From NCBI GenBank assembly GCA_019057475.1, contig DXJO01000006.1, positions 1 through 64,000 of the forward strand: a DNA stretch of 64,000 bases, written 5' to 3'. This stretch comes from Candidatus Thorarchaeota archaeon (GTDB lineage: Archaea > Asgardarchaeota > Thorarchaeia > Thorarchaeales > Thorarchaeaceae). Of this stretch, positions 1 to 64,000 are shown piece by piece; within the stretch, counting starts at the first letter, position 1; every line of letters starts with the position of its first letter. The position numbers and the translations under genes were made by a program. The notes under the pieces were generated by a model. The model did no database searches, was not told where the DNA came from, and saw only the letters and a list, made by a program, of their open reading frames with translations.

Positions 1-440
1 AGCTCGTCCGGTCTGTGTTCAGCTCTATCTGTGAGACCTACGAGTCCGATAAGATGGTCTACTCGTTCCTTTCTGGCGGTTTCCTCCACTCCTGCGATGA
101 GCAATGGGAGCTCAACATTCTCATACGCTGAGAGTACAGGCAGCAAGTTGAAGAATTGGAAAACAAACGAGATCTTCTGGCGGCGAACAGAAGTAAGTTC
201 TTTCTCGTTCATGCTAGTGATATTGACGCCATCGATTGTGACAGTCCCCGCCGTGGGCCTGTCGAGAGCGCCGATAAGATTCAACAGTGTTGTTTTGCCT
301 GATCCTGATGGGCCCATGATCCCGATGGCCTCACCCTGCTTGACTTGCAGGCTTACGCCACGAAGGGCTGGAACAGTGAGCTCACCCATCGTGTAAATCC
401 GTGACACAGAATCGAGGTCTACTATGACGTGATTTACCAC
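1..440 (-). CDS. ABC transporter ATP-binding protein, LolD/MacB type (runs off the window edge; not in ORF track)
   Basis: Manual translation from GTG at 440: MVNHVIVDLDSVSRIYTMGELTVPALRGVSLQVKQGEAIGIMGPSGSGKTTLLNLIGALDRPTAG...FVFQFFNLLPVLSAYENVELP; Walker A GPSGSGKT and Q-loop; purine-rich RBS upstream. Confidence 0.93.
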   Translation of the reverse strand, partial: MVNHVIVDLDSVSRIYTMGELTVPALRGVSLQVKQGEAIGIMGPSGSGKTTLLNLIGALDRPTAGTVTIDGVNITSMNEKELTSVRRQKISFVFQFFNLLPVLSAYENVELPLLIAGVEETARKERVDHLIGLVGLTDRAEHRPDE

Positions 441-574
441 ATATTCCCTCTCCGTCACACATGCTGTCTGCGGAATCGAATGCCTATAATTATTTCCATC
501 TCCGTATTATAATTCGCAAGGTTGAACAGATGTACTGAGCCTGTTGAGATTCTGTGAATAGCGTTCGTTCTTAT

Positions 575-1591
575 TCACGACTCCTTTCCTCTTTGGCGGT
601 AATTCACCAAGGCTTGCCTTGAGGATGATGTTTTTCTGTGGATTTCGACTAACTTGACCAATGAAGTACTTGCTTGGAACGCAAGGAAGGACGCGATGAT
701 AAGTGAGAATCCATGGTGGAACAAAGACTGATAGTACGATTGCGAAACCGGAATGGAAGCACCGATTATAACTGCGAAACCTAATGATAATACGAATCCT
801 GAAAGCATCAAGGTCTTGATGGCCCTCACACGGTCTTTGGGTCTTGCCAATGCTAGCAAGTCACCGAACAACCGGATTAGGATAAAGAACACCATGATCA
901 CGCTGGTCAAACCAAGCAGTTGCAGCATTAGCAATGCGCCGTCTACTCCATAATGCCACAAATACGTTCGATACATTCCTGACCCCCCAGGTACTACAAT
1001 TGTCATCGCAACGAAACTAGCGAGAAAATCAAATACAATCTCTATTCCTCCCCTTTTTCCGAAAACACTTGAACTACCTATGACTTTGACCCATAGTAAT
1101 CTATAGAGAAAATAGACAAGCATCACGACTAAGAAAAGGGGAACTACTATCATGGCGTCGAAAATGATCTGAAGGTAAATCACGTGAGGGGATGCGATTG
1201 TATAGGCAACGAGGACAATTACAGGGATGAAGAATACAAACCATATCATGAAAAGCACGAAAGCATTCCGAATTTGCCTTGGGAAGTTCTTCAGTAAAAC
1301 CCGCACAGATTCGGGGCTATACTTTTCATATCTGGGTTCTTCATCAGCAACATGGTCCTCAACGTCCAGGATTGACCTGCTGTATTCTTGGGCGATCTCA
1401 GAGGGAGCTCCAAACTTCGCAATGCTTTTTCTAGCCGATTCAAGCGAAACCTGTCCATGACCTAAGTCTTGGGCCATTTCAATCAAGTAAGTGCGAATCT
1501 CATGAATGATTTCATCTGCTATCCTATTCGGCAAATGCGATCGGACGAGGTCCAAGTAATCATCAATCTCTGCATAAGGATCTTTGGTCAT
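575..1591 (-). CDS. Membrane protein with N-terminal HAAS-like helical domain (PadR-associated)
   Basis: N-terminus IDDYLDLVRSHL...EIIHEIRTYL...IAKFGAPSEIAQEY followed by about 6 hydrophobic segments; 4-bp overlap with the padR gene. Confidence 0.75.
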   Translation of the reverse strand: MTKDPYAEIDDYLDLVRSHLPNRIADEIIHEIRTYLIEMAQDLGHGQVSLESARKSIAKFGAPSEIAQEYSRSILDVEDHVADEEPRYEKYSPESVRVLLKNFPRQIRNAFVLFMIWFVFFIPVIVLVAYTIASPHVIYLQIIFDAMIVVPLFLVVMLVYFLYRLLWVKVIGSSSVFGKRGGIEIVFDFLASFVAMTIVVPGGSGMYRTYLWHYGVDGALLMLQLLGLTSVIMVFFILIRLFGDLLALARPKDRVRAIKTLMLSGFVLSLGFAVIIGASIPVSQSYYQSLFHHGFSLIIASFLAFQASTSLVKLVEIHRKTSSSRQALVNYRQRGKES

Positions 1592-1965
1592 ATCAAATCA
1601 GCCTCTTTCAGTAGTCTAGTTAGCTGCTCTGTCAAATCAAGCCAAGTCTTTGACATCTTTCGAAGCATCTCTTTTCCTCCTCTTGTCAAGAAGTACAAGC
1701 GCTTTCTCTTTCCCTCGGCTGCAGACCATTCGGCTTCCAGCATACCACGTTGCTCAAGTCTCCGAAGCAAAGGATAAGTTGTGCTTGGTTCTACTTGCAA
1801 ATTGTCATACTCCTCTCGATTCAGACGCTTCATTATGTTATAGCCATAGGACTCTCCATCTAGTATCGCCGCAAGTACTGCCAGCGTGAGTGCACCACGG
1901 CGGGTCTGTATGAGCCACCGGTCGAACTCAATGTTGGCCTTCCTCTTGCCTGCTTCCTCTGTCAT
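1588..1965 (-). CDS. PadR-family transcriptional regulator
   Basis: RRGALTLAVLAAILDGESYGYNIMKRL...STTYPLLRRLEQRGML...RKRLYFLTRGG. Confidence 0.93.
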   Translation of the reverse strand: MTEEAGKRKANIEFDRWLIQTRRGALTLAVLAAILDGESYGYNIMKRLNREEYDNLQVEPSTTYPLLRRLEQRGMLEAEWSAAEGKRKRLYFLTRGGKEMLRKMSKTWLDLTEQLTRLLKEADLI

Positions 1966-1997
1966 GGGTTTCGCCTACGCCGTTACATTGCCGAAGG

Positions 1998-2030
1998 TAT
2001 ATCGTTATATATAGTGTGTAATACGATATA
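1998..2030. promoter_or_regulatory. Inverted repeat over AT-rich promoter of padR operon (candidate PadR operator)
   Basis: TATATCGT (1998-2005)-N17-ACGATATA (2023-2030), enclosing TATA-like TTATATATA, 33-65 bp upstream of the padR start. Confidence 0.55.
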
Positions 2031-2163
2031 TAATTCTTTTGCTACTCCCATAGTGAAATGCTTCCTGCTGTCCTGAGTCGATTCATGAAACCATTGACGC
2101 AACAATTAGATTTATCTTCAAACGTGACCTATTTAGTCATAGAATAGTTCAGAGTGTGTTCAC

Positions 2164-2808
2164 GTGGCAACCGATGATGTCATCCCGATGAGGTACGAGT
2201 TCTTCAGTTGGAAAGGATTCCTTGTAGGTTCAGTGAGCATTGCTGTAGCTATGGTTCTCCAGTCGATGATTAGTTTCCCGCTGATTTGGGAAATGAGAAG
2301 CATGGGCTTCACTATCCTAATCATCGTATCTTCACTTGTTGTGGGATTTGCATCGGGCAGCGTGTTAATCTTTCTCTTCCCTCCTGACCAAGATGTCATC
2401 GGAATGGCTGGGCTGGGGAGTGATGATTTGACCCAACACATCGCTCTGTTCTGGGTGGTTCTTGCACTCCTGCAGCCAATGCTCTCTGGATTCGTATTCT
2501 TCTTCGAATACTTTGGAACAGATCCATTCGCAATGATTTGGGTACTTGTTGGATTCGCCGCACCCAGCGCGGGCTTTGCAATAGCGATGTATGACAGAAC
2601 AAATGCAATAGCAAACGACCTGAAGCTGTATTTCGCTCACAATCAGAGTCTGGATATTGTGTCACTTGAGTGGCTTCATGGATTAGGGCCTAGAACCGCA
2701 GCTTACAGAATGGGTATGCTAGAGAGTGCGGCAGAAAAAGCAGGCGGGTTGAGAGTGAGAGGACATCAAATAGTTCGTATCAGTGACCCATTCCCTATCA
2801 ACAATTAA
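2164..2808 (+). CDS. Hypothetical membrane protein (about 4 TM)
   Basis: 214-aa ORF with hydrophobic segments and a soluble C-terminus. Confidence 0.7.
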   Translation: MATDDVIPMRYEFFSWKGFLVGSVSIAVAMVLQSMISFPLIWEMRSMGFTILIIVSSLVVGFASGSVLIFLFPPDQDVIGMAGLGSDDLTQHIALFWVVLALLQPMLSGFVFFFEYFGTDPFAMIWVLVGFAAPSAGFAIAMYDRTNAIANDLKLYFAHNQSLDIVSLEWLHGLGPRTAAYRMGMLESAAEKAGGLRVRGHQIVRISDPFPINN

Positions 2809-2812
2809 GCTG

Positions 2813-3130
2813 CTAAGCAGGGTGCTTTTTCCTCATATGCGCGGCCAGTCCTTTGTCGGTCCATGCAATCCAGTCACATCTAAGACAGCTGAGCTTCTTA
2901 CTCCCAATGCCAAATCGTGGTGCGGAACGCTCTTTAAGTTCGTAAATTGTGCCACCATAGCCCGAACTCCTTCTGGTGACGATTTCGAATCGTTTCTTGA
3001 AGCACTCCCTGCAGATCCCGAGTGTCTTCTGTTTCTCCGACGCGAAACTATCTTCGAGAGTCTTGGCTGACCCGAATGACTCCATCATCTTTCCGCAGCT
3101 CTCGCAGAATTCCGCTATTCTAATCACCAC
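2813..3130 (-). CDS. Small zinc-finger protein (C4 module plus C2H2 finger)
   Basis: CESC...CREC, then CLRC-x12-H-x4-H (CLRCDWIAWTDKGLAAHMRKKH). Confidence 0.7.
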   Translation of the reverse strand: MVIRIAEFCESCGKMMESFGSAKTLEDSFASEKQKTLGICRECFKKRFEIVTRRSSGYGGTIYELKERSAPRFGIGSKKLSCLRCDWIAWTDKGLAAHMRKKHPA

Positions 3131-3223
3131 TTGGCATGTGCACTTATATGGGCGGCGGATATGGTTGCGTCACGACAGAGAGGGCTGGTTATATTACTTT
3201 TCACTGTGTGAATCGGACGAATA

Positions 3224-4519
3224 TTACAATCCCTTGACGTAGAGTTGTGAAACTGTCTTGAAGACATCTTCAACTCCCTCTCCTGTCAAGCACGACGTTT
3301 CAAGGAACGCTACTGGATGAAGCCGTCCATCCTCACCTAGCTTCTTTGCTAGCTCTTCTGCAAAGACGAATCCTTCGTCTCTGGAAATAGGTGGCTCCTC
3401 TGCGTCCTTATCGGAATCGCTTCTGAGGTCAGTCTTGTTACCAACAATGATTATCGGAGGAAGGCCCTCGATGGTAGATGATGCTTCCTTCAACCAGAAT
3501 TCCAGACTCTGAAAGCTCCATCTGTCTGACGCGGAATAGACGATTATCAACGCGTCAGCTCCTTCATAGAATTCCTTTCTAGCAATATCCATCCGTACAG
3601 CTTCGTCAAACGACCAGACACTAAGCATGACCCGGTGGTCGATTAGCTCGAAGAGTCTCTCGTGAATGTACTGTATGGTCTGGGGCGGTTCTGATTCCCT
3701 TTCCTCAATCATGGGCTCTAGCCCGGCCTTTTCTAGGAGACTTCCCTTACCTACCCCATCCTCTCCAAGGATTATTGCCTTGGCCGTCACCATAGGCGTG
3801 ATTACATGCTTGGGAGTAGCTACCTTCTTGGTGGCTTTTTCCTCGGGCGCTTGAGCCCACGTTATTTCTGGTTCTGCAAGTTGCCCCTCCGCGGTTTCGA
3901 GGACCTCTGGATTAACCGGCCCCTCAGAATCGGGCGTAGAAATCACTTCTTCCGTTAGAGAATTGAGTGGGATTACGGCTGGGGTAGTCGAGTGGGTGCC
4001 TGCTGCGGCCTCAACAACTTCGTTCCCCCGGAGGCTAATGCGTATCGCTTGAGCCTTGTCCATCTTCTTGCTTTGTTTTGTACTGGCTGCCATGAATGAA
4101 TCACTCATGGATTCAACGACTGATAGTGCCTCTGTAATGTCTTTGAAGTCATGCTTGCCCATTGACACTACTTCTATTTCCGGAGGTTCAATTTCGGAAC
4201 TTTTGATGAATGTGGCTGCCACCAGCTCCTCTTTCACAACCCGTGTTTCAATGGCAGGTGGTGTTTTGGGCTGAGGTTTAGGTTCCTCCTCCACCACGAC
4301 TGCCCTCGTTTCCGGAACTCCTATCCTGATCATGGTGTCTTTCAAGATTCCTGGAGGGAGCCTCTTGCCCAAAAATAGGAAATATTTCTGCAATTCGATT
4401 TGCATATCATTGAAAGATTTGCCTTTCAGAGGAATCTTCTTTTTGATAATGCCTTTGTCGCGTACTTCAATGTAAGTGGGACGGAGTGTTAACGAGATTG
4501 TTGTTCCAGGCACTATCAA
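3224..4519 (-). CDS. Rab/Ras-like small GTPase domain with long N-terminal extension (atypical motifs)
   Basis: C-terminal domain: KAIILGEDGVGKGSL (G1), FYEGADALIIVYS, IIIVGNKTD (G4), FLETSCLTGEGVEDVF (G5). Confidence 0.85.
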   Translation of the reverse strand: MIVPGTTISLTLRPTYIEVRDKGIIKKKIPLKGKSFNDMQIELQKYFLFLGKRLPPGILKDTMIRIGVPETRAVVVEEEPKPQPKTPPAIETRVVKEELVAATFIKSSEIEPPEIEVVSMGKHDFKDITEALSVVESMSDSFMAASTKQSKKMDKAQAIRISLRGNEVVEAAAGTHSTTPAVIPLNSLTEEVISTPDSEGPVNPEVLETAEGQLAEPEITWAQAPEEKATKKVATPKHVITPMVTAKAIILGEDGVGKGSLLEKAGLEPMIEERESEPPQTIQYIHERLFELIDHRVMLSVWSFDEAVRMDIARKEFYEGADALIIVYSASDRWSFQSLEFWLKEASSTIEGLPPIIIVGNKTDLRSDSDKDAEEPPISRDEGFVFAEELAKKLGEDGRLHPVAFLETSCLTGEGVEDVFKTVSQLYVKGL

Positions 4520-4690
4520 GTTACGTTGACCTCTCAGGTATACCGGTAATCTCCCTTTGATTGCTGAGAGATAACCTTTTCGTGGATGGAGTCAACCATC
4601 TCTGACGTACCTTGCAATAGTACCACGTATGCAAGGTTGAACAGAAAGAATTATGACTGTCTTAAAGTCTGTAGGCAGCAGGTCTAGAGC

Positions 4691-5251
4691 ATGACGGACA
4701 TAGATTTCCTTGAATATGTTGAAGTGATTCATGATTGGCCGGAGCAAGGCAGTGCAGTTTGTGATGTTAGCCGTTTGCTCGAACATCCCAACATCTTTCA
4801 TGAGGCTGTTGTTGCCCTTGCGAAGCCTTTCGTTGAACTACAACCAAACAAGGTTGTAGGCATCGGACAGAGAGGAATTGCTCTTGCCAGTGCTATTGCC
4901 TATTATTTGGGCTGCGGCATAGTGCCAGCATATTCCATTAGGGATGTTCCCGAGGACTGCAGCCGAAAGATAAAGTGGTTGCCTGCCAGTAGATTCGCAG
5001 ATGCTAAGCTCGGACTGGTGGCTGAGTCAATTGATCCTGGAGATAGAATCATAATCATCGACGATTGGCTCATTAGGGGGAAAACAGTTCTTGCGGTATT
5101 GAAGGCCATCAAGAATCTCAAGGCTTCAGTGGTAGGTGTTGCGTGTGTTATCAACAACCTCTCTGAAGCAAGCCGCAAGAAGCTTGGCAGACCTGAAGTG
5201 TACTCACTCATCAATGACCTTGAACCGCAAGCGTTCAAATCCGACAAGTAG
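4691..5251 (+). CDS. Type I phosphoribosyltransferase, APRT-like (divergent)
   Basis: HDWPEQG...DVSRLL, VVGIGQRG, PRPP-loop-like IIIIDDWLIRGKT. Confidence 0.8.
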   Translation: MTDIDFLEYVEVIHDWPEQGSAVCDVSRLLEHPNIFHEAVVALAKPFVELQPNKVVGIGQRGIALASAIAYYLGCGIVPAYSIRDVPEDCSRKIKWLPASRFADAKLGLVAESIDPGDRIIIIDDWLIRGKTVLAVLKAIKNLKASVVGVACVINNLSEASRKKLGRPEVYSLINDLEPQAFKSDK

Positions 5252-5261
5252 AACGGTGTTG

Positions 5262-5314
5262 AAAAAAGGAGCGTAGGAGCCTGAGGCTGCGATTGCCTCA
5301 GCAGCTCCTATTTT
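5262..5314. terminator. Hairpin between convergent genes, probable bidirectional terminator
   Basis: TAGGAGC-CTGAGGC/GCCTCAG-ca-GCTCCTA stem (5274-5310) flanked by an A6 tract and a T tract. Confidence 0.6.
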
Positions 5315-5317
5315 GCT

Positions 5318-6991
5318 CTACTCTGTCTGGCCGCGTAGCTCTCTTCGTAGCACCTTGCCGACCATTGTCTTGGGCAGGGTTTCAACAATCTCGAGGTCTG
5401 TTGGTACCTTGTAGACCGCCATCTTTTCCTTGCCAAAGGTTCGCATCTCCTTTAGAGTAAGAGTCTGACCTGGTTCTACTACCACGAAAGCTTTGACTGT
5501 TTCGCCTCTCTTCTCGTCTGGAATGCCAATGACTGCCACCTCACGAATCTTGGGATGCTCAAAGAGGACTTCCTCGACATCGTTGGGCCACACCTTGTAC
5601 CCACTGGCGTTGATGAGGTCCTTCTTTCGGTCAACAATGTACGTCCAACCATCCTCATCCATCTTTGCGATGTCACCAGTGATTAACCATCCGTCAGATG
5701 TGAGAACCATCTTGGTTTCATCGGGTTTGTTGTGATATCCCTTCATCACTTGCGGCCCTTTTACGGCAAGCTCACCAATCTCTCCTGCAGGGAGGTCCTT
5801 TGTACGATCATCAAGGTCGACGATCTTGGAATCGGTGCTTGGGAATGGCAATCCGATGGAACCGATTTTCCTGAGATTCTTGTCTAGCGGGTTTGCATGA
5901 GTGACAGGACTTGCCTCGGAGAGTCCATACCCCTCGATTATGATCGAGTTAGTGGCCTCTTCGAATTTACGAGTTACTTCAGGAGGTAGCGCCATTGCTC
6001 CAGCGATTGCCAACTTGAGCCCCGTGATGTCATACTTGCTAACATTCGGATGACTGTATATTCCAATGGCCATTGTTGAGACCGTTGGGAAGAAAGTTGG
6101 TTTCAGCTTGTCCATCCATTTCAGCGTGTTTTCAATATCACGGGCATTCGGAAGAAGGATGATTCCGCATCCCCAAGAGATTGCTAGATTCATCGAGATG
6201 GTCTGTCCGAAAATGTGCTGTATCGGCAGGGCAGCGACGAACAGCTCCTTGCCCGGTTCAGCCATCCAACTCATCCATGCAGCACACTGTTCACAGTTTG
6301 CCTTCAGGTTGTCGTGTGTTAGCATCGCGGCCTTCGGAGTCCCTGTGGTGCCGCCAGTGAACTGAAATACGGCTAGATCCTCAGCCGGGTTGATGGTAAC
6401 ATCAGGAGGTTCAGGGACTGTATCTTTGATGAAGTCATTCCAGAGAAGGTCTCCTTCCCTCAGGGGTGGAACTTCCTTCATTTCCTTCTTGTATTTTACT
6501 TTGGGAGCTAGGATTTGCTTCATCTTGGACATCGAATCCCATGCTGCTGCTACAATGACATTCTCAAGATTGCTCTCCTTACGAACCGCTTCTACAACTT
6601 TGTAGAAGAAATTCAGCACGATGATTGTCTTTGCGCCCGTATCTTGAAGGTAAACTCTCAGCTCCTTTGGCATGCTGAGTGGGTTGATAGGCGCAATCGT
6701 TGCACCACATTTCAACGCTCCGAAGTAGCTAATTACAAACTGCGGGCAGTTGATGAGCATTATAGCGACCGTGTCGCCTTTCTTCACGCCAAGCTTGGCA
6801 AAACCATTTGCGGCTCTGTCAACGAGCTCCTTAAGCTCTCGGTAGTTGATCTTTACGCCCTCGTAAAAGAGCGCTAAGTTATCGGGGTATTCCGCCGCGG
6901 CTCTGTCTAGGTATTTGTACAGAGGGCCATCAGGAAGCGTAATTTCCTTCGGAGTGTCCCCAACGTAGTATTTGTACCATGGTCTATCCAA
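5318..6991 (-). CDS. fadD: Long-chain fatty acid-CoA ligase (AMP-binding)
   Basis: QFTGGTTGTPKAAMLTH, EGYGLSEASP, GWLITGD, DRKKDLI, LPKTMVGKVLRR. Confidence 0.93.
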   Translation of the reverse strand: MDRPWYKYYVGDTPKEITLPDGPLYKYLDRAAAEYPDNLALFYEGVKINYRELKELVDRAANGFAKLGVKKGDTVAIMLINCPQFVISYFGALKCGATIAPINPLSMPKELRVYLQDTGAKTIIVLNFFYKVVEAVRKESNLENVIVAAAWDSMSKMKQILAPKVKYKKEMKEVPPLREGDLLWNDFIKDTVPEPPDVTINPAEDLAVFQFTGGTTGTPKAAMLTHDNLKANCEQCAAWMSWMAEPGKELFVAALPIQHIFGQTISMNLAISWGCGIILLPNARDIENTLKWMDKLKPTFFPTVSTMAIGIYSHPNVSKYDITGLKLAIAGAMALPPEVTRKFEEATNSIIIEGYGLSEASPVTHANPLDKNLRKIGSIGLPFPSTDSKIVDLDDRTKDLPAGEIGELAVKGPQVMKGYHNKPDETKMVLTSDGWLITGDIAKMDEDGWTYIVDRKKDLINASGYKVWPNDVEEVLFEHPKIREVAVIGIPDEKRGETVKAFVVVEPGQTLTLKEMRTFGKEKMAVYKVPTDLEIVETLPKTMVGKVLRRELRGQTE

Positions 6992-7002
6992 TTTTCTCTC
7001 TC

Positions 7003-7016
7003 CTCATCATGATGAG
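7003..7016. promoter_or_regulatory. 14-bp perfect palindrome upstream of the acyl-CoA ligase
   Basis: CTCATCATGATGAG, 12-25 bp from the start codon; same CATCATGATG core as 28025-28038. Confidence 0.35.
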
Positions 7017-7150
7017 TACTAGAATACGCGCCTGCTACCGCATGTCGCATAAATCCTTTCTGATGAATGGACCTATTCAGTCGCTGTTTCTTGGAATCAG
7101 TTTTTTATACTGCCGGCGCACAGCGCTTCCTTTAGACAGACAATGAGAAC

Positions 7151-7267
7151 TCACGCGGCCAATTTGGAAATAGGGATGCTTTTCTCTGCAGTCAACTCGT
7201 CAACATTCTTCTTATCGGACTCTACTCGTTTGGCTTCATAATGCTGCAGAGCTTCGAGATTGGTCAT
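7151..7267 (-). CDS. Possible 38-aa peptide translationally coupled to the upstream gene
   Basis: ATGA overlap with the stop of 7264..8178; MTNLEALQHYEAKRVESDKKNVDELTAEKSIPISKLAA. Confidence 0.3.
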   Translation of the reverse strand: MTNLEALQHYEAKRVESDKKNVDELTAEKSIPISKLAA

Positions 7268-8178
7268 TTAGGTGGAGCTATGTAGACCTCAAAGACTCCA
7301 GACCATATGTCACTACTTGGTTCTGGCTTAATCAATAGGTTTCCGTCGAAGCTCGCACCAACTGGTTTAGCTTTACTCTTTTTCCAAATGTCCGCGAAGA
7401 TGAGCGAATGGATTCTGTTTTGGAAATCCTCAGTGACACTTGAGATGGACACGTCTACATGAGCTGAATCGATTCCGTGTTGACTGAGATCTGCAGTTGT
7501 CCTAAACAAACGTTCTTCGTTCACAGCGCCTATCATCTTGTCGAACGTGTATCCAATGCCTCCAGCTAAGTAATAGACTCTCATTGGAATCTCTCTTTCC
7601 TCTCCAATCACAACAAGTTTCCGATTACTGAGCAAGATGTATTCCGGATTAGCGAGGGTGATTGGGATTGAGGCCGCTTCAACAGTCACATCATCCATCT
7701 TTAGGTTCTTGCTCAGGAAATCGCCAAGCTTGATTACTTGCTTATCGAATCTAAAGGGTTCGAAATCATCAATGTACACTACATTTCGAGCCTTGCGTAG
7801 TATGACATCAACAATCCTTTGACATTGCTTGAGGAACTGGACCCTTTCGTCCTTTCGGCTAAGTATCCTTCCTATGGATGTCACAACACGTAGGAAATCA
7901 AGGTTCTTGAAGTTCGAGAGAATGGTTCTACTCAGGTATGTCTTGCCGCCAGCCTCTAGGAATCCTTCTTCTCTCGCCACTTTCTCAGGTATCGGATTCC
8001 CCAGGTAGATCTGAGTCATTGCCTTTCTGCGCTTCGCCTTGAAAAAGATGCCCACATCTAGGCCACGACGGGGCAGGTCGAGAAGCTGTCTCACAAAGGG
8101 TCCATCTGGAACAATCTCCCTCACCTGCGCTTTCTGGTACATCTGGTTGTACTTGGCAAATAGGTCGGCTCGTGACAT
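7264..8178 (-). CDS. Hypothetical soluble protein
   Basis: 304-aa ORF with GGAGG RBS; no recognised motif. Confidence 0.75.
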   Translation of the reverse strand: MSRADLFAKYNQMYQKAQVREIVPDGPFVRQLLDLPRRGLDVGIFFKAKRRKAMTQIYLGNPIPEKVAREEGFLEAGGKTYLSRTILSNFKNLDFLRVVTSIGRILSRKDERVQFLKQCQRIVDVILRKARNVVYIDDFEPFRFDKQVIKLGDFLSKNLKMDDVTVEAASIPITLANPEYILLSNRKLVVIGEEREIPMRVYYLAGGIGYTFDKMIGAVNEERLFRTTADLSQHGIDSAHVDVSISSVTEDFQNRIHSLIFADIWKKSKAKPVGASFDGNLLIKPEPSSDIWSGVFEVYIAPPK

Positions 8179-8397
8179 CCTCCAATCAACCCGCAGGTGC
8201 TACATTCTTCTATTCATCTTTATTATCTCTTCGGATTTTGATACTGGCAAACTCGGTGAGGATTTCTAAGGGTATTTTCAATAATCGGATGGAATCTTGA
8301 CGGAACGTATAAAGAGGTCAATGTATTGAGTAAGTCCCGTACAGTTCCAAACATTTCGGCCGTCCGCGAGGCTTGAACCAAGAATGAGGTAGTCCAG

Positions 8398-8700
8398 ATG
8401 GAACGAAGGAAAAAAGGCTTCACATTCGCAATACTTGGCATTTTGCTTTTTCTGATTTCATTAGTGCTCTTGCTTCAGATTCCGGATTTCTATCTCGGAT
8501 CCCTGGTAACTATGTTCGTTGCTGTGGTGCTTATTGGTCTTGGAGGTGCCATAGCAAAGGGGTATGACACTAAGCTTGAAACAACAATAGAGGAATGCTA
8601 CTTCTGCAATGGTTCAGGAAAGATTGAGGCCGCAAAGGGTTCTGAGGTTTGCCCTAGATGTGGAGGTACGGGCAGAGCATTGCCTGAGGATTCTTCTTAG
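8398..8700 (+). CDS. Small 2-TM membrane protein with DnaJ-type zinc finger
   Basis: Two hydrophobic helices, then CYFCNGSG and CPRCGGTG (CxxCxGxG twice). Confidence 0.8.
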   Translation: MERRKKGFTFAILGILLFLISLVLLLQIPDFYLGSLVTMFVAVVLIGLGGAIAKGYDTKLETTIEECYFCNGSGKIEAAKGSEVCPRCGGTGRALPEDSS

Positions 8701-8747
8701 TAACTACTCTGATTCATTGATTTCATCACCTGTAAGGTTGTTTAGAT

Positions 8748-9458
8748 TTGAGAGAGAAACTAGTGATTGCACATCGTGGAGCATCTGGCTATGCACCTGA
8801 AAACACTCTGAAAGCGTTCAAGACTGCATGGAAAATGAGCGCAGACATGATTGAACTTGATGCGCAGCAAACCTCAGACGGTTGTCTTGTATGCATTCAC
8901 GATTTCGAGTTGCCTAGGACAACAAACGGTGAAGGCTACGTTGGAGAGATCACATATCGTGAGATTAAGGAATTAGATGCGGGGCAGGGTGAAAAAGTGC
9001 CACTGCTGAGTGAGGTGCTCGATTTTGCAAGAGGCCGGATTGGAGTGAACATCGAGATCAAAGCTCTGAACGTTGAGAAACGAATTTTGGAGCTAGTTAC
9101 TGAACGTGAGATGCTTGACTCGGTCATGTTCTCCTCGTTCATGCACAACACGGTCAGAGTAGTCAAGAATCTCAATACTTCCGCAAGGACTGCAATCATA
9201 TTGTCCGAACCCAGAGATGATGCGGTACGTTACACTCTTGGTCTTGGAGCAAACGCCATCAACCCGCCTTTCGAAACCCTCACCCCAGAGCTTGTAATGA
9301 GCGCTCATGAAGCGCACCTCGAAGTATTCCCCTATACTATGAATGACGCTAGCTCCATGAGGAAGTTACTATCCATTGGAGTGGACGGTCTGATAACAGA
9401 TCTACCGGATGTTTGTGTGAAGGTCGTCGAAACCTTTCTCCAGAGCCAGGATGCTTAA
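8748..9458 (+). CDS. Glycerophosphodiester phosphodiesterase
   Basis: IAHRGASGYAPENTL, IELD, CIHD, NIEIK, GVDGLITD. Confidence 0.93.
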   Translation: MREKLVIAHRGASGYAPENTLKAFKTAWKMSADMIELDAQQTSDGCLVCIHDFELPRTTNGEGYVGEITYREIKELDAGQGEKVPLLSEVLDFARGRIGVNIEIKALNVEKRILELVTEREMLDSVMFSSFMHNTVRVVKNLNTSARTAIILSEPRDDAVRYTLGLGANAINPPFETLTPELVMSAHEAHLEVFPYTMNDASSMRKLLSIGVDGLITDLPDVCVKVVETFLQSQDA

Positions 9459-9459
9459 C

Positions 9460-10227
9460 TCATTTTTGAGCGGACGCAATAACTCTCTCTAGGAACGGAG
9501 GGATGTGTGAATAAGCAATGCTTCTAGTGGGATGACAGGGTATGACATGTTCTGCCCCCTCAATCATGTGAATCTCCTTGATATCTGAGGATATGCCATC
9601 GTACACAATGCGTGCATTCTTGGGGGAGATGGTTTTATCATCCGTCCCTTGCATAATGAGCGCGGGCACCGCTACCTTATGCATAACGTTTCGCACGTCC
9701 TTTGTCATCTTGAGAAACTCTGAATATGCACTTAGCGGCTCCTTGGCATACTTGGTTCTTTGCAAGTCATAGCCATGGGTTTTCTGTATCTTCTCTAGGT
9801 CAACAGATTTGAACTTCATGAACAACTTCAGAATTGGAAGAAGCTTTGCAGCTGTTGAGAAGATGCGGACAGCTGGTGAGATCAGAACAATGCCGTCAAT
9901 GTCATCTTCTCTCGAGGCAAGCTGTAGAGTCAATGCTCCACCCATAGAGAACCCTGCAACGAACAGATGCTTCGGATTCCAAGACTTCACTACATCAAGT
10001 CCATCGGATGCCGCTTTGAACCAATCATGTCGAGACTTCTTCGACAAGTCCTCTGGACTGGTTTCGTGTCCTGCAATCCTTACTGCATAGGATGATATGC
10101 CTTTCTCTGCTAAGAACTGCCCGAGACTGGCAATTTCATCAGGTGCAGCGCAGAAGCCATGAACAAGCAGAAAAGCCACGTTGGCGCCATCCGGGCGAAG
10201 TGCAACTCCGTGTTCCGGCTGATTCAA
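9460..10227 (-). CDS. Alpha/beta hydrolase (carboxylesterase / monoacylglycerol lipase-like)
   Basis: LLVHGF, GFSMGG nucleophile elbow, QGTDDKTI, AEHV. Confidence 0.9.
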   Translation of the reverse strand: MNQPEHGVALRPDGANVAFLLVHGFCAAPDEIASLGQFLAEKGISSYAVRIAGHETSPEDLSKKSRHDWFKAASDGLDVVKSWNPKHLFVAGFSMGGALTLQLASREDDIDGIVLISPAVRIFSTAAKLLPILKLFMKFKSVDLEKIQKTHGYDLQRTKYAKEPLSAYSEFLKMTKDVRNVMHKVAVPALIMQGTDDKTISPKNARIVYDGISSDIKEIHMIEGAEHVIPCHPTRSIAYSHIPPFLERVIASAQK

Positions 10228-10266
10228 CGTTGTTTCCAGCCTTTTCAGGGTTTCTTTTTCATATTG

Positions 10267-12252
10267 CTAAGCTTTCATGATAGCTTCTTTGCGAGATACG
10301 AATTTGAAGCCTTGTTTCAGCATCCCCAGCCTGACGCCAGCTATCAACCACGAAAAAGTGAAGAGTATCTCAAGACTTACCACAAGCACCACGAGCAAAG
10401 TAAGCACTGCTGCAATATCAAAGATAGATGGAAACACGGAAAAGACGCCCAACACTACGACTGCAGTGATTGCGCCAAGCAGTACTCCCACTATCGCAAT
10501 TATCCTCATTAGCTGCCCTTCCAACTCATGTCCTGCATTTTCAACTTCCCTAGCAAGACTAAGGATTAGCGAGAGGACAAGCATGAAAGTGATGGCATAA
10601 AACGCCCACAGCATTGCTGCAGCTGTGTTTGCCATGTGTACTACTCCCACGGCTAATGAGGACATCGGGATGGTTAATGCAAAAATTAAGCTGAACGAAC
10701 CAAGCATCCCGACCATACCCATCTCCTTGCCATGAGCATACCCAGCTATCACTACATTCTTTGTTAGCAAAATAGCCATGGGTAACATTAGAATCGTGGC
10801 TGCTTGAACGTATGGATCAACTCCGGGGAACAACGTAATGTTGAACCATCTATGGGTTGGCCATACTGCAGCTGGACCACTCCCAGTGCCGCCAACCATG
10901 AATAGCGCAAACGTGATGGAGCTTATAATACTCACAACAACCGTTAGGAATCCTTGTGAAAATGATGTGAGGCCTCTGATTTTAGTTTCAATCATCAATA
11001 GTGCTTGTGTAATAAGAATGGCAATCCACGGAATTACGATAAAGCCAGATAGCACATATGGATGGACCATTATGCTTGCGGCAGCAAACATTAGAGGAAG
11101 TCCAACGATGACATCAGTCTTGCCGGCGTATATCGAACCCATGAGGAACAATACTGCAGTTGGACAGGCGACAAGGAATAGTGCATAATTGGGAGCAACC
11201 GTTTGGAGCATGGTTCCTGCTTGACCTGCAGCGAACACTCCAAGTGCCGCAGCGGATAGCATAAGCCACTTGGTGCCGCCCTTAATGACATCAGCGCCTA
11301 TGTGTGCAGCACGAAGCTCTCTAGCTCCGAGTCGAGGTGCCAGCATGACCCAGAACATCATTGAAAGACAGAGCGCATAGACAAATGCCGGATCCGTTAC
11401 ATATGTGGTAGCATCAGCCATCGTGCTCCACGGGCGCCAGATCTCAGTGGATGTCGATTCAGCTAGAGAGAAAGCTCCGAAGACGATTGCAGCGGTGCCA
11501 ACGATAATTGTAAGCAGACCGGTAATCCCGAACGCGAACTTTGCAGTTTCAGAGCTCCGCGCATACTCTCTTATGGATGCTATTGGGGACCACCAGAATT
11601 TCACGACCATTAACTGTCCAATGAGTAGCATCACGTAAGCAGCGGTAGTCACAATCACGGCAAAAGACGCAACCTCTGGGTTTGCGATTGAGTAGTTGTG
11701 AATCCCCATTCCAATGGCCAGTACTGGAATCCAGAATGCATTCAAGATTCCTGCAAGAAGCCCAGTGTACGTCTTCGTCGAGTCCACGTAGACAATTGAC
11801 CAAAGCTGCCACAGAATGGCGAAGATTGAGCCAAGTGCAGCGAGATTAATCACGTAGGATGCAACCTGTCCTGGAAGGTTCCACAGCTCGCCCCCTACAG
11901 GTATGAGAATCACAAGAGGAATGCCGACCAAGAATGTCAACAGGAGTACTGTCGGATATCCAGATTCAAGACGCCTTCTTAAAGATCCAGAACCTATGAG
12001 CTGGACAAATAGTGAAATAACTAGGAGTGCAACGAAGGCTGTCGAAGTCCAGTAGTAAATCGGATTCTTCAGAGTGAGTGCTCCGATTGAAGGAATTGGA
12101 AGCAGCGCTGTACCGGATATTATACCAAGCCCAGCTGCGGCCATGCCAAGAAACCCTCCAATACCTGCAATCTTGCTGAGCTGTCCTGATGATTGCATTG
12201 GCGGCGGAGGAGTTCTAGATACAATACGTTCTGTTGATTCTGTCTGTGCCAT
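10267..12252 (-). CDS. Large polytopic membrane protein of unknown function
   Basis: 661 aa, almost entirely hydrophobic helices. Confidence 0.8.
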   Translation of the reverse strand: MAQTESTERIVSRTPPPPMQSSGQLSKIAGIGGFLGMAAAGLGIISGTALLPIPSIGALTLKNPIYYWTSTAFVALLVISLFVQLIGSGSLRRRLESGYPTVLLLTFLVGIPLVILIPVGGELWNLPGQVASYVINLAALGSIFAILWQLWSIVYVDSTKTYTGLLAGILNAFWIPVLAIGMGIHNYSIANPEVASFAVIVTTAAYVMLLIGQLMVVKFWWSPIASIREYARSSETAKFAFGITGLLTIIVGTAAIVFGAFSLAESTSTEIWRPWSTMADATTYVTDPAFVYALCLSMMFWVMLAPRLGARELRAAHIGADVIKGGTKWLMLSAAALGVFAAGQAGTMLQTVAPNYALFLVACPTAVLFLMGSIYAGKTDVIVGLPLMFAAASIMVHPYVLSGFIVIPWIAILITQALLMIETKIRGLTSFSQGFLTVVVSIISSITFALFMVGGTGSGPAAVWPTHRWFNITLFPGVDPYVQAATILMLPMAILLTKNVVIAGYAHGKEMGMVGMLGSFSLIFALTIPMSSLAVGVVHMANTAAAMLWAFYAITFMLVLSLILSLAREVENAGHELEGQLMRIIAIVGVLLGAITAVVVLGVFSVFPSIFDIAAVLTLLVVLVVSLEILFTFSWLIAGVRLGMLKQGFKFVSRKEAIMKA

Positions 12253-12440
12253 CGATTAGAACCTCATTTGGTGATGGTCATCCCTGTTGGTCGGTTTACC
12301 ATTCTGCGGGGGATAAAAGGATTGCGGAGTGCGTCCGGACCTACAGCTCTGGAATGCAATGGAACAAGCATCTGTCCAGCAAGCTTCTTACCGGTACGTA
12401 AAAAAGGGGACTAACACAACGGGACTCGGTGATGTGTGAA

Positions 12441-12590
12441 TTGTCTCCTGATTTCGAATTTTATGTAAAGGGAAAGAAAATAATGATGAACGAGTTCGTT
12501 GAGAATGTCATACATGACGTGATTATTGCAATTGTATCACATCTTCACGACGTTGACCTCAAGACCATTGAGAAAATTGAGATATCCTAG
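12441..12590 (+). CDS. Small protein resembling the C-terminal domain of MobB (not in ORF track)
   Basis: TTG start after GGTGATG (alternative ATG at 12432): MSPDFEFYVKGKKIMMNEFVENVIHDVIIAIVSHLHDVDLKTIEKIEIS; directly upstream of aor. Confidence 0.6.
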   Translation: MSPDFEFYVKGKKIMMNEFVENVIHDVIIAIVSHLHDVDLKTIEKIEIS

Positions 12591-12631
12591 ATGATTTGGA
12601 TCGATTACGAAAGAGGACGTGAACTAGCAGA

Positions 12632-14452
12632 ATGTCCCCTGATTGTTACAGCGGCCGAGTGCTTTGGATTGACCTAACATCCGAAAGCACAAGAGAAGAG
12701 AACTTGGATTCGTCCATCTATGAGAACTTCATCGGCGGAAAGGGATTAGGCGCCTATCTGCTGTATAAAGAACTTGAAGCAGGCATAGATGCATTGGGTC
12801 CAGACAATGTACTCCTGTTCCTTTCTGGACCCCTTCAGGGACTTCCTGCTCCCAATGTGGGGCGGTGGGCCTTGGTTACCAAGTCACCTCTGACAGGTCT
12901 CTTTCTGGATTCACACAGCGGTGGTGCTCTTGGAAGAGAACTAAAGAAAGCGGGCTATGATGCAGTAGGTATCAAAGGAAGGTCGAAGCGGCCAACGTAC
13001 CTAATCATTGATGACGGTTCGGTAGCATTTGAAGGAGCTGACGACCTTTGGGGAATGGGCGTTCATGCTGCAACTAGAAGCTTACAAGAGAAGAATGCAA
13101 AGGGCTCTTCAGTTTATGTGATTGGTCCTGCAGGGGAAAACCAAGTACTATTCGCAGTCGGCTGTACAGAACTTGCGCATCAAACTGGTCGTGGCGGCGC
13201 TGGGGCTGTGATGGGCTCGAAGAATCTGAAAGCAATGGTCGCACGTGGCACCAAGATGATTGCAGGTGCAGATGTTGACACGATTCGCAAAATCAACAGA
13301 GCCGTAATCAAGGGCTGGAACGCGAAGGTAGACTATGGCTTCAAGGATTATGGTACTGCCTTTCTAGTAGAATTCGCTAACAGCATGGGACATTACCCCA
13401 CACGGAACTCGCAGAACGGCTACTTCGATGAGTATAGACGGATTGATCCCGCAACAATGGAAGAGAAATGGGGGCTTGGAACACACCAGTCGTGTCCTCA
13501 CTGCATTATGAGATGTACGCGAGCCTACAAGACCGAAGCTCCAGACGGAAGCGGAGCTGAGGTTGAGTCAACAGTTGAGTACGAAACATTGGGCCTTCTT
13601 GGGGGCAACATTGGAGTGAGCGATCCCCAAGCCATCCTTAAGATGAATTATCTTTGCGATGATTTGGGTCTCGACACTGTTAGCACTGGCGGAAGCATAG
13701 GCTTCGCAATGGAGGCTTACGAACGTGGGATGCTCTCCGCCACGGGTATCGGCATTCCACTCAGATTTGGTGACGCCGATGCTGCAATTCAGCTCATCAA
13801 GATGATTGCATCCCGTGAAGGATTTGGCAAGACCCTATCCTATGGTGTTCGAGCGGCTTCAATGGAGATAGGGAAAGGAAGCGAGAGCTTTGCAGTCCAT
13901 GTAAAGGGTCTCGAGGTGCCGGCTTGGGACCCGCGCGGAAAGAAAGGCTTAGGGTTGTCTTATGCGACAGCTGAAGTCGGGGCGAGCCATTTGAGAGGTT
14001 GGCCTGCCACCGTTGATCCTCCTTCCGAATCCGCTCTTGATGTCATAGACTCAATGGTGACGGCACGTGACGACAAAGTTCTCACAGACTCCCTTATCGT
14101 CTGCCATTTCACTTACCATCTTCCATTGCCCCATGAACAGAAGATAATACTGCTAAACGCCGCAACAGGCTTCGATTACAATGAGTCGAGCATAAGCTCA
14201 TTCGCTCACAGAGTTGCTACTCTGACTCGAATGTTCAATGTCCGGGAGGGCATATCCCGCAAGGATGATATCTTGCCAGAGAGGTTCTGGGAACCGCAAA
14301 AGCATGGTCCGAGAGAAGGGATGAGCGCATTCGTGGACAAGGCTGATTTCGAAGCCTCGCTGGATAAATTCTATGAGCTCCGTGGTTGGGACAGGAACGG
14401 ACGCCCCACTATCGATACAATCAATACCCTGGGTCTTGAGAGTATCGTATAA
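12632..14452 (+). CDS. aor: Tungsten-type aldehyde:ferredoxin oxidoreductase family protein
   Basis: IGGKGLG, KSPLTG, GRGGAGAVMGSKNLKA, CPHCIMRC, EYET, DDLGLDTVSTG, YELRGWD. Confidence 0.95.
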   Translation: MSPDCYSGRVLWIDLTSESTREENLDSSIYENFIGGKGLGAYLLYKELEAGIDALGPDNVLLFLSGPLQGLPAPNVGRWALVTKSPLTGLFLDSHSGGALGRELKKAGYDAVGIKGRSKRPTYLIIDDGSVAFEGADDLWGMGVHAATRSLQEKNAKGSSVYVIGPAGENQVLFAVGCTELAHQTGRGGAGAVMGSKNLKAMVARGTKMIAGADVDTIRKINRAVIKGWNAKVDYGFKDYGTAFLVEFANSMGHYPTRNSQNGYFDEYRRIDPATMEEKWGLGTHQSCPHCIMRCTRAYKTEAPDGSGAEVESTVEYETLGLLGGNIGVSDPQAILKMNYLCDDLGLDTVSTGGSIGFAMEAYERGMLSATGIGIPLRFGDADAAIQLIKMIASREGFGKTLSYGVRAASMEIGKGSESFAVHVKGLEVPAWDPRGKKGLGLSYATAEVGASHLRGWPATVDPPSESALDVIDSMVTARDDKVLTDSLIVCHFTYHLPLPHEQKIILLNAATGFDYNESSISSFAHRVATLTRMFNVREGISRKDDILPERFWEPQKHGPREGMSAFVDKADFEASLDKFYELRGWDRNGRPTIDTINTLGLESIV

Positions 14453-14629
14453 CAAGTTTCACAGAGTTGGCGAAGGTATACAACTTACTTTTAATACTGA
14501 GATAACGGGAACCATTGAACGAGTTGATGAGGAGGACCTACGATAACCGATAACCCCGGACCGACCAGAAGGCCACACGTACCATTGATTGATGCTGACA
14601 TCACTCCCCGTCTCTCTGATTATTCCAAG

Positions 14630-15835
14630 ATGTCCAATGAGAAGGTGCTTTTTCTCCTCAATAGGGGCACAGGAGTGTCTCCCTATTCTCATCAGTTCAT
14701 GCCGGAGGAGATAGATCCCCAGATACTCTCAGGATTCATTTCAGCCATCACTAGTTTCATGGACGAAGCATCAGGACCAGAGAAGACACATCTTCAAACA
14801 GTCGACAGCTCAGACGCCTCGTTTCTTCTGGTGGGGGGGGATTGGATAATCGGAGTCTTGTCAGTTTCGAGGGAAACAAACGAGGCCCGCAGTAAGCTCC
14901 GGCGGGTTGTTAGGGAGTTTGAGGAACAGTTCTCGTCGCTCAAGAATGCAGATGGCTTCGAGCTCAGTATGTTCAAGGGCTTCGACAGATTCGTGATGGA
15001 TCTTTTCCTATCTGACAGAATATCGGAACGAACGCTTATTCTCAAGGGCTGGGACTGGCCTAAATTCTGTCGTTCGTTTGACGTTCCCAGTGAGAGTATT
15101 AGAGTAAACAAGCTCCTGAATCAAGCCGAAGACAAGCAATCAGTTATGCAGGTAGCTCAGTCACAAGGGTTGAGCTTAGACGAAGCTATTAGCCTCGTGT
15201 CAATTGCATTTTGGAAGAATGCTCTCTATCTAAACTACGTGCCTTCAGACAATGACATACTTGCTCTCTCAGAAGGCTCATCAACAGTTTTGTTCAGGAA
15301 AGAGAACCCCCTTGAGCTATCGCCCGAAACGGTCAGAATTTTGGGCGCCTTGGATGGTCGCAGACCGCTGTCCATATCTTTAAAAATGCTCGGTGGCCAA
15401 GGTGTGGAAAGAGTCCTTCTGGAACTTGGCAGCCTGATCAATAGAGGATACCTTCAGAATATATCACTTGAAAGAAGATTGGTCCTTGTCAACGAGTGCA
15501 TTCTTTCTCAGCTCTTTCAAATTTGTATTCAGGCTATGGGGGCTGGAAAGGCAACTATGAGCCTCTATGCTGCAATTAAGGCAAGGGTTGAAACAAATCC
15601 ATGGACCAGTAGAATCAGACTTGTAGAGGGCGCCATAGGACACAGTGTAATTGATGTGAGCATGACCCCTGCGGATCTAGATGACCTGTCTGCTGCCTTG
15701 GAGCTTCTAACAAACGATCTCGAAAAAGAGCTGGGCAGAGTGTCTGGAAAAAGTAACGCCAAATCGATGCTACTCTCAGTGAGAAAACATTGTCGCGAGA
15801 GTTGGAGACCCCATATCGGAATTGCATTCTTCTGA
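14630..15835 (+). CDS. Longin-like domain protein with winged-helix repeats
   Basis: N-terminus FLLNRGTGVSPYSHQF...DPQILSGFISAITSFMDE typical of Asgard longin-like domains; later ILGALDGRRPL...LINRGYL; start may be 14585. Confidence 0.7.
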   Translation: MSNEKVLFLLNRGTGVSPYSHQFMPEEIDPQILSGFISAITSFMDEASGPEKTHLQTVDSSDASFLLVGGDWIIGVLSVSRETNEARSKLRRVVREFEEQFSSLKNADGFELSMFKGFDRFVMDLFLSDRISERTLILKGWDWPKFCRSFDVPSESIRVNKLLNQAEDKQSVMQVAQSQGLSLDEAISLVSIAFWKNALYLNYVPSDNDILALSEGSSTVLFRKENPLELSPETVRILGALDGRRPLSISLKMLGGQGVERVLLELGSLINRGYLQNISLERRLVLVNECILSQLFQICIQAMGAGKATMSLYAAIKARVETNPWTSRIRLVEGAIGHSVIDVSMTPADLDDLSAALELLTNDLEKELGRVSGKSNAKSMLLSVRKHCRESWRPHIGIAFF

Positions 15836-15837
15836 AA

Positions 15838-17646
15838 TTAGCTACCTGCCGGTTCCTCTTCACAGGACATAAGCAACATATTCGTTACACTTAACCTGAG
15901 CTCATCCTCCGACACGGAGCCGGTTAGCGTCGTTTTGCAGATGCGGATTGTCGGGAGTGCAGGAAGATCCTCCGCGGATAGCCCAGATTCGGGGTCATCG
16001 ATATTGATTACCTCCATAATGAAATGGTTCAAGCCCATCTCGTCCAGAATCCCAAGGAGCGCATTATGAACTGGGCCGCAGAAGATACAATGATCGGACT
16101 TGTAGAAGGTGATGCATGCGGCTTTTCCGCACGGAGTCAGCATTGACTCGCTCCACGCAGGAAGAGAAATAACGAACCTGCATCCTTGTGACTGATCTCC
16201 TATCACTCTGTCCTCGACCCATACTCGTCCGTCAAGGCTGCTTATTGTTTGATCTACTAGGGTTAGTCCCAGTCCTCGTCCAGCCGCCTGCTTACCTTGA
16301 GCTCCAGTTCGTTTGAAGATAGTTTCTTTCATGCTGTCCGGTATTCCAGGGCCTTTGTCAATAAACTCAATATTGACTGCCCTCCCGAAATCATCGAATC
16401 TAGCATTAACTTCAAGCTCGACCTCCTCATGTGGGTCGTACAGAAGTGCGTTATGGATGATGTTGAAGAAGGCGCTCCAGAGATACATATGACCTAAGAC
16501 CTCGAATGCATCATCCTCGATATTCGAAGTAATCTTCAGCGTCTTCGACGGGACATCTCTGCTGGCCTCTGTCACAGCTCGCCTGAAATGAGGATAAAGG
16601 TCGGTTTTTTCTGGTACGGGAGGTGCGTTCTTTATTGCAATTAGCGCACGCATGTTCGCTATCATTCTGGCGGCTCGTCTAACATTCATGGCTGTTTCAT
16701 TAACGGATGACTGAACGTTTGCAGGCAGCTTTACTAGAGAATTAACAAGATCCAGAGTATAAGTTGTGTTTTGATTGACGCTGTTTAGGTCTTGAGTCAT
16801 TACATCGAGATACAGCTCAGCTCGATCTATCGCGCTACTTTCTCTTGCTTCCGCCGCCTTCCTCCTATCGATGTTTAGTGCCATGAAACCTATTTCAGAG
16901 CGCTTTGCCGCATCAGCTGAGAGCGGGTTGGAAGCAATGTTCACCCACACAAAGTGGCCATCTATATGCTGCATTTGTATTTCCACATCTCTCAGTGCCC
17001 TCCCACGAAGTATCTCTCGTATTGCCTGCTGGCCGGAGCATTTCTCATCCTCAGCGATGAACGCCTTGATGTTCAAACCGACCATGTTCTTAGTTTCGTA
17101 TCCAAGCAGCTTCTCAGCTGCCTCATTGGCATCCTGAATAACTCCCTTTGGACTTAGGGTGAAGATGGCTAATGGTGAGGAGTCGTAAAGCCCCCGGAAC
17201 CGAGTTTCTGATTCCTCGGCTGCTTCCTTGAGAGACAAGCTTTTCGTAACATCTCTGATGATTGCTACAACAGCAGGCGAATCGTGGAGTATGAAGTCAT
17301 TGGTGCTTACATCCACGCTGATTAGTTCACCATCTTTTCGCTGAAGCCGTGTATGGAAGTTATCTCGCCCCTTTTTCTCGCCAATGAATGCTTGCAGCTT
17401 CTCCGGGTGATATCGGTGTTCCAGAGGGTCGATAAGCTCATCAATGAACAGCCCTTCTGCGGTTTCACGTTGATACTTTAGCATTTTTGCGAATGCTTCA
17501 TTCGCGAATACTACCTCCTCATCTTGGATGACTGCTATCCCGTCATTAGCCATCTCCAAGATGCCGCGAAGAAGGTCTTCGCTACGCGAGGTCATATCTT
17601 GATCACCAGACGATGGAGAACTGTCGTGTGGGCGCTTCTTCACCAA
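15838..17646 (-). CDS. PAS-PAS sensor histidine-kinase-like protein with C-terminal thioredoxin-like domain; H-box His replaced by Gln
   Basis: Two PAS domains; N box NIIHNALLY, G1 DKGPGIP, G2 GRGLGL; H box reads LDVMTQDLNS; tail CIFCGP...ALPTI. Confidence 0.88.
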   Translation of the reverse strand: MVKKRPHDSSPSSGDQDMTSRSEDLLRGILEMANDGIAVIQDEEVVFANEAFAKMLKYQRETAEGLFIDELIDPLEHRYHPEKLQAFIGEKKGRDNFHTRLQRKDGELISVDVSTNDFILHDSPAVVAIIRDVTKSLSLKEAAEESETRFRGLYDSSPLAIFTLSPKGVIQDANEAAEKLLGYETKNMVGLNIKAFIAEDEKCSGQQAIREILRGRALRDVEIQMQHIDGHFVWVNIASNPLSADAAKRSEIGFMALNIDRRKAAEARESSAIDRAELYLDVMTQDLNSVNQNTTYTLDLVNSLVKLPANVQSSVNETAMNVRRAARMIANMRALIAIKNAPPVPEKTDLYPHFRRAVTEASRDVPSKTLKITSNIEDDAFEVLGHMYLWSAFFNIIHNALLYDPHEEVELEVNARFDDFGRAVNIEFIDKGPGIPDSMKETIFKRTGAQGKQAAGRGLGLTLVDQTISSLDGRVWVEDRVIGDQSQGCRFVISLPAWSESMLTPCGKAACITFYKSDHCIFCGPVHNALLGILDEMGLNHFIMEVINIDDPESGLSAEDLPALPTIRICKTTLTGSVSEDELRLSVTNMLLMSCEEEPAGS

Positions 17647-17763
17647 CTACGAGTACCTCTTTCAGACTATTGTGCAGCGTGGAGGTTGCTGCCAGCAAGA
17701 AAAAAACTTGCCTATTGAAGCTTCTCAGCATGGGCCTAGAGATGATATGGGCATATTGAGCAT

Positions 17764-18210
17764 CTAAAACAATCTTGGTCGGAAATCCTTCCTCAGATGA
17801 ACCTTTTTGTGATTCTCCTTGAAACCGGAGCTAAGGTATATCTGGATTAGGTCAGCTCGTTTTTCGCTCACAATTGTATCAAGAACTCGGAGCCCCTTCT
17901 CCTCGGCAATCTTTGCTATCTTCTGCAACATTCTTGTACCTAGAATGGTTTCCTCCAATTCATCTTCTATTTCGAAGTGCTGAATGTGTCCAACCAAGCC
18001 AATTGATGGATCTTTCCCCACGTCGAGTTTTAGTGATGCTACGATCAACTCCCCTGCAACTGCAACCACGTACATCGTTTCCTTTGGTGCACCTTGGGTC
18101 AGCAGAACATTCCGAGTCGATAGATCGTGGAACCTGATTCCTTCTCTGGAATAGAACTCCTCGAGTGCGGTTCTATCATGTGCTGTTGCGGGACGTACGT
18201 CAATCTCCAT
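17764..18210 (-). CDS. GNAT-fold protein
   Basis: VRPATAHD N-terminus, ILGTRMLQKIAKIAEEKG, IYLSSGF. Confidence 0.7.
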   Translation of the reverse strand: MEIDVRPATAHDRTALEEFYSREGIRFHDLSTRNVLLTQGAPKETMYVVAVAGELIVASLKLDVGKDPSIGLVGHIQHFEIEDELEETILGTRMLQKIAKIAEEKGLRVLDTIVSEKRADLIQIYLSSGFKENHKKVHLRKDFRPRLF

Positions 18211-18493
18211 ATCAGCGGGCTCCTAATGATACTAATGAGATACAATCGTGTTTATAGAAGTACTGTTGTATTGCACAAACCGCTGGGGTCTTCGCAATAG
18301 CCCAAGATGCAGATTTGAATTAGTTTTCCACACTGTAGATTGAGAATCATCTAATCTAAGATGTTCACATGGAGTTCCTGGATGAAAAGAATACCCCGAA
18401 CCCCGATTTCCTTTTCCCCTTATTTTGATTATCTCATTTCTTCTTCTAGTGTTTGCGCCGGCACTGATGCTCTTGCCGCCAGGTTAGCGAAGC

Positions 18494-19249
18494 CTATTTC
18501 TCGATTATATTGTAGATGTCAGTGATGCGCTTCGTAAACTCATTGTCTGGATGCTTCAGTGTCACAACATACCTACTGCCAACCTCGATTAGGAGGGGCA
18601 ATAGAGGTATGATTGTGGCGACCTTTGTCTTGAACTTCCTCTCAACCTCTTTGATAATGGCCTTGTCTTCATAGATGCCTGGTTTCTTGTTTATCACGAT
18701 ATGGATGTCAGGAACCTGCAATTTCCGGGCGACGCTGAGAGTAGCGGCGGTTCCGAGCAAGTCCTGTTCGTCAATCCGTGCTACAACAAAGAGATAATCT
18801 GCTGTTGCCATTGAGAGAAGCGTTTCCCGGTCAAGGCCAGGGTGAGTGTCGATTATTAGGTAATCAAGATCCTTGACTTTGATTACGTCAGAAAAACCTC
18901 TTCTGAGGTCGCTCACTTCATAGCCTTCCCTAAGAATCCGCGTGATGTCGGTTGCTGTCATAGAGCTTGGGATTAGGAATAGTTTGCCCCTCTTGATTCC
19001 AAGTCGTTGTGTCATGTCGATGCATGTGGCGCCGATGTCACACTCGCCTCTCAAGTAAGCATTGAGAGTATGCTTCATCTTCTCTCTGCCCATACCGAAG
19101 ATCACATGTATGCCGGGCGAGGCTAAATCTGTGTCCATGACTGCAACTCTCTTGCCATCAAGAGCCATTATTGCGGCCAAGTTGGCGGCGATATTGGACT
19201 TCCCTGTTCCTCCACGAAAACTATGCATGCTAATGATTTCTCTTGGCAC
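18494..19249 (-). CDS. MinD/ParA-family ATPase
   Basis: Deviant Walker A SFRGGTGKS, VAVMDTD, Walker B LIIDTHPG, VINK. Confidence 0.92.
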   Translation of the reverse strand: MPREIISMHSFRGGTGKSNIAANLAAIMALDGKRVAVMDTDLASPGIHVIFGMGREKMKHTLNAYLRGECDIGATCIDMTQRLGIKRGKLFLIPSSMTATDITRILREGYEVSDLRRGFSDVIKVKDLDYLIIDTHPGLDRETLLSMATADYLFVVARIDEQDLLGTAATLSVARKLQVPDIHIVINKKPGIYEDKAIIKEVERKFKTKVATIIPLLPLLIEVGSRYVVTLKHPDNEFTKRITDIYNIIEK

Positions 19250-19255
19250 TTTATC

Positions 19256-20548
19256 TCACCTGACATGACTTATGATTCGTTCTTTCTCCCACGTGACGTG
19301 GCTGCCCAGCTCTCGCAGAACCTCGAGTATTCTCGTAGCAGGGATTTGAGACCTCTCCGAAATTTCTTGAAGCGACAGGCTTCCGGTGCAGAATTTCCAG
19401 ATTGAATCAACAACGTCAAAGTCCCTTTTCTTAATTCCTATAACCTCGAGATAGGCAGAAAAGCGATCATCCCTCTCATCCATGACTGGGAATATTTTCG
19501 TTATGCGGACCAATCCCTTCGCAATCAGCTGAGCTAGTATCTCATAGATCTGTTCCCGTTCCAAGCCGCTGCTCTCTTGGATGTCTGCTATTGTCCTATT
19601 TTTACTTAGAGAGTTGACAATATTATGGCCGCCTTCACGCATCTTGTCTGGCATATTTGCAAATACAATTACTGAGTCGCGTTTGACTTCATCAAGCGGA
19701 AGCACAGGAACCACTGCATCGTATTCATAGAACGCAATCGGTCTCTCCATTCGCTCAGGGTCAAATCTCTTGATATCAAAAAAGCTAGTCATTTGCAAAC
19801 GTGTCACAAAGGGGCTTACAAGTTCTGCATACGTCTTCTCCGAGAGTCCTAGTGCAACAACAAACGCACAGATCCCCTTGTTTCTCACTCTGATAAGCAT
19901 GAATGAATTGGACGGGTCAAGACATGAGTGCTCTACCATCTTGATTGTTTCTGATGATTCGGAACTAGCGAAAGGCGGTGTGAGATCGAGCACAGCTTCA
20001 AGCTCGTACGCTCTCAAGTTGGAAACCACAACGTAGCCATCCCAAGTGACCATGCCCCCTCGCAGAATATCCCTGTTCAATTCAATCTCCGATAGAGTCG
20101 CTTTCAGATTTCTAATGTCATCTGCCGGTAGCAACGCCGTTCTATACCGTCGTGCTAAACCGGGAACTCCATCGAATTTCTGAAGAGTTGCTTCGACTAC
20201 GTCCGCAAAGGGCTTGAACACCCTTGAGTTCGGGAGCTCCTTCAGGAGCTCGCTGTAGAATATACTAACGAACTGCTCCGCAATGTCTTTCAGGATTACC
20301 CGGTGTATCTCGCCACTGTCTTCCTCAGCCACAAGAGCAATGAAGTACAGGTCGCCCTTTCGCTCCCACACCAGTTTGTTCGAGGAGAATGACATTACTC
20401 TAATTTGGTCCTGCCCGACTTCTTCGGCGAAAGAACTCACCGCTGACAGGAAGGCAGCTACAAGATCGTCAAGTTTCTTCGTTCCCATGACGCTGTAGTG
20501 GAAGATTAGAATGCCACCTTCACGTAGAACGATTATCTCCTTGACCAA
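19256..20548 (-). CDS. Longin + roadblock-like + tandem winged-helix protein
   Basis: MVKEIIVLREGGILIFHYS...LVAAFLSAVSSFAEE (longin); ILRGGMVTWDGYVVVSNL (roadblock-like); two C-terminal wHTH-like repeats. Confidence 0.75.
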   Translation of the reverse strand: MVKEIIVLREGGILIFHYSVMGTKKLDDLVAAFLSAVSSFAEEVGQDQIRVMSFSSNKLVWERKGDLYFIALVAEEDSGEIHRVILKDIAEQFVSIFYSELLKELPNSRVFKPFADVVEATLQKFDGVPGLARRYRTALLPADDIRNLKATLSEIELNRDILRGGMVTWDGYVVVSNLRAYELEAVLDLTPPFASSESSETIKMVEHSCLDPSNSFMLIRVRNKGICAFVVALGLSEKTYAELVSPFVTRLQMTSFFDIKRFDPERMERPIAFYEYDAVVPVLPLDEVKRDSVIVFANMPDKMREGGHNIVNSLSKNRTIADIQESSGLEREQIYEILAQLIAKGLVRITKIFPVMDERDDRFSAYLEVIGIKKRDFDVVDSIWKFCTGSLSLQEISERSQIPATRILEVLRELGSHVTWEKERIISHVR

Positions 20549-20655
20549 GGCAATGGCCTCCGGTGCTGTGAACCTGTGCCAGTTGGCTCATACTCACTTA
20601 TAGATTTGTGCAGACGAGCGGCTCGTATGAATCAACTGAGATTTGGAAGTGTTTC

Positions 20656-21567
20656 TTAATCAGCTATAGGTGTATCTGCCAAACCGCTGACCTCTATGTA
20701 ACTCCAGTCGACTTCCGTTCCTAGCTTCGCGAGAACCTCGTAGAGGCGGTCGGCAGTCACTCCTAACCGTTCGCTCACATCCACGACAGATCTTTCGCCA
20801 TTACATAGATGTTTTGCTCTTTCCAGCAGTTGGTATTCCTTGCTTGGCAGTCCTACCAAGTCAAGGAACGCATTGAACCTAGCATCCCCGCTTTCAATGA
20901 CCGGGCACATCTTGGCGATTTTTAAAACTCCTCTGATGGTTAAGTACTCTATCACTTCTGAGATAGCATTTTCCTCAATATTCAGTTTGTTCGTAATACT
21001 ATGGATAGAGATGTTGCCATCAATTGCCGTGAGAATCCGGGCGCCCAAGCTCCCAAAGTCTCGGTGTAGCTCATCAAGAAAGCCTCCTGTCCTTATTGCA
21101 ACGTCTAGAGCTTCCTTTCGAACAGTTGGGATAACATAAGCACTAAGATTAGAGATGATTATCAGCACACTTTCGTAGTACTGGAAAACACCTTGGACCT
21201 CGGTACTAAAGTCTTCGAAAACATCCAGGATTGGTATTTCCATCCTCAGTTCAGTTTCATACCTCGCCATGAACTTGCGGCTCAACTCCCTCAAGACTGC
21301 CCTTAACACCTTCTTTGAAGCATGATTGTCAACCAAGAAGATGAAGAGGAACTCTGGATTGAATTGCTCGTATAACAATTCTGAACCTTCGAACGTCAAG
21401 CTTCTGATGGATCTCTCACCGAATTCTGTGGCAAAGCTCGTGATAGCGCTGAGAAAGCCTGACAAGAGAGAGTCCATCTTGCGAACATTAGTTCTCGAGA
21501 AATGAAAGATTGGTAATCCTCCTGCAGTAATTACCATAAACTCTTGGACTCCGAGCTTGCCAACCAA
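20656..21567 (-). CDS. Longin + tandem winged-helix protein, paralogue of 19256..20548
   Basis: FMVITAGGLPIFHFS...LLSGFLSAITSFATE; ILTAIDGNISIHSI...LTIRGVL; C-terminus aligns by eye with the neighbour. Confidence 0.75.
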   Translation of the reverse strand: MVGKLGVQEFMVITAGGLPIFHFSRTNVRKMDSLLSGFLSAITSFATEFGERSIRSLTFEGSELLYEQFNPEFLFIFLVDNHASKKVLRAVLRELSRKFMARYETELRMEIPILDVFEDFSTEVQGVFQYYESVLIIISNLSAYVIPTVRKEALDVAIRTGGFLDELHRDFGSLGARILTAIDGNISIHSITNKLNIEENAISEVIEYLTIRGVLKIAKMCPVIESGDARFNAFLDLVGLPSKEYQLLERAKHLCNGERSVVDVSERLGVTADRLYEVLAKLGTEVDWSYIEVSGLADTPIAD

Positions 21568-21727
21568 CTAGCATCTCTCCTTGCTTCTCGACCCGAGGTA
21601 TCTTGTCTTTAAGGTATTGCTTTTCTCAGCCGCACGAATTGCTACCTTCGTCAACGCATGTGATGTCCGAAAGGTCCATATTGTCTTGCATGCGGAGCCA
21701 CATAACGCCCCGGGAAAGGTGACATAT

Positions 21728-23329
21728 ATGCTCGAGTACAGGGAGTTTCCAGTGAGAGCCGCTCTAACATACATACTATTCTCTCCCAGTGTTGCTTTTG
21801 CAATGTTAGTAATTGTTAAGGTGATAGAGGGTTCACTGCTACCATTGACGCTGCTGGAACACCACGGGCTGCTTGGTCTTGGAGCTTTGGCAGCAACTTT
21901 CTCGCTACTAGTGGCTGGCTTTATTGTTGACAGGCTTCAAAGAAAGTATATCCTGATGTTTCTAAGCGCCTTGGCCCCCGGTATCGTTGGCTTGCAGGGT
22001 TCGATGATTGGATTCCCGAATGAGTACTCCCCCCAAATAGAAACTGCACTTGTGATTTCTTCGTTTGCGTGTCTCGCATTTCTAATGGTGAGCTGGACAG
22101 TCCAACTGAACCGGACAGTAGTCGTGAAGTTTCGCGGAAAGGTTAATGCTGCATTTCTTGCTTTCGCGCTTGTGGTCTTTCTTGTCTACTATCTTCTATC
22201 TGCTATGGGAGTTGTTCTCATGGGGAGTATCCTGTTGTTTCCTGCAGTGATTTCATTTGTTGCCATGATAGCCGCCGTGACATTGCGGCCCTGGAAGCTC
22301 GACCAGATTCCGTTGGCTGTGCAGGGCTCGGTAATGAAGTACTTCCGTCCAATGGCCTTAGTCTTGGCAGCACATATGCTATGGTTCTTCGTTGCGAAGC
22401 TCAGGTTTCAAGCGGAAGGACTGGGAACTCTGAGCCAGTCGGTAGGTTTCGGGATTTTCGAGGTAGGCATTCTTGTCGTTGGTGTTGTTGGGGCCGGACT
22501 TCTTGCAGACTTCCAAGGACGAAAAAGCGCCTTCAGTACATTGATCCTGCTAATGAGTTTGCTGACGATTTTCGGATCTGCGATGTATGAATTCCTCTTT
22601 GCTGATTCCGGTTCACTGTGGGGTGCAGGCCTACTAGTATTCGAACGGTTCATAGAGGGCTATATGCTAGGTCTTTGTTTGCTATTCATCTGGTCAGAAC
22701 TCGGTCCTGCGAAGACCAAGGGTCTTAGGCTCTCCCTCGTTTGGCTTTTCTTTCTAGGCTATATGTCTCTCTTCTGGGCAGTGAATCTTGAGGCTACAGT
22801 GTTTGGATTCACATTCCTTGTCCCCGAGGAACTCACCATATTTGGAGGTAACATAGCAGTATTTCTCTCTCTTATCGCCCTATATATGATTGGGCCTCTG
22901 CCGCAGATACTGGGCCGAGAAATCGAGATGGAGGAATTGGACTTGGACTTTGATGACCGGCAGGTCAAACGGACTGTGGATGCTTTTGTTGGTAGAGATG
23001 ATTTCGCTTCTATTCGGTCGCAGCTCGATGTGTTAGATGCAGGAGCTGAGCTGAATGAGGTTAGTGACAAGGATATGAGCGATATACTTGGAGATGATTT
23101 CGCTAAGATGCTGCCGCTTAAGCGAGTGCCAGGAGTTGGTCCAAATCTTTCGAAGAAGCTTCGACGTGCTGGGTACAAATCTGCAGCCCAGCTATCCGGA
23201 GAAACTCCAAAACGACTTGCAGAGAAAATTGACGGTCTTGGCTTAGCTCGGGCTGAGAAGATAATCAGCGATGCCCAAAAGATTGTGAAAAGAACTGTGA
23301 AGCCGACGCACAAGCGGAATAAAATCTGA
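21728..23329 (+). CDS. MFS-like polytopic membrane protein fused to a C-terminal helix-hairpin-helix domain
   Basis: About 12 TM with GFIVDRLQRK and GLLADFQGRK (MFS motif A-like); acidic linker; LKRVPGVGPNLSKKLRRAGY...IDGLGLARAEKII; ATG 21728 preferred over the track start 21581. Confidence 0.8.
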   Translation: MLEYREFPVRAALTYILFSPSVAFAMLVIVKVIEGSLLPLTLLEHHGLLGLGALAATFSLLVAGFIVDRLQRKYILMFLSALAPGIVGLQGSMIGFPNEYSPQIETALVISSFACLAFLMVSWTVQLNRTVVVKFRGKVNAAFLAFALVVFLVYYLLSAMGVVLMGSILLFPAVISFVAMIAAVTLRPWKLDQIPLAVQGSVMKYFRPMALVLAAHMLWFFVAKLRFQAEGLGTLSQSVGFGIFEVGILVVGVVGAGLLADFQGRKSAFSTLILLMSLLTIFGSAMYEFLFADSGSLWGAGLLVFERFIEGYMLGLCLLFIWSELGPAKTKGLRLSLVWLFFLGYMSLFWAVNLEATVFGFTFLVPEELTIFGGNIAVFLSLIALYMIGPLPQILGREIEMEELDLDFDDRQVKRTVDAFVGRDDFASIRSQLDVLDAGAELNEVSDKDMSDILGDDFAKMLPLKRVPGVGPNLSKKLRRAGYKSAAQLSGETPKRLAEKIDGLGLARAEKIISDAQKIVKRTVKPTHKRNKI

Positions 23330-23398
23330 ATCGTGTGCAATTACGCCATTCCGGTTTGTAGAGTAATCCATTGAAATGTCCTGATGTTTCTTAAGACC

Positions 23399-24322
23399 CT
23401 ATTCAGACCGGTGTCCAGAATAGTACGCAAGACCCGTGCCACCTAAAATATCAATGCCTTTCAGATGCTTCCCGCACACATTACAAGACAATGATATCTT
23501 TGGCTCGTCGGATGCGGCTCCACATTTGTTGCATAGGGGTTCAACATCCATAACTGCTAGCTCATCAACCTTGATGGGCGTTTTACAATGTTGACACAAT
23601 ACCTCTAACAAGTCATCAGCGATTACCGTGTGGAATTGCGCCCTACAATGAGGGCAATACGCTGTATAGACCTTATGAAGGTCATCCGAATCGCACTTCG
23701 GGCAGAGGAGATTCACATTGATCTCGGAGCTTCCACATTGAGTGCATTCGACTCTTCTGCCGAATGTCTTTGGAACAATAACGCCCTCGTTATCTAAATC
23801 CTTCAGCTTGCGAGTCACTTCTTCAACATCTTGACCTAAGTAATCTGCGGCCTCAGGATACCTGATGATTCCCCTCATGACATGCTTTGGTTTGATTGAA
23901 GTCAATCTACCGTCAATCATATCTTTTACCATTCTCTGAATCCCTGAATCAGAAAGCAGCTCTTTGCCACGCGTTTCCTGGAGGAGTTCCTTAAGCCGCT
24001 CATAAGCATGTTTTATCTCGTTGTCCCATTCCTCTGCATTGAAGTTAATCTCGCTCACTAAACGCTCTAGATTCCGCTCGACAACGAGCGGGTCATCATC
24101 GTCATCAAGGAGGACAGCAATACAGTTTGGTGGTTCCAAGTAAGAAACAACAAGGCCTCTCTTCATTTTGGTGTAGCCGAGCTGAGCTTCCTGGTTCACT
24201 CCATGTCCCATAAAGATGACTAACGCTTCTTCGCCCTTCAGCTCCTCTTCTTCGGGATATACCCTGCCCACCATTGGTCCAAGAGTGTCGTCCCACCAAA
24301 TTGAAAAGATTGCTTTGGGCAT
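23399..24322 (-). CDS. Longin/uDENN-like domain fused to TackOD1-like wHTH plus multi-zinc-ribbon domain
   Basis: Start MPKAIFSIWWDDTLGP after AAAGGAG RBS; six CxxC pairs (CTQC, CPKC, CPHC, CQHC, CNKC, CNVC) after a wHTH-like segment. Confidence 0.72.
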   Translation of the reverse strand: MPKAIFSIWWDDTLGPMVGRVYPEEEELKGEEALVIFMGHGVNQEAQLGYTKMKRGLVVSYLEPPNCIAVLLDDDDDPLVVERNLERLVSEINFNAEEWDNEIKHAYERLKELLQETRGKELLSDSGIQRMVKDMIDGRLTSIKPKHVMRGIIRYPEAADYLGQDVEEVTRKLKDLDNEGVIVPKTFGRRVECTQCGSSEINVNLLCPKCDSDDLHKVYTAYCPHCRAQFHTVIADDLLEVLCQHCKTPIKVDELAVMDVEPLCNKCGAASDEPKISLSCNVCGKHLKGIDILGGTGLAYYSGHRSE

Positions 24323-24519
24323 TGTTTGGGCTCCTTTCACGAATCGCTGGTTGAGTGAGCGTGAGTTCACTGAGATGCCCTTTCTTAATAGGCTTCGGTT
24401 GACGAACCCTTGCACTCTCCGCACTGGTTCAAGTCTTTCTTCACCGAAGGGTATAAATCCGCACTGAATGGACCGACCGGTTACGAGAGCAGCTAAGGCA
24501 ACTCAAGGATGTCAAATTT

Positions 24520-26307
24520 ATGGTTTCACGACGTAAGCGTCATTTGTTTGTTGCATCGATCTTCGCATGGCTAATGCTCTCTGTGTTTGCAGTTGGAGTT
24601 ATGACACCTGCATTATCTGAAACCGCTCAAGACAACAGATTCTTACTTGCAGCTCCAACCATTACTAGTCCATCTGATATGGAGTTCGAGAATGGCACAC
24701 AAGGCGAGTGGGTCACTTGGAACGCAACTGATGCTGAGCCAAAGAATTACACAGTGACTCGCAATAGTGATGTTTATAGTTCAGGCTCCTGGGACGGAAC
24801 CGAGATCAACGTCGACCTGAACCACTTGTCATCCGATGAGCTAGCCCAAACTCTTCCCGTTACTTTCATCTTTGGATGCACAGTCTTCAATATGCAGAAC
24901 GAGTCCGTGTACGACGAAGTTCAGGTTAGGCTGATTGCTGACGAGTCCTCTCCCATAATCGAGGCTGTTATGTGGGGTAACGAAACTTTGGTGTTTAACT
25001 CAACATCAGGCGCCTACGAGGCATCCTACGAAGAAGGCAGTTTTGATCACGAAATAACTTGGAATATTACCGAATCCAATCCTGACACTTTCAACGTCAC
25101 TCGACTATCAAACTACCCCACAAACAACCACACAGTGATAGAGGCGGGGGACTGGGATGGCAACAACATAACACTCAACGTGGATGGATTGAATTCAACT
25201 CACTGGTACTTGTTCACTCTCTTCTTGAACGACACTCTAGGGTATAACGTAACAAGTTTGGTCAACGTAACGATCTATGAAGACATCACTGCCCCCATCA
25301 TTGATTCACCAGACGATATTTCCTACGAGTTTGGGGCGGACCCTTACTACATCAAATGGAATGTATACGACTCCAATCCTACTAACTACACCGTCATCGT
25401 GACTATCCTCTACAACGACACTTCGTATGGTAATCCTCTTGCGGCCCATGGCCCTGCAAACATAACCCAAAATGAATGGGCCCTTACTGATCCAAAAGGT
25501 GACGATATCGAATTCCCGGTGCATGACCTCCACCTTGGAAACTACACCTACACAATGACATTGTTCGATGTATTTGGAAAAAATGCGACAGATTCTGTCA
25601 ACGTCACAGTGTACAGGGATGTGAGGGCTCCTGTCATCAATGCGACCGGGGATTTAACCTACGAAGAAGGCTATGCAGGCAACTACCTGAACTGGTCTGC
25701 GGAAGAGAACAGCCCCAGGCTGTACAACCTGACTCGTGATGGCGAAGTCATCATGAATGGTACATGGAGCGGTCAGAACCTCAGTCTTGTCATTGACGGG
25801 ATGGATGTAGGTTTCTTTGTTTACAATATGTCGTTCACCGATTACTTCAATCAGACCTCCTATGTAATCATCACAGTGCAAGTGACCCATGACATTCATC
25901 TGCCTGCTGTCGCGGCGATTAGAGTAATACAGTCCTACTCCTCGGAGACTTGGAACAACGTCGAAATTCAAGCATTCATCTGGGATTTGAATGGCATCCT
26001 CAACATAACACTGGAATGGGGAACAGACCCTAGCAATCCTGCGCACTCCTCGATGGATTCTTTGGGTGAGAACCTCTTCATTGCATCTCTTGGTGAATAC
26101 CCTCACGGTTTCGTTGTGTGGTATAGACTCACTGTCCAGGACAACTCCTCGGTACAGAATATCAAGAGCTCGGGATGGTCTTACTTCGAAGTGGAGTCGC
26201 TAGAGTCTGAGGAAACGCCCGCACTATTATGGGTGGGTTTCTTGATACTAGGGTCTCTCGCCACCATTGTCCTTTTCGTTATATACTTCAGAACGAAGAC
26301 AAAGTAA
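24520..26307 (+). CDS. Membrane-anchored cell-surface glycoprotein with Ig-like repeats
   Basis: Signal peptide; four repeats of about 90-110 aa (P-x-I...Y/FE-x-G...W...P-x-x-Y/F); many N-x-S/T sequons; C-terminal TM plus RTKTK. Confidence 0.85.
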   Translation: MVSRRKRHLFVASIFAWLMLSVFAVGVMTPALSETAQDNRFLLAAPTITSPSDMEFENGTQGEWVTWNATDAEPKNYTVTRNSDVYSSGSWDGTEINVDLNHLSSDELAQTLPVTFIFGCTVFNMQNESVYDEVQVRLIADESSPIIEAVMWGNETLVFNSTSGAYEASYEEGSFDHEITWNITESNPDTFNVTRLSNYPTNNHTVIEAGDWDGNNITLNVDGLNSTHWYLFTLFLNDTLGYNVTSLVNVTIYEDITAPIIDSPDDISYEFGADPYYIKWNVYDSNPTNYTVIVTILYNDTSYGNPLAAHGPANITQNEWALTDPKGDDIEFPVHDLHLGNYTYTMTLFDVFGKNATDSVNVTVYRDVRAPVINATGDLTYEEGYAGNYLNWSAEENSPRLYNLTRDGEVIMNGTWSGQNLSLVIDGMDVGFFVYNMSFTDYFNQTSYVIITVQVTHDIHLPAVAAIRVIQSYSSETWNNVEIQAFIWDLNGILNITLEWGTDPSNPAHSSMDSLGENLFIASLGEYPHGFVVWYRLTVQDNSSVQNIKSSGWSYFEVESLESEETPALLWVGFLILGSLATIVLFVIYFRTKTK

Positions 26308-26314
26308 CCAGGGA

Positions 26315-26869
26315 CTAAATGCCTAGGAGCGCGATTATCTTCCTTGGCATTTCATTCCGATTGCTTACAGTGAGTTCAAGAAGCCTGACATCATTTCTCG
26401 CTCGAACCTCATCAAGGAATTTTTCCCGCCGTTGCTGAATAGTCGCTATGACTCTCCGGCTGTCCAAACAACGCCGCACTTCACAGGCGAACTCTCTTGA
26501 GAAGAGCTCCATTTTTGCAATCTCATCGATGATGATTAGCTTGTCTGACTCCCGAGCGCTAACAAGAGAGGGCACAGCAATCTCATTGATGTCCTTGATG
26601 TTGACAAAGTACCGACCAAGTCTTGGTCCTGAGCTTAGCCCACAGTGCGCGAGAACACCCGTTTGACCAGACAGTGTTTCGATTGAGAACCCTACTCTAC
26701 GTCCACCTTCTCGAATTTCTTTTGACCAGAATCCTCCAGCTTTACTTGGACTCAGTTTCTCCACCAACGCCCTGATGAGTGTGGTCTTGCCAATGCCGGG
26801 ACGCCCCGTTAGAAGTAGATTCTTTCGCACATCTAATTCTGACCTAAATTCAGGTTGCGGGCTCGGCAT
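26315..26869 (-). CDS. Nucleoside-triphosphatase, THEP1/NTPase_1 family
   Basis: LLTGRPGIGKTT, GGFWSKEIREGGRRVGF, IIIDEIAKMEL. Confidence 0.92.
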   Translation of the reverse strand: MPSPQPEFRSELDVRKNLLLTGRPGIGKTTLIRALVEKLSPSKAGGFWSKEIREGGRRVGFSIETLSGQTGVLAHCGLSSGPRLGRYFVNIKDINEIAVPSLVSARESDKLIIIDEIAKMELFSREFACEVRRCLDSRRVIATIQQRREKFLDEVRARNDVRLLELTVSNRNEMPRKIIALLGI

Positions 26870-26890
26870 CTCTGGTTGTCCTCCGACCAG

Positions 26891-27964
26891 TTAATGGCTT
26901 GGGCTGAGTTTGTAGTGGCGAATAGCCTTGGACCGTGCTATTCGCTCAATAATCCGTAGCGATTTCGCTTCCAACAGACTCGCCTTTATGAGTCCTGCAG
27001 CCAGGGTCTCTTGAAATATGTGCTCCCCTCGAATTGTCCTGATCAGAACGGTAGTCCATCCGTCTTCCGATCCAATGTTACCGCAAGAGATGTCTGCATT
27101 CTTACATGTCAAATCCTGACAATAGGAGCACGATTTCGCTGCCACAGGATTGAGGTCTCCAACTGACCACTCTCTTTCGTTTCCAGAAAGTACGACACGG
27201 AACTTACCGCCGGATATAGCCATCCTATCAATATCTTTGATGTCAATCCCTTCATCTTTCAGGAATTGTGCGAGACCTACATAATCGAAGGACTCCATGC
27301 AGAACAAACCTATTTTGATGACATCAGCGCCCATGTCCATTTGGAAATATCCCGCTGGATGCTTCTCCATGTTGTCTATGGCATCTATGCTACAGGAAGT
27401 ACCGACTACGCAGATTGTGGAGAGCCCCTCTCGATAACCTCTCATCATTTCCTGAACGATTGGAGCATGTGTGTAGATTGTGCCTCCACATTCTGAAAGC
27501 TTGTTCTTGTCTGTAACGAGCTTGGCAACTGGCATCCACGGGCTTTTAGGGTCATGGCAAGCCACCACAGCGCCATCTGCAATAGCTTGATCCAGCATAT
27601 ATGCTAAAAATGCAGTGACTGCTCCTCCGTCCTGACGTTTTCCCGTTTCATCAAGAGACCTCACTTTCCAGGCACTTCGGAACTCTCCTACTAGTTCACT
27701 CCAAAGCACCTTGGTTCTAGGACAGATTGCGTAGCACATCCCGCATGAAACACATTCGCCTGTGAGAGTGGGTACGAATTTTCCGCTTGTCCGGTCTCCC
27801 ACTAATACTTCCACAGGACAATTTGAAACACAAGCACCGCACTCAGTACATATCCCCGGCTGAATGATCTCCTTGTCGAGCTTCCTGAATGCATGACGTT
27901 TCGTGTTCTTCTTGAGCCATCGTTGTCCTCTTGATAGGCTCTGCTGAACGTTAGGTGACATCAC
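26891..27964 (-). CDS. Coenzyme F420 hydrogenase/dehydrogenase beta-subunit family protein with 2x[4Fe-4S] N-terminus
   Basis: CTECGACVSNCP, CVSCGMCYAICP, QDGGAVTA, VGTSC, IGLFCME, CSYCQD, ADISCG. Confidence 0.9.
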   Translation of the reverse strand: MMSPNVQQSLSRGQRWLKKNTKRHAFRKLDKEIIQPGICTECGACVSNCPVEVLVGDRTSGKFVPTLTGECVSCGMCYAICPRTKVLWSELVGEFRSAWKVRSLDETGKRQDGGAVTAFLAYMLDQAIADGAVVACHDPKSPWMPVAKLVTDKNKLSECGGTIYTHAPIVQEMMRGYREGLSTICVVGTSCSIDAIDNMEKHPAGYFQMDMGADVIKIGLFCMESFDYVGLAQFLKDEGIDIKDIDRMAISGGKFRVVLSGNEREWSVGDLNPVAAKSCSYCQDLTCKNADISCGNIGSEDGWTTVLIRTIRGEHIFQETLAAGLIKASLLEAKSLRIIERIARSKAIRHYKLSPSH

Positions 27965-28024
27965 TGGACCTCTGTGGATTAGTTGTGGGAGCTATCATAC
28001 ACCATCCCCCATTTAGCACTGTCG

Positions 28025-28038
28025 GACATCATGATGTC
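28025..28038. promoter_or_regulatory. 14-bp perfect palindrome upstream of the FrhB-like gene
   Basis: GACATCATGATGTC about 60-75 bp upstream of the start. Confidence 0.35.
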
Positions 28039-28182
28039 GAAAATCTACCTAGCGATATGGTGAGTAATCTGTGGAGGAGATTCGATTTCTCCCATTCTTA
28101 ATTGGAGATGTACAAGAAAATGGAATGCCTTTGAAAGAAGACCTGGGTGATGGACTACCAAGAAAGGCCTGAATCGTCTTCG

Positions 28183-28740
28183 CTATTTTATCATTTTTGA
28201 AGGTAATTGGCTAATCTTATTTTTGATAATTTCTTGCTGTTCACCACGGGATTCTGATTTTTCTATCTCCGCTGCATACGTGTCTAACACAATTTTCCGT
28301 TGCATAAAAGCGTAAAATGCATCGTACATAGGAAATTCTTTTTCAAGAGCTTCATGATCGGACTTACATAATAGAGGCATTCCGCTTGCTATTACTTCCA
28401 AACCCCATGCCAACGGCTCCCGTTCTAATCCTCCTGAAGTATCTGCTGCCCGAACCACTTTTTGCAACTCAGCCAATGCGGCATCTCCAGCTAAATCATA
28501 TTTTCTTACAATGGCGTCAAATGTGCAGTGCTTAATGCTGTCTTCTTCATAATGATCTAATTCAATTCCTGTCCCTGTGTCAAAGGGAATAGCTCCAGTT
28601 TTTGCAACGAAGTTCATGATTTCTTCCTTGGGAAGGAAAATAAATTGAGCCTGAGAATCGATAAACCGGCGAATTAACCAAGGGCAAGCCACTCTATCAA
28701 CATGCACGTAATCTCGTGTAATCCATAACATTGGAATCAT
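28183..28740 (-). CDS. chrB: ChrB-family chromate-resistance protein (C-terminal domain type)
   Basis: WITRDYVHVDRVACPWLIRRFID..A.FIF, GAIPFD, HCTFDAIV, VRAAD; visibly AT-richer than neighbours; start may be 28731. Confidence 0.85.
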   Translation of the reverse strand: MIPMLWITRDYVHVDRVACPWLIRRFIDSQAQFIFLPKEEIMNFVAKTGAIPFDTGTGIELDHYEEDSIKHCTFDAIVRKYDLAGDAALAELQKVVRAADTSGGLEREPLAWGLEVIASGMPLLCKSDHEALEKEFPMYDAFYAFMQRKIVLDTYAAEIEKSESRGEQQEIIKNKISQLPSKMIK

Positions 28741-29116
28741 CTCGAAATAGCTGCTGGTTGTTCTTTTTCATTGAAGAGTATAAGCCAACACCTGAAACTC
28801 AAGATATTAAGCATTGTAAACGCATTCCTATATTGTCCTTACAAGACTGGGAAAAATCCTAAATCATTTTCCTTTTTGAATGAGTTTTCCATTTATGGGC
28901 TCTGTGGAATAATCCCGTTAGTTCACTATCAGTACGATCAGAATCGACATTCGTTTTATCATGGAGTGTCTGAACCCTGACATTACTGAGTGTGAATTCA
29001 GATGCTTTTCCTCACGCCATTCGATTTATTCCACAGGGCCCCATTTATACCAACACATATTACGAATGGCATTTGGATGACCTTGTTCGTTTGCGTGGAG
29101 TAACTGGTGGCTTCGA

Positions 29117-29842
29117 ATGAAACTATCACAAAAGCATATCAGGAAACTGGTCAGGGACAGCAAGAATCACAGTTGCGAACCAACCTCATGTTGTGTCCAG
29201 CTGGTTGCCATCGCAGATCTGCCAAGTCAGTTCGGAGAGTTCCAAATTTGTGGGTTTGTTAGTCCTTGCGATGGTAAGGAACACACAGCGATAATCAAGG
29301 GGAATATCCTGGACAAGGAATCTGTTGTGATGCGGCTTCATTCTGAATGCCTTACCGGAGATGTCATGGGGAGCAGAAGGTGTGATTGTCGAGATCAGCT
29401 ATTGGAGTCATTGAAATACATTGAAGCAGAGAGCCAGGGTATTCTGCTCTATCTCCGACAAGAAGGCCGCGGTATTGGACTATCTGAAAAAATACGTGCC
29501 TACGCCATTCAGGACTTGGGTGTCGATACCGTGGATGCGAACTTGATTCTCGGCTATCAGCCAGACGAACGTGATTACGGCGTTGCTGCTCACATACTCA
29601 GAACTCTTAGAATTAAATCAATCAGGCTGCTCACCAACAACCCTGAGAAGATTGAACAACTGGCAAAACATGGAGTCAATGTGGTGGAAAGACTACCCCT
29701 GATAATCGAGCCAACAGAATACAATCGCGCTTACCTTGAAACCAAGACTGAGAGATCTGGACACCTCCTCGGAGATTTCGCTGGAATTCGCGACGTGGAT
29801 GAAATCCAATCTCTTTCCAAGCGCAGCAAAGATGCGAAATGA
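29117..29842 (+). CDS. ribA: GTP cyclohydrolase II
   Basis: RLHSECLTGDVMGSRRCDCRDQL, YLRQEGRGIGL, RLLTNNPEK, YLETK. Confidence 0.96.
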   Translation: MKLSQKHIRKLVRDSKNHSCEPTSCCVQLVAIADLPSQFGEFQICGFVSPCDGKEHTAIIKGNILDKESVVMRLHSECLTGDVMGSRRCDCRDQLLESLKYIEAESQGILLYLRQEGRGIGLSEKIRAYAIQDLGVDTVDANLILGYQPDERDYGVAAHILRTLRIKSIRLLTNNPEKIEQLAKHGVNVVERLPLIIEPTEYNRAYLETKTERSGHLLGDFAGIRDVDEIQSLSKRSKDAK

Positions 29843-29864
29843 AGCTGAATCTAGAACGACTTCA

Positions 29865-31142
29865 TTAAGACGGTTGCTCGGTGCTCCCGAGAGACCCCTG
29901 TGTCTTCATTGGGCCGATTAGCCAGAGCGCTAATGCCAAGAGAACTGCAAAGCCTAGCCCCAACACGCCTGCTAGCACCCACAGAACTCTGAGACTACCT
30001 GTCGTAGTCCAAACATAGGCTCCAAAAGGCGCAGCCAAGAGGCTTGTCGAGCTCATAAGGACGGAGTAGAATCCAAGGGCTCTTCCTTTCATCTCTTTTG
30101 AAACTCCGCTCACAACAAGTGCTCTCTCTGCGCCAATCCAGAACATAACTGGAACCGCCCAGAGGATATTGAACAAGAAAAGCATCAGCACGCCTGAGCC
30201 AACACCGAAAGCTATCAGAATCAGGGAATTCGCCACAATCCCGAGAAGAAGAGCGCCGCGTACTGAGCGGTCGGTCCATCCACTTGCCGCGTACATTAGC
30301 AGCACGCTTGTCAACGAGAAAGCACTCCATGTTAAACCAAATGTCGCTGGGTCGATTCCCCATTCTCCAACGCACAAGTTGCCAAAGTATGGCAGTGCCA
30401 TATTAAATGCGAATATGAATGGGAGCATCCCGGCTGAGAGTATCCAGAAGGTTCTACCTAGATTCTTGAAGGGAATCTTGGGTCCTTCTCTGGCACTATT
30501 TCGAGCATCTATACTCAGTGATTCTTTCACAAAGAGCATAGTCGCGATCATGGCCACGATCGCTCCTCCTGCACCCATCAGCTGCAATTCTTTGGCAGTC
30601 ATACCCAAGATTAACATGCCACTTGCAATTGCTGGGCTCAGCCCATCCACCAAAAACGCCGGAAGTAGGACCATCGTGAACCGTCTAGCGGCATTTCTTC
30701 CTTCATCAGCGGCAATCTCGTCTGCAGGGACCGCTCTTGCAATGATCAAGACGAAGCTCCAGCCGAAGCTTGCCATTCCGTATGCCAGAGGAATGAGAGG
30801 CCAAATCGGAAATAACGCCAACATGAAAAGGCCGATTGAGAGAGGAATGAAGGAAACTATCATTGTCCTTTTCCTCCCCACCATGTCGGCAACGAACCCT
30901 GAGATAGGGAAACCTGCAATCATTGCAACTGTACCCGCAGAGAATGTCAAACCCATTTGCCAAGGTTCAATAATCGTTTCAAGAAAAATACCAAACTGCC
31001 AAGACCAGATAGAAAACGAGAACTGTGCTACTCCTACCACGAGCGCAAGCCGCCAGAGATTATCGCTCAAGCCCAGGATAGAGCGTTGTCCCGCCCTCTT
31101 CTGTGCAATCTCAGCTGCTTCTGGGCTTTCATTGGTATCCAA
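29865..31142 (-). CDS. MFS transporter
   Basis: 12 TM; GFVADMVGRKR motif A; MKGRALG. Confidence 0.9.
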   Translation of the reverse strand: MDTNESPEAAEIAQKRAGQRSILGLSDNLWRLALVVGVAQFSFSIWSWQFGIFLETIIEPWQMGLTFSAGTVAMIAGFPISGFVADMVGRKRTMIVSFIPLSIGLFMLALFPIWPLIPLAYGMASFGWSFVLIIARAVPADEIAADEGRNAARRFTMVLLPAFLVDGLSPAIASGMLILGMTAKELQLMGAGGAIVAMIATMLFVKESLSIDARNSAREGPKIPFKNLGRTFWILSAGMLPFIFAFNMALPYFGNLCVGEWGIDPATFGLTWSAFSLTSVLLMYAASGWTDRSVRGALLLGIVANSLILIAFGVGSGVLMLFLFNILWAVPVMFWIGAERALVVSGVSKEMKGRALGFYSVLMSSTSLLAAPFGAYVWTTTGSLRVLWVLAGVLGLGFAVLLALALWLIGPMKTQGSLGSTEQPS

Positions 31143-31290
31143 ATCAGTTTCCTCAGGAAGTTGAACACGAGTGTAACATACGGGCTTAAGACAATGACTG
31201 TCATCCCATTATCCGTCGTTTCACACAATGCTTAAAGTGTACAAGTTTCGAAGCATTCTGTAGTTTAGATTCGAGAGGAAGTCGTATACT

Positions 31291-33303
31291 GTGATTGTCC
31301 TAGAGGGCGCTGACCTGCGGCTGAATAGAGCCATCACATTCGAATGGCTCTACACTAACGGCCTCGGCGGGTATGCATCCTCAACAATTGTAGGTTTGAA
31401 CACTCGTGGCTACCATGGCCTTCTTGTGTGCGCGCTAAATCCTCCAGTCAATCGATGGTTAACGATTTCACGTGTTGACGAAGCACTTGGGACTTCCGAA
31501 GGTGAATGCAATCTAAGTACAGAGCAGACAAAAAAGAGAATCACCCGTGGGTATAGGAATCTGAAGCGTTTCGAGCTCAACCCCATGCCACAGATGACCT
31601 ATACAACTGATTGCGTCACATTGGACAAGACAGTGTTCATGGCCTATCGTCGGAACCTCACTGTGGTCAATTATGAGCTCAAAACAACCGAGGAAACTGT
31701 ATTCACAGTGACTCCTCTTCACACTTCCAGAGACATTCACAGCAGACCTTCACATTTGGATTTCACACCCGAGTACGAGGTGATTGACTCTCATTCTTAT
31801 TACGCATTCGATGATCGGGAGGGAAGCCCGTGGGTATATGCGTATACTCCGGATGCGGAGTTCATGTCAACCAAGATACGTGTCACGGATCCACAAGTCT
31901 ATCGGAAGGATAAGGCCAAAGGCTTGCCTCACGAGGAGGAGATGTGGATTCCAGGAGTTTTTCACACGGTTCTTGAACCTGGCGAACATTTCCTATCGTT
32001 CTTATTTGCTGCGGGCCCTTCACGGAAGGAACTTATGTCCGGCCTTGGGAATCTTGCACAAGCCAGCAGGAAAGATGTCGCCCGATTAAGATTCGACGAG
32101 CTCAATAGACGGAAGGTGCTCTTTGATCGAGCATACGCCTTGTCTCACAAGTCCCGATACGAGGAAATCGAGTGGCTCATCCTCAATGCTGATTCCTTCA
32201 TCGTTGACAGGGTTTCTTCCGGCACCAGGTCAGTGATTGCTGGTTATCACGAGCTGGAAGACATCGGACTTGATGCCCTAATATCCCATCCTGGTCTCAC
32301 AGTAGCCATAAGTCGATTTCAGGATGCTCGAGATGTGCTCACAACCTATGCACGCTATTCCCGCTACGGCTTAGTAGCCAATGATTTCCCTGACCGCGGA
32401 ATACAGCCAGAATACGATAGCGTGGATGCTTCCCTTTGGTTCATTATGGGCGTGAGAAGCTACATCAACGCTACTAATGATGTAGAGTTCTTGAGAGGAA
32501 TTATCTGGGATACAATGGAGTCAGTGGTCACATCTTTTCGAATGGGAACGAAATTTAACATACATGAAGACTTGGATGGACTCATCTACTCAGGAATTGA
32601 GGGGGTTGAGGTTTCATGGATGAACGAGAAAATCGAAAATTGGGTTGCCACACCCCGCATTGGCAAGTGCGTTGAAGTCAACGCATTATGGTATAACGCT
32701 CTCATGGCAATGGGCGATATGTCGCAGCTAATGAGCCGAGATCCCTACGAGTATCAAGCCGTTGCGCAGTGGATCCGAGAAGCCTTCGTGCAAACATTTT
32801 GGAGTGATGAACTCGGTTATCTGTATGATGTAGTAACCGATGAATCCAATGATAGTTCCTTGAGGCCCAACCAACTCTTTGCACTAAGCCTGCCACATCC
32901 TCTTCTTGAAGACCAACAGGCGAAATCTGTGCTCAAGGTTGTGACAGATGAACTGCTAACTCCCTTCGGACTCAGGACGCTCTCACCCAATGACCGCCGA
33001 TTTGCCAGAGCCCTCACAGGGGGGCCTCGAAGCCGTGCCGGGGCGACTCACCAAGGGACTGTGCATCCTTGGTTGATTGGTCCGTTCATCTCTGCGTACC
33101 TCACGGTGAATGGCCGGACTGAAGAGAACAAGAAATATTGCGAGGAAAAGTTCTTCAAACCAGTTCTTGATGCTGTACGTAGAGGGTGCTTGGGCACTGT
33201 GTCAGGTATGTTCGATGCGTCCAAGCCTCACAGAGATCGCGGTGTCGTATCCAGAGCAAGGAACATCGCTGAGCTGCTGCGAGTGTACTTTGAAGAGCTG
33301 TAG
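31291..33303 (+). CDS. Archaeal glycogen-debranching enzyme family protein (GH133-like), catalytic residues apparently substituted
   Basis: EWLYTNGLGGYASST...RGYHGLL, IAGYH, PRIGKCVEVNALWYNAL, LRPNQLFA, LLTPFGLRTL, HQGTVHPWL. Confidence 0.88.
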   Translation: MIVLEGADLRLNRAITFEWLYTNGLGGYASSTIVGLNTRGYHGLLVCALNPPVNRWLTISRVDEALGTSEGECNLSTEQTKKRITRGYRNLKRFELNPMPQMTYTTDCVTLDKTVFMAYRRNLTVVNYELKTTEETVFTVTPLHTSRDIHSRPSHLDFTPEYEVIDSHSYYAFDDREGSPWVYAYTPDAEFMSTKIRVTDPQVYRKDKAKGLPHEEEMWIPGVFHTVLEPGEHFLSFLFAAGPSRKELMSGLGNLAQASRKDVARLRFDELNRRKVLFDRAYALSHKSRYEEIEWLILNADSFIVDRVSSGTRSVIAGYHELEDIGLDALISHPGLTVAISRFQDARDVLTTYARYSRYGLVANDFPDRGIQPEYDSVDASLWFIMGVRSYINATNDVEFLRGIIWDTMESVVTSFRMGTKFNIHEDLDGLIYSGIEGVEVSWMNEKIENWVATPRIGKCVEVNALWYNALMAMGDMSQLMSRDPYEYQAVAQWIREAFVQTFWSDELGYLYDVVTDESNDSSLRPNQLFALSLPHPLLEDQQAKSVLKVVTDELLTPFGLRTLSPNDRRFARALTGGPRSRAGATHQGTVHPWLIGPFISAYLTVNGRTEENKKYCEEKFFKPVLDAVRRGCLGTVSGMFDASKPHRDRGVVSRARNIAELLRVYFEEL

Positions 33304-33544
33304 GGCAGCTTAGAGATACGCCGTAGCTTAATATGGGAAAATGGAGGATACAACTGTGCAGTTTGTCGGTTTTTTTCATTACGGGTAGCTAGGATTGACC
33401 CATAATGAACGCGCCATATGAGCTAATGCATGTTCCTCACGGAAGTCGGCCTTTGAATGTCGGTCGAAGCACCGTTTCACGACAGTGTGGACGCTGTGCA
33501 TCTAGAGGTTTGCACGCTGGGCTCACGGCGAGGTGAAATATAAC

Positions 33545-36500
33545 ATGAAGAAAGTAACAACATTGCTCGTTGTCACGATGATCTTGTGCGGCGTTGCTGC
33601 CATGGCTGGATTGGCCAGCGCACAGACGAGCGAAGACCCCTACATTCGAGTTGCGTGGGAAACTGTGTCTGAAACGCACAATTTCACACACAGCGAACAG
33701 AACTCTCAATGGGTCTTCGGTCCGCAGCCGTCCATATGGATCGAATATGCTGACAACAGCACTAACATCAAGGAAAACCACTATCTTGTGGAAAACGGAA
33801 CAGACTTGCTTGTAAACATCATCATTCCTAAGTCCTTCTTGGGCATAGGAAATGAATTGGATACAGTGCAATTCTGGGCTTCAACTTATCGTCCTAGGTC
33901 TCCACTATTCGTGCTGCAGTACAACGCTACCGCATACGATTGGGATATTCTTAGTTTCTATTACGAACCCGGAAGTGAAGAACCTACATCAGCTGATTTT
34001 GTAAGCTTGGACGTTGATGCCAGCAGCTACACAGACAACGACACCGAGGGAAGTGAACAATACGAACTTATCTTCGCGATAGTCTTCGAGGAAGAAATCG
34101 TGACCGATGTGTTCTGGACCGGCTTGAATGCCATTGACACCGACGGTCACCCTGTATCTCCATCTTGGCTCGCTGCGTTGGATGGCGGCTTTCCGTCACC
34201 ACCAATAGGGCTGGGCACAGCTGTGAGTCCACGAGACTTCTCGCTCCCAGACTACTACTATGGAGATATCATTGATCCCTCTGGTGATATCGTGCACTAC
34301 GTTGCAGAGAATGATACATTCATCGTCCGACTCAGGTCTTCGGCCGAGTTTGGGGAGATTGTCATTCCATTTGCCATTCTTACATGGGATGAGAACTACA
34401 TCCAGAATATCACGATTACAATGCCGGTGGGCGACCTCGAGGAGAGCATGTGGGACTTCAATACTGAATGGGAAACGGTGGAATATCCGCATCCAGCGAT
34501 GATGTTCCTAAAGTTCAACGCAACCGACACATATGTGCTTGGAGGCTATCCAGACATAAGCTGGAGCTGGACAGAGCTTGAGCCTGGAATCGGTGTATGG
34601 CTGCCTCGGTTCGATATTCTCGAGAACGATACAATTGATGTCAGCAAGTACTTCGTCGTAGATTATGAAAATACGCATGAGTATGATGAGGGACACCGCG
34701 TCGAGTGGCGTGGTTACTTCACAAACAACACCGACATGAACCCCAGTCCATTGGAGGACGGTGCAATCATCACCCCTGAAATGAGTCTCGCCTTGGTCCT
34801 CGATACCGATGGTAATCCCATAGCGCCGAGACCAGAGATTGCTCAGAAGCAGACGATGAAGCTGGCGTACAAGAAGGGTTTCATAGAGGCCTTCGTATAC
34901 GACCTCATCGGCGATATCGCGTCGACAGCTATGCAGGGCGAACAACTGAATATGACGATGCTGGTCCATATGCCGTATGAAGCCATTAATGGATCATCGA
35001 TCTTTCCTGGTGGCTTCAATATCACTGAAGGAGTCCCTGGATTCTTGAATGTGACCCGCGAACTCGCCAACTTCTCGATAGTTGTTTCAGGCGGTGGAGG
35101 TGGGTCGAATGAAACCCACTACTGGCACAGCGGAGTGGCTTTCGGAATGCTTCTCGATTTCGAGACAGGCACCAATACTACTTGGACTTGGTTGGTTGTC
35201 CGAATCTACGAGCGAGGGGTTGGGCTTAACTATAGTCACAGTGAGCTGCTCCGTGGTGACGATGCCTTGTGGCATGTTTCGGACTTTTGCATTGAACTTG
35301 GTGAGGCCCTTTCAATTTTGAAGGTTGACTTCAAGTTCGACGAGGATGCTCCGGACATAGTTCTTGATAGTTCAACACTGAAGGTGGGATACAATCAGGA
35401 GATTGCCATCTGGAACGGTACTCATAACCTCTCCGGCGAGGAATGGCCCGTGCATCAGACAATCATAGAGGATCTCTCCGGAGATACCCTCTGGAGTCCG
35501 CGCAATCTAAGGCTTGGCGACGTGGATGTATGGATGCCGGAGATTTGGACTGTCACTGAGGACGGAGCCATTGACTTGGACGGTAACACGTACACAACCG
35601 AGGACCAGTACTTTGTGAAGCGGACAGGCTTCTGGGAGGACTGGGGCAATCTCACCACTGAAGGCATGGCTGTGGTCGTACTGTTCGATCCATCACCTGA
35701 TGAAGAAGGCGATGAGTTTGTGTCCTGGAACTGGATGGGTGTTCAAGAGCTGAACCTCGGGTTTAGCGCCAATGAAACATTCTACTGGTATCATGCCTCT
35801 GACTACTCGCTGGTTGACTCAGATGAGATGGAGGACATACGTGAAGTGTTATGGGCCGATGAAGACGTACCGACTCCTGGTTACGGATATGTTGCGTGGC
35901 TCTCGGAGTCCCGGACCCTAGATTTGACTGGAATAACTGGACTCGATAGCAACTCATGGAGCAGTACATGGTTGGCGTGGGGTACTCAGCAGGCTTTCTT
36001 GATATCAGTGTCTGATACGACAGTGGTCGCAGCAACATTCAGAGCTCAGTATGCTGGTCTTTTGCTGTTCAATGATATGCCTGGCGGAGCATCTCCGGAT
36101 GCGCCAGACTTTGTCATAGAGAACGGTCGTGTTGTCACGGACGAAGTGACTCATGTCGTGTTGATAGACTCTGTCGAATCCATTGAGATTAGGCAGCCAT
36201 TTGGTGCCACGAATGGAACGGGTGATGTGCGCGTCGACCCTGACACCGAGATCACATTTGGAATCTCGATATACGATGTCGATGTAACTATCTATCCGTT
36301 ACAGATACAGAACTCAGATGGCTTGAGAGGTCCATGGGCCTTCCGAGAGTCATACGAGGGTGCAATGGGACTCAACTCAACAGACTTCGACTATTGGATT
36401 ACTCATGCCAATGTTGATGAGATGGCTTTTGACATCACTTTCAACGCTGATATGGTTGAGTACGACGCAGAAGACCCAACGACATGGAACCACGTTGTCA

Positions 36501-37102
36501 GCTTCAAGGTAGATCAGATCATCGGGAATTGGACTCTGGAAGAATTCGATGACTCGGTGCTCGAGAGCCGTGGTTTAGCAGTGAACTTCTTCGCTGTTCT
36601 TGGCACAGTCGGCAGGACTCAGTACCAAGCTGGTGAAACTCCGGTGACGGATCCCAACGCGGATAGCACTGCAGCATCGTACTATCAGTTCGGTGCGGAC
36701 GACAATCCGTATGCTAACGTTACAATGGGCGGATTGCCTTACACTTGGGGTGGCGACAACTTTGCAACGGAGTACATCTCCGGCTCGTCAACAGCTCCAA
36801 TTGGGGCATTCAGTCTGGCTTACGAGTCTACCTCAGGTGACACTGTAACAGATTGGAACATCGATGCTTCGATGTTGTTCATGACAGCAGGCTACACCAA
36901 TTGGGGTGGTCACGCTGTCCACTGTGACCCTGTGTTTGTGGCATACACCAGCGCTCATCAGACCGGCACTGCGAGCTCGACTACAACGACTACCACAACT
37001 GGACCGACTCCGCCAGATGAAGGCGATGGTCTAATTGTCCTTGTAGGCGGTGCAGTGATACTGATCGTCCTAGTAGTGGTGCTCCTTCGTCGAAGGCGTT
37101 AG
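33545..37102 (+). CDS. Large acidic membrane-anchored surface protein (S-layer-like)
   Basis: Signal peptide MKKVTTLLVV...ASA; D/E/T-rich; sequons; Thr-rich linker; C-terminal TM plus RRRR. Confidence 0.85.
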   Translation: MKKVTTLLVVTMILCGVAAMAGLASAQTSEDPYIRVAWETVSETHNFTHSEQNSQWVFGPQPSIWIEYADNSTNIKENHYLVENGTDLLVNIIIPKSFLGIGNELDTVQFWASTYRPRSPLFVLQYNATAYDWDILSFYYEPGSEEPTSADFVSLDVDASSYTDNDTEGSEQYELIFAIVFEEEIVTDVFWTGLNAIDTDGHPVSPSWLAALDGGFPSPPIGLGTAVSPRDFSLPDYYYGDIIDPSGDIVHYVAENDTFIVRLRSSAEFGEIVIPFAILTWDENYIQNITITMPVGDLEESMWDFNTEWETVEYPHPAMMFLKFNATDTYVLGGYPDISWSWTELEPGIGVWLPRFDILENDTIDVSKYFVVDYENTHEYDEGHRVEWRGYFTNNTDMNPSPLEDGAIITPEMSLALVLDTDGNPIAPRPEIAQKQTMKLAYKKGFIEAFVYDLIGDIASTAMQGEQLNMTMLVHMPYEAINGSSIFPGGFNITEGVPGFLNVTRELANFSIVVSGGGGGSNETHYWHSGVAFGMLLDFETGTNTTWTWLVVRIYERGVGLNYSHSELLRGDDALWHVSDFCIELGEALSILKVDFKFDEDAPDIVLDSSTLKVGYNQEIAIWNGTHNLSGEEWPVHQTIIEDLSGDTLWSPRNLRLGDVDVWMPEIWTVTEDGAIDLDGNTYTTEDQYFVKRTGFWEDWGNLTTEGMAVVVLFDPSPDEEGDEFVSWNWMGVQELNLGFSANETFYWYHASDYSLVDSDEMEDIREVLWADEDVPTPGYGYVAWLSESRTLDLTGITGLDSNSWSSTWLAWGTQQAFLISVSDTTVVAATFRAQYAGLLLFNDMPGGASPDAPDFVIENGRVVTDEVTHVVLIDSVESIEIRQPFGATNGTGDVRVDPDTEITFGISIYDVDVTIYPLQIQNSDGLRGPWAFRESYEGAMGLNSTDFDYWITHANVDEMAFDITFNADMVEYDAEDPTTWNHVVSFKVDQIIGNWTLEEFDDSVLESRGLAVNFFAVLGTVGRTQYQAGETPVTDPNADSTAASYYQFGADDNPYANVTMGGLPYTWGGDNFATEYISGSSTAPIGAFSLAYESTSGDTVTDWNIDASMLFMTAGYTNWGGHAVHCDPVFVAYTSAHQTGTASSTTTTTTTGPTPPDEGDGLIVLVGGAVILIVLVVVLLRRRR

Positions 37103-37111
37103 GTGCATAAG

Positions 37112-37145
37112 GGGATGCTATGGCATCCCTCCCCTCTCTTTTTTT
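37112..37145 (+). terminator. Hairpin plus T tract after the surface protein gene
   Basis: GGGATGC-TATG-GCATCCC followed by a pyrimidine run ending in T7. Confidence 0.65.
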
Positions 37146-37229
37146 CACTTTTCTTCCTTATATTGCTCGACCCAGTTACAGTTCGAATTCATCTGATTCA
37201 TCTGGGATATTGCTCAATGATTGAATCAC

Positions 37230-37868
37230 TCACTCGGGTAGAGTGTCGCTGACTGAGGAAGGCTCAGCCAGGAAGCTGTCATCCGGAGGCATTAGTAACT
37301 CCCACCCCTTCTTCGAGTATTCGTAGGTTGCACATGATGCATGTCCACAGTGCATCCAGTCTTCTATTCTGGGTTTTCCACCTCTCACCAGAGAGAGGAA
37401 CATGGCGCTGAGAAGCGCATCAACGATTACTGCGACACTGTCACCAGTATGTCTGTCGCCAATTACGTTCATGCATTCCCCGAGCCTATGGCGCGCGTCG
37501 AATAATGATTCTCCTGATTTATGGGTGAATTCAGGATCATCCCACATCTTCTTGAGGAGTGTGCCGAGATCTTTGCTCTTACCTTCTCCCAAGGCTACCT
37601 CCTTAAGACACTCCTTAACGTCTACCGGGGCATCGAACTCTCTTCTCAATAGACCCGCCGTTTTCAGGCATATCTCCGCTGGCGAGGAGTAGACTTTCCT
37701 CACGCCAGTGGCGACTCTGGACCTTCCCAGGTCTCCAACCTGGTTCTTGCCCTTCTCTGAAAGGTCATTAGGTTTGTTTGGATCTGGCTCCCCGTGTACG
37801 ATTACATAGACCATGGTCCGTGGAGCTAAGGACTTTCCTATTTCACGCTCTTGAACTAAGTCGAACAT
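37230..37868 (-). CDS. Histidine phosphatase (PGM-like) fold protein, degenerate active site
   Basis: VYVIVHGE, LSEKGKNQ, VYSSP, LKEV, GESLFDARHR. Confidence 0.75.
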   Translation of the reverse strand: MFDLVQEREIGKSLAPRTMVYVIVHGEPDPNKPNDLSEKGKNQVGDLGRSRVATGVRKVYSSPAEICLKTAGLLRREFDAPVDVKECLKEVALGEGKSKDLGTLLKKMWDDPEFTHKSGESLFDARHRLGECMNVIGDRHTGDSVAVIVDALLSAMFLSLVRGGKPRIEDWMHCGHASCATYEYSKKGWELLMPPDDSFLAEPSSVSDTLPE

Positions 37869-38038
37869 GGGATTTCCATCATCCTATTGCTTGTCAAGAC
37901 CCGTTAATTTGACTTTATGTTATACTTCTGTATGCATGAATATGCGTTTCTGTGCCCATGCTCCGCCACTCATCTGAATTTCTATGTTGCAGAAGACCTT
38001 TTTAGGCAATAATTCTCGGTAAGATTTAGGAGCCCGCC

Positions 38039-38725
38039 ATGAGGATTTCAGTTGAGAAAATGAAGAATTTGGATGGCAAGAACTGCGCCATTTGTGGGAA
38101 ATCACTGCTCAAGTACAATAGTGATTTCCTAGCGTACTTGCCGCTGCCAACGGGAAAGAGCGTAAAGGCCAAGCCAGAGCGGTATCACCTTTTCCAGTGT
38201 CCGAACTGTGAGAAGATAGCACACAAGAAGTGCTGGTACAGGCATGGCGATAAGAAAGTAAAGACTGGCATATTCTCCCGCGCTTACCAATTGAAATGCC
38301 CGAATTGTGAACAAATACTATCTGGTAAAAGAGATAAGCGGCGACAATGGATGAAGGGCTACCAGATACCGGGTTATCCTGATGAAGACTTGATTGAAAT
38401 ATTCCTGGGTGACATAAAGACATTCCAAAGCGGTTCCTTTCTAGATAAGATTGGCTCAACGATTGGAGGCATCTTCAAAGCGATTGGCATCGCAGCGCTT
38501 AATGACAGAGAAACAGGTGCCATTGCCAAAGCAGCCGAGCGTGTTGGCATGACAATCTCACAAATCGCACAACAAATCTTCAAAATGGACGTAACGCCTG
38601 CCCAGAGACAAGGCATGGAGGAGCTCAAGTGTCAAAACTGCGGCGCCCCCTTGCCAGTACCTGACCAATTTGTGGAAGCCGTTGTCTGCGCTCACTGTGG
38701 AACCGCACACTTGCTACCTCCGTAA
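38039..38725 (+). CDS. Protein with C4HC3 RING/PHD-like finger and C-terminal zinc ribbon
   Basis: CAIC...CPNCEKIAHKKCW...CPNC; C-terminal CQNC...CAHC. Confidence 0.7.
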   Translation: MRISVEKMKNLDGKNCAICGKSLLKYNSDFLAYLPLPTGKSVKAKPERYHLFQCPNCEKIAHKKCWYRHGDKKVKTGIFSRAYQLKCPNCEQILSGKRDKRRQWMKGYQIPGYPDEDLIEIFLGDIKTFQSGSFLDKIGSTIGGIFKAIGIAALNDRETGAIAKAAERVGMTISQIAQQIFKMDVTPAQRQGMEELKCQNCGAPLPVPDQFVEAVVCAHCGTAHLLPP

Positions 38726-38818
38726 TGTCGAACCAATTGTCGAACTCGTCCAAGATTCATTAATATGGCTCACCAGCAAAAGTAGAAGAAGCAAGACCTA
38801 TTGGAGATCGGAAATCCT

Positions 38819-39121
38819 ATGCCCGTTTATCTCGAGTACAATGAATCCACCTCGCAATTCTTCGAAACCACAAGGAACATGGCTGACGATGCGATCATCG
38901 TAGTCGTAGATGAATCCCAGAAGAAACTACTCATGTCCGTGCCGACTGGAATTGGCATGATTGCCCGCCGGTCTGCCGAGCGACAGGTCCGCGGAATTTC
39001 AAAGTCAGGATTTATGCTAGGCTCGGGGGGACGTGTGGGACAGAATCACGAGTTGCAGATTGTTGGCGAAGGCGGCCAGCTTCCTGACAGGCTAAGAGAA
39101 AGCCCTAGAGAAGTCTACTAG
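38819..39121 (+). CDS. Small protein, possible single-domain gelsolin-like fold
   Basis: DDAIIVVVDESQKKLLMSV...ARRSAERQVRGI...LQIVGEG resembles gelsolin repeat spacing; ORF solid, family tentative. Confidence 0.45.
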   Translation: MPVYLEYNESTSQFFETTRNMADDAIIVVVDESQKKLLMSVPTGIGMIARRSAERQVRGISKSGFMLGSGGRVGQNHELQIVGEGGQLPDRLRESPREVY

Positions 39122-39237
39122 CTGGTACTTCCAAGCTGTCGAGCCCTGTTGGATGGCTCTATGTTGCTTTTTCACGTCTACCTGTAAGCTAACATTTATA
39201 TCTATGATTAACCATTGTTAACAATGAGGTTTTTCCT

Positions 39238-39912
39238 TTGTTTCAGTGTTGTGAATTGAAGTTCAGTGACATCAAAAATAAAGACGTTACAGACGCTAGC
39301 GGAAAGAAGGTTGGCCGGGTAATCGATTTCATCGTTCGTTTTACAGACAATAGGATTGAGATGAAGTCTGTTATCCTAGGCGGTGGAAGAATAGAAGAGT
39401 TGTTGGAATCCCTTGGTATTCGTCCGGATAAGGACCCGGTTTTCCAGCTGGACTGCATTGATTCGATATCAGATGTTATCCATCTAAAGGTCGATGTGGA
39501 CACTCTCAAGACCACCTTGGACCCTAATGCGATGGAGGATGGCGACATGAAGATGTCCGAGCTTGCCAAGCTAAAGGTAGTTGACTCAGACGGATTCAAT
39601 GTTGGGAACGTCACGGATGTCTGGTTCGATGAAAACACCAAGCCTTGGCTTCTGATTGGCGGTGGCTTCATTGAAGAAACCCTTGAGAAGTTAGGTGCTC
39701 AGCCTGACATTGACTTACTTGTACCTGAGGAGTTTATCTCGGAAATTCGAGAGAAAGAAATCTGTCTGAAGTGGACACGATTCCAGCTAAAGGCTACTTG
39801 CGAAGAAGATTACGCAAAGTACAAGCATGAATTGGAATCTCGAGCAGAACCTGGCGACGCCCGGTCTACAATGATAAAGCTAATCTCGCACCCGTCCCGT
39901 GGTCGCATTTAG
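39238..39912 (+). CDS. Tandem PRC-barrel protein
   Basis: Internal repeat SDIKNKDVTDASGKKVGRVIDF / SELAKLKVVDSDGFNVGNVTDV, each followed by GGG.IEE.LE.LG..PD. Confidence 0.88.
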   Translation: MFQCCELKFSDIKNKDVTDASGKKVGRVIDFIVRFTDNRIEMKSVILGGGRIEELLESLGIRPDKDPVFQLDCIDSISDVIHLKVDVDTLKTTLDPNAMEDGDMKMSELAKLKVVDSDGFNVGNVTDVWFDENTKPWLLIGGGFIEETLEKLGAQPDIDLLVPEEFISEIREKEICLKWTRFQLKATCEEDYAKYKHELESRAEPGDARSTMIKLISHPSRGRI

Positions 39913-39936
39913 ACTGATCTGCGCCATTAATTTCGA

Positions 39937-41145
39937 TTAGAAGTCCTCTATCATTGAAGGAGGTTCACGCGGGAACCAACTGGCCAGTAGTTCCACGGAC
40001 TTGCTGTCCAGACTAGTGCATAAGCCAAGAGGCTCTAGGTCGTTCGGCCACATTACTCCAAACACTAGTGCACTCAGGCCGCCAATCGACATCTTGATGG
40101 ATGATGCTACGTTTCCGAGGGCCTCAGCTTTCAGACTACCACCCTCCCCGACCAATCGATACGACTGGTTGTTCCACGGGCAGTGTGTATCTTTAACCTT
40201 GATTGTGAGCTCGCCATCAGATGTTGCGGGAAGTCCTTCAACGCTTTTCTCCACATCAACAAGTCTAGCCATGTAGACCACGAGTCGAGCTTCAATAGTT
40301 GGCGGATTAACGCTTGTGAACCAAAAATGATAGTCAATCTCGCTGGGATGCACAGGCATCTTGATTTTTATAATCTGATCATCGTGCATGTGCAAGAAAT
40401 GAAATAGAGCACTCCGCGCCTCGTGGCTCAGCCAGTATTTTTCCCTTATGCGCATTGTTCCCCAGTCATCTTCTTTGCCATATGTTCCATAGCCCTTAAT
40501 GGCATAGACCAATGCGCCTCTAGGCTCATCTTCTCGGTCAAATGCGACTGCAATCGAGCTTTTCTTGCTCAAATTGATGCTCATTTCTTTCCAGCGTTTT
40601 TCACTTCTTCGAACACCGCCGTGAGTCGATTCAACTGACTCCTTGTGAATTGTTTTCAGATGGGTGAACCCTTGCGAGAATTCCATGCGCTCAACATGGT
40701 ATCCAGCAGGGAGGTCCCATCTTCTGAGTCGATCCAAGTTGACCGTCATCCCGCGTATGGGCGTGCAAGACACATACTCAAGACGACTGTAAAACTCATC
40801 CTTGAAGGGATAAAGCACGCTTGTTGCGTATCCGTCGTTGTGCATCTCCTTGAACATATACTTCATCAGTTCCCGGATATGTCCTTGGCGTCGCGTTTCG
40901 GGAGCGCTTGTGATCTCTGCGATCCCACCCATCTTTTTCCAGACTTGGCGAGTGTTTTGCTCGAATGGAAGGAGGCGACTATTGGCAATCACCTTTCCAT
41001 TTTCTTCAAGCGTGAGATACTCATCATAGGTGAGGTCCATTACTTCCTTGAAACCTGGACGAGGCTCTGTGCCCTGCCCGTAGGAATACATTGCCAGCTT
41101 CATCACGTCATCGATTTCGTCCGAAGTTGTGCGGCGTATCTTCAT
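39937..41145 (-). CDS. Eis-like GNAT acetyltransferase with SCP2-like C-terminus
   Basis: MGGIAEITSAPETRRQG, SVLYPF..EFYSRLEY, MARLVDVEK, IKVKDTHCPWNN. Confidence 0.9.
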   Translation of the reverse strand: MKIRRTTSDEIDDVMKLAMYSYGQGTEPRPGFKEVMDLTYDEYLTLEENGKVIANSRLLPFEQNTRQVWKKMGGIAEITSAPETRRQGHIRELMKYMFKEMHNDGYATSVLYPFKDEFYSRLEYVSCTPIRGMTVNLDRLRRWDLPAGYHVERMEFSQGFTHLKTIHKESVESTHGGVRRSEKRWKEMSINLSKKSSIAVAFDREDEPRGALVYAIKGYGTYGKEDDWGTMRIREKYWLSHEARSALFHFLHMHDDQIIKIKMPVHPSEIDYHFWFTSVNPPTIEARLVVYMARLVDVEKSVEGLPATSDGELTIKVKDTHCPWNNQSYRLVGEGGSLKAEALGNVASSIKMSIGGLSALVFGVMWPNDLEPLGLCTSLDSKSVELLASWFPREPPSMIEDF

Positions 41146-41300
41146 TCTCTTTGCCTCTCATTGGGGTCTGTAGTCTTCTCTCTCTAAAACGTGTCTATCG
41201 AAGTAGATGAGGATTGATGTTTGCCATTCAACAGAGATTCAGCGGAATGGGCAGACAGCCATTCGTCCTGCCTAAAGCTCTTACACGTTCCCATAGGCAG

Positions 41301-43484
41301 CTATACCCATGCTTCATCGCTTTCTGGCAAGGTGTCTGCGGGAGGTTCTTGCCCTTCGTACTTCTTGACTATTGCCATCACATCAGGGAAGTCGATTCCA
41401 AGCTCCTTGACCGTGTGCGATGTTGGTACACCGTTGCGTGTCCAGCCCCTTCTCTTGTAAGTTGCGTCTGTAAGGCACTTGTACCTCTCTTCGCGGTGTG
41501 CTCGAAGGGCCTTGTTCTTCTCCGAGGTGTTCATGCTGGTGATGTCCATGCCTATCTCCTTCAGTTGCACATCATAGCGGTCCTGCCTGGATTCGTACTC
41601 CCAGTCGGTCACAGGGCCTACGCTCCTGTAGGGCGGGTTTGAGTCATTGATTCTGAGACCCTTGCCCTGTCGAATGTTGAAGATGCGTTGGAAATTGTAG
41701 ACACGCTCGCTCATCTGGACCAAATCATCACCGGAAACTTTTCTGCCGGTCATAGCAGTGAAGAATCTAGCATAAAATGCAACGTGGCCAGGAACCTTCG
41801 CGGGCTCGTCGGTATCGGAGTTGTCCGCTGGCACAACATCGTTCCAAGGCAGCTTACAAAGACCATTCAATCCGAACCAAGTTCTCCACATTGGGAAGTA
41901 ATGCAGTGCTTCTGCCTTGTCTTCAAAGGTTGGCATGTAGTTGTGGACTTGGTCGAGGAATATCAGCCATGCTTCATCATGCTGTGGCCCTTTCAGTGTA
42001 AGTCCATAGCCGCCTTGCTGGGCAAGGCTCTCCTTGGTCACGTACTCTGAGTATTCGAGACCCTTGTGCTCCATTCCGATGTCCTGCATGACATTTGTAT
42101 CAACACCAAACTCCTTGCCAAAGTAGTCCTTGAGGTAGTGAGTTCCTTTGCCGAAATGCTTGCCGCCGAAGCCCTCGCCAGTGGCCATTTCGTGTAAGAC
42201 TGCAAGTACTTCTTTCACGGCGCCCCAGTTCAGCTTGTGACCTCCAGTAGCTTTTTCGTTAATGTATCCCTCCTCGAAGAGTTCCATGACAAAGGCCATG
42301 GTTGTACCGAAGCTGATTGTGTCAATTCCGTAAGCGTCAGCGTAGAAGTTAATCTCCGCAACATAGTGTGGGTCAAAAACTGCAATGTTGGAACCGCACC
42401 CTGCGATCGTTTCGTACTCGGGTCCGTCGACGACGACGCTCTTGCCCTTGAATGGACCGGTCTTGGGAACGAATCCCACAATGCAGTGAGAGCAGTTGAT
42501 TGCGCACGGTCTCCAACAGCCGTCCCAACCCTTGCCAACGTTACTGAATGTCTTTTCCCAGACATCTCCGAACAGAGCCTTGGCCTCGGGGTCGCTACCA
42601 GTTCTGAAATTACGAGTTGGTAGAAGGTCGAACTCGTCCATAATTGAAGGCAGGTGAGCAGTTCCAATAACCCTCATTCTGTTTTGCACAGGATCCAGAT
42701 TGAGAATCTCCTTTGAGTGGTCTCGACCTACCTGCTTGACACCCTCCATATCATCGGGAGCGTTCATGTTTAGAGTGATCTTGCTAACTTTGGCCACGAG
42801 CGCCTTGACCTTCTTGTTTCTGAAAACTGTACCAATGCCGCCACGGCCTGCTTGCTTGTATCGGGGTAGGTTTCGCCTCATGTCCCACCATGAAAAATTC
42901 AGACACCCCATGTATGCATATTCTGCAGCGGGACCAGATGTAACTACTGACAAATCCTTCCCGTCCTTCTCCGTGTGGCGTTCAGTGAGAACCCTTGTGA
43001 TTTCATAGGCGGTATCAGGCAGATCAGAAGCATCATGGATCTCTATCTTGCCGTTGTCACCATCAATGTAGACATAGATGTCGCTCTTCGCTTTCCCCTG
43101 TATCTCAAGGGCATCGAAGCCTGCCATCTTAAGATTTGGACCAAAGTAGCCCCCTACGTTGCTATCGATAGGAATGCCGGTCATTGGCGAAATCGAAGTG
43201 ACAATCGACTTTCCTGCACCTGGATATTGAGTGACTCCACCCAGCGGTCCAGTGGCGATGCATATCTCATTCTCGGGGTCATCCCACTTCACAACGCGGT
43301 CCTTCGGAAGTCCGTTCCACATTAACCAGAGGTCAAAGCCCTTTCCGCCCGTGAAAGTTTTCTTCATCTTCTCATCAACCGACTTGATCTTGATTGTATT
43401 GTCACTGAGATTGATGTAGAGGGTCTGGTTCGCGTAGCCGCGGTCTAGCTTCGGTATCTTGTATTCAAGTTCTTTCAAGGTCAT
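41301..43484 (-). CDS. aor: Aldehyde:ferredoxin oxidoreductase family protein (second, distinct subfamily)
   Basis: FTGGKGFD, DSNVGGYFG, QAGRGGIG, CWRPCAINC, GPEYET, YGIDTISFG, YKRRGWT; ATG 43484 preferred over the track start. Confidence 0.93.
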   Translation of the reverse strand: MTLKELEYKIPKLDRGYANQTLYINLSDNTIKIKSVDEKMKKTFTGGKGFDLWLMWNGLPKDRVVKWDDPENEICIATGPLGGVTQYPGAGKSIVTSISPMTGIPIDSNVGGYFGPNLKMAGFDALEIQGKAKSDIYVYIDGDNGKIEIHDASDLPDTAYEITRVLTERHTEKDGKDLSVVTSGPAAEYAYMGCLNFSWWDMRRNLPRYKQAGRGGIGTVFRNKKVKALVAKVSKITLNMNAPDDMEGVKQVGRDHSKEILNLDPVQNRMRVIGTAHLPSIMDEFDLLPTRNFRTGSDPEAKALFGDVWEKTFSNVGKGWDGCWRPCAINCSHCIVGFVPKTGPFKGKSVVVDGPEYETIAGCGSNIAVFDPHYVAEINFYADAYGIDTISFGTTMAFVMELFEEGYINEKATGGHKLNWGAVKEVLAVLHEMATGEGFGGKHFGKGTHYLKDYFGKEFGVDTNVMQDIGMEHKGLEYSEYVTKESLAQQGGYGLTLKGPQHDEAWLIFLDQVHNYMPTFEDKAEALHYFPMWRTWFGLNGLCKLPWNDVVPADNSDTDEPAKVPGHVAFYARFFTAMTGRKVSGDDLVQMSERVYNFQRIFNIRQGKGLRINDSNPPYRSVGPVTDWEYESRQDRYDVQLKEIGMDITSMNTSEKNKALRAHREERYKCLTDATYKRRGWTRNGVPTSHTVKELGIDFPDVMAIVKKYEGQEPPADTLPESDEAWV

Positions 43485-43618
43485 CTTGCACACCACTCGG
43501 AGCAGATAGCACGTTAGACTGAGTTCACAGTTTGCGCTAGTCGCGGTTTGCGCCATGGCTCCCATTTGAGTCTTGCCTTAGGACTGCGGAGCGGAGCCGC
43601 TATCCCTTCGCTACCTTC

Positions 43619-44127
43619 ACACGTGCATGAGCATTTTCAAACATGTTGCAGCAGCCATAAAGCCCGTTAAACTCGCATAGATTACATGAACGTTGCTCAT
43701 GACGTACTCCTTGGAACCCTTCGGCCTCTCAAGCGGGTTCAAAAACATAGTCATAACCAACGGTCATCATCGAGAGGATGAGGTTTCTCTCTACGGCAAA
43801 GACAAATTGACATGAACCAAGATCGTTGCCAATGAATGGTTCAATCGACGCTTGGTACGTCAAATCCATACCATAGTAGATACAAAACGGCGGTGTCTTC
43901 GATTCTTGTTCCCGGCATGTACGTTTTCATGTACATAAACGGTCATAATTACTTACTTCTTCGCCATAAAACGTGCATTCCTGTACTGTGTGCAGGAGCA
44001 GCGCTTGACAGCATCGAGAATACGATAAGCAGCGTAAGAATGTACTTAAATTGTGTCGAAAAACGATAGATTATGTACATTCCAATGCCGAACATGAACG
44101 TTTTGTACCTATCCAAACATGAATGTT
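43619..44127. promoter_or_regulatory. Array of degenerate (C)ATGWACRTT motifs in the divergent aor/hdr intergenic region
   Basis: ACATGAACGTT at 43684 and 44092, GCATGTACGTT 43915, TCATGTACATA 43927, TTATGTACATT 44071, ACATGAATGTT 44117, GCATGAGCATT 43625, ACATGAACCAA 43810, plus reverse-strand variants. Confidence 0.6.
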
Positions 44128-44374
44128 CAAAATATGGATGGAAACAGACAAAAAGAAACCAACTATGCCGTGAAGAGAACAGAGTAGTCTGGTTTTAGTT
44201 ACAATTTCCAATACACTAAGCATATTATGGAAGTCTGCCCTATATATCCTCTGATATTACGTGAATTCCGACCTTGACTTCAACAACACCTTGCGGTGAC
44301 ATGCATTGAGCTACCTAGATACTTGGACTTCACAACCAGCAATCAAGAAATATTGCCACTAGGATTGGATATGA

Positions 44375-44866
44375 ATGAAACGGGAATATCACATACCCAC
44401 GTCAAGCTTCACGGAAGAGATTGCGGCTTTATCTGGCGGCGAGGTGATCGAGAAATGCATTCAGTGCGGGATTTGCACTGCTAGCTGTGAAGTCGCAAGG
44501 GTTTCGGAGAGATACCACCCTCGAAGACTCATTCAAAAAATTCTGATAGGCAAGAGGAAGGAGGTACTGGAGAGCGACCTTCCGTGGCTGTGCATGACTT
44601 GCAGATTGTGTGAGGAGCGGTGCCAAGAGGGCGTGAGTCCGGCGGACATATTCCAACTTGTTAGAGCTTTGGCCGCCAAAGAAGGATTTGTGCCCAAGGT
44701 CTTTGCGAATGCTGTCGACTTGGTGCTTCGTGATGGGTGGCTGCTGGCTGCCTCGTATTCAGACTTCATTGAAGATGAGCGTGAAGGAATGGGCCTGGAT
44801 GTTGACCTTCATTGGGACGACACGTTTGTACAACGGCTGAAAGCCATGTTCTTGGGAGGAGCGTGA
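44375..44866 (+). CDS. hdrC: Heterodisulfide reductase subunit C
   Basis: CIQCGICTASC, WLCMTCRLCEERC. Confidence 0.92.
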   Translation: MKREYHIPTSSFTEEIAALSGGEVIEKCIQCGICTASCEVARVSERYHPRRLIQKILIGKRKEVLESDLPWLCMTCRLCEERCQEGVSPADIFQLVRALAAKEGFVPKVFANAVDLVLRDGWLLAASYSDFIEDEREGMGLDVDLHWDDTFVQRLKAMFLGGA

Positions 44867-45753
44867 TGCGAATGAAAGAGATACTACTCTATCGGGGGTG
44901 TACAACGCCCGTCAGACTGTCGGAATACGAATCCTCGACAAAGATTGTTCTTAAAGAACTGGGTGTTGACGCTATCGACCTTGTTAATGCCAACTGCTGT
45001 GGGGCTCAATTCGTTGAATCGCTTTACCCAAGGGCCCATGCTGCACTCGGTGGACGTATACTTGCCCTGGCGGAACAAGAGGAAAAAGACATTCTTGCGA
45101 TATGCGGAGCGTGCTCGGGTTCCCTGAAGCACATCAAGCATTTACTCGACTCAGATGAATCGATTAGAAAGGAAGTTAATGGGCTCCTGGCTCATGAAGG
45201 GCTTAAGTATACAGGCAAAGTCGAAGTTAAACACCTCCTACAAATCTTCAACGAAGACATAGGATACAGAGCTCTTGAAAAGGCAATTGTGCGACCCTAC
45301 CAAGAGGTGAGGATGGCAGCTCACTATGGATGTCATGTAACGCGTCCTTTTGAGATTGTTAAAGTGGATGACCCAGAGAATCCCACGATCATTGATCGGA
45401 TAATTCAGCTGACAGGGGCCACTGCAGTACAGTATACAAGCAAGACGCAGTGTTGCGGTGGGCCACTGCTCGCCATGGACGAAGAGCTCGCAACAAAGAT
45501 TGGAGCTGGCAAAATTAACAATGTAATACGCGCGGGTGCACATGGTATTGTTACAGCATGTGCATTCTGCCAGATTCAGCTGACTCAGACACAGCTTGGT
45601 AGTGAATCCACGGTTATCAACCGCATTCCCATCATTACGCTACCTCAGTTCTTGGGGTACGCTATGGGTCTTGACTATAATGACCTTGGCCTATATCTGA
45701 ATCCAATCAGTGCTCGCCATACCGTGTTCCGAACCGCCGGGGAGGTGGCATAA
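44866..45753 (+). CDS. hdrB: Heterodisulfide reductase subunit B
   Basis: Two CCG domains: YRGC..NCCG..CGAC and HYGCH..CCGG..CAFC; TGATG overlap (alternative start 44872). Confidence 0.92.
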   Translation: MRMKEILLYRGCTTPVRLSEYESSTKIVLKELGVDAIDLVNANCCGAQFVESLYPRAHAALGGRILALAEQEEKDILAICGACSGSLKHIKHLLDSDESIRKEVNGLLAHEGLKYTGKVEVKHLLQIFNEDIGYRALEKAIVRPYQEVRMAAHYGCHVTRPFEIVKVDDPENPTIIDRIIQLTGATAVQYTSKTQCCGGPLLAMDEELATKIGAGKINNVIRAGAHGIVTACAFCQIQLTQTQLGSESTVINRIPIITLPQFLGYAMGLDYNDLGLYLNPISARHTVFRTAGEVA

Positions 45754-45843
45754 TGACCACTGCGTCTAATGCGACCAGTTTGGCATGTCAAGATGCATCC
45801 CTCAACAGAAGGCTCTCGCTAGTAAATCGTCATTCCCGAGGAA

Positions 45844-46410
45844 GTGAGTAGAATGGAACGTGCAGAAGACATCAAATCATACAAGCCTGATCAGCCCATA
45901 CAGGATTCCGATGTGCAAAGTGGCTTCAAGTACGAGGTCGCAGAGCATGTTGGCGCAGAAGGCCTGATGAGATGCTTGAAGTGTGGTGCTTGCAGCGGCG
46001 GTTGTCCTGTGGCGGCAGTCACCGACTACAGACCCAGGAAGGTTCTCGGTGATGTTTTGCTTGGCCTAAAGGATCAGGTACTGTCCAGTGACACCCTGTG
46101 GCTTTGTGCTGCTTGCTTCACGTGCGAAGAGCGTTGTATTCAGGAAGTCAACTTCACTGACGTAGTTACTGTACTACGCAACATGGCTGTGCGGGAGGGA
46201 TTTGCCGCAGAAGGCTATATGGAGATGGCAAAGCGAGTTATTCAGTTCGGGCGAGTTAGCCCACTCACTCGACAAGTCGAAAGGATGCGTGAGAATCTCA
46301 ATCTACCGCCACTTCAAGAGCCAGCGATTGAGGAACTCCGGGCAATCATGGAATCCGCTGGTTTTCCTGAGATAATGGAAGCGGCAACAAGGAGGTCGAA
46401 GACAGTATGA
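45844..46410 (+). CDS. hdrC: Heterodisulfide reductase subunit C (second type)
   Basis: CLKCGACSGGCP, WLCAACFTCEERC. Confidence 0.92.
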   Translation: MSRMERAEDIKSYKPDQPIQDSDVQSGFKYEVAEHVGAEGLMRCLKCGACSGGCPVAAVTDYRPRKVLGDVLLGLKDQVLSSDTLWLCAACFTCEERCIQEVNFTDVVTVLRNMAVREGFAAEGYMEMAKRVIQFGRVSPLTRQVERMRENLNLPPLQEPAIEELRAIMESAGFPEIMEAATRRSKTV

Positions 46411-47318
46411 AGATGGCAATGGCTTGGGGATGCCTTGTCCCCACTCGAAGATCACTCATAGGATATGAAGCGGCTACTAGAAAGGTTCTGAATCATCTTG
46501 GCGTTGAAACCGTAGATATCCCGAATGAAACCTGCTGTGCACCATTCTGGATGCAGTCTCTCGATTTTACTACCAGCCTAGCCATGGCTGCCCGAAATCT
46601 TGCAAAGGCGGAGGAAATGGGGCTTGACCTCCTAACACCTTGCAGCGGTTGCTTCCACTCCTATATGCGAGTGAATCACACGTATGAGAACCATCCGGAA
46701 ATGCGTGAAAAAGTAAACGATATTCTCGCAAAGGCAGACCTGAGATATGATGGGAATGTCGAGTCGCGTCACGTAGTTGATTTTCTCTACAAAGATATCG
46801 GTGTTAATGCAATCAAGGAGAGTATGAAGATAGATCTTGGTGAGATCGAGATCGGTCTTAGATATGGATGTCACATGCTCAAGCCAAGCGACCTGCTCAA
46901 TATCGAATACTCTGAAAGACCCCGATTCGGGGATGAGTTGCTAGAGGCTGTCGGCGTAAGGTGCAAGGAGTACACAGGGCGCTACAGGTGCTGTGGAGGG
47001 CTTCTTCGAGGAACACAGGATGATGTGGCTGACTATATACTACACGACCGACTGATGGATGCTAAAAATGCCAATCTCGACGGACTTGTGACTGTGTGTT
47101 CTCTCTGTCATATCCAGCACGACATGGGTCAGAAGAGCATCAAGCGGAAATTTGGCATAGAGGACCTCGAGATTCCGGTTTTGCACTTTCCACAATTGCT
47201 GGCTCTAGGGTTTGGATATTCTGCTGAAGAGATAGGACTGAATCTGCACACCGTGAAAACGGACGGAATCGTTGCGAAAATCATTGCGGGCGCATCGAAA
47301 GGAGGTGTCAAGAAATGA
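46407..47318 (+). CDS. hdrB: Heterodisulfide reductase subunit B (second type)
   Basis: WGC..TCCAP..CSGC and YGCH..CCGG..CSLC. Confidence 0.92.
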   Translation: MKMAMAWGCLVPTRRSLIGYEAATRKVLNHLGVETVDIPNETCCAPFWMQSLDFTTSLAMAARNLAKAEEMGLDLLTPCSGCFHSYMRVNHTYENHPEMREKVNDILAKADLRYDGNVESRHVVDFLYKDIGVNAIKESMKIDLGEIEIGLRYGCHMLKPSDLLNIEYSERPRFGDELLEAVGVRCKEYTGRYRCCGGLLRGTQDDVADYILHDRLMDAKNANLDGLVTVCSLCHIQHDMGQKSIKRKFGIEDLEIPVLHFPQLLALGFGYSAEEIGLNLHTVKTDGIVAKIIAGASKGGVKK

Positions 47319-50300
47319 GCACTGAGGAACCGAGAATAGGAGTATTCGTCTGCCACTGTGGTCTTAATATCGCTGGCGTAGTGGAATGCAAGAAAGTGGC
47401 CGATTTCGCTGCCACACTTCCTGATGTGGCCTATTCAGTGGACTTGCTGTTCGCCTGTTCCGACGACGGACAGGAACACATCAAGGAAGCCATCCATGAG
47501 CATAATCTGAACCGTGTCATCGTTGCCTCGTGCACTCCTCGGACACACGAACCTGTCTTCAGGCAGTGCCTTGAGGAGGCAGGGCTGAACCCCTATCTGT
47601 ACGACCAGGTCAATCTTCGGGAGCATGTCAGCTGGGTTCACATGGACGAGAAGGAGAAGGCTACGCAGAAGGCTTTGGAACTGGTGGCTATGTCCGTGGA
47701 GCGGGCCAAAAGGTTGGAACCCCTTGAACGTCAGATTGTGGATGTGATTCCGAAGTGTGCTGTCATCGGTGCTGGTGTCGCAGGCATATCTGCCGCGCTA
47801 GACTTAGCAGACGCGGGCTTTGAAACCTATCTAATCGAGAAGAGGCCGACTATCGGCGGGCAGATGGCATTGCTCGACAAGGTCTTTCCACAGAATGACT
47901 GTGCGATATGTATCCTTGGTCCCATCATGTCTCGTGTCGGGCGACATCCGAGAATCACACTCCTGCCTTACAGTGAGTTAGAGACAGTAAACGGGCACGT
48001 TGGCAATTTCCGGCTTACGGTCAGGAAGAAGACCCGCTATATCCACCCGGACATCTGTAATGGCTGTACCGACTGCGAACAGGTCTGTCCTGTTTCTACA
48101 CCCAACTCCTATGAGTTTTGGTTGACGGATCGCAAGGCGGTATACAGACCTTTCCCACAGGCAGTACCCAGTAGCTACACAATCGACAAGAAGGGGATCC
48201 CAGCTTGTAGGTTCTCCTGCCCCGCGCACGTGAATTGTCAGGGTTTTTCCACACTGATCAAGGAGAAACGCTTCAGTGAGGCTCTCGACATTGTAAGAAA
48301 CGCGATACCTTTCGCTGGAGTACTGGGTCGCGTTTGTACAAGTCCATGCGAAGCGAAGTGTGAACGGGGAGCGTTCGATGAAAGCTTGAGCATTAGAAAC
48401 CTACATCGGTTCCTAGCTGACTACGAGCGCGAACATGGCGCTACGAAAGTTGAGAAAATCAAGAAAGACAAGAAAGAAAAGATTGCTGTGGTGGGAGCGG
48501 GACCCGCTGGCATAGCTTGCGCCTATGACTTGGCTAAACTAGGCTATCCGGTGACTGTCTTCGAAGCCAGAGAGGAGAGTGGTGGTCTCCTGAGATGGGG
48601 CATCCCGGAATACCGGCTACCTCGTGATGTGCTGAGGGAGGAGATATCGAGAGTCGAAGGTCTTGGTGTCAAGATTCTTACGGGCAAACCAGTCAAGTCA
48701 ATCGCTAGTCTGAGGAATCGAGGTTTTAAGGCTGTTTTCCTCGCCACGGGCGCACCGGTTAGTACAAAGCTGGGAGTTGAAGGCGAGGATGCCAAAGGCG
48801 TGTTTCATGCCCTTGACTTCTTGAACCAGGTTAACAGCGGAGAGAGTGTTGATCTGGGGAAGAAGGTAGCAATCATTGGGGGCGGCAACGCTGCAGTTGA
48901 CTCGGCGAGAGTTGCGAAACGTCTTGGTGCAAGGACAGTGACACTCATCTATAGACGATCGCGAGTGGAGATGCCGGCCATCCCTAGTGAGATTGAGGAA
49001 GCAGAGAAAGAAGGAGTCAACCTTATGCTCTTGGCTACGCCCATTGGATTTATCATGTCTGATGGTGTCCTTGAGAGCATCAGATGCATCAAGATGCGGC
49101 TAGGTGAGCCTGACGCCTCTGGTCGCAGACGTCCGATACCGATTCCTGAATCGGAGTTTGAGGTGCGTGTTGACAATGTTATCATAGCCGTAGGCCAGAT
49201 GGTGAGCCCCACCAGCATTCTCAAGGGTCTAGAGGTCACACAATGGGATACCCTTTCAGTCGACCCAATCACGTTGCAGACGAGCTTAAAGGGTGTCTTC
49301 GCAGGAGGGGATGTTGTTTCAGGTCCAACGACGGTTGTGGAGGCTGTGGCTGCAGGAATAGAGGCAGCGAAGTCTATCGACCGCTATGTACGAGGCGTTG
49401 ATCTCTCAGAAGGAAGACCTGAGATACTCCGTCTGGTGCCATCTGCTGAGGTGGACAAGACGAGAGCTGAAATCGCTGAACGTGCAGTCATGCCAACTAT
49501 AAATGCGAAATTAAGGAAGAGTAACTTTGCTGAGGTTGAAACAGGCTTGGCCCTGAAGACTGCTGTTGCGGAAGCAGAGCGCTGTTTCAACTGTGCTCTG
49601 TGCTCTGAGTGTAACCTATGTATCGAGGTATGCAAGCCCAACGCCATCGATCATTCGTTGGTGGATGAGTTCGTCGAGCTGGATGTCGGGACTATCATCT
49701 TGGCCACTGGGTTCAAGCCCTATGACCCATCCGAAACTCGTGAGTTTGGTTATGGCGCTTTTAAGAATGTCATTACGAATGCTCAACTAGAGCGGCTAAC
49801 CAATGCCGCTGGACCTACCCACGGCAAAGTCAAGAGACCTTCTGACGGAATGCCGCCAAAGAGTGTTGCATTTGTGCAGTGCGTTGGCTCAAGAGACCGT
49901 AGAGTGAACCAAGACTACTGCTGCTACACGGGATGCGAGAATTCGCTGAAGCAGGCCACGCAGATAAAGGAGAAGTATCCTAACACTGAAATCTCCATCT
50001 TCGCAATGGACATTCGCACTCATGGCTTGGGCTATGAGGGTCTCTACCGCAGGGCTCGAGAGATGGGCGTAATCATCATCAAGGGACGTCCCTCCGAGAT
50101 TGAGGAGATTCCGGGAACAAGGTCTCTCAAAGTGCTCGCTGAGGACCTGTATACTGGCGAAAGACTCGGAACTACTTATGAACTGGTAGTGCTCGCGTCT
50201 GCGTTGCTACCCAATGACGACACGAAGGACCTAGCCCGCAAGTTGAACATTTCCACAGGGGAGTACGGCTATCTGATGGAAGCCCATCCCAAGCTGCGAC

Positions 50301-50686
50301 CAGTAGACAGCTTTCGTGACGGTGTATTTCTAGCGGGAGCTTGTCTTGGTCCAATGGACATCCCCAAGGCTGTGGCCTATGGAAAGGCTGCTGCTGCAGG
50401 TGCTCAGTCCTTGATGGCGCCAGGCAAGTTTCAGGTTGAACCCATTTATGCAGAGATTGACACGACGCTATGCAACGACTGTGATCTCTGTAACGATCTA
50501 TGTCCGTACAGTGCCATAACTGGCGAGGGTGACGAACGGAAAGTCATGTACGAAATCTGTCAGGGATGCGGGACATGTGCTGCTGCCTGTCCACAGATGG
50601 CGATTGACATGCGGCACTATAGATCAGAACAGCTAATGCCGCAGATTGCAGCTGCGGCGCGCATTCATGGAGGGATGAAGAAATGA
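47315..50686 (+). CDS. hdrA: Full-length HdrA with inserted GltD/NfnB-like NAD(P)H-FAD module (HdrL-like)
   Basis: GVFVCHCG, GAGVAG, NDCAIC; insertion with GRVCTSPCE, GAGPAG, GGGNAAVD, YRRS; QCVGSRD; C-terminal 2x[4Fe-4S]. Confidence 0.93.
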   Translation: MSTEEPRIGVFVCHCGLNIAGVVECKKVADFAATLPDVAYSVDLLFACSDDGQEHIKEAIHEHNLNRVIVASCTPRTHEPVFRQCLEEAGLNPYLYDQVNLREHVSWVHMDEKEKATQKALELVAMSVERAKRLEPLERQIVDVIPKCAVIGAGVAGISAALDLADAGFETYLIEKRPTIGGQMALLDKVFPQNDCAICILGPIMSRVGRHPRITLLPYSELETVNGHVGNFRLTVRKKTRYIHPDICNGCTDCEQVCPVSTPNSYEFWLTDRKAVYRPFPQAVPSSYTIDKKGIPACRFSCPAHVNCQGFSTLIKEKRFSEALDIVRNAIPFAGVLGRVCTSPCEAKCERGAFDESLSIRNLHRFLADYEREHGATKVEKIKKDKKEKIAVVGAGPAGIACAYDLAKLGYPVTVFEAREESGGLLRWGIPEYRLPRDVLREEISRVEGLGVKILTGKPVKSIASLRNRGFKAVFLATGAPVSTKLGVEGEDAKGVFHALDFLNQVNSGESVDLGKKVAIIGGGNAAVDSARVAKRLGARTVTLIYRRSRVEMPAIPSEIEEAEKEGVNLMLLATPIGFIMSDGVLESIRCIKMRLGEPDASGRRRPIPIPESEFEVRVDNVIIAVGQMVSPTSILKGLEVTQWDTLSVDPITLQTSLKGVFAGGDVVSGPTTVVEAVAAGIEAAKSIDRYVRGVDLSEGRPEILRLVPSAEVDKTRAEIAERAVMPTINAKLRKSNFAEVETGLALKTAVAEAERCFNCALCSECNLCIEVCKPNAIDHSLVDEFVELDVGTIILATGFKPYDPSETREFGYGAFKNVITNAQLERLTNAAGPTHGKVKRPSDGMPPKSVAFVQCVGSRDRRVNQDYCCYTGCENSLKQATQIKEKYPNTEISIFAMDIRTHGLGYEGLYRRAREMGVIIIKGRPSEIEEIPGTRSLKVLAEDLYTGERLGTTYELVVLASALLPNDDTKDLARKLNISTGEYGYLMEAHPKLRPVDSFRDGVFLAGACLGPMDIPKAVAYGKAAAAGAQSLMAPGKFQVEPIYAEIDTTLCNDCDLCNDLCPYSAITGEGDERKVMYEICQGCGTCAAACPQMAIDMRHYRSEQLMPQIAAAARIHGGMKK

Positions 50687-51111
50687 GTGGCAAGAGGTTC
50701 GAACCTAGTATCGTGGCGTTCACGTGCAACTGGTGCTCTTATGGCGGTGCAGACCTTGCGGGAATTTCACGTATCCAATACCCCCCCAATTCGAAGGTGA
50801 TTAGGCTCATGTGTTCAGGCAGAGTTGACCCGCTGATGACGCTTGAGGCGTTCAAGAATGGAGCTGACGGTGTAATCATTAGTGGCTGCCACATTGGTGA
50901 CTGTCACTACTCCACAGGCAACTACCGAACAGAGGTTCGATTCATGGCACTCCGATCAGCGATGGATGTTATTGGATTAAATCCAGAACGGTTGCGTCTT
51001 CTTTGGGCGAGTGCCTCAGAAGGACAGCAGTGGGCGGATACAATGCGAGAGATGGCTGAGCAAGTTAGAGAGCTTGGACCTAGTCCACTCAAAGGAGGTA
51101 GCAAGAAGTGA
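50683..51111 (+). CDS. mvhD: MvhD [2Fe-2S] subunit (Cys form)
   Basis: CNWCSYGGAD, MCSGRVD, GCHIGDCHY, WASASEG. Confidence 0.95.
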   Translation: MSGKRFEPSIVAFTCNWCSYGGADLAGISRIQYPPNSKVIRLMCSGRVDPLMTLEAFKNGADGVIISGCHIGDCHYSTGNYRTEVRFMALRSAMDVIGLNPERLRLLWASASEGQQWADTMREMAEQVRELGPSPLKGGSKK

Positions 51112-52448
51112 CTGTTGCAGGGGAAAAGATAGTTGTCGAGGATAGGAAATCTACTGATACTGCCTTAGTAATCGGTGGCGGTGTTTCTGGCATGCAAGCT
51201 GCTCTCGACATTGCCGACCAAGGCTACTCTGTGGTGCTAGTCGAAAGAACACCATCCATTGGTGGGGTCATGGCCATGCTGGATAAGACATTCCCCACAC
51301 TTGATTGTTCGGCATGCATCCTTACGCCCAAGCTGTCTGAGGTTGCTCGGCACCCGAACATCGAGCTCATGACCTACTCTGAAGTCAAGAGCATCACCGG
51401 AACTGCAGGCAACTTTAGAGTCAGCGTTCTTCGGAAAGCACGTAAGGTCCTCGAAGACAAGTGTTCCGGATGTGGGGATTGTGTTCCACACTGCCCAATA
51501 GAAGTGCGAAATGAGTTTGACCAAGGCCTGGGCTACCGCAAGGCGGTGTACATTGGGTTCCCACAGAACACACCCCTCGTCTATACTATTGATTCTGAGA
51601 ACTGTATCAAATGTGGTATGTGTGTCAAGTCATGTGAACGAGAGGCCATCGACCTTGACTTGGAGGATGAGGAGATTGAGATATCCGTTGGTGCCATCGT
51701 GGTGGCAACCGGATATGAGCTCTACAACGTAGCCAATTACAGGCGCTTTGGCTATGGTCGTTTCAAGAATGTGATAAACGCACTCGAGTTCGAGCGCCTC
51801 ATCAATGCCGCTGGACCAACGGCTGGGAATCTCATGAGGCTTAGCGATGGGAAGATTCCAAAGAGCATTGGGTTCATCCAATGTGTTGGGGCACGCGACG
51901 CGACGAAGGACGTACCATATTGCTCGCGAGTATGTTGCATGTACGGTATCAAGAATGCGGTCATGGCCAAAGAGCTCCAACACGAGAACGTGAAGAAGGT
52001 GACCATATACTCGATCGACATTCGAGCGTTCGGCAAGGGTTTTGAGGAATTCTACAACATGGCCAAGGATCGATTTGGCATTAAGTTCATCCGAGGAAGA
52101 GTAGGAGAGGTGTCGGAGAACTCACGGAACAAGAACATCATTGTGCGTGCCGAAGACACGACAACAGGGAAGTTCTTGGAGCAGGAACACGAACTAGTAG
52201 TGCTCTGCCCCGGAATCCTGCCTCCCAAAGGTCTGCGGGATACTGCGAATCAGCTGGGGCTCCAGCTTGACTCAGATGGCTTCATTCACGTGGAACAACC
52301 AGCGAGCAACCCTGTGGACACGGCGGTTTCTGGAGTCTACATATGCGGATGTGTTGAGGGTCCGAAAGACATTCCAGACTCCGTAGCAGCAGGAAGCGCG
52401 GCCGCGATGCGCGCAAGCATCACGTTATGGAGGGAAGGTGAGCACTAA
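51108..52448 (+). CDS. hdrA: HdrA-like subunit lacking N-terminal cluster domain and C-terminal ferredoxin
   Basis: Begins at GGGVSG; TLDCSACIL; inserted ferredoxin; YCSRVCC; ends after GPKDIPDSV. Confidence 0.9.
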   Translation: MTVAGEKIVVEDRKSTDTALVIGGGVSGMQAALDIADQGYSVVLVERTPSIGGVMAMLDKTFPTLDCSACILTPKLSEVARHPNIELMTYSEVKSITGTAGNFRVSVLRKARKVLEDKCSGCGDCVPHCPIEVRNEFDQGLGYRKAVYIGFPQNTPLVYTIDSENCIKCGMCVKSCEREAIDLDLEDEEIEISVGAIVVATGYELYNVANYRRFGYGRFKNVINALEFERLINAAGPTAGNLMRLSDGKIPKSIGFIQCVGARDATKDVPYCSRVCCMYGIKNAVMAKELQHENVKKVTIYSIDIRAFGKGFEEFYNMAKDRFGIKFIRGRVGEVSENSRNKNIIVRAEDTTTGKFLEQEHELVVLCPGILPPKGLRDTANQLGLQLDSDGFIHVEQPASNPVDTAVSGVYICGCVEGPKDIPDSVAAGSAAAMRASITLWREGEH

Positions 52449-54196
52449 TGGCTACAGAGGAAGTTCCAAGGATTGGCGTATTCGTATGTCATTGTGGACA
52501 TAACATTGCTGGGACTGTAGATGTTGAGCGCGTGGCGGAGATTGCCGCCCACTACCCGAATGTTGAGTTCGCTACACATTTCATGTTCATGTGCAGTGAC
52601 TCCGGACAACAGCTGATTCGCGACAAGATCGAGGAGTTTAGTCTAAATAGGGTCGTAGTTGCCAGTTGCTCTCCCCGGATGCACGAGCCAACGTTTCGAA
52701 GGGTGGTCGAAGAGGCTGATGTCAACAGATACTGCTTCGAACAGGTGAACCTGAGAGAGCACGTGTCTTGGTGCCATATGAGGGAGCCTGAGGCAGCTAC
52801 CGAGAAAGCGATAGATCTTATTCGGATGTCTGTTGCTAGGGCCGCCCTTCTCGTGCCACTCGAGGTTAAGACTGTGAGTGTAGAACCACATACTCTGGTC
52901 GTTGGCGGCGGGGTTGCTGGATTGAGGGCGGCAATCGACATTGACAGCCGCGGCTTCAAGGTCACTCTCGTGGAACGAGAGCCTGAACTCGGTGGGAATC
53001 TAGCAAAGCTCTCTACTCTCTATCAGGGCAATGAGAAAGCCAGTGATGTCATCGAACGTATGGTACTGGCGGCCCGAATTAGCGAGAACCTGACCATAAT
53101 GACTGATTCGGAAGTGGTTGACGTCGAAGGCTATATTGGCAATTTTGATGTGACTGTCAAGAACAATGCCACCGACAAGACAGAGAAGCTCCGGGTTGGA
53201 GCTATAATAGTTGCTACAGGCTTTCAGTCATGGGTGCCTGAAGGAATCCCTCCGTACGGAATGAGTCTGGATGTCATCACGTTGGCCCAGCTAGAGGAGA
53301 TGAAGCGGGATGACAAGTTATTATGTCCAAGTACCGGCAAGCCTCCCAAGAAGGTCATGTTTATCGGATGTGTTGGTTCTCGTCAACCGGGAGTGCAAGG
53401 GCATGAACACTGTTCCAGGTACTGTTGTACTGCCATGGTGAAGGCAGCTGCTGACATAACTGAGATTACTGACGAAGTTCTGATACTCTATGATGATATC
53501 CGTACATTCGGGAAGGGCCACGAGGAGGTCCACCGTTCTGCCCACGAGAAGTTTGTAATGTTCTCCAAGTTTGATCGCACCAAGCCTGCCAAGACAACAG
53601 TAGCTGACGGTGCTTTGAGTGTGAAATGGAGAGATATCTTGGCTGGCGATAATCTTGAGTTCCATCCGGACCTCTTGGTATTGGTTACAGCTATGATTCC
53701 CCCGGAAGGTGTAGAGAAAGTGTCCCAGCTGTTCAGCCTCACACGCTCGGCAGATGGCTTCTTCAATGAGGAACACATCAAGCTGGCTCCTTTAACTACT
53801 CACACCGCAGGTGTGATGATTGCAGGAGCTGCCCAATCTGCAAAGGATTCTACTGACAGCACTACGCAAGCGAGCGGAGCTGCCGCGAAAGCGGCTTCAT
53901 TGATGGCCCGGGGAGAAGTGGAGATTGAATCCACCGTTGCTCATGTGCTAGAAGAGCTGTGTTCCAGCTGTCACACATGCGCCACTGCTTGTCCATACGG
54001 TGCTATCTCCTTTGACACCTCAAAGAAACCGGAGATAGCCGTGGTGACAGAGGCAGAATGTCACGGATGTGGGACCTGCGCAGCAGGGTGTCCAAGCAGT
54101 GCCATTATTATGCGGCATTCGACTGATGAACAAATCACTGCAATGGTTGAAGCGTTTCTCATGCCTCCACCAGTGATGGGGGGTGGTGATTCATGA
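52448..54196 (+). CDS. hdrA: HdrA-like subunit with N-terminal domain and C-terminal ferredoxin but no internal ferredoxin
   Basis: GVFVCHCG, GGGVAG, no DCxxC, GCVGSR..HCSRYCC, CSSCHTC, CHGCGTC. Confidence 0.9.
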   Translation: MATEEVPRIGVFVCHCGHNIAGTVDVERVAEIAAHYPNVEFATHFMFMCSDSGQQLIRDKIEEFSLNRVVVASCSPRMHEPTFRRVVEEADVNRYCFEQVNLREHVSWCHMREPEAATEKAIDLIRMSVARAALLVPLEVKTVSVEPHTLVVGGGVAGLRAAIDIDSRGFKVTLVEREPELGGNLAKLSTLYQGNEKASDVIERMVLAARISENLTIMTDSEVVDVEGYIGNFDVTVKNNATDKTEKLRVGAIIVATGFQSWVPEGIPPYGMSLDVITLAQLEEMKRDDKLLCPSTGKPPKKVMFIGCVGSRQPGVQGHEHCSRYCCTAMVKAAADITEITDEVLILYDDIRTFGKGHEEVHRSAHEKFVMFSKFDRTKPAKTTVADGALSVKWRDILAGDNLEFHPDLLVLVTAMIPPEGVEKVSQLFSLTRSADGFFNEEHIKLAPLTTHTAGVMIAGAAQSAKDSTDSTTQASGAAAKAASLMARGEVEIESTVAHVLEELCSSCHTCATACPYGAISFDTSKKPEIAVVTEAECHGCGTCAAGCPSSAIIMRHSTDEQITAMVEAFLMPPPVMGGGDS

Positions 54197-54627
54197 CTGC
54201 CACTGTCACAATTTCTAAAGAGTGGATACCTAGGATTGCAGCCTTTTGCTGCAACTGGTGTTCCTACGCAGGTGCTGACCTAGCTGGCACAAGCAGAATC
54301 CAGTACCCCTCTGCTGTGCGAATAATCAGGGTAAATTGCACTGGTAGGGTCGACCCCGAATTCGTACTAAACGCCCTTGACAAGGGTGCGGATGGAGTAC
54401 TCGTGTCAGGCTGTCATCCAGGGGACTGCCATTACACAAGCGGCAATCTCAAGATGCGGGCACGATGGACGCTACTTCAGATGGCCGTTGAGCAAGCCGG
54501 AATCAACCCCGATAGGATTCGTCTACAGTGGGCCAGCGCTTCAGAGGGACAGAAGTTCGCTGATGGGGTTAGAGAACTCACGGAGAAGGTCAAGAATTTG
54601 GGTCCGTTTAGGAGGGGTTGGCAATGA
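54193..54627 (+). CDS. mvhD: MvhD [2Fe-2S] subunit (Cys form)
   Basis: CCNWCSYAGAD, NCTGRVD, GCHPGDCHY. Confidence 0.95.
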   Translation: MTATVTISKEWIPRIAAFCCNWCSYAGADLAGTSRIQYPSAVRIIRVNCTGRVDPEFVLNALDKGADGVLVSGCHPGDCHYTSGNLKMRARWTLLQMAVEQAGINPDRIRLQWASASEGQKFADGVRELTEKVKNLGPFRRGWQ

Positions 54628-54971
54628 AAGAGAAATCTACACAGGATAGGATTGAAGCAGCCATTGACGCCTTCGGAAGCGAGCGATTAAGATGGCTTAT
54701 AGGCAAAGGAGACGTTCTAACCCAACGAAACGAGCTGACCGAAGAGAAACTCAAGGAGCTCGTCGACAAAACAGTCCGCGAAGAGATTGACCGGAGTACC
54801 ATTGCCAGGCGGCTTAGAGAGTCGCCTTCAACGATATCAGAGATATCGAAGGCAACGAAGCTGGAAACGGACTACATATTGGAAAATCTCCTCGCCATGA
54901 TGAAGTGGAACCGCGTTGAGATAGTCGATGAGAAGCAGAGAGAATATGTCTATGCTCTGAAGGAGATCTGA
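54624..54971 (+). CDS. Small helical/winged-helix protein within the hydrogenase operon
   Basis: ATGA overlap with mvhD; ERLRWLIGK; C-terminal PSTISEISKATKLETDYILENLLAMMKWNRV wHTH-like. Confidence 0.7.
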   Translation: MKEKSTQDRIEAAIDAFGSERLRWLIGKGDVLTQRNELTEEKLKELVDKTVREEIDRSTIARRLRESPSTISEISKATKLETDYILENLLAMMKWNRVEIVDEKQREYVYALKEI

Positions 54972-54973
54972 AC

Positions 54974-55897
54974 GTGACTGAACCAGTTCCTATCGCAATG
55001 GCCCAAGGTAGCTCCTGTTGGGGTTGTTACCAGAGCCTCATTGACATTCACCTTAATCTGGCAACTGTCCTCCCCCTGTTGGACATCAAGTACTGGACGT
55101 GTGTGGCCGACTTCAAGCTCAAGGATTTGGAGGGCTATCCTGACAAATCGATCACGGTCGGCCTGTACGAGGGAATGGCCCGAACAGAGGAGGACATTCA
55201 TCTGCTAAAGCTCATAAGAGCGAAGTGCAAGATACTGATTGCATTTGGCTCATGTTCATGCTTTGGCGGCATTCCTGGAATGGCTAACTTCTCAACGATA
55301 GAGGAGTGCAACGAGGTCAAGTTCCGAAACAACAAGACCGTTAAGGATGGTGAGCTGCCAACAGAGAACCTCCCAGCGATTGCTCCCGTTGTGATACCCA
55401 ACCGAGACATAGTTGACTTTGAAATCTTTTTGCCGGGGTGCCCGCCAACCTCTAGCTTGATTCTCACTGCATTGACTGCTCTGCTTGAAGGCAAACCGAT
55501 TGAGCTACCACCACACACGGTGTGTCACTATTGCGATCGCGAGAAGAAAGAAACCCCGATAGAGAAGATACTGAGACCCTACGAAGGCATAGCAGACCCC
55601 GACCGGTGCCTTCTCGAACAGGGGTATATCTGCCTTGGCTCTGCAACTTGGGGTCTCTGTGAAGGACAGTGTGTCAGCCATGGCGTGACTTGCCGGGGCT
55701 GTTTTGGACCGCCTCCGCCAATCATGGGCGACCAAGGGGCGGCGGCAATATCCATGCTTGGCTCATATGCACCTCTTGAATCGGAAGTCCTTGCTGACAC
55801 GGTCCATGACCCACTTGGTTGCTTCTGGAGGTTCACCTACCCAACAAGCCACCTGGGTGCCATTCGAATAAAGCGAGAGGAGGCAAAGACGAAATGA
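54974..55897 (+). CDS. vhuG: F420-non-reducing [NiFe(Se)] hydrogenase small subunit
   Basis: SCWGC, FGSCSCFGGIPG, LPGCPP, VCHYC, CLLEQGYICLG, CRGCFGP. Confidence 0.94.
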   Translation: MTEPVPIAMAQGSSCWGCYQSLIDIHLNLATVLPLLDIKYWTCVADFKLKDLEGYPDKSITVGLYEGMARTEEDIHLLKLIRAKCKILIAFGSCSCFGGIPGMANFSTIEECNEVKFRNNKTVKDGELPTENLPAIAPVVIPNRDIVDFEIFLPGCPPTSSLILTALTALLEGKPIELPPHTVCHYCDREKKETPIEKILRPYEGIADPDRCLLEQGYICLGSATWGLCEGQCVSHGVTCRGCFGPPPPIMGDQGAAAISMLGSYAPLESEVLADTVHDPLGCFWRFTYPTSHLGAIRIKREEAKTK

Positions 55898-57210
55898 CCA
55901 ACGAGAAGATAATCCGCATTGACCCAGTGACACGCCTTGAAGGTCATGGATCGTTGACTATCAAGCTGGGTCCTGGCAACAAGGTCAAGGATGTCCAGTT
56001 CAACGTTAACAGTACACGATTCTTTGAGAAGTTTCTCGAAGGGCGACCAATGGAAGAGGCTCCACGAATCGCTCCGCGGATCTGCGGAATCTGCCCTATC
56101 CCGCATCATCTTGCATCACTGAAAGCCGTGGAGGCCGCCTGGGATGTGACACCTCCACCTGCAGCAATCAAGCTTAGGCGGCTATTGATTGAGGCGAAGC
56201 AGCTCTCATCTCACGCAATTCACTTCTACGCTCTTGCGGCTCCTGATTTTGTCTTTGGACCCTTCGCGAGCCCGGCTGTACGGAACGTTGCTGCTGTTCT
56301 CAAGTATCTCCCTGATGTTGCAGTCCAAGCGATCAAGCTCATGGAGTTCGGTCAGGAACTGTGCGCGACTATTGGGGCCAAGGCAATCCACCCAACAACG
56401 GGCATTCCTGGTGGGATGCTGTACGCTATGAAAGAAGAAGAGCGCGATGATTGGCTCAAGAAGGTCCCTGAGATGCTGGAGAACATCCATAAGACAGTGG
56501 ACCTTGCCAAGACCGTTGTCAACTCATACATCGAGGTGATAACGAAGCTCGCAGTCACTCCAACGTACTACGTTGGTCTGACCAATGATGGAGCTTTTGA
56601 CATCTATGATGGCAAGATTCGCGTGATGGATCCAGATGGCAAGATTGTGAAAGAATTCATGCCTCACGAGTACACAAAGTACTACGGCGAGCACGTTCCT
56701 AAGCACTCCTATGCGACTCACATCTACTACAAACCAGCCGGCTACCCCGAGGGTATTTGGCGAGCGAATACTCTTGCACGATGCAACGTTAACGATAGGA
56801 TGGCCACACCTCTTGCAGACGCGGCCCTGAAGGAGATGAGAGAACTCGTTGGGAGACCCTCGCATCACACGTTTGTATACCACTACGCTCGAATCGTAGA
56901 GATGGTTCAAGCTGCTGAGATGATCAAGACGCTCCTTGAGGATCCCGAGATTGTAAGCACGGACGTGAAGCTTTCTGACGTTGAACCCAAGGCTGGCGAC
57001 GGCGTTGGTGTTGTCGAGGCTCCGCGAGGCATTCTGCTCCACAACTACGAGTCTGATGACAAGGGCATGCTGGTCAAGGCGAATCTCATTGTCGCCACGA
57101 ACAACAATATTGCCGGCATCGAGAAATCATTGATGGTGGCCGCGAAACAAATCTTCGAAGACAAAGTGCTCGAGAAGATTACACTTCCTGAACCCATGGT
57201 GAAAACTTAG
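55894..57210 (+). CDS. vhuA: F420-non-reducing hydrogenase large subunit (group 3c), lacking C-terminal L2 motif
   Basis: TRLEGH, L1 RICGICPIPH, VEAPRGILLH, ANLIVAT; ends at TAG without DPCxxC. Confidence 0.94.
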   Translation: MTNEKIIRIDPVTRLEGHGSLTIKLGPGNKVKDVQFNVNSTRFFEKFLEGRPMEEAPRIAPRICGICPIPHHLASLKAVEAAWDVTPPPAAIKLRRLLIEAKQLSSHAIHFYALAAPDFVFGPFASPAVRNVAAVLKYLPDVAVQAIKLMEFGQELCATIGAKAIHPTTGIPGGMLYAMKEEERDDWLKKVPEMLENIHKTVDLAKTVVNSYIEVITKLAVTPTYYVGLTNDGAFDIYDGKIRVMDPDGKIVKEFMPHEYTKYYGEHVPKHSYATHIYYKPAGYPEGIWRANTLARCNVNDRMATPLADAALKEMRELVGRPSHHTFVYHYARIVEMVQAAEMIKTLLEDPEIVSTDVKLSDVEPKAGDGVGVVEAPRGILLHNYESDDKGMLVKANLIVATNNNIAGIEKSLMVAAKQIFEDKVLEKITLPEPMVKT

Positions 57211-57228
57211 ACAAAAGAATTGATGATC

Positions 57229-57381
57229 ATGACAGAAGAAATACCTGAAGGCGTACTGAACATCATCGAGATGGTTGTTCGGTGCTACGACTGCTGACTA
57301 TCCTGCGGCGCTCATCTCGTCATTATCGACGAAGAGGGCCGCGAACTAGTCAGGAAGGAGCTTCAGACCGGCGGCGGATGA
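57229..57381 (+). CDS. vhuU: Selenocysteine-containing hydrogenase subunit U (not in ORF track)
   Basis: MTEEIPEGVLNIIEMVVRCYDC-U(TGA 57295-57297)-LSCGAHLVIIDEEGRELVRKELQTGGG; TGA falls exactly at the first Cys position of the L2 motif that vhuA lacks. Confidence 0.92.
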
Positions 57382-57420
57382 AGACCCAGAAAAAAGATTG
57401 AAAACTGAGTCTGACCTGCT
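57373..57420 (+). promoter_or_regulatory. Candidate eukaryote-like SECIS element
   Basis: GGCGG-A-UGA-AGACCCAG-[AAAAAAGAUUGAAAA]-CUGAGUCU-GA-C-CUGCU: AUGA/GA tandem G.A core, 8-bp upper stem with one mismatch, A-rich loop, 5-bp lower helix with G.U pairs. Confidence 0.72.
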
Positions 57421-57727
57421 CCAGCAGGGGCGGAGTCGGTCTGGCTCCTTCAAACACCAGTCTTGTATGCTCGAACTCCTACACTCCAAAGAAGACAATG
57501 AATGATTTCGGACATTGAATTGTTATTTCGAATCCAGATTCAAAATTCAGAAACATCTTCCTGATTGTCTGTAATCATGCATGAAATCATTGATTGCGTT
57601 TCGTTTCAAATGATGAATCTCGTTTCCGTGACCGAAACCTAACTCAATAGTATTATAATCTCGTTGAGAGGACTCCTCGCTGGCCTCTGGCATGATTGCT
57701 CGCAGAACGGAACGGTGAATTGAGCCA

Positions 57728-60472
57728 ATGACGATTGACCACACATCGAAGAAAAGTACATCCAAACTGGACGTTGTATCTAGCGAAGCCCTGGTTATTG
57801 GGGGTGGCGTAGCTGGCATGCAGGCGGCTCTGGATATGGCTAACCAGGGTTTCAAGGTTCATCTGCTAGAGAAGACTCCTTCTCTCGGCGGAAAAATGGC
57901 GATGATAGACAAGACCTTCCCAACATTGGATTGCTCGGCATGTATTCTCACGCCGCGTCTCAGCGAGGTATCGCGTCATCCAAACATCGAACTACATACG
58001 TATTCTGACGTAATTAGCGTTGCTGGAAGAGTTGGCGATTTCAAAGTAAAGATACGCAAGCGGGCGCGATATGTGGATGAGGACAAGTGCTCGGCATGTG
58101 CGGACTGTGTCCCGGCTTGTCCAGTGGAGGTTCCTAATGAATTCGATCAGAGTCTTGGTTTCCGTAAGGCAATCTATCAACCGTTCCCACAGGCGACACC
58201 GAGCACCTACACCATTACCAAGCTTGGCACACCAGCATGCAGAGAAGCGTGTCCCGCAGACGTGAATCCTCAAGGCTTCATCTCCCTCATGAAGGAAGGG
58301 AGGTTTCATGATGCTCTTAGAATATTCAGGAAGTCCAATCCGTTCCCAGGTGTACTTGGCCGAGTGTGCATAGCCTTCTGCGAGGGCGAGTGTGTTCGAG
58401 GAGAGCTAGATGAGAGTGTAAGCATCAGGAATCTCCACAGGTTCTTGGCTGACTACGAGAGAAAACATGGACCTGATAGGCCAATTGAAGCGAAGATTGA
58501 CAAGGATGAAAGAATCGCCGTGGTCGGCGCAGGTCCCGCGGGTCTGGCATGTGGGTATCATCTTGTCAAGATGGGCTACCCCGTAACCGTATTCGAGGCT
58601 CAACCTGAAGCAGGAGGACTCCTCCGCTATGGCATTCCGGAATACAGACTTCCTCGTGACATACTGGCCGAAGAGATCGACTGGATTGCCAAGCATGGCG
58701 TAAAAATAAAGACAAGCTCTCCAGTCGAGTCAATCAAGAGCCTGAAAAAGGAGGGCTTCAAGGCGATATTCTTGGCTACAGGAGCCTCAAATAGTAACAA
58801 ACTTGGGATTGCAGGAGAGGAGGCAAAGGGCATCTACCATGCCAGTGATTTCTTGGAACGAGCCAACTCAGGGAAACCATATCCGTTGGGCGAAAAGGTT
58901 GCTGTGATTGGCGGTGGGGACGCGGCAATTGACTCCGCGAGAGTTGCCATTAGACTCGGTGCGAAGGAAGTCACGATAGTTTATCGCAGGTCACATGTCG
59001 AGTTGCCTGCCATCCCCAGCGAAGTCGAAGATGCACGAGAGGAAGGCCTTAATCTGCTACTACTGACTAATCCTATCGAAATCCTCACATCAAAGGATGA
59101 GCTGAGGGGCATCAGATGTATAAAGATGAAACTGGGTGAACCAGATCACTCGGGTCGTCGACGGCCCCAAGTCATTCGGGGTTCGGAATTCACGCTGATT
59201 GTAGACAACATGATTATTGCTGTGGGACAGAGCGTGACACCAAAGGGCCTACACGAGGAATGTGATTGTTCGGAATGGGGAACAATCAAAGTGAATCCCC
59301 TAACTCTGGAAACTAACATGGAAGGAGTCTTTGCTGGCGGTGACGTTGTTCTCGGTCCAGCCACCGCAGTTAAAGCCGTGGCCCATGGCAAGGAGGCTGC
59401 AATCTCAATAGATCGATTTCTGAGAAAGGTCAATGTTGAAGCGGATAGAATTGAAGAACGACACCGAGTGAGAGTTGAAGAGGTTGACATGGAAAAACCT
59501 ACTGAGCCTCGCGTAGACATGCCCAAACACGGTGTAGCGGGAAGAATTCAATCTTACACTGAGGTTGAACTTGGGTTTGAACAAGAATCTGCTACACAGG
59601 AGGCTGAACGATGCCTAGGCTGTGCAATCTGTTGCGAATGTGAGCTGTGTGTTGAAGCTTGCACGCGTGAAGCAATCGATCACAAGATGCAGGATGAGAT
59701 AATAGAGCTTCCAGTAGGTGCGATAGTATTGGCCGCAGGATACAGGCTTTACGATGTTAGTGATTACCCCAGGCTCGGATACGGAAAGTTCCCTAATGTC
59801 ATCCACGCGATGGAGTACGAGCGACTGATCAACGCATCAGGCCCAACCCACGGACATCTGATAAAGCTCAGTGACGGGAAGCTACCCAAGAGCATCGGTT
59901 TCATCCAATGTGTCGGTGCCCGAGATGTCAACCGCGGCGTTCCTGAGTGTTCACGAGTGTGTTGCATGTATGGTATCAAAAACGCAGTCATGGCAAAGGA
60001 ACATGACCCTGAGATTGACGTGACCATCTACTACGCTGACATCCGTGCCTTTGGCAAGGGCTTCGAGGAATTCTACAACATGGCTAAGGATCGATTTGGT
60101 ATCAAGTTCATTCGAGGCAGAGTTGGAGAGGTCATGGAGGACCGCGAAACAGGCAATCTCACTGTGAGAGTTGAGAACACCGATGAACATGCCATTCAGG
60201 ACATTGAACATGATCTTGTAGTAATCAGCCCCGGTATTCAACCCCCCTGGGGTCTTGATGTCATCGCCAGTGAGCTCGGACTAGAACTAGATGAGACAGG
60301 CTATGTGCCAGTGAAGGACGAGCTACTTGCGCCTGTGGACACTACTATTCCTGGTGTCTTTGCGTGTGGATGCGTCGATAGTCCCAAGGACATTCCAGAC
60401 TCGGTGACTGCGGGTAGCGCTGCCGCCATGAGGGCGACAATAATACTATCGCAGGCTGAGAAAAAGGAGTAA
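57728..60472 (+). CDS. hdrA: HdrA-like subunit (no terminal cluster domains) with GltD/NfnB-like insertion
   Basis: GGGVAG, TLDCSACIL, GRVCIAFCE, GAGPAG, GGGDAAID, YRRS, CSRVCC, PKDIPDSV. Confidence 0.92.
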   Translation: MTIDHTSKKSTSKLDVVSSEALVIGGGVAGMQAALDMANQGFKVHLLEKTPSLGGKMAMIDKTFPTLDCSACILTPRLSEVSRHPNIELHTYSDVISVAGRVGDFKVKIRKRARYVDEDKCSACADCVPACPVEVPNEFDQSLGFRKAIYQPFPQATPSTYTITKLGTPACREACPADVNPQGFISLMKEGRFHDALRIFRKSNPFPGVLGRVCIAFCEGECVRGELDESVSIRNLHRFLADYERKHGPDRPIEAKIDKDERIAVVGAGPAGLACGYHLVKMGYPVTVFEAQPEAGGLLRYGIPEYRLPRDILAEEIDWIAKHGVKIKTSSPVESIKSLKKEGFKAIFLATGASNSNKLGIAGEEAKGIYHASDFLERANSGKPYPLGEKVAVIGGGDAAIDSARVAIRLGAKEVTIVYRRSHVELPAIPSEVEDAREEGLNLLLLTNPIEILTSKDELRGIRCIKMKLGEPDHSGRRRPQVIRGSEFTLIVDNMIIAVGQSVTPKGLHEECDCSEWGTIKVNPLTLETNMEGVFAGGDVVLGPATAVKAVAHGKEAAISIDRFLRKVNVEADRIEERHRVRVEEVDMEKPTEPRVDMPKHGVAGRIQSYTEVELGFEQESATQEAERCLGCAICCECELCVEACTREAIDHKMQDEIIELPVGAIVLAAGYRLYDVSDYPRLGYGKFPNVIHAMEYERLINASGPTHGHLIKLSDGKLPKSIGFIQCVGARDVNRGVPECSRVCCMYGIKNAVMAKEHDPEIDVTIYYADIRAFGKGFEEFYNMAKDRFGIKFIRGRVGEVMEDRETGNLTVRVENTDEHAIQDIEHDLVVISPGIQPPWGLDVIASELGLELDETGYVPVKDELLAPVDTTIPGVFACGCVDSPKDIPDSVTAGSAAAMRATIILSQAEKKE

Positions 60473-60508
60473 TTCTGCTGGTGCATTATGAAGGACAGGT
60501 GATATGAG

Positions 60509-61009
60509 ATGAACAATGAAACACACACACCCTCCTCAGATTTCGCAAAAGAGATTGCCTTAATCCCGGGAGGGGAAGTCATCAACAAGTGTATCCAGTG
60601 TGGCATATGTACTGCCAGTTGTGTTGTGGCCTGTGTAGACGACCAATACCGGCCTCGGCGGCTGATTCAGAAGATTCTGATAGGCAAGAGAGATGAGGTG
60701 CTGAAGAGCGATCAACCTTGGCTATGCATGACGTGCAGAATGTGTGAAGAGCGATGCCAGGAGGGCGTAAGTCCCGCAGAGATATTCCACGCTGTACGAA
60801 TCCTCGCAGTCAAAGAGGGTCACATTCCCAAGGTGTTTCAGATTACTGTCGAAAAGGTACTCTGCGATGGTTGGATGTTAGCAGATGCATATACCGATTT
60901 CAACGAAGATGAGCGAGAGGATCTCGGCCTAAATCCTGCCCTCGCTTGGAATGACACTTTTACGAAGAAGGTGAAGAAGAAGTACCTCGCTGGGGAGGAG
61001 AGCGCATGA
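60509..61009 (+). CDS. hdrC: Heterodisulfide reductase subunit C, paralogue of 44375..44866
   Basis: CIQCGICTASC, WLCMTCRMCEERC. Confidence 0.92.
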   Translation: MNNETHTPSSDFAKEIALIPGGEVINKCIQCGICTASCVVACVDDQYRPRRLIQKILIGKRDEVLKSDQPWLCMTCRMCEERCQEGVSPAEIFHAVRILAVKEGHIPKVFQITVEKVLCDGWMLADAYTDFNEDEREDLGLNPALAWNDTFTKKVKKKYLAGEESA

Positions 61010-61884
61010 AAGAGATAATGCTGTACAGAGGGTGCACTACTCCTGTGAGGCTCCCGGCATACGAGGCAGCCACAATAGCTGTGCTGGGGAAGCTCGGAGT
61101 GAAGGTTGTTGAGATGGATGATGCAAACTGCTGCGGAGCCCAATATGTCGAGTCCGTAAGCAGAATGGCATTTGCAGCAATGAGCGGAAGAATCCTCGCA
61201 CTGGCTGAGAAAGAGAGCCAAGACATCTTGGCGTTGTGTGGCGCTTGTTCAGGTTCCCTGAAGATAAACAAGCATTTTCTGGACAACGACGAGAAGGCCC
61301 GTAAGGAGGTTAACGAACTCCTGTCAGAAGAGGGGTTGAAATATACCGGCAAGACTAGAGTTCGACACCTGCTCCAAGTCTTGAACGAGGATATCGGTTT
61401 CGAAGCAATTGAGAAAGCCATAAAGAAACCCTACAAAGGCTTGAAATTGGCCGCACATTATGGTTGTCACGTAACTCGGCCCTATGAGATTGTTCAAGTC
61501 GATGACCCTGAAAATCCCACAATCATTGACCGTCTTATTGAGATTGCGGGGGCAGAGGCTGTGGACTATGTGGGCAAGACCAGGTGCTGCGGTGGGCCTC
61601 TCCTGGCAATGGATGAGAGTCTTGCGACTCACATTGGCCAAGACAAGATAAGAGATGCCATCGCCGCCGGCGCACAAGGCATGGTCACCGCATGCGTGTT
61701 CTGTGATATCCAGTTGACACAAGTCCAGTTCGGTGAAGATACAGATTCGAGCAAGATGATTCCCGTCATTCCTATTGTGCAGTTTCTCGGTCCAGCCCTC
61801 GGCATCAAGGAGGATGTGCTGGGCATTGAGTTGAACAAGACCAGTCCCGATATCATCTTGTCAGCATTACAGGAGGCGAAATAA
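61006..61884 (+). CDS. hdrB: Heterodisulfide reductase subunit B, paralogue of 44866..45753
   Basis: YRGCTTPVRL, NCCG, CGAC, HYGCH, CCGG, CVFC. Confidence 0.92.
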   Translation: MKEIMLYRGCTTPVRLPAYEAATIAVLGKLGVKVVEMDDANCCGAQYVESVSRMAFAAMSGRILALAEKESQDILALCGACSGSLKINKHFLDNDEKARKEVNELLSEEGLKYTGKTRVRHLLQVLNEDIGFEAIEKAIKKPYKGLKLAAHYGCHVTRPYEIVQVDDPENPTIIDRLIEIAGAEAVDYVGKTRCCGGPLLAMDESLATHIGQDKIRDAIAAGAQGMVTACVFCDIQLTQVQFGEDTDSSKMIPVIPIVQFLGPALGIKEDVLGIELNKTSPDIILSALQEAK

Positions 61885-63629
61885 TGACTGAAGCAGAAAC
61901 ACCAAGGATTGGCGTTTTCATCTGTCACTGTGGTCACAATATCGCGGGAGTCGTGGATGTGGTAAGAGTCGCTAAGATGGCTGAGTCTCTGCCGCATGTC
62001 GTCTTCTCGACGGATGACATGTTCATGTGTGCTGATGCTGGTCAACAACTAATCAAGGACATGGTGGAGGAGCATAGTCTGAATCGCGTCGTAGTCGCTA
62101 GCTGCTCACCCAGAATGCACGAACCTACATTTCGTAGAGTCGTCGAAGAGGCTGGCCTCAATCGTTATCTCTTCGAGCAGACCAATCTTCGAGAGCATGT
62201 ATCTTGGTGTCACATGAGAGAGCCCGAAGCGGCCACTGAGAAGGCAATGGATCTGGTACGGATGTCTGTTGCGCGAGCGGCCAAGCTTGAGAATCTGCCA
62301 GTGAAGAGCGTTAAAGTCACCCCTCGCACTTTAGTCGTTGGCGGAGGAATCACTGGCCTTCGAGCTGCACTCGATATTGCTAACCGTGGTTTTGATGTCG
62401 TTCTGGTGGACAAGGAACCAAAACTCGGCGGACATGTTGCGAAGTGGACTCACATGTTTACAGGCGACAGGTCAGGATCTGAGGTTGTTGGCCCCTTGGT
62501 CAAAGAAGTGAAAGCGCACAGTCGTATTGAAATTCTGACGAATAGCAGTGTGATCGAGTTTGATGGCTACATTGGCAACTTCGAGGCCACCATAGAGAAC
62601 AGGAAGGACAAGGCTCGCAGTAAATTTGACATTGGCACGGTGATTGTGGCAATTGGTTTTGACGCCTTCAAGCCCCACGGATACTACGGCTACGGAGAGA
62701 GTCCAGATATAGTCACTCTGGCTGAGCTACAAGAGATGCCTCCGAGAGATCGTCTGCTTAAGCCTAGCGACGGAAAGCCTGCAAGCAAGATTGCATTTAT
62801 TGGATGTGTAGGATCGCGTGAGCCTGGCAAGAGGGGTCATGAACATTGTTCCAGGCATTGTTGTCCTGCCGTGGCTAAAGCTGCTTCTGATCTTAAAGAC
62901 AGGCTCGACGAAGTGCTAATCCTTTACAAAAGCATCCGAACGTATGGCAGAGGCCATGAAGAACTGCATCGATTGGCCCGGTCAAAACACGTCATCTACT
63001 CTCGGTTCCCGGACGGAGAAGACCCGGTTATCGAAGTAGTGGACGGAAAAGTCAAGATGAGATGGACTGATATTTACGCAGATGAGGAACTGCAATTTGA
63101 GCCCGACATCCTTGTCTTGGCGTCCGCGATGGTTGCCCGATCGGACATTGACGAAACCACGAAGCTCTTTGGTCTAACTAGGAGTAGAGACGGATTCTTT
63201 AATCCGGAGCATATCAAGCTCGCTCCGCTTACCACACACACTGCAGGCGTTATGATTGCAGGCGCTGCGCAGGCGCCAAAGAATGCGTCTGAGTCAGTTG
63301 TCGATGCCAGTGGCGCAGCAGCAAAGGCCGTCGGAATCATGGCGCGAGGCGAGGTTGAGATTGAATCAACTGTATCTCGTGTCATTTCGGAATTGTGTTC
63401 TTCATGTCACACTTGCGTTACAGCGTGTCCATACGGCGCAATTGAAATGGACGAGTCGAAGGACCCGCCCATCGCCTTCGTGACTGAAGCGAAATGTCAC
63501 GGTTGCGGCACATGTGCCGCAGCTTGTCCGAGCAGTGCTATCATAATGTTGCACTCGACTGACGACCAAATCATGACGATGGTGCAAGCTTACCTCTGCG
63601 CACCACCCGACACAATAGGAGGTACATAG
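61884..63629 (+). CDS. hdrA: HdrA-like subunit, paralogue of 52448..54196
   Basis: GVFICHCG, GGGITG, HCSRHCC, CSSCHTC, CHGCGTC. Confidence 0.9.
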   Translation: MTEAETPRIGVFICHCGHNIAGVVDVVRVAKMAESLPHVVFSTDDMFMCADAGQQLIKDMVEEHSLNRVVVASCSPRMHEPTFRRVVEEAGLNRYLFEQTNLREHVSWCHMREPEAATEKAMDLVRMSVARAAKLENLPVKSVKVTPRTLVVGGGITGLRAALDIANRGFDVVLVDKEPKLGGHVAKWTHMFTGDRSGSEVVGPLVKEVKAHSRIEILTNSSVIEFDGYIGNFEATIENRKDKARSKFDIGTVIVAIGFDAFKPHGYYGYGESPDIVTLAELQEMPPRDRLLKPSDGKPASKIAFIGCVGSREPGKRGHEHCSRHCCPAVAKAASDLKDRLDEVLILYKSIRTYGRGHEELHRLARSKHVIYSRFPDGEDPVIEVVDGKVKMRWTDIYADEELQFEPDILVLASAMVARSDIDETTKLFGLTRSRDGFFNPEHIKLAPLTTHTAGVMIAGAAQAPKNASESVVDASGAAAKAVGIMARGEVEIESTVSRVISELCSSCHTCVTACPYGAIEMDESKDPPIAFVTEAKCHGCGTCAAACPSSAIIMLHSTDDQIMTMVQAYLCAPPDTIGGT

Positions 63630-63631
63630 CA

Positions 63632-64000
63632 ATGACGACGAAAACAGCAGCCAAGATTGACAACACTGAGAGTTGGGAACCGAGAATCGTAGCGTTCTGC
63701 TGCAACTGGTGTTCCTATGCTGGAGCTGACCTAGCTGGCACTAGCAGAATCCAGTATCCCCCGAATGCCAGGATTCTACGAGTCAATTGTACCGGCCGGA
63801 TAAGTCTTGAGTTTATCTTGGCCGCTCTTGAGATGGGTGCAGACGGAGTTCTTGTGTCTGGATGCCACCCAGGTGACTGCCATTATACGAGCGGCAACCT
63901 TAAGCTCAGGGCGCGCTGGACTATCATGAAGAAGGCAATTGAGCAGGCCGGTGTTGACCCTCGCAGAGTCCGGCTCCAGTGGGCGAGTGCCTCTGAGGCA
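63632..64000 (+). CDS. mvhD: MvhD [2Fe-2S] subunit, truncated by the window end (not in ORF track)
   Basis: MTTKTAAKIDNTESWEPRIVAFCCNWCSYAGADLAGTSRIQYPPNARILRVNCTGR...GCHPGDCHY...LQWASASE. Confidence 0.94.
   Translation, partial: MTTKTAAKIDNTESWEPRIVAFCCNWCSYAGADLAGTSRIQYPPNARILRVNCTGRISLEFILAALEMGADGVLVSGCHPGDCHYTSGNLKLRARWTIMKKAIEQAGVDPRRVRLQWASASEA

Follow-up and report, generated by a model that had tools for sequence, protein, structure and literature searches.

A longin–roadblock gene and a MinD/ParA-family ATPase gene belong to the conserved core of a longin-rich locus in Candidatus Thorarchaeota

Why are four longin-domain proteins encoded within about 10 kb of a Candidatus Thorarchaeota genome of 3.34 Mb, and which of the genes around them belong together? 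In the 64,000-nucleotide stretch of DNA that was analysed (the window), an earlier note had read eight genes at positions 14630–24322 (g1–g8) as one signalling module, linking PAS/redox input to longin scaffolds, a positioning ATPase and DNA-binding outputs. We find each of the eight genes as that note describes it, and the stretch is not a single operon, as had been stated. Searches of the genome with two profiles recovered 18 longins (15 g5-type and three g8-type), four of which (g1, g5, g6 and g8) lie in this region, and the window holds no further longin of either profile type; the concentration seen in the earlier note is thus real, with a density far above the genome background (4/18 within 10 kb, p about 3e-4 by simulation). 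Since the entire genome contains only 18 longins by these profiles, a chance clustering of four is improbable. Tandem duplication of g5 and g6 explains part of the excess, and because hhalign detects no similarity between g5-type and g8-type longins, these represent two separate longin families.

Comparison with related genomes shows a conserved core, in which g7 (21728..23329, plus strand) is divergent from g5 (19256..20548, minus strand), directly followed by g4 (18494..19249, minus strand). These three genes are adjacent in about 50 Thorarchaeaceae species and in all nine sampled loci of a second Asgard family, f12 (eight plus G029), where they stand among flanking genes unrelated to those of the Thorarchaeaceae (URO-D, TFB and a DNA methylase). 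On a short contig from a third family (f2, G019), the g5–g4 adjacency is kept. Spacing is tight: in 51/52 loci, g4 either starts at most 11 nt past the g5 stop codon or shares as many as 44 nt with g5, an overlap of stop and start being the usual state; as an exception to the pairing, one Thorarchaeota contig carries g5 without g4 downstream. Identity across the family is 76–85% for g4 versus 38–65% for g5, and g4 orthologues are confined to four of the 28 families sampled (f1, f2, f12 and f28). In the f28 genome (G242), whose nearest named relatives are Helarchaeota MAGs, a g4 homologue of 49% identity with the same Walker A motif lies beside a TPR protein; no g5-like gene is detectable near it, and a 137-aa ORF there shows no similarity to g5.

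Within the Thorarchaeaceae, about 50 species share the collinear order g3-g4-g5-g6-g7-g8, so that the genes are not dispersed in relatives; this synteny equally covers unrelated genes (AOR, a THEP1-like NTPase and an FrhB-like gene), and is therefore no proof of function for g3 or g8, whose linkage to the triad is seen within this family only. Such inherited synteny of unrelated flanks, together with the paralogy of g5 and g6, could suggest that tandem duplication, inherited gene order and chance insertions produced the clustering and that it forms no functional unit. We consider this highly improbable, however, given that a second family retains the triad amid different flanks, that g5 and g4 are so tightly coupled, and that orthologue-level matches to g4, g5, g7 and g8 are jointly absent from two Thorarchaeaceae genomes that are nearly complete (92% and 97%). 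The neighbourhood is best explained as layers around an older three-gene module, rather than as one signalling module.

The outermost layer is restricted to one genus and therefore lies outside the conserved unit. The first gene, g1 (14630..15835, plus strand; 401 aa from its ATG in an ORF open from 14585), is found at same-genus loci only and encodes a longin-domain protein by the g5-type HMM, with residues 30–123 aligning to the g5 profile in hhalign; the winged helix that had been proposed for it is an Atlas lead only, and Pfam returns no match on g1. Its closest paralogue (C29:242035-243327, 45% identity) adjoins a HATPase_c gene. The second gene, g2 (15838..17646, minus strand), missing at this locus in other genera, carries two PAS domains, HATPase_c (Pfam, NCBIfam) and a C-terminal CxxC domain. 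It is a pseudokinase rather than a sensor histidine kinase, as its H-box has Gln in place of the phospho-acceptor His that all eight aligned paralogues possess, and this Gln is kept in five species of the genus. The loss of the His had been correctly recognised in the earlier note, but the thioredoxin fold assigned there to the C-terminal domain, a CIFC domain common to the closest paralogue, is not confirmed by Pfam. The small GNAT-like protein g3 (17764..18210, minus strand) does show similarity to Acetyltransf_10, as the note's GNAT label implied, but below the cut-off (E 7e-4); its gene adjoins g4 in most Thorarchaeaceae loci and does not in f12.

A further layer is formed by g8 (23399..24322, minus strand), with orthologues only in family f1, which fuses a longin domain to TackOD1 (PF18551; 56.6 bits, cut-off 32), the sole copy in the genome, comprising a winged helix and Zn ribbons and known as a response-regulator output domain. 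In the AF2 model of g8 (pLDDT 81), residues 1–117 form a longin domain that VIA matches to NPRL2 (Z 10.2, rmsd 2.9, 116 aligned residues) and FLCN (Z 9.8), tied with sigma-adaptins. Alignment of 10 orthologues shows invariant W10-D11, G15-P16, G19-R20 and R83, with β2 of the model beginning at residue 15; a GP motif at the start of β2 has been defined for FLCN/SMCR8-type GAP longins, of which Asgard look-alikes have been described, and C9orf72 has W33-D34 and G38-P39 at the same spacing (PMC12290439). An arginine finger close in space to the GP motif is a further mark of this type of longin. The resemblance to the FLCN/SMCR8/C9orf72/NPRL2 group thus covers the GP at the β1–β2 turn, the W-D four residues earlier and the best structural matches. 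Unlike these proteins, g8 is fused to TackOD1 and not to DENN or winged-helix modules, and no small GTPase is adjacent; two g8 paralogues in the genome, both without the GP, do lie beside GTPases.

These outer genes bear on the proposal that all eight form one signalling module, from PAS/redox input through longin scaffolds to ATPase and DNA-binding outputs. The genes g6-g5-g4-g3-g2 do share one strand, and in a second lineage, belonging to another genus, g6 and g5 are separated by an inserted PAS-kinase/kinase/receiver cassette, which with the output domain on g8 lends the PAS/two-component link some independent support. Nevertheless, we judge a single eight-gene module very improbable: no other genus has g1 or g2 at the locus, the phospho-acceptor His is lost from g2 and g8 is limited to one family, so that what survives of the earlier proposal across families is g7 with g5–g4. 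The best explanation is that g8 (at the family level), g1 and g2 (at the genus level) and the cassette in another genus are later add-ons, which together hint that the module is wired to two-component-type sensing.

At the centre of the core, g5 combines a longin domain, a roadblock domain and two TrmB-like winged helices. In its AF2 model (pLDDT 80), residues 1–126 have the β-β-α-β-β-β-α-α order of a longin domain (DSSP, VIA) and match Sec22b (Z 14.7, rmsd 2.6, 120 aligned residues), whereas residues 138–258 have the α-β-β-α-β-β-α order of a roadblock domain and match MglB (1j3w; Z 12.5, rmsd 2.7, 117 aligned residues) and Asgard roadblocks (Z 11.8–12.4). The winged helices are matched by Pfam TrmB (E 1e-11). 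As a tandem, longin and roadblock resemble platforms that regulate GTPases (Fuzzy, Z 13.9 over 219 residues; SRX, Z 14.0), and Foldseek retrieves Fuzzy, Mon1/Ccz1 and NPRL2/3 (E 3e-8 to 1e-5). The best of these matches are tri-longin RabGEFs (Fuzzy-Inturned, Mon1-Ccz1, HPS1-HPS4; E 3e-8 to 1e-6), which also supply the top Pfam longin match, PF19036 Fuz_longin_1 (Fuzz_longin_1), missed by both g5 (22.8–25.6 bits) and its paralogue g6 (21.8–23.9 bits) at a cut-off of 26.1 bits; several orthologues bear a precomputed match to it. In contrast to the RabGEFs, g5 has two winged helices for a third domain and no adjacent Rab-like gene, and identity is 10–16%. Pfam Robl_LC7 gives a weak match in an f12 orthologue only, and PDB sequence searches with g5 and g8 profiles returned nothing useful.

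The paralogue g6 (20656..21567, minus strand) has a longin domain and two winged helices without the roadblock, aligns to g5 by BLAST over residues 7–134 (34% identity) and 164–288 (30%), and is Thorarchaeaceae-specific, being absent from the f2 and f12 loci; an iterated HMM unites the N-terminal domains of g6 and g1 with that of g5 (E 1e-32). Elsewhere in the genome, members of the same longin families adjoin or are fused to Arf/Rag-like GTPases, so that an NTPase partner is the norm for them.

Here, the adjacent NTPase g4 belongs to the MinD/ParA family, scoring above the cut-offs of AAA_31 (60 bits), ParA (57.2 bits) and CbiA (50.2 bits). Its Walker A motif reads HSFRGGTGKS, with Arg where the deviant Walker A (KGGxGK[ST]) has its signature Lys; the P-loop GK[ST] and the Walker A' and Walker B aspartates are present, VAVMDTD and LIIDTHPG being conserved. 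The Walker A motif does not vary among 14 aligned orthologues and occurs in 118/120 best homologues, while the closest solved relative, archaeal MinD-1 (1hyq), has GKGGTGKT at the same site. We considered an Fe-S carrier of the Mrp/NBP35 kind, which is unlikely because the alignment contains no conserved Cys pair, and a known defence system, which the locus is not, because PADLOC matches lie only at the level of P-loop and HTH.

The arrangement recalls ParA/MinD systems (MinDE, ParABS, SegAB and FleN-FleQ), in that the ATPase gene directly follows that of its predicted DNA-binding partner g5 and a likely cargo or target gene is adjacent. It differs from them in that g5 is a longin/roadblock platform and not of ParB, RHH or MinE fold, in the Arg for Lys exchange, and in that no MinD-type membrane-targeting helix is evident in g4. 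The ParB- or SegB-type partner, the centromere repeats and the origin-proximal position of ParABS and SegAB were not found. A ParABS-like partition locus at an origin-proximal centromere is likewise not supported, this reading being weakened because the triad is far from Orc1/Cdc6 (1.55 Mb versus 16 and 55 kb in the complete 3.2-Mb genome G238, about 1.5 Mb apart) and no centromere-like repeats or palindromes were seen.

Architecturally, g5 is also reminiscent of GATOR1 NPRL2-NPRL3, with an N-terminal longin, further domains and C-terminal winged helices, and a full-length Foldseek match to NPRL2/NPRL3 and Npr2/Npr3 (470–500 columns, E 1e-6 to 4e-5, with low TM-scores of 0.2); as in GATOR1, two paralogues (g5 and g6) are found, encoded side by side, which suggests a heterodimer. 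In NPRL2/NPRL3, a catalytic Arg finger on the longin domain acts on the Rag GTPase, and the winged helices mediate protein contacts, so that DNA binding by the g5 winged helices is not assured. Nutrient sensing of the GATOR1/Rag kind would accordingly involve no DNA: a g5/g6 dimer would act on a g4 dimer taking the place of Rag GTPases, with g7 as a 'transceptor' and the winged helices and HhH as protein-contact modules. An NPRL2-like family is present in most Thor MAGs (Liu et al., 10.1101/2020.10.19.343400), and the MFS-like character of g7, an Atlas lead, would suit a transceptor. Yet the ATPase g4 falls into a different P-loop class and no Rag-like gene adjoins g5; the locus has no DEPDC5; the g5 longin domain (1–126) contains no invariant Arg in the orthologue alignment, nor could an Arg finger be identified in g5; a roadblock forms the middle domain of g5; g5 has no Pfam NPR2 or NPR3 match at E 0.1, placing it outside the GATOR1 sequence family; and TrmB and HHH_5 are typically DNA-binding. 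We regard this reading as quite improbable.

The third core gene, g7, encodes a polytopic membrane protein, MFS-like in its Atlas neighbours (MFS_1 clusters at 0.93, a lead only), with a C-terminal helix-hairpin-helix (HHH_5, 39.8 bits); its start was set via orthologue alignments, and every f12 locus has a homologue of 24–30% identity in divergent orientation to g5. The intergenic control region (21568..21727, on neither strand) contains two family-conserved promoter-like elements in the upstream regions of 44 non-redundant species. CGATAYCTTAAAGAC precedes g6 by about 40 nt; CGAAANRTCCATAT, which occurs once in the genome, lies some 50 nt before the g7 ATG. Both look like BRE/TATA promoters. 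The 14-nt ATATGGAYNTTTCG, unique in the genome, was considered as an operator or small-ORF start and rejected; it is read as the g7 BRE/TATA promoter, because its position fits and species differ in the reading frame. No inverted repeat, palindrome, repeated operator or centromere-like repeat was found in this region.

This layout of regulator and target around a conserved control region, together with the TrmB match, would be expected if g5 and g6 were TrmB-like regulators of g7 and their own operon, with g4 as an ATP-dependent anti-activator and no positioning or tethering. The solved relatives of g4 include FleN, and the action of MinD-like FleN on FleQ offers a precedent (PMC8528422, PMC10723142). 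However, the conserved elements resemble promoters and not a palindromic or repeated operator, and both the HhH domain of g7 and the longin–roadblock platform would be left unexplained. Purely transcriptional control therefore seems to us unlikely, if worth keeping in view.

We instead favour, tentatively but with a reasonable chance of being right, a longin/roadblock dimer that controls g4 as an ATPase switch and links this switch both to DNA and to the membrane protein g7. NPRL2-NPRL3, Mon1-Ccz1 and Fuzzy-Inturned dimerise via longin/roadblock domains, and longin/roadblock platforms set the hydrolysis of small GTPases as MinE or ParB do for MinD or ParA. The folds, the order of domains and genes, the coupling, the conservation and the joint absence are observed; from the parallels we infer all physical contacts, ATPase regulation and a cellular output as follows. 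With g7, bearing a cytoplasmic (HhH)2 tail, transcribed divergently from a putative operon of g5 (plus g6 in Thorarchaeaceae) and then g4, the longin and roadblock domains of g5 would mediate dimerisation, the partner being g6 here and a second g5 where g6 is missing. The dimeric platform would bind the ATP-bound g4 dimer and set its hydrolysis rate; the winged helices may link the switch to DNA, and g7 may link it to the membrane. As output, ATP could gate how DNA is tethered or positioned with respect to g7, or else DNA binding could be gated. A bolder extension, in which a platform like NPRL2/3 and Fuzzy/Mon1 in architecture regulates a MinD/ParA ATPase dimer, not a small GTPase, at a transporter-like protein, as a two-component-wired Asgard counterpart or forerunner of transceptor-Ragulator/GATOR-Rag logic, is speculative and rather unlikely.

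For most of the dozens of longin/roadblock "eukaryotic signature" proteins that Asgard genomes encode, no partner is known. To our knowledge, no roadblock or longin partner of a MinD/ParA-type SIMIBI ATPase is known, and the literature searched yielded neither such a partner nor a paper describing a longin-roadblock/MinD-ParA pairing. Most such Asgard signature genes lie outside conserved neighbourhoods (10.1101/2020.10.19.343400), and genome layout seldom pairs the proteins with their GTPases (PMC10933270). Here, an orphan Asgard longin-roadblock protein has a fixed partner gene, adjacent in three families, that encodes a MinD/ParA ATPase and not a small GTPase, so that g5–g4 offers biochemists a defined pair to study. 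Should the pairing be borne out, the NTPases under the control of longin/roadblock platforms would be more diverse than assumed, and the locus would represent a candidate system of Thorarchaeia for membrane-DNA organisation or regulation.

The window (C29:1–64000) comes from a Candidatus Thorarchaeota MAG and carries eight genes at 14.6–24.3 kb. The conserved unit at this locus is g7 (21728–23329, + strand), an MFS-like gene with an HhH tail (Pfam HHH_5), lying divergently from g5 (19256–20548, − strand), with or without the g5 paralogue g6 (20656–21567, −), followed by g4 (18494–19249, −), a MinD/ParA-like ATPase gene matching AAA_31/ParA/CbiA. Both g5 and g6 match TrmB-type winged helices and, sub-threshold, Fuz_longin_1. 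To one side lie g3 (17764–18210, −; GNAT, sub-threshold), g2 (15838–17646, −; two PAS domains and HATPase_c) and g1 (14630–15835, +), which has no Pfam match and was recognised as a g5-type longin by iterated HMM; to the other lies g8 (23399–24322, −; TackOD1).

The AF2 model of g5, built on 22 orthologues (pLDDT 80), contains a longin domain (residues 1–126; Sec22b Z 14.7, SRX Z 14.0), a roadblock domain (138–258; MglB Z 12.5, Asgard roadblocks Z about 12) and, C-terminal to the latter, two winged helices, with a conserved linker, KFDGIPGLARRY, at 124–135. Its top Foldseek matches were Fuzzy, Mon1/Ccz1, Inturned, HPS1/4 and NPRL2/3 (E 3e-8 to 1e-5). The N-terminal domain of g5 is also present in g6 and g1, as detected by iterated HMM, and g6 combines a longin domain with winged helices but lacks the roadblock. 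For g8, the AF2 model (pLDDT 81) places a longin domain at residues 1–117, for which NPRL2 (Z 10.2) and FLCN (Z 9.8) were the best structural matches, statistically tied with sigma-adaptins. W10-D11, G15-P16 and G19-R20 are invariant among g8 orthologues; β2 opens with the GP, and the WD precedes it by four residues, the same placement as described for the "GAP longins" C9orf72, SMCR8, FLCN and NPRL2 and for the Asgard proteins resembling them (PMC12290439). No mutual profile similarity was found between g5-type and g8-type longins. The AF2 models of g5 and g8, together with the iterated HMMs for g1 and g6, bear out the four longin proteins that the earlier note had recognised at 14630–24322.

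Searching every six-frame ORF of the 3.34-Mb genome with iterated HMMs yielded 15 g5-type and three g8-type longins, all others lying outside the window, in which the earlier note had recognised no further longin. Against this genome background, the clustering of four of 18 longins inside 10 kb is unlikely to have arisen by chance (p about 3e-4, simulation). Elsewhere in the genome, both families neighbour small GTPases. On contig C31, one gene joins a g5-type longin and an Arf-like GTPase in a single protein (19425–20306), and a gene just upstream, encoding a 395-aa g8-type longin with a winged helix, overlaps the start of this fusion gene (L034, C31:18278–20306); this couple is likely a regulator–GTPase pair. 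On the window's own contig, outside the window, a gene for a 176-aa small GTPase follows one for a 435-aa longin protein that matches HTH_NPRL3 weakly (L032, C29:231460–233528). On C45, the third g8-type longin (379 aa) adjoins a 600-aa protein that includes an Arf-family GTPase domain (C45:30010–32653). Two neighbouring g5-type longin genes (275 and 290 aa) beside a Roadblock/LC7 gene (C12:9392–12386) form a second small longin/roadblock cluster.

Conservation of the locus is layered. Including flanking genes, the order g11-g10-g9-g8-g7-g6-g5-g4-g3-AOR-gm1 is collinear in about 50 Thorarchaeaceae species; because this block also holds unrelated genes (aldehyde:ferredoxin oxidoreductase, a THEP1-type NTPase, a FrhB-like protein), family-level synteny proves little about function. 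The order of g3–g8 is thus kept in these species; g1 and g2 are found solely in the genus of the window, as an insertion between AOR and g3. Orthologues of g8 occur only in Thorarchaeaceae (50 of 59 genomes sampled), with only 20–23%-identity homologues in other families; the one in G019 (family f2) and that genome's g5-g4 pair are on separate contigs. No orthologue-level match to g4, g5, g7 or g8 turned up in two Thorarchaeaceae genomes that are near-complete (92% and 97%). The family-wide syntenic g9 (24520–26307; 595 aa, no Pfam match) is built of internal repeats common to many very large proteins (900–2600 aa) of this genome, and is probably a surface or repeat protein.

The decisive comparison for the conserved unit is with another Asgard family, f12, with MAGs that go under the labels Hermod-, Hod-, Thor- or Promethearchaeota. 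Here g7, g5 and g4 occur together in all nine loci examined (eight plus G029), with the g7-like gene divergent, at identities of 24–30% (g7-like), 28–33% (g5-like) and 50–54% (g4), and the flanks are wholly different (URO-D, TFB, DNA methylase). On a 9.5-kb contig of G019, g5 and g4 are adjacent. The start of g4 is at most 11 nt past the g5 stop, or g4 overlaps g5 by up to 44 nt, in 51 of 52 loci. In one Thorarchaeota contig (L071:10630–17685, CAYWJO010000061.1), g5 has no g4, g3 or AOR downstream with 7 kb of contig left, an exception that may reflect rearrangement or misassembly. Among 28 families sampled, g4 orthologues turned up solely in Thorarchaeaceae, f2, f12 and f28; the f28 homologue (G242, 49% identity), whose nearest named relatives are Helarchaeota MAGs, adjoins a TPR protein, with no g5-like gene detectable beside it.

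The g4 protein aligns to archaeal MinD-1 (1hyq) and carries HSFRGGTGKS where MinD has GKGGTGKT. Every orthologue has the Arg-for-Lys change (R13), as do 118 of the 120 closest database homologues, and within Thorarchaeaceae g4 identity (76–85%) is far above that of neighbouring genes. A role as Fe-S carrier is unlikely, since the orthologue alignment shows no conserved Cys pair.

Comparison of upstream regions from 44 non-redundant species revealed two shared elements: CGATAYCTTAAAGAC, about 40 nt upstream of g6 and followed by a GGAG Shine-Dalgarno, and CGAAANRTCCATAT, about 50 nt upstream of the g7 ATG. We read both, from sequence, as putative back-to-back BRE/TATA promoters; no palindrome was found in this control region (21568–21727). 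The element upstream of g7, as the 14-nt ATATGGACCTTTCG (21668–21681), occurs once in the 3.3-Mb genome, is nearly invariant at the same position in about 40 species and is read as the g7 promoter, its conservation being unusually strict for a promoter.

Additionally, the locus has ties to two-component sensing. In the PAS kinase g2, the phospho-acceptor position is occupied by Gln, kept across the genus, versus His in eight paralogues, the closest of which (49% identity) has the His and the same CxxC tail, and the closest g1 paralogue (45%) adjoins a HATPase_c gene. In another Thorarchaeaceae genus (L019:10932–14127 and L083:5508–8840), the orthologues of g6 and g5 are separated by a double-PAS kinase, a second kinase and a stand-alone receiver. 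Together with the g8 TackOD1, these are recurrent but lineage-specific two-component ties, in agreement with Liu et al. (10.1101/2020.10.19.343400), who comment that fusion of NPRL2-like longins to two-component domains is common.

The protein families here are known Asgard ESPs; in our literature search, no paper connected longin or roadblock proteins with a MinD/ParA ATPase. Two findings speak against a classical partition system: the locus is not origin-proximal (in a complete genome of 3.2 Mb, g4 is at 1.55 Mb, and the Orc1/Cdc6 genes map to 16 and 55 kb), and the search for centromere-like repeats showed none. Every contact and activity in the mechanism we propose is one that we infer. 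Most economically, a longin/roadblock dimer would be partner and regulator of a MinD-like ATPase switch, whose output may be tethering or positioning, FleN/FleQ-like transcriptional gating or that of a DNA-free GATOR/Rag-like sensor. The winged helices and HhH tail would link this switch to DNA, and g7 would link it to the membrane.

Follow-up and report, generated by a model that had tools for sequence, protein, structure and literature searches.

The locus at positions 18494-21567 of a Candidatus Thorarchaeota genome (assembly GCA_019057475.1) raises the question of what two proteins resembling subunits of the GATOR1 complex are doing beside an ATPase of the MinD/ParA superfamily. The window examined here is a stretch of 64,000 nucleotides, positions 1 to 64,000 of contig DXJO01000006.1, and an earlier note on it had proposed a longin heterodimer, of the kind that acts as a GAP on small GTPases in eukaryotes, regulating a positioning ATPase of the Min/Par type. 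The locus is laid out as follows.

20656-21567, minus strand: gene B, 303 aa, with a longin domain (about 6-132) and tandem winged helices (about 143-292)
19256-20548, minus strand: gene A, 430 aa, with a longin domain (1-127), a roadblock domain (about 138-258) and tandem winged helices (about 275-420)
18494-19249, minus strand: ATPase gene, 251 aa, MinD/ParA superfamily (SIMIBI), Arg-signature family
21581-23329, plus strand: divergent membrane gene, encoding a multi-pass membrane protein with a C-terminal helix-hairpin-helix domain
17764-18210, minus strand: GNAT-like acetyltransferase gene, found 3' of the ATPase in most Thor genomes and not in Hermodarchaeota (Hermod)

B, A and the ATPase gene are co-directional, and 6 bp separate the stop of A from the start of the ATPase. 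The membrane gene stands head-to-head with these genes in both Thor and Hermod, where its products show full-length homology at about 24% identity (best E 4e-25), and it is a probable fourth member of the module; its true start is probably ~140 bp further downstream than listed. The GNAT-like gene is peripheral to the module. Promoter, terminator and repeat scans near the locus gave chance-level results only, with no operator-like or centromere-like repeats.

A further longin and winged-helix protein (14585-15835; 416 aa), which has several paralogues in the genome and matches nothing in Pfam, is encoded convergently with a PAS histidine kinase (15838-17646), and the pair is kept at this place in the window's close relatives. 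The gene at 23399-24424, kept near the module in Thor, encodes a winged helix and a TackOD1 zinc-ribbon output domain after an unassigned N-terminal domain. Elsewhere in the genome, contig C12 (L117:4577-6387) carries a second tandem pair of longin plus two-winged-helix paralogues (290 and 275 aa) with no adjoining ATPase, and contig C45 (L116:4839-5882 and 8520-9449) carries two roadblock-like proteins with a winged-helix pair, each adjoining small V4R-like genes. The earlier statement that no small GTPase accompanies the ATPase holds at the locus itself and fails beyond it: the 431-aa product of 3224-4519 has a C-terminal Ras-family GTPase domain, its N-terminal half being unassigned, and the genome contains 24 Ras-family matches.

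The description of A and B as paralogues sharing longin and C-terminal motifs proved correct. All the quoted motifs are present, the two proteins are 34% identical over the N-terminal 128 aa and 30% over the C-terminal 136 aa, and the profile-profile probability is 100%, the sole large insertion being the middle domain of A. Fold searches confirmed that this extra domain, placed by the earlier note in the paralogue just before the MinD-like gene, is roadblock-like, with Z 12.3 both to MglB and to an Asgard roadblock. AlphaFold models of A and B had pLDDT values of 82 and 79. In VIA, the longin domains matched the VAMP7 longin with Z 13.7 for A and 14.9 for B (rmsd 2.5-2.6 over 116-122 residues); this match is generic and not GAP-specific, and the best matches are generic trafficking longins and Mon1-Ccz1/CPLANE. 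A DxRF..L..G motif, invariant in both paralogues, marks the point where the first winged helix meets the second and contains Arg362 of A and Arg230 of B.

The winged helices could point to transcription control resembling that of FleN-FleQ, with A and B binding DNA and the ATPase serving as activator or anti-activator. Consistent with this, A matches Pfam TrmB above the cut-off (44.9 bits), FleN is one of the ATPase's relatives with a solved structure, and the partner of the bacterial ATPases described below is MarR/IclR-like with a basic tail. However, in A and B the winged helices, recognition helices included, are neutral to acidic, which favours protein binding over DNA binding, they descend from an NPRL2-like protein-interaction module, and the scans near the locus gave no operator-like repeats. 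We consider transcription control distinctly unlikely.

The relation of A and B to NPRL2 and NPRL3 was traced at the levels of fold and profile. The best eight Foldseek matches of B were all GATOR1 chains (E 2e-6 to 5e-5), with whole-chain alignments but TM of only 0.27-0.31, and the NPRL2 segments that the earlier note had quoted were found in the PDB chain of NPRL2. Direct routes to NPRL2 failed or were unspecific: a Pfam NPR2/NPR3 search of the genome gave no direct match, the A and B profiles opened no specific route to NPRL2 in the PDB, and in a search with a profile of the winged-helix pair, Lrp and Z-alpha domains ranked above NPRL2 (E 0.014). The best 50 VIA matches of the A/B longin domain do not include NPRL2. 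Among 65 A members, 22 matched HTH_NPRL3, with E 4e-5 at best. The profile check against NPRL2 succeeded by an indirect path, in which a search of 1.8 billion proteins led to a remoter Asgard family that combines a longin domain with three winged helices (longin+3wH), including one member from Helarchaeota. The A profile matches this family at E 1e-19, B matches it with a probability of 99.3% and lacks only the first winged helix, and the top match of the family's own profile is human NPRL2 (E 4e-10, residues 158-331). This transitive link shows that the homology of the C-terminal halves of A and B to NPRL2/3 through the intermediate family is real, and together with the Foldseek result it upholds the NPRL2/GATOR1-like architecture first suggested. 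On the same profile evidence, A and B are not the nearest Asgard relatives of NPRL2; these are the longin+3wH proteins, which are sited away from any Arg-signature-type ATPase.

NPRL2-like proteins of Thor are already known from the literature. Liu et al. (bioRxiv 10.1101/2020.10.19.343400) described Asgard proteins with a longin and an NPRL2-type C-terminal domain in most Thor genomes and proposed that they work with prokaryotic two-component signalling, in a text without mention of MinD. Since the present genome has further longin-winged-helix genes, their family may be A/B or another longin-winged-helix family. A and B share with NPRL2-NPRL3 of GATOR1 (yeast Npr2-Npr3), themselves a paralogous pair (PMC8534245), an N-terminal longin domain followed by repeated C-terminal winged helices. 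They differ in having two winged helices and not three, in the roadblock insertion of A, in a pairing that is not obligatory, in their linkage to a SIMIBI ATPase and not a Rag GTPase, and in lacking the GP motif and the longin arginine finger. In longin GAP complexes (NPRL2/3, FLCN/FNIP, C9orf72/SMCR8), the arginine finger is placed on the beta4-beta5 loop. The corresponding turn in A and B is short and has no invariant Arg (no more than 31 of 98 A sequences, and 0 of 61 B sequences, have Arg there), and before longin strand 2 A has Gly-Ile-Pro/Leu and B has Gly-Gly-x-Pro, with no adjacent Gly-Pro in either. As the GP motif (PMC12290439) and the loop arginine are hallmarks of longin GAPs (PMC12290439, PMC8534245), the NPRL2-like activating mechanism of the earlier note was not borne out.

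The ATPase also departs from its best-known relatives. Its Walker A (FRGGTGKSN), switch I (DTD) and Walker B (DTHPG), which are accompanied by the family motif RxDxQDxxG, agree with the P-loop GxxGK[ST], switch I DxD and Walker B of the SIMIBI MinD/ParA superfamily; the protein scores above the Pfam cut-offs for AAA_31, ParA and CbiA and aligns full-length to archaeal MinD (1hyq). MinD/MinE, ParA/ParB and FleN/FleQ likewise combine the SIMIBI fold, switch I DxD and Walker B with a partner gene alongside. Unlike in these systems, the signature Lys is replaced by Arg (in 108 of 108 motif-bearing sequences counted), the protein ends with its core and has no C-terminal membrane-targeting extension, and the partner has winged helices. 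When the protein is aligned with archaeal MinD, Gly also takes the place of the helix-7 Asp that restrains the signature Lys (D152 in E. coli). The score was 74.7 bits against an archaeal MinD cut-off of 201.75, and 43.8 against a ParA cut-off of 180.

Judged by its sequence, the ATPase is not MinD or ParA proper but a member of a bacterial RGGTGKS family. Its relatives number thousands, including those of Nostoc, Deinococcus, Streptomyces and Rhizobium, and members of the family are annotated merely as 'MinD/ParA family protein' (Nostoc, Deinococcus, Streptomyces, Chloroflexota). The bacterial proteins are 35-50% identical to the Thor ATPase, have the same motifs and also lie in signalling gene clusters, with genes for STAS/anti-sigma antagonists, SpoIIE phosphatases, GlgX, HAMP/Cache/GAF sensors, cNMP-binding proteins and ECF sigma factors as neighbours. 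At some bacterial loci (L142:2092-2850, L129, L151, L163, L174), a second, more divergent ATPase with the P-loop RRGTGKT or similar is encoded in tandem.

These features bear on a further possibility, that A/B are the adaptor of a system for DNA segregation (ParA-type) or for division-site placement (MinD-type). Winged-helix adaptors occur in archaeal partition systems, for example AspA of pNOB8, and the ATPase has the MinD/ParA fold. Nevertheless, it falls far below the archaeal MinD and ParA cut-offs, the repeat scans gave nothing centromere-like, MinE had no match in the genome, which is 96% complete, no ParB-type gene adjoins the ATPase (ParB-like domains lie on other contigs), and the system is absent from most Asgard families. 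A segregation or division role is highly improbable, and the low scores, the lack of a membrane tail and of MinE and the signalling operons of the bacterial relatives likewise tell against the Min/Par positioning ATPase of the earlier note.

The association of A and B with the ATPase was assessed by surveying 400 Asgard genomes. The Thor family, a second Thorarchaeales family and the distant Hermodarchaeota were found to have full-length A, and the module does not extend beyond Thor and Hermod. Among the 82 informative Thor and Hermod genomes, which are related to one another and are not independent samples, a longin-winged-helix gene (A or B) lies directly 5' of the ATPase in 79, with one gene inserted in 2 and the locus split in 1, a Thor genome that has the ATPase away from A/B. 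The linkage, which the earlier note had proposed to check by a synteny survey, is conserved far above chance. B-A-ATPase is the commonest order in Thor, where the A and ATPase genes overlap or almost abut. Because a wider block is also kept within Thor, linkage there is by itself weak proof; the linkage in Hermod is stronger evidence, since just A, the ATPase and the membrane protein are still together and the other neighbours differ. In some Thor genera (L077:1508-4840, L078, L054), genes for PAS histidine kinases and for a receiver protein lie between B and A, and in one genome only an ADP-ribosylglycohydrolase gene (L052:6387-7340) lies between A and the ATPase.

At all 18 Hermod loci, as in the second Thorarchaeales family, A alone stands beside the ATPase, and B alone occurs in nine Thor genomes, indicating that a heterodimer is not required; an obligatory longin pair is not supported, and a non-essential A-B dimer, or homodimers, may exist. 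This result weighs on the explanation in which the A-B heterodimer would be a GATOR1-like activating protein that applies an arginine finger to a positioning ATPase. The GATOR1 chains at the head of the Foldseek matches of B, the prevalence of the B-A-ATPase order in Thor and the paralogy of NPRL2 and NPRL3 (PMC8534245) are all in keeping with such a protein, whereas the A-only and B-only versions, the missing GP motif and invariant loop Arg, and an ATPase without MinD/ParA hallmarks are not. We regard it as improbable. With NPRL2-like proteins linked to a SIMIBI ATPase, the locus appears to be a genuine hybrid of prokaryotic and eukaryotic modules, though probably not built as a paired GTPase activator.

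Outside Thor and Hermod, the ATPase has a different neighbour. When the genes around 82 non-Thor, non-Hermod ATPase loci were clustered (39 of them with full flanks), a winged-helix family of ~110 aa emerged, standalone or fused, with a C-terminal basic stretch and the motif PxxIWxxL; its likeness is to MarR/IclR winged helices, and Pfam has no dedicated family for it. This small partner lies on the ATPase strand in 48 of the 82 loci, within 300 bp in 38, and is present in 25 of the 39 fully flanked loci and missing from the other 14, and no longin-winged-helix gene was found at these loci. Examples are L143:57-392, L156:4665-5000, L094:7227-7835 and L140:1518-4448, and the domain is also embedded in ~970-aa proteins without a Pfam match. 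Within Asgard, strong matches to the small partner occur in Helarchaeales-type families only, four of them adjoining the ATPase. No match was found in this genome, in 85 other Thor-family genomes or in the second Thorarchaeales family, and the weak matches in four Hermod genomes are all on contigs other than that of the ATPase. Beside the ATPase, the small partner and the longin-winged-helix neighbour are mutually exclusive. The pairing of ATPase and small winged-helix protein in bacteria and Helarchaeota is new here, no prior description having been found, and a literature search returned no paper with the ATPase motif string and none on the A/B-ATPase linkage.

Orthology between the second winged helix of A or B and the small partner was ruled out (probabilities 39% and 10%). 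The first winged helix of A matched the partner with a best probability of 95%, and ordinary winged-helix proteins of the genome match the partner profile better. The likeness between the small partner and the winged helices of A/B is no more than generic, so that a replacement would have been by analogy and not by orthology. In the ATPase tree, a quick search with long Asgard stems in which most 'bacterial' labels come from metagenome contigs, a single Asgard clade (SH-aLRT 99) lies nested within presumed bacterial sequences, and Hel is sister to Thor, the second family and Hermod (support 99).

Our preferred explanation is partner replacement, in which an NPRL2-like protein is now a regulator or effector of the ATPase by direct contact; we hold it with about even confidence. 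The locus would be a nucleotide-switch signalling module built around the Arg-signature MinD-like ATPase. In the simplest history, the ATPase and its small partner would have been acquired once, A would have replaced the partner, and B would have arisen by duplication in Thor. The small partner would already have been lost, and A in place, in the ancestor of Thor and Hermod, and B would be a later Thor duplicate able to stand in for A.

Complex prediction bears on the contact that partner replacement supposes. The ATP-bound ATPase dimer with A scored 0.39, and the best of three controls scored 0.00. In the calibration, 58 of the 80 solved pairs reached the mark, as did 2 of the 110 mismatched ones, and 7 of these solved pairs and both mismatches lay at 0.60 or below; the runs agreed in at least 87% of contacts, with partner pLDDT of at least 74, and the output contained no interface. 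The predicted binding of A to the ATPase, which the earlier note had proposed to check by modelling, is weakly supported, and given the synteny prior the score modestly raises the odds that the two bind. Alternatively, A/B and the ATPase may share an operon and a pathway without contact, with A/B serving small GTPases encoded elsewhere. The complex score falls where both mismatched pairs passed, the longin domains are closest to generic trafficking longins and Mon1-Ccz1/CPLANE, the genome has its complement of Ras-family proteins, and the related longin+3wH proteins are not near such an ATPase. By contrast, mere co-regulation sits poorly with an adjacency that outlives the loss of A or B, the loss of other neighbours and the distance between Thor and Hermod, and that coincides with the absence of the ATPase family's usual small partner. 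We think co-regulation alone rather unlikely.

Under partner replacement, A and/or B would bind the ATP-loaded ATPase dimer as a regulator or read-out. The winged-helix part would be the likelier contact, given the analogy with the lost partner and the invariant junction motif, and the longin and roadblock domains may connect the switch with either the longin/roadblock/small-GTPase network of Asgard or the divergently encoded membrane protein. The change from Lys to Arg, together with the loss of the Lys-holding Asp, suggests that the ATPase provides its own trans-acting basic residue, in which case an external arginine finger would be unneeded. PAS-kinase and receiver genes within the operon of some Thor genomes and the signalling contexts of the bacterial ATPases both speak for this reading.

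A bolder version of partner replacement, possible but doubtful, is that a protein homologous to NPRL2/3 binds and controls a SIMIBI ATPase of bacterial derivation whose native partner it has displaced, with the junction arginine (362 in A, 230 in B) possibly activating and the longin/roadblock face reading the small-GTPase network. If so, a scaffold of the GATOR1 lineage would act on a non-Ras switch. As the module is limited to Thor and Hermod and the nearest Asgard relatives of NPRL2 are the three-winged-helix family, it represents a side branch and not the ancestor of GATOR1. The work exposes a widespread bacterial two-gene unit, the Arg-signature ATPase with its small winged-helix protein, in culturable hosts such as Deinococcus. 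It also offers a concrete, testable role for a family of Asgard 'eukaryotic signature' proteins, about which there have so far been only functional guesses by analogy, and suggests that the NPRL2/3 scaffold could serve switches besides small GTPases, with GAP chemistry being a separate, later addition.

Follow-up and report, generated by a model that had tools for sequence, protein, structure and literature searches.

A predicted three-way-junction SECIS element at the end of a Thorarchaeal vhuU gene, with the UGA stop codon in its core

The window analysed here, a 64,000-nucleotide stretch of DNA from a Candidatus Thorarchaeota archaeon, contains the locus of a split hydrogenase. Its large-subunit gene, vhuA, shows 94–95% identity in named Thorarchaeota genomes. 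A motif check of vhuA found the N-terminal RxCGxC motif and no C-terminal metal-binding motif. Because vhuA lacks this second motif, which vhuU supplies, we assigned the small downstream open reading frame (ORF) as vhuU. The genes and the recoded codon are as follows:

55894–57210, plus strand: vhuA, large subunit of a split [NiFe(Se)] hydrogenase (Pfam NiFeSe_Hases, E = 4e-28).
57229–57381, plus strand: vhuU, predicted 50-aa selenoprotein with the motif R-C-Y-D-C-U-L-S-C-G-A-H.
57295–57297, plus strand: in-frame UGA predicted to be read as selenocysteine (Sec), codon 23 of vhuU; orthologues have TGA in 128/131 loci and TGT (Cys) in 3/131.

We took ATG 57229 as the vhuU start (an alternative ATG lies at 57223); the stop is TGA 57379–57381, which gives a UGA-to-UGA distance of 84 nt. 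Hydrogenase large subunits usually carry D-P-C/U. Asgard VhuU has D-C-U (57280–57315 in this window), with D-C in 128 of 131 loci, D-P in two and D-N in one. The genome encodes tRNA-Sec, SelB and a SelD with an in-frame UGA, together with a HycI-family protease; its L7Ae-family ORFs number only two, both short (125 and 98 aa). Several copies of hdrA and mvhD surround the hydrogenase (window positions 47315–64000), all of them Cys forms, and the homology queries used found no Sec-type hdrA, mvhD or Prx-like genes in this genome.

The original prediction had placed a eukaryote-like SECIS at the end of vhuU, with the terminal TGA inside an ATGA at 57378–57381 and a TGAC at 57412–57415, and we found both motifs at these positions. 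The spacing of 83 nt that it gave is also correct, counted from the first base of the Sec codon to the A of AUGA. The core and upper stem of this copy are:

57378–57382, plus strand: 5′ SECIS core AUGA(A) (PMC4989117), the UGA of which is the vhuU stop; its columns are invariant in 72 family loci.
57383–57411, plus strand: upper helix P2 (57383–57389 with 57405–57411) and its 15-nt A-rich loop (57390–57404).
57412–57415, plus strand: 3′ SECIS core (U)GA(C); among 117 loci, GAC in 105 and AAC in 10.

The stem and A-rich loop were present as proposed; the strand boundaries given for them were not, as CUGAGUCU (57405–57412) and UGAC share U57412. The resulting stem consists of A57382–U57412 plus seven positions, including one C·A mismatch (57386·57408), and closes a loop that begins with adenines (AAAAAA at 57390–57395). 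A loose pattern of core, stem and AAA had 16 matches on both strands of the 3.34-Mb genome, both vhuU stops among them, and an Rfam scan of 57200–57750 returned no SECIS family up to E 10, with chance snoRNA and plastid matches only. Taken alone, the originally predicted interval 57370–57428 folded unremarkably (z = −1.51 versus shuffles). The longer segment 57353–57455 folded at −45.1 kcal/mol (z = −4.45), which none of 200 shuffles matched. The element also stands in a 7.5-kb contig of run X1, which may be the source sample, and this match rules out an assembly slip in the sequence. Runs X2 and X4, from other studies, carry C57386T, which turns the C·A mismatch into a U-A pair, and X2 also carries C57445T, which retains a lower-helix pair as G-U. 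Contigs of the RNA run X16, which would show presence only, do not cover the element. A DNA-pattern search of metagenomes for the variant of this copy gave 17 matches, none of which fit the covariance model.

In the minimum-energy fold, the element of this copy is a three-way junction of P2 with a lower helix, P1, and a side hairpin, P3:

57354–57372, plus strand: 5′ strand of P1, in the last vhuU codons (57354–57361 and 57364–57372, with a 2-nt bulge).
57416–57433, plus strand: side hairpin P3, the third arm (57416–57422 with 57427–57433, loop AGCA).
57435–57451, plus strand: 3′ strand of P1.

Pair probabilities in this copy were approximately 1 for P1 (0.8–1.0 along its 5′ strand) and 0.9 for P3. 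Across the vhuU alignment, P2 was 93.5% paired, with both-side changes in eight of nine pairs, compared with 34–51% pairing in slid controls. P1 covaried at third codon positions (columns 15–87, five pair types), and the differences of its 3′ strand from that of a paralogue are mirrored by differences in the coding strand. The position of P3 is conserved in orthologues and its stem scored better than shuffled versions in 92 of the 94 distinct segments; its central pairs are near-invariant, so its covariation is thin. In folds computed with an open core, at least five P1 pairs were expected in 112/116 loci, and P3 outweighed helix I, the classical lower stem, in 106/116. The junction is kept where the element is fully non-coding, with P1 and P3 of unrelated sequence. 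RNAalifold recovered all three helices unaided in family f9 (97.4% paired). On the alignment of the gene's own family (A1), it preferred another long stem below P2, one that covaries weakly, and this preference reduces our certainty of the junction.

It had also been proposed that a hairpin, CCTGC-TCCA-GCAGG at 57415–57428, takes the 3′ strand of the lower helix and thereby forms a switch. The hairpin sequence is present; as a fold it is a minor register of P3 (probability ~0.09) and not the favoured one. Nor does it capture the lower helix, as P1 uses 57435–57451 (probability ~1) and the hairpin region forms the third arm. The fold with this hairpin, at −41.8 versus −45.1 kcal/mol for the junction and specific to this copy, was rejected. 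A classical helix I was also rejected for this copy, at −39.3 versus −45.1 kcal/mol and a probability of ~0.01.

Two checks named in the original prediction were stop/core overlap with stem covariation in orthologues and a comparison with other SECIS elements of this genome. We gathered vhuU loci from Asgard genomes and parsed 131, of which 128 have UGA and three have Cys at the Sec position; the loci are kin, so the counts are descriptive and overstate independence. The stop was the core-position UGA in 117/128 Sec-vhuU loci from ten Asgard families. In these 117, the UGA stop lies 84 or 96 nt after the Sec UGA, and 115 have the stem followed by GAC or AAC. Another ten loci (families f7, f26 and f29) end in UAA or UAG with the SECIS wholly in the 3′ UTR, and one has a premature UAA. 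By inspection, the three Cys-type vhuU loci have no such element. Within this genome, the stop coincided with the core in all four of the selenoprotein or candidate selenoprotein genes checked.

Several vhuU loci are unusual in form. The gene with the premature UAA (L043; G044:C49) retains an intact SECIS, and of another (L145; G004:C35) the last codons and the SECIS are all that remain. At L150, L151, L153 and L154, the 3′ end of vhuU and its SECIS recur as a degenerate second copy ~1.1–1.3 kb downstream, flanking inserted genes that resemble a nucleotidyltransferase pair or an Lrp-type regulator; at these loci the SECIS may have served as an insertion site for genes.

The same fold was found at selD, at four vhuD loci (fold predictions only) and in a family that we term CxxU. 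In selD of this genome (G000:C45:24508–25580, minus strand; L103), the UGA stop is the SECIS core (type II), with a P3 hairpin after it. The distance from the stop to the selD element downstream is 11–14 nt or less in other Asgard families; in L237, L239 and L243, a UGA stop lies 11–14 nt upstream of the core. The CxxU protein has 267 aa and no Pfam family (G000:C40:119859–120662, minus strand; L233/L259; relatives L260–L288). Nearly all of the 69 Thorarchaeal genomes with a match have one in-frame TGA; of 30 loci examined, 28 have this TGA at residue 25, one carries Cys and one is missing the region. The CxxU stop is the SECIS core and the side hairpin covaries. Among the archaeal selenoprotein families that a 2026 review lists in its text, none matched this protein. 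An mvhD-fdhA-fdhB-like operon (L147; G032:C96) also has a SECIS-like element, 100 nt after its last gene and ~3.7 kb from the mvhD start.

A further occurrence is at cysS, where a complete three-arm SECIS-like element lies ~25–55 nt behind the stop in 9/30 Thorarchaeal loci:

G000:C8:59421–59528, minus strand: SECIS-like element behind cysS (L112/L186); others at L195, L202–L205, L208, L211, L214, L149 and L152.

Outside this count, G001 has such an element at its second cysS and G008 at a fragment of the gene. The helices of the cysS element, which was found by a model with the full fold, covary. It is patchy across genera and the downstream genes vary at that site. We saw neither an in-frame UGA in the element-bearing cysS frames nor a selenoprotein neighbour, and found no link between SECIS and cysS in the papers searched; the element may be regulatory or a relic of insertions. 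Directly upstream of cysS at L112 is a 95-aa ORF without a Pfam family (L112:4075–4359, minus strand).

Taken together, the sequence and folding results suggest that the end of vhuU contains an ordinary Asgard element of the lokiSECIS or type I eSECIS-like kind, built into the gene as a three-way junction and representing an extreme case of the minimal distance between Sec codon and SECIS (probability roughly 0.8). The vhuU mRNA carries a Sec UGA and, 84 nt on, a stop UGA that forms the 5′ half of the G·A core. Folding and covariation suggest that P1, P2 and P3 form, with P1 starting 57 nt after the Sec codon, beyond a ribosome positioned on that codon. By analogy with eukaryotic and methanococcal SECIS systems, the folded element would recruit SelB/EFSec and Sec-tRNA, directly or through an L7Ae-family or other protein, and Sec would be inserted. 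Ribosome geometry suggests that the same ribosome would then unwind P1 as it translates the last codons and that, at the stop, its mRNA channel would enclose the core together with the 5′ strand of P2. Because such a ribosome would have unwound P1 and would occupy the core, a release factor would terminate translation there. The stop would be UGA because the SECIS core must be UGA. Experiments on any Asgard SECIS were not found in the literature, and both Sec insertion and its partner here are predicted.

That a ribosome at the second UGA cannot leave the SECIS folded was already part of the original prediction, and this part agrees with the mechanism above. Its further proposal, of a built-in discriminator between Sec and stop, is overstated, as the overlap is not required: ten vhuU loci lack it and three selD genes (L237, L239 and L243) have their stop outside the core. 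We read the overlap as a compact layout of ancestral origin, which lineages are able to abandon, and not as a dedicated device. A weaker form of this proposal holds that the overlap is kept for safety: a UGA stop just upstream of an intact SECIS would leak, and displacement of the SECIS would force a change to UAA or UAG. Such a change is seen in all ten of the vhuU loci with a SECIS wholly in the 3′ UTR, which favours a safety role, as do the coincidence of stop and core in the four genes of this genome and the finding that the selD UGA stops outside the core are still at the start of P1. However, the ten loci probably represent three or four independent events, and several are AT-rich, which may favour UAA anyway. 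Read-through here would add eight residues, up to another in-frame UGA at 57406, and would only extend a tail that methanococcal VhuU, which is cleaved at its C terminus during maturation, loses. Moreover, the stops of vhuD are diverse and include UGA (Mariotti 2016, PMC4989117). We therefore consider a safety role possible but rather unlikely, and prefer the reading of the overlap as a compact layout.

Within its family, this copy is an outlier. A duplicate vhuG-vhuA-vhuU operon lies in the same genome (G000:C29:64311–66800; L002), with its vhuA-vhuU pair 2.5 kb past the window. The duplicate operons share 90–95% protein identity; identity to the paralogue is ~90% in coding DNA and ~50% right after the vhuU stop. 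The paralogue SECIS has the canonical 9-bp form, and P2 of the present copy is the weakest among 73 family loci (−4.3 versus a median of −14.1 kcal/mol). The covariance model scored this copy at 67 bits and the paralogue at 113, although its training set contained this copy, so that the 67 bits are no independent evidence. On folding energy, the weak P2 may make this copy less active than that of the paralogue. One possible explanation is that this SECIS, part of a duplicated operon, is decaying or has been tuned down, the paralogue (C29:66566) doing most of the work. The weak P2, with its top two pairs lost, the lower score and the drop in identity beyond the stop are consistent with such decay. 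By contrast, the core, the 29-nt core-to-core length and both lower helices have been retained through matched changes, related strains have the mismatch repaired (C57386T) and the Sec codon is intact, which makes decay unlikely.

The junction could also take part in a switch of another kind. Once a ribosome covers the 5′ side of P1, the 3′ strands of P1 and P3 might refold as an alternative hairpin lying before a pyrimidine tract (P4), delaying re-formation of the SECIS. When the P1 5′ strand was masked, P4 prevailed over P3 in 45/72 family loci, and P4 shows some both-side changes. However, P4 is 80.7% paired where a slide of +2 already gives 73.6%, of its two covarying pairs one is disrupted in 31 and the other in 25 of the 72 sequences, and it is absent or weak in families f16, f25, f27 and f29, so that we regard this switch as very unlikely. 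Still less probable is a classical two-helix SECIS, in which the GGCGG codons form a short helix I with the nucleotides immediately following the 3′ GA, leaving the side hairpin as an incidental feature: the published frhA lower stem pairs [U/C]GG with C[C/U][A/G] (Huang 2024, PMC11227280), the corresponding pairs are 93.8% paired in the own family of this gene and RNAalifold yields a related stem on A1, but these pairs hardly covary, f9 lacks the 5′ partner and still keeps P3, P1 and P3 persist with unrelated sequence in wholly non-coding elements, and helix I has a probability of ~0.01 in this copy.

The three-way junction thus remains the preferred anatomy, and its closest relative is the lokiSECIS of Lokiarchaeum VhuU.1, for which the stop/SECIS overlap and its explanation by minimal distance have been published (Mariotti 2016, PMC4989117). 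As described there, the two elements share the gene, an AUGA before the stem and GA/AA after it, an A-rich loop, 29 nt between the core halves, an AUGA that is the stop, and the minimal-distance explanation. They differ in host, here a Thorarchaeal one, and in that the strict Loki stem has 9 bp and an 11-nt loop ending in G, whereas here the stem has ~7 bp and the 15-nt loop ends in A; the strict 9-bp/11-nt form is present in the paralogue and most orthologues. The main text of that paper does not describe a side hairpin or a long lower helix. The type I eSECIS-like elements of frhA and vhuU share the AUGA_GA core, the type I form, occurrence in Thorarchaeia and overlap with UGA stops, such overlaps being frequent (Huang 2024, PMC11227280). 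The model in that text combines a plain internal loop with a short lower stem, which uses bases that form P3 here, and gives a typical loop start of G[U/G]AAA, compared with AAAAAAG in this copy. Like both classes, the present element terminates a selenoprotein gene at its 3′ end, in a genome that encodes Sec, has the AUGA/GA core and shows compensatory stem changes. A third arm is described in neither of these two main texts nor in that of the 2026 review, and we found no three-way junction in an Asgard SECIS in the papers searched.

More distant systems share parts of the element. Form I eukaryotic SECIS elements have the tandem G·A core after AU, the unpaired apical adenines and a minimal distance to the recoded UGA; they differ in lying wholly in the 3′ UTR and in having a longer helix II, a two-way junction and a requirement for SBP2, whereas the three-way junction here begins inside the coding sequence. 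SBP2 has been reported to be absent from Asgard archaea. The k-junction of TPP riboswitches (Wang 2014, PMC4005666) is likewise a three-way junction with a tandem G·A kink-turn, and the sequence and computed canonical pairing of our element would be compatible with such a junction. The methanococcal SECIS is also a 3′-located archaeal Sec signal, with vhuU a selenoprotein there too. It differs in its GAA_A bulge and three S-S pairs, which are absent from the conserved fold here; the original assignment to a eukaryote-like, non-methanococcal Asgard type with an AUGA...GA core is thus borne out.

The use of the stop codon as SECIS core is real and conserved, and has been known since 2016; as this layout has long been in print, the present case adds a Thorarchaeal example only. 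The conserved third arm and long lower helix are a modest refinement of the published anatomy. Published Asgard SECIS models consist of the core and upper stem, and the two additional helices would change what a construct for functional work has to contain. Where SBP2 is lacking, the third arm would also offer a candidate binding site. A broader and more speculative proposal, which we consider unlikely, is that all Asgard SECIS elements are k-junctions whose side hairpin (with a mostly YGCNN loop) docks SelB or a stand-in for SBP2, that this arm was lost in eukaryotes as SBP2 arose, and that the module in the cysS 3′ UTR ties cysteine charging to selenium status. The layout itself predicts that a ribosome at the stop would destroy the signal needed by a second ribosome that waits at the Sec codon, 28 codons earlier.
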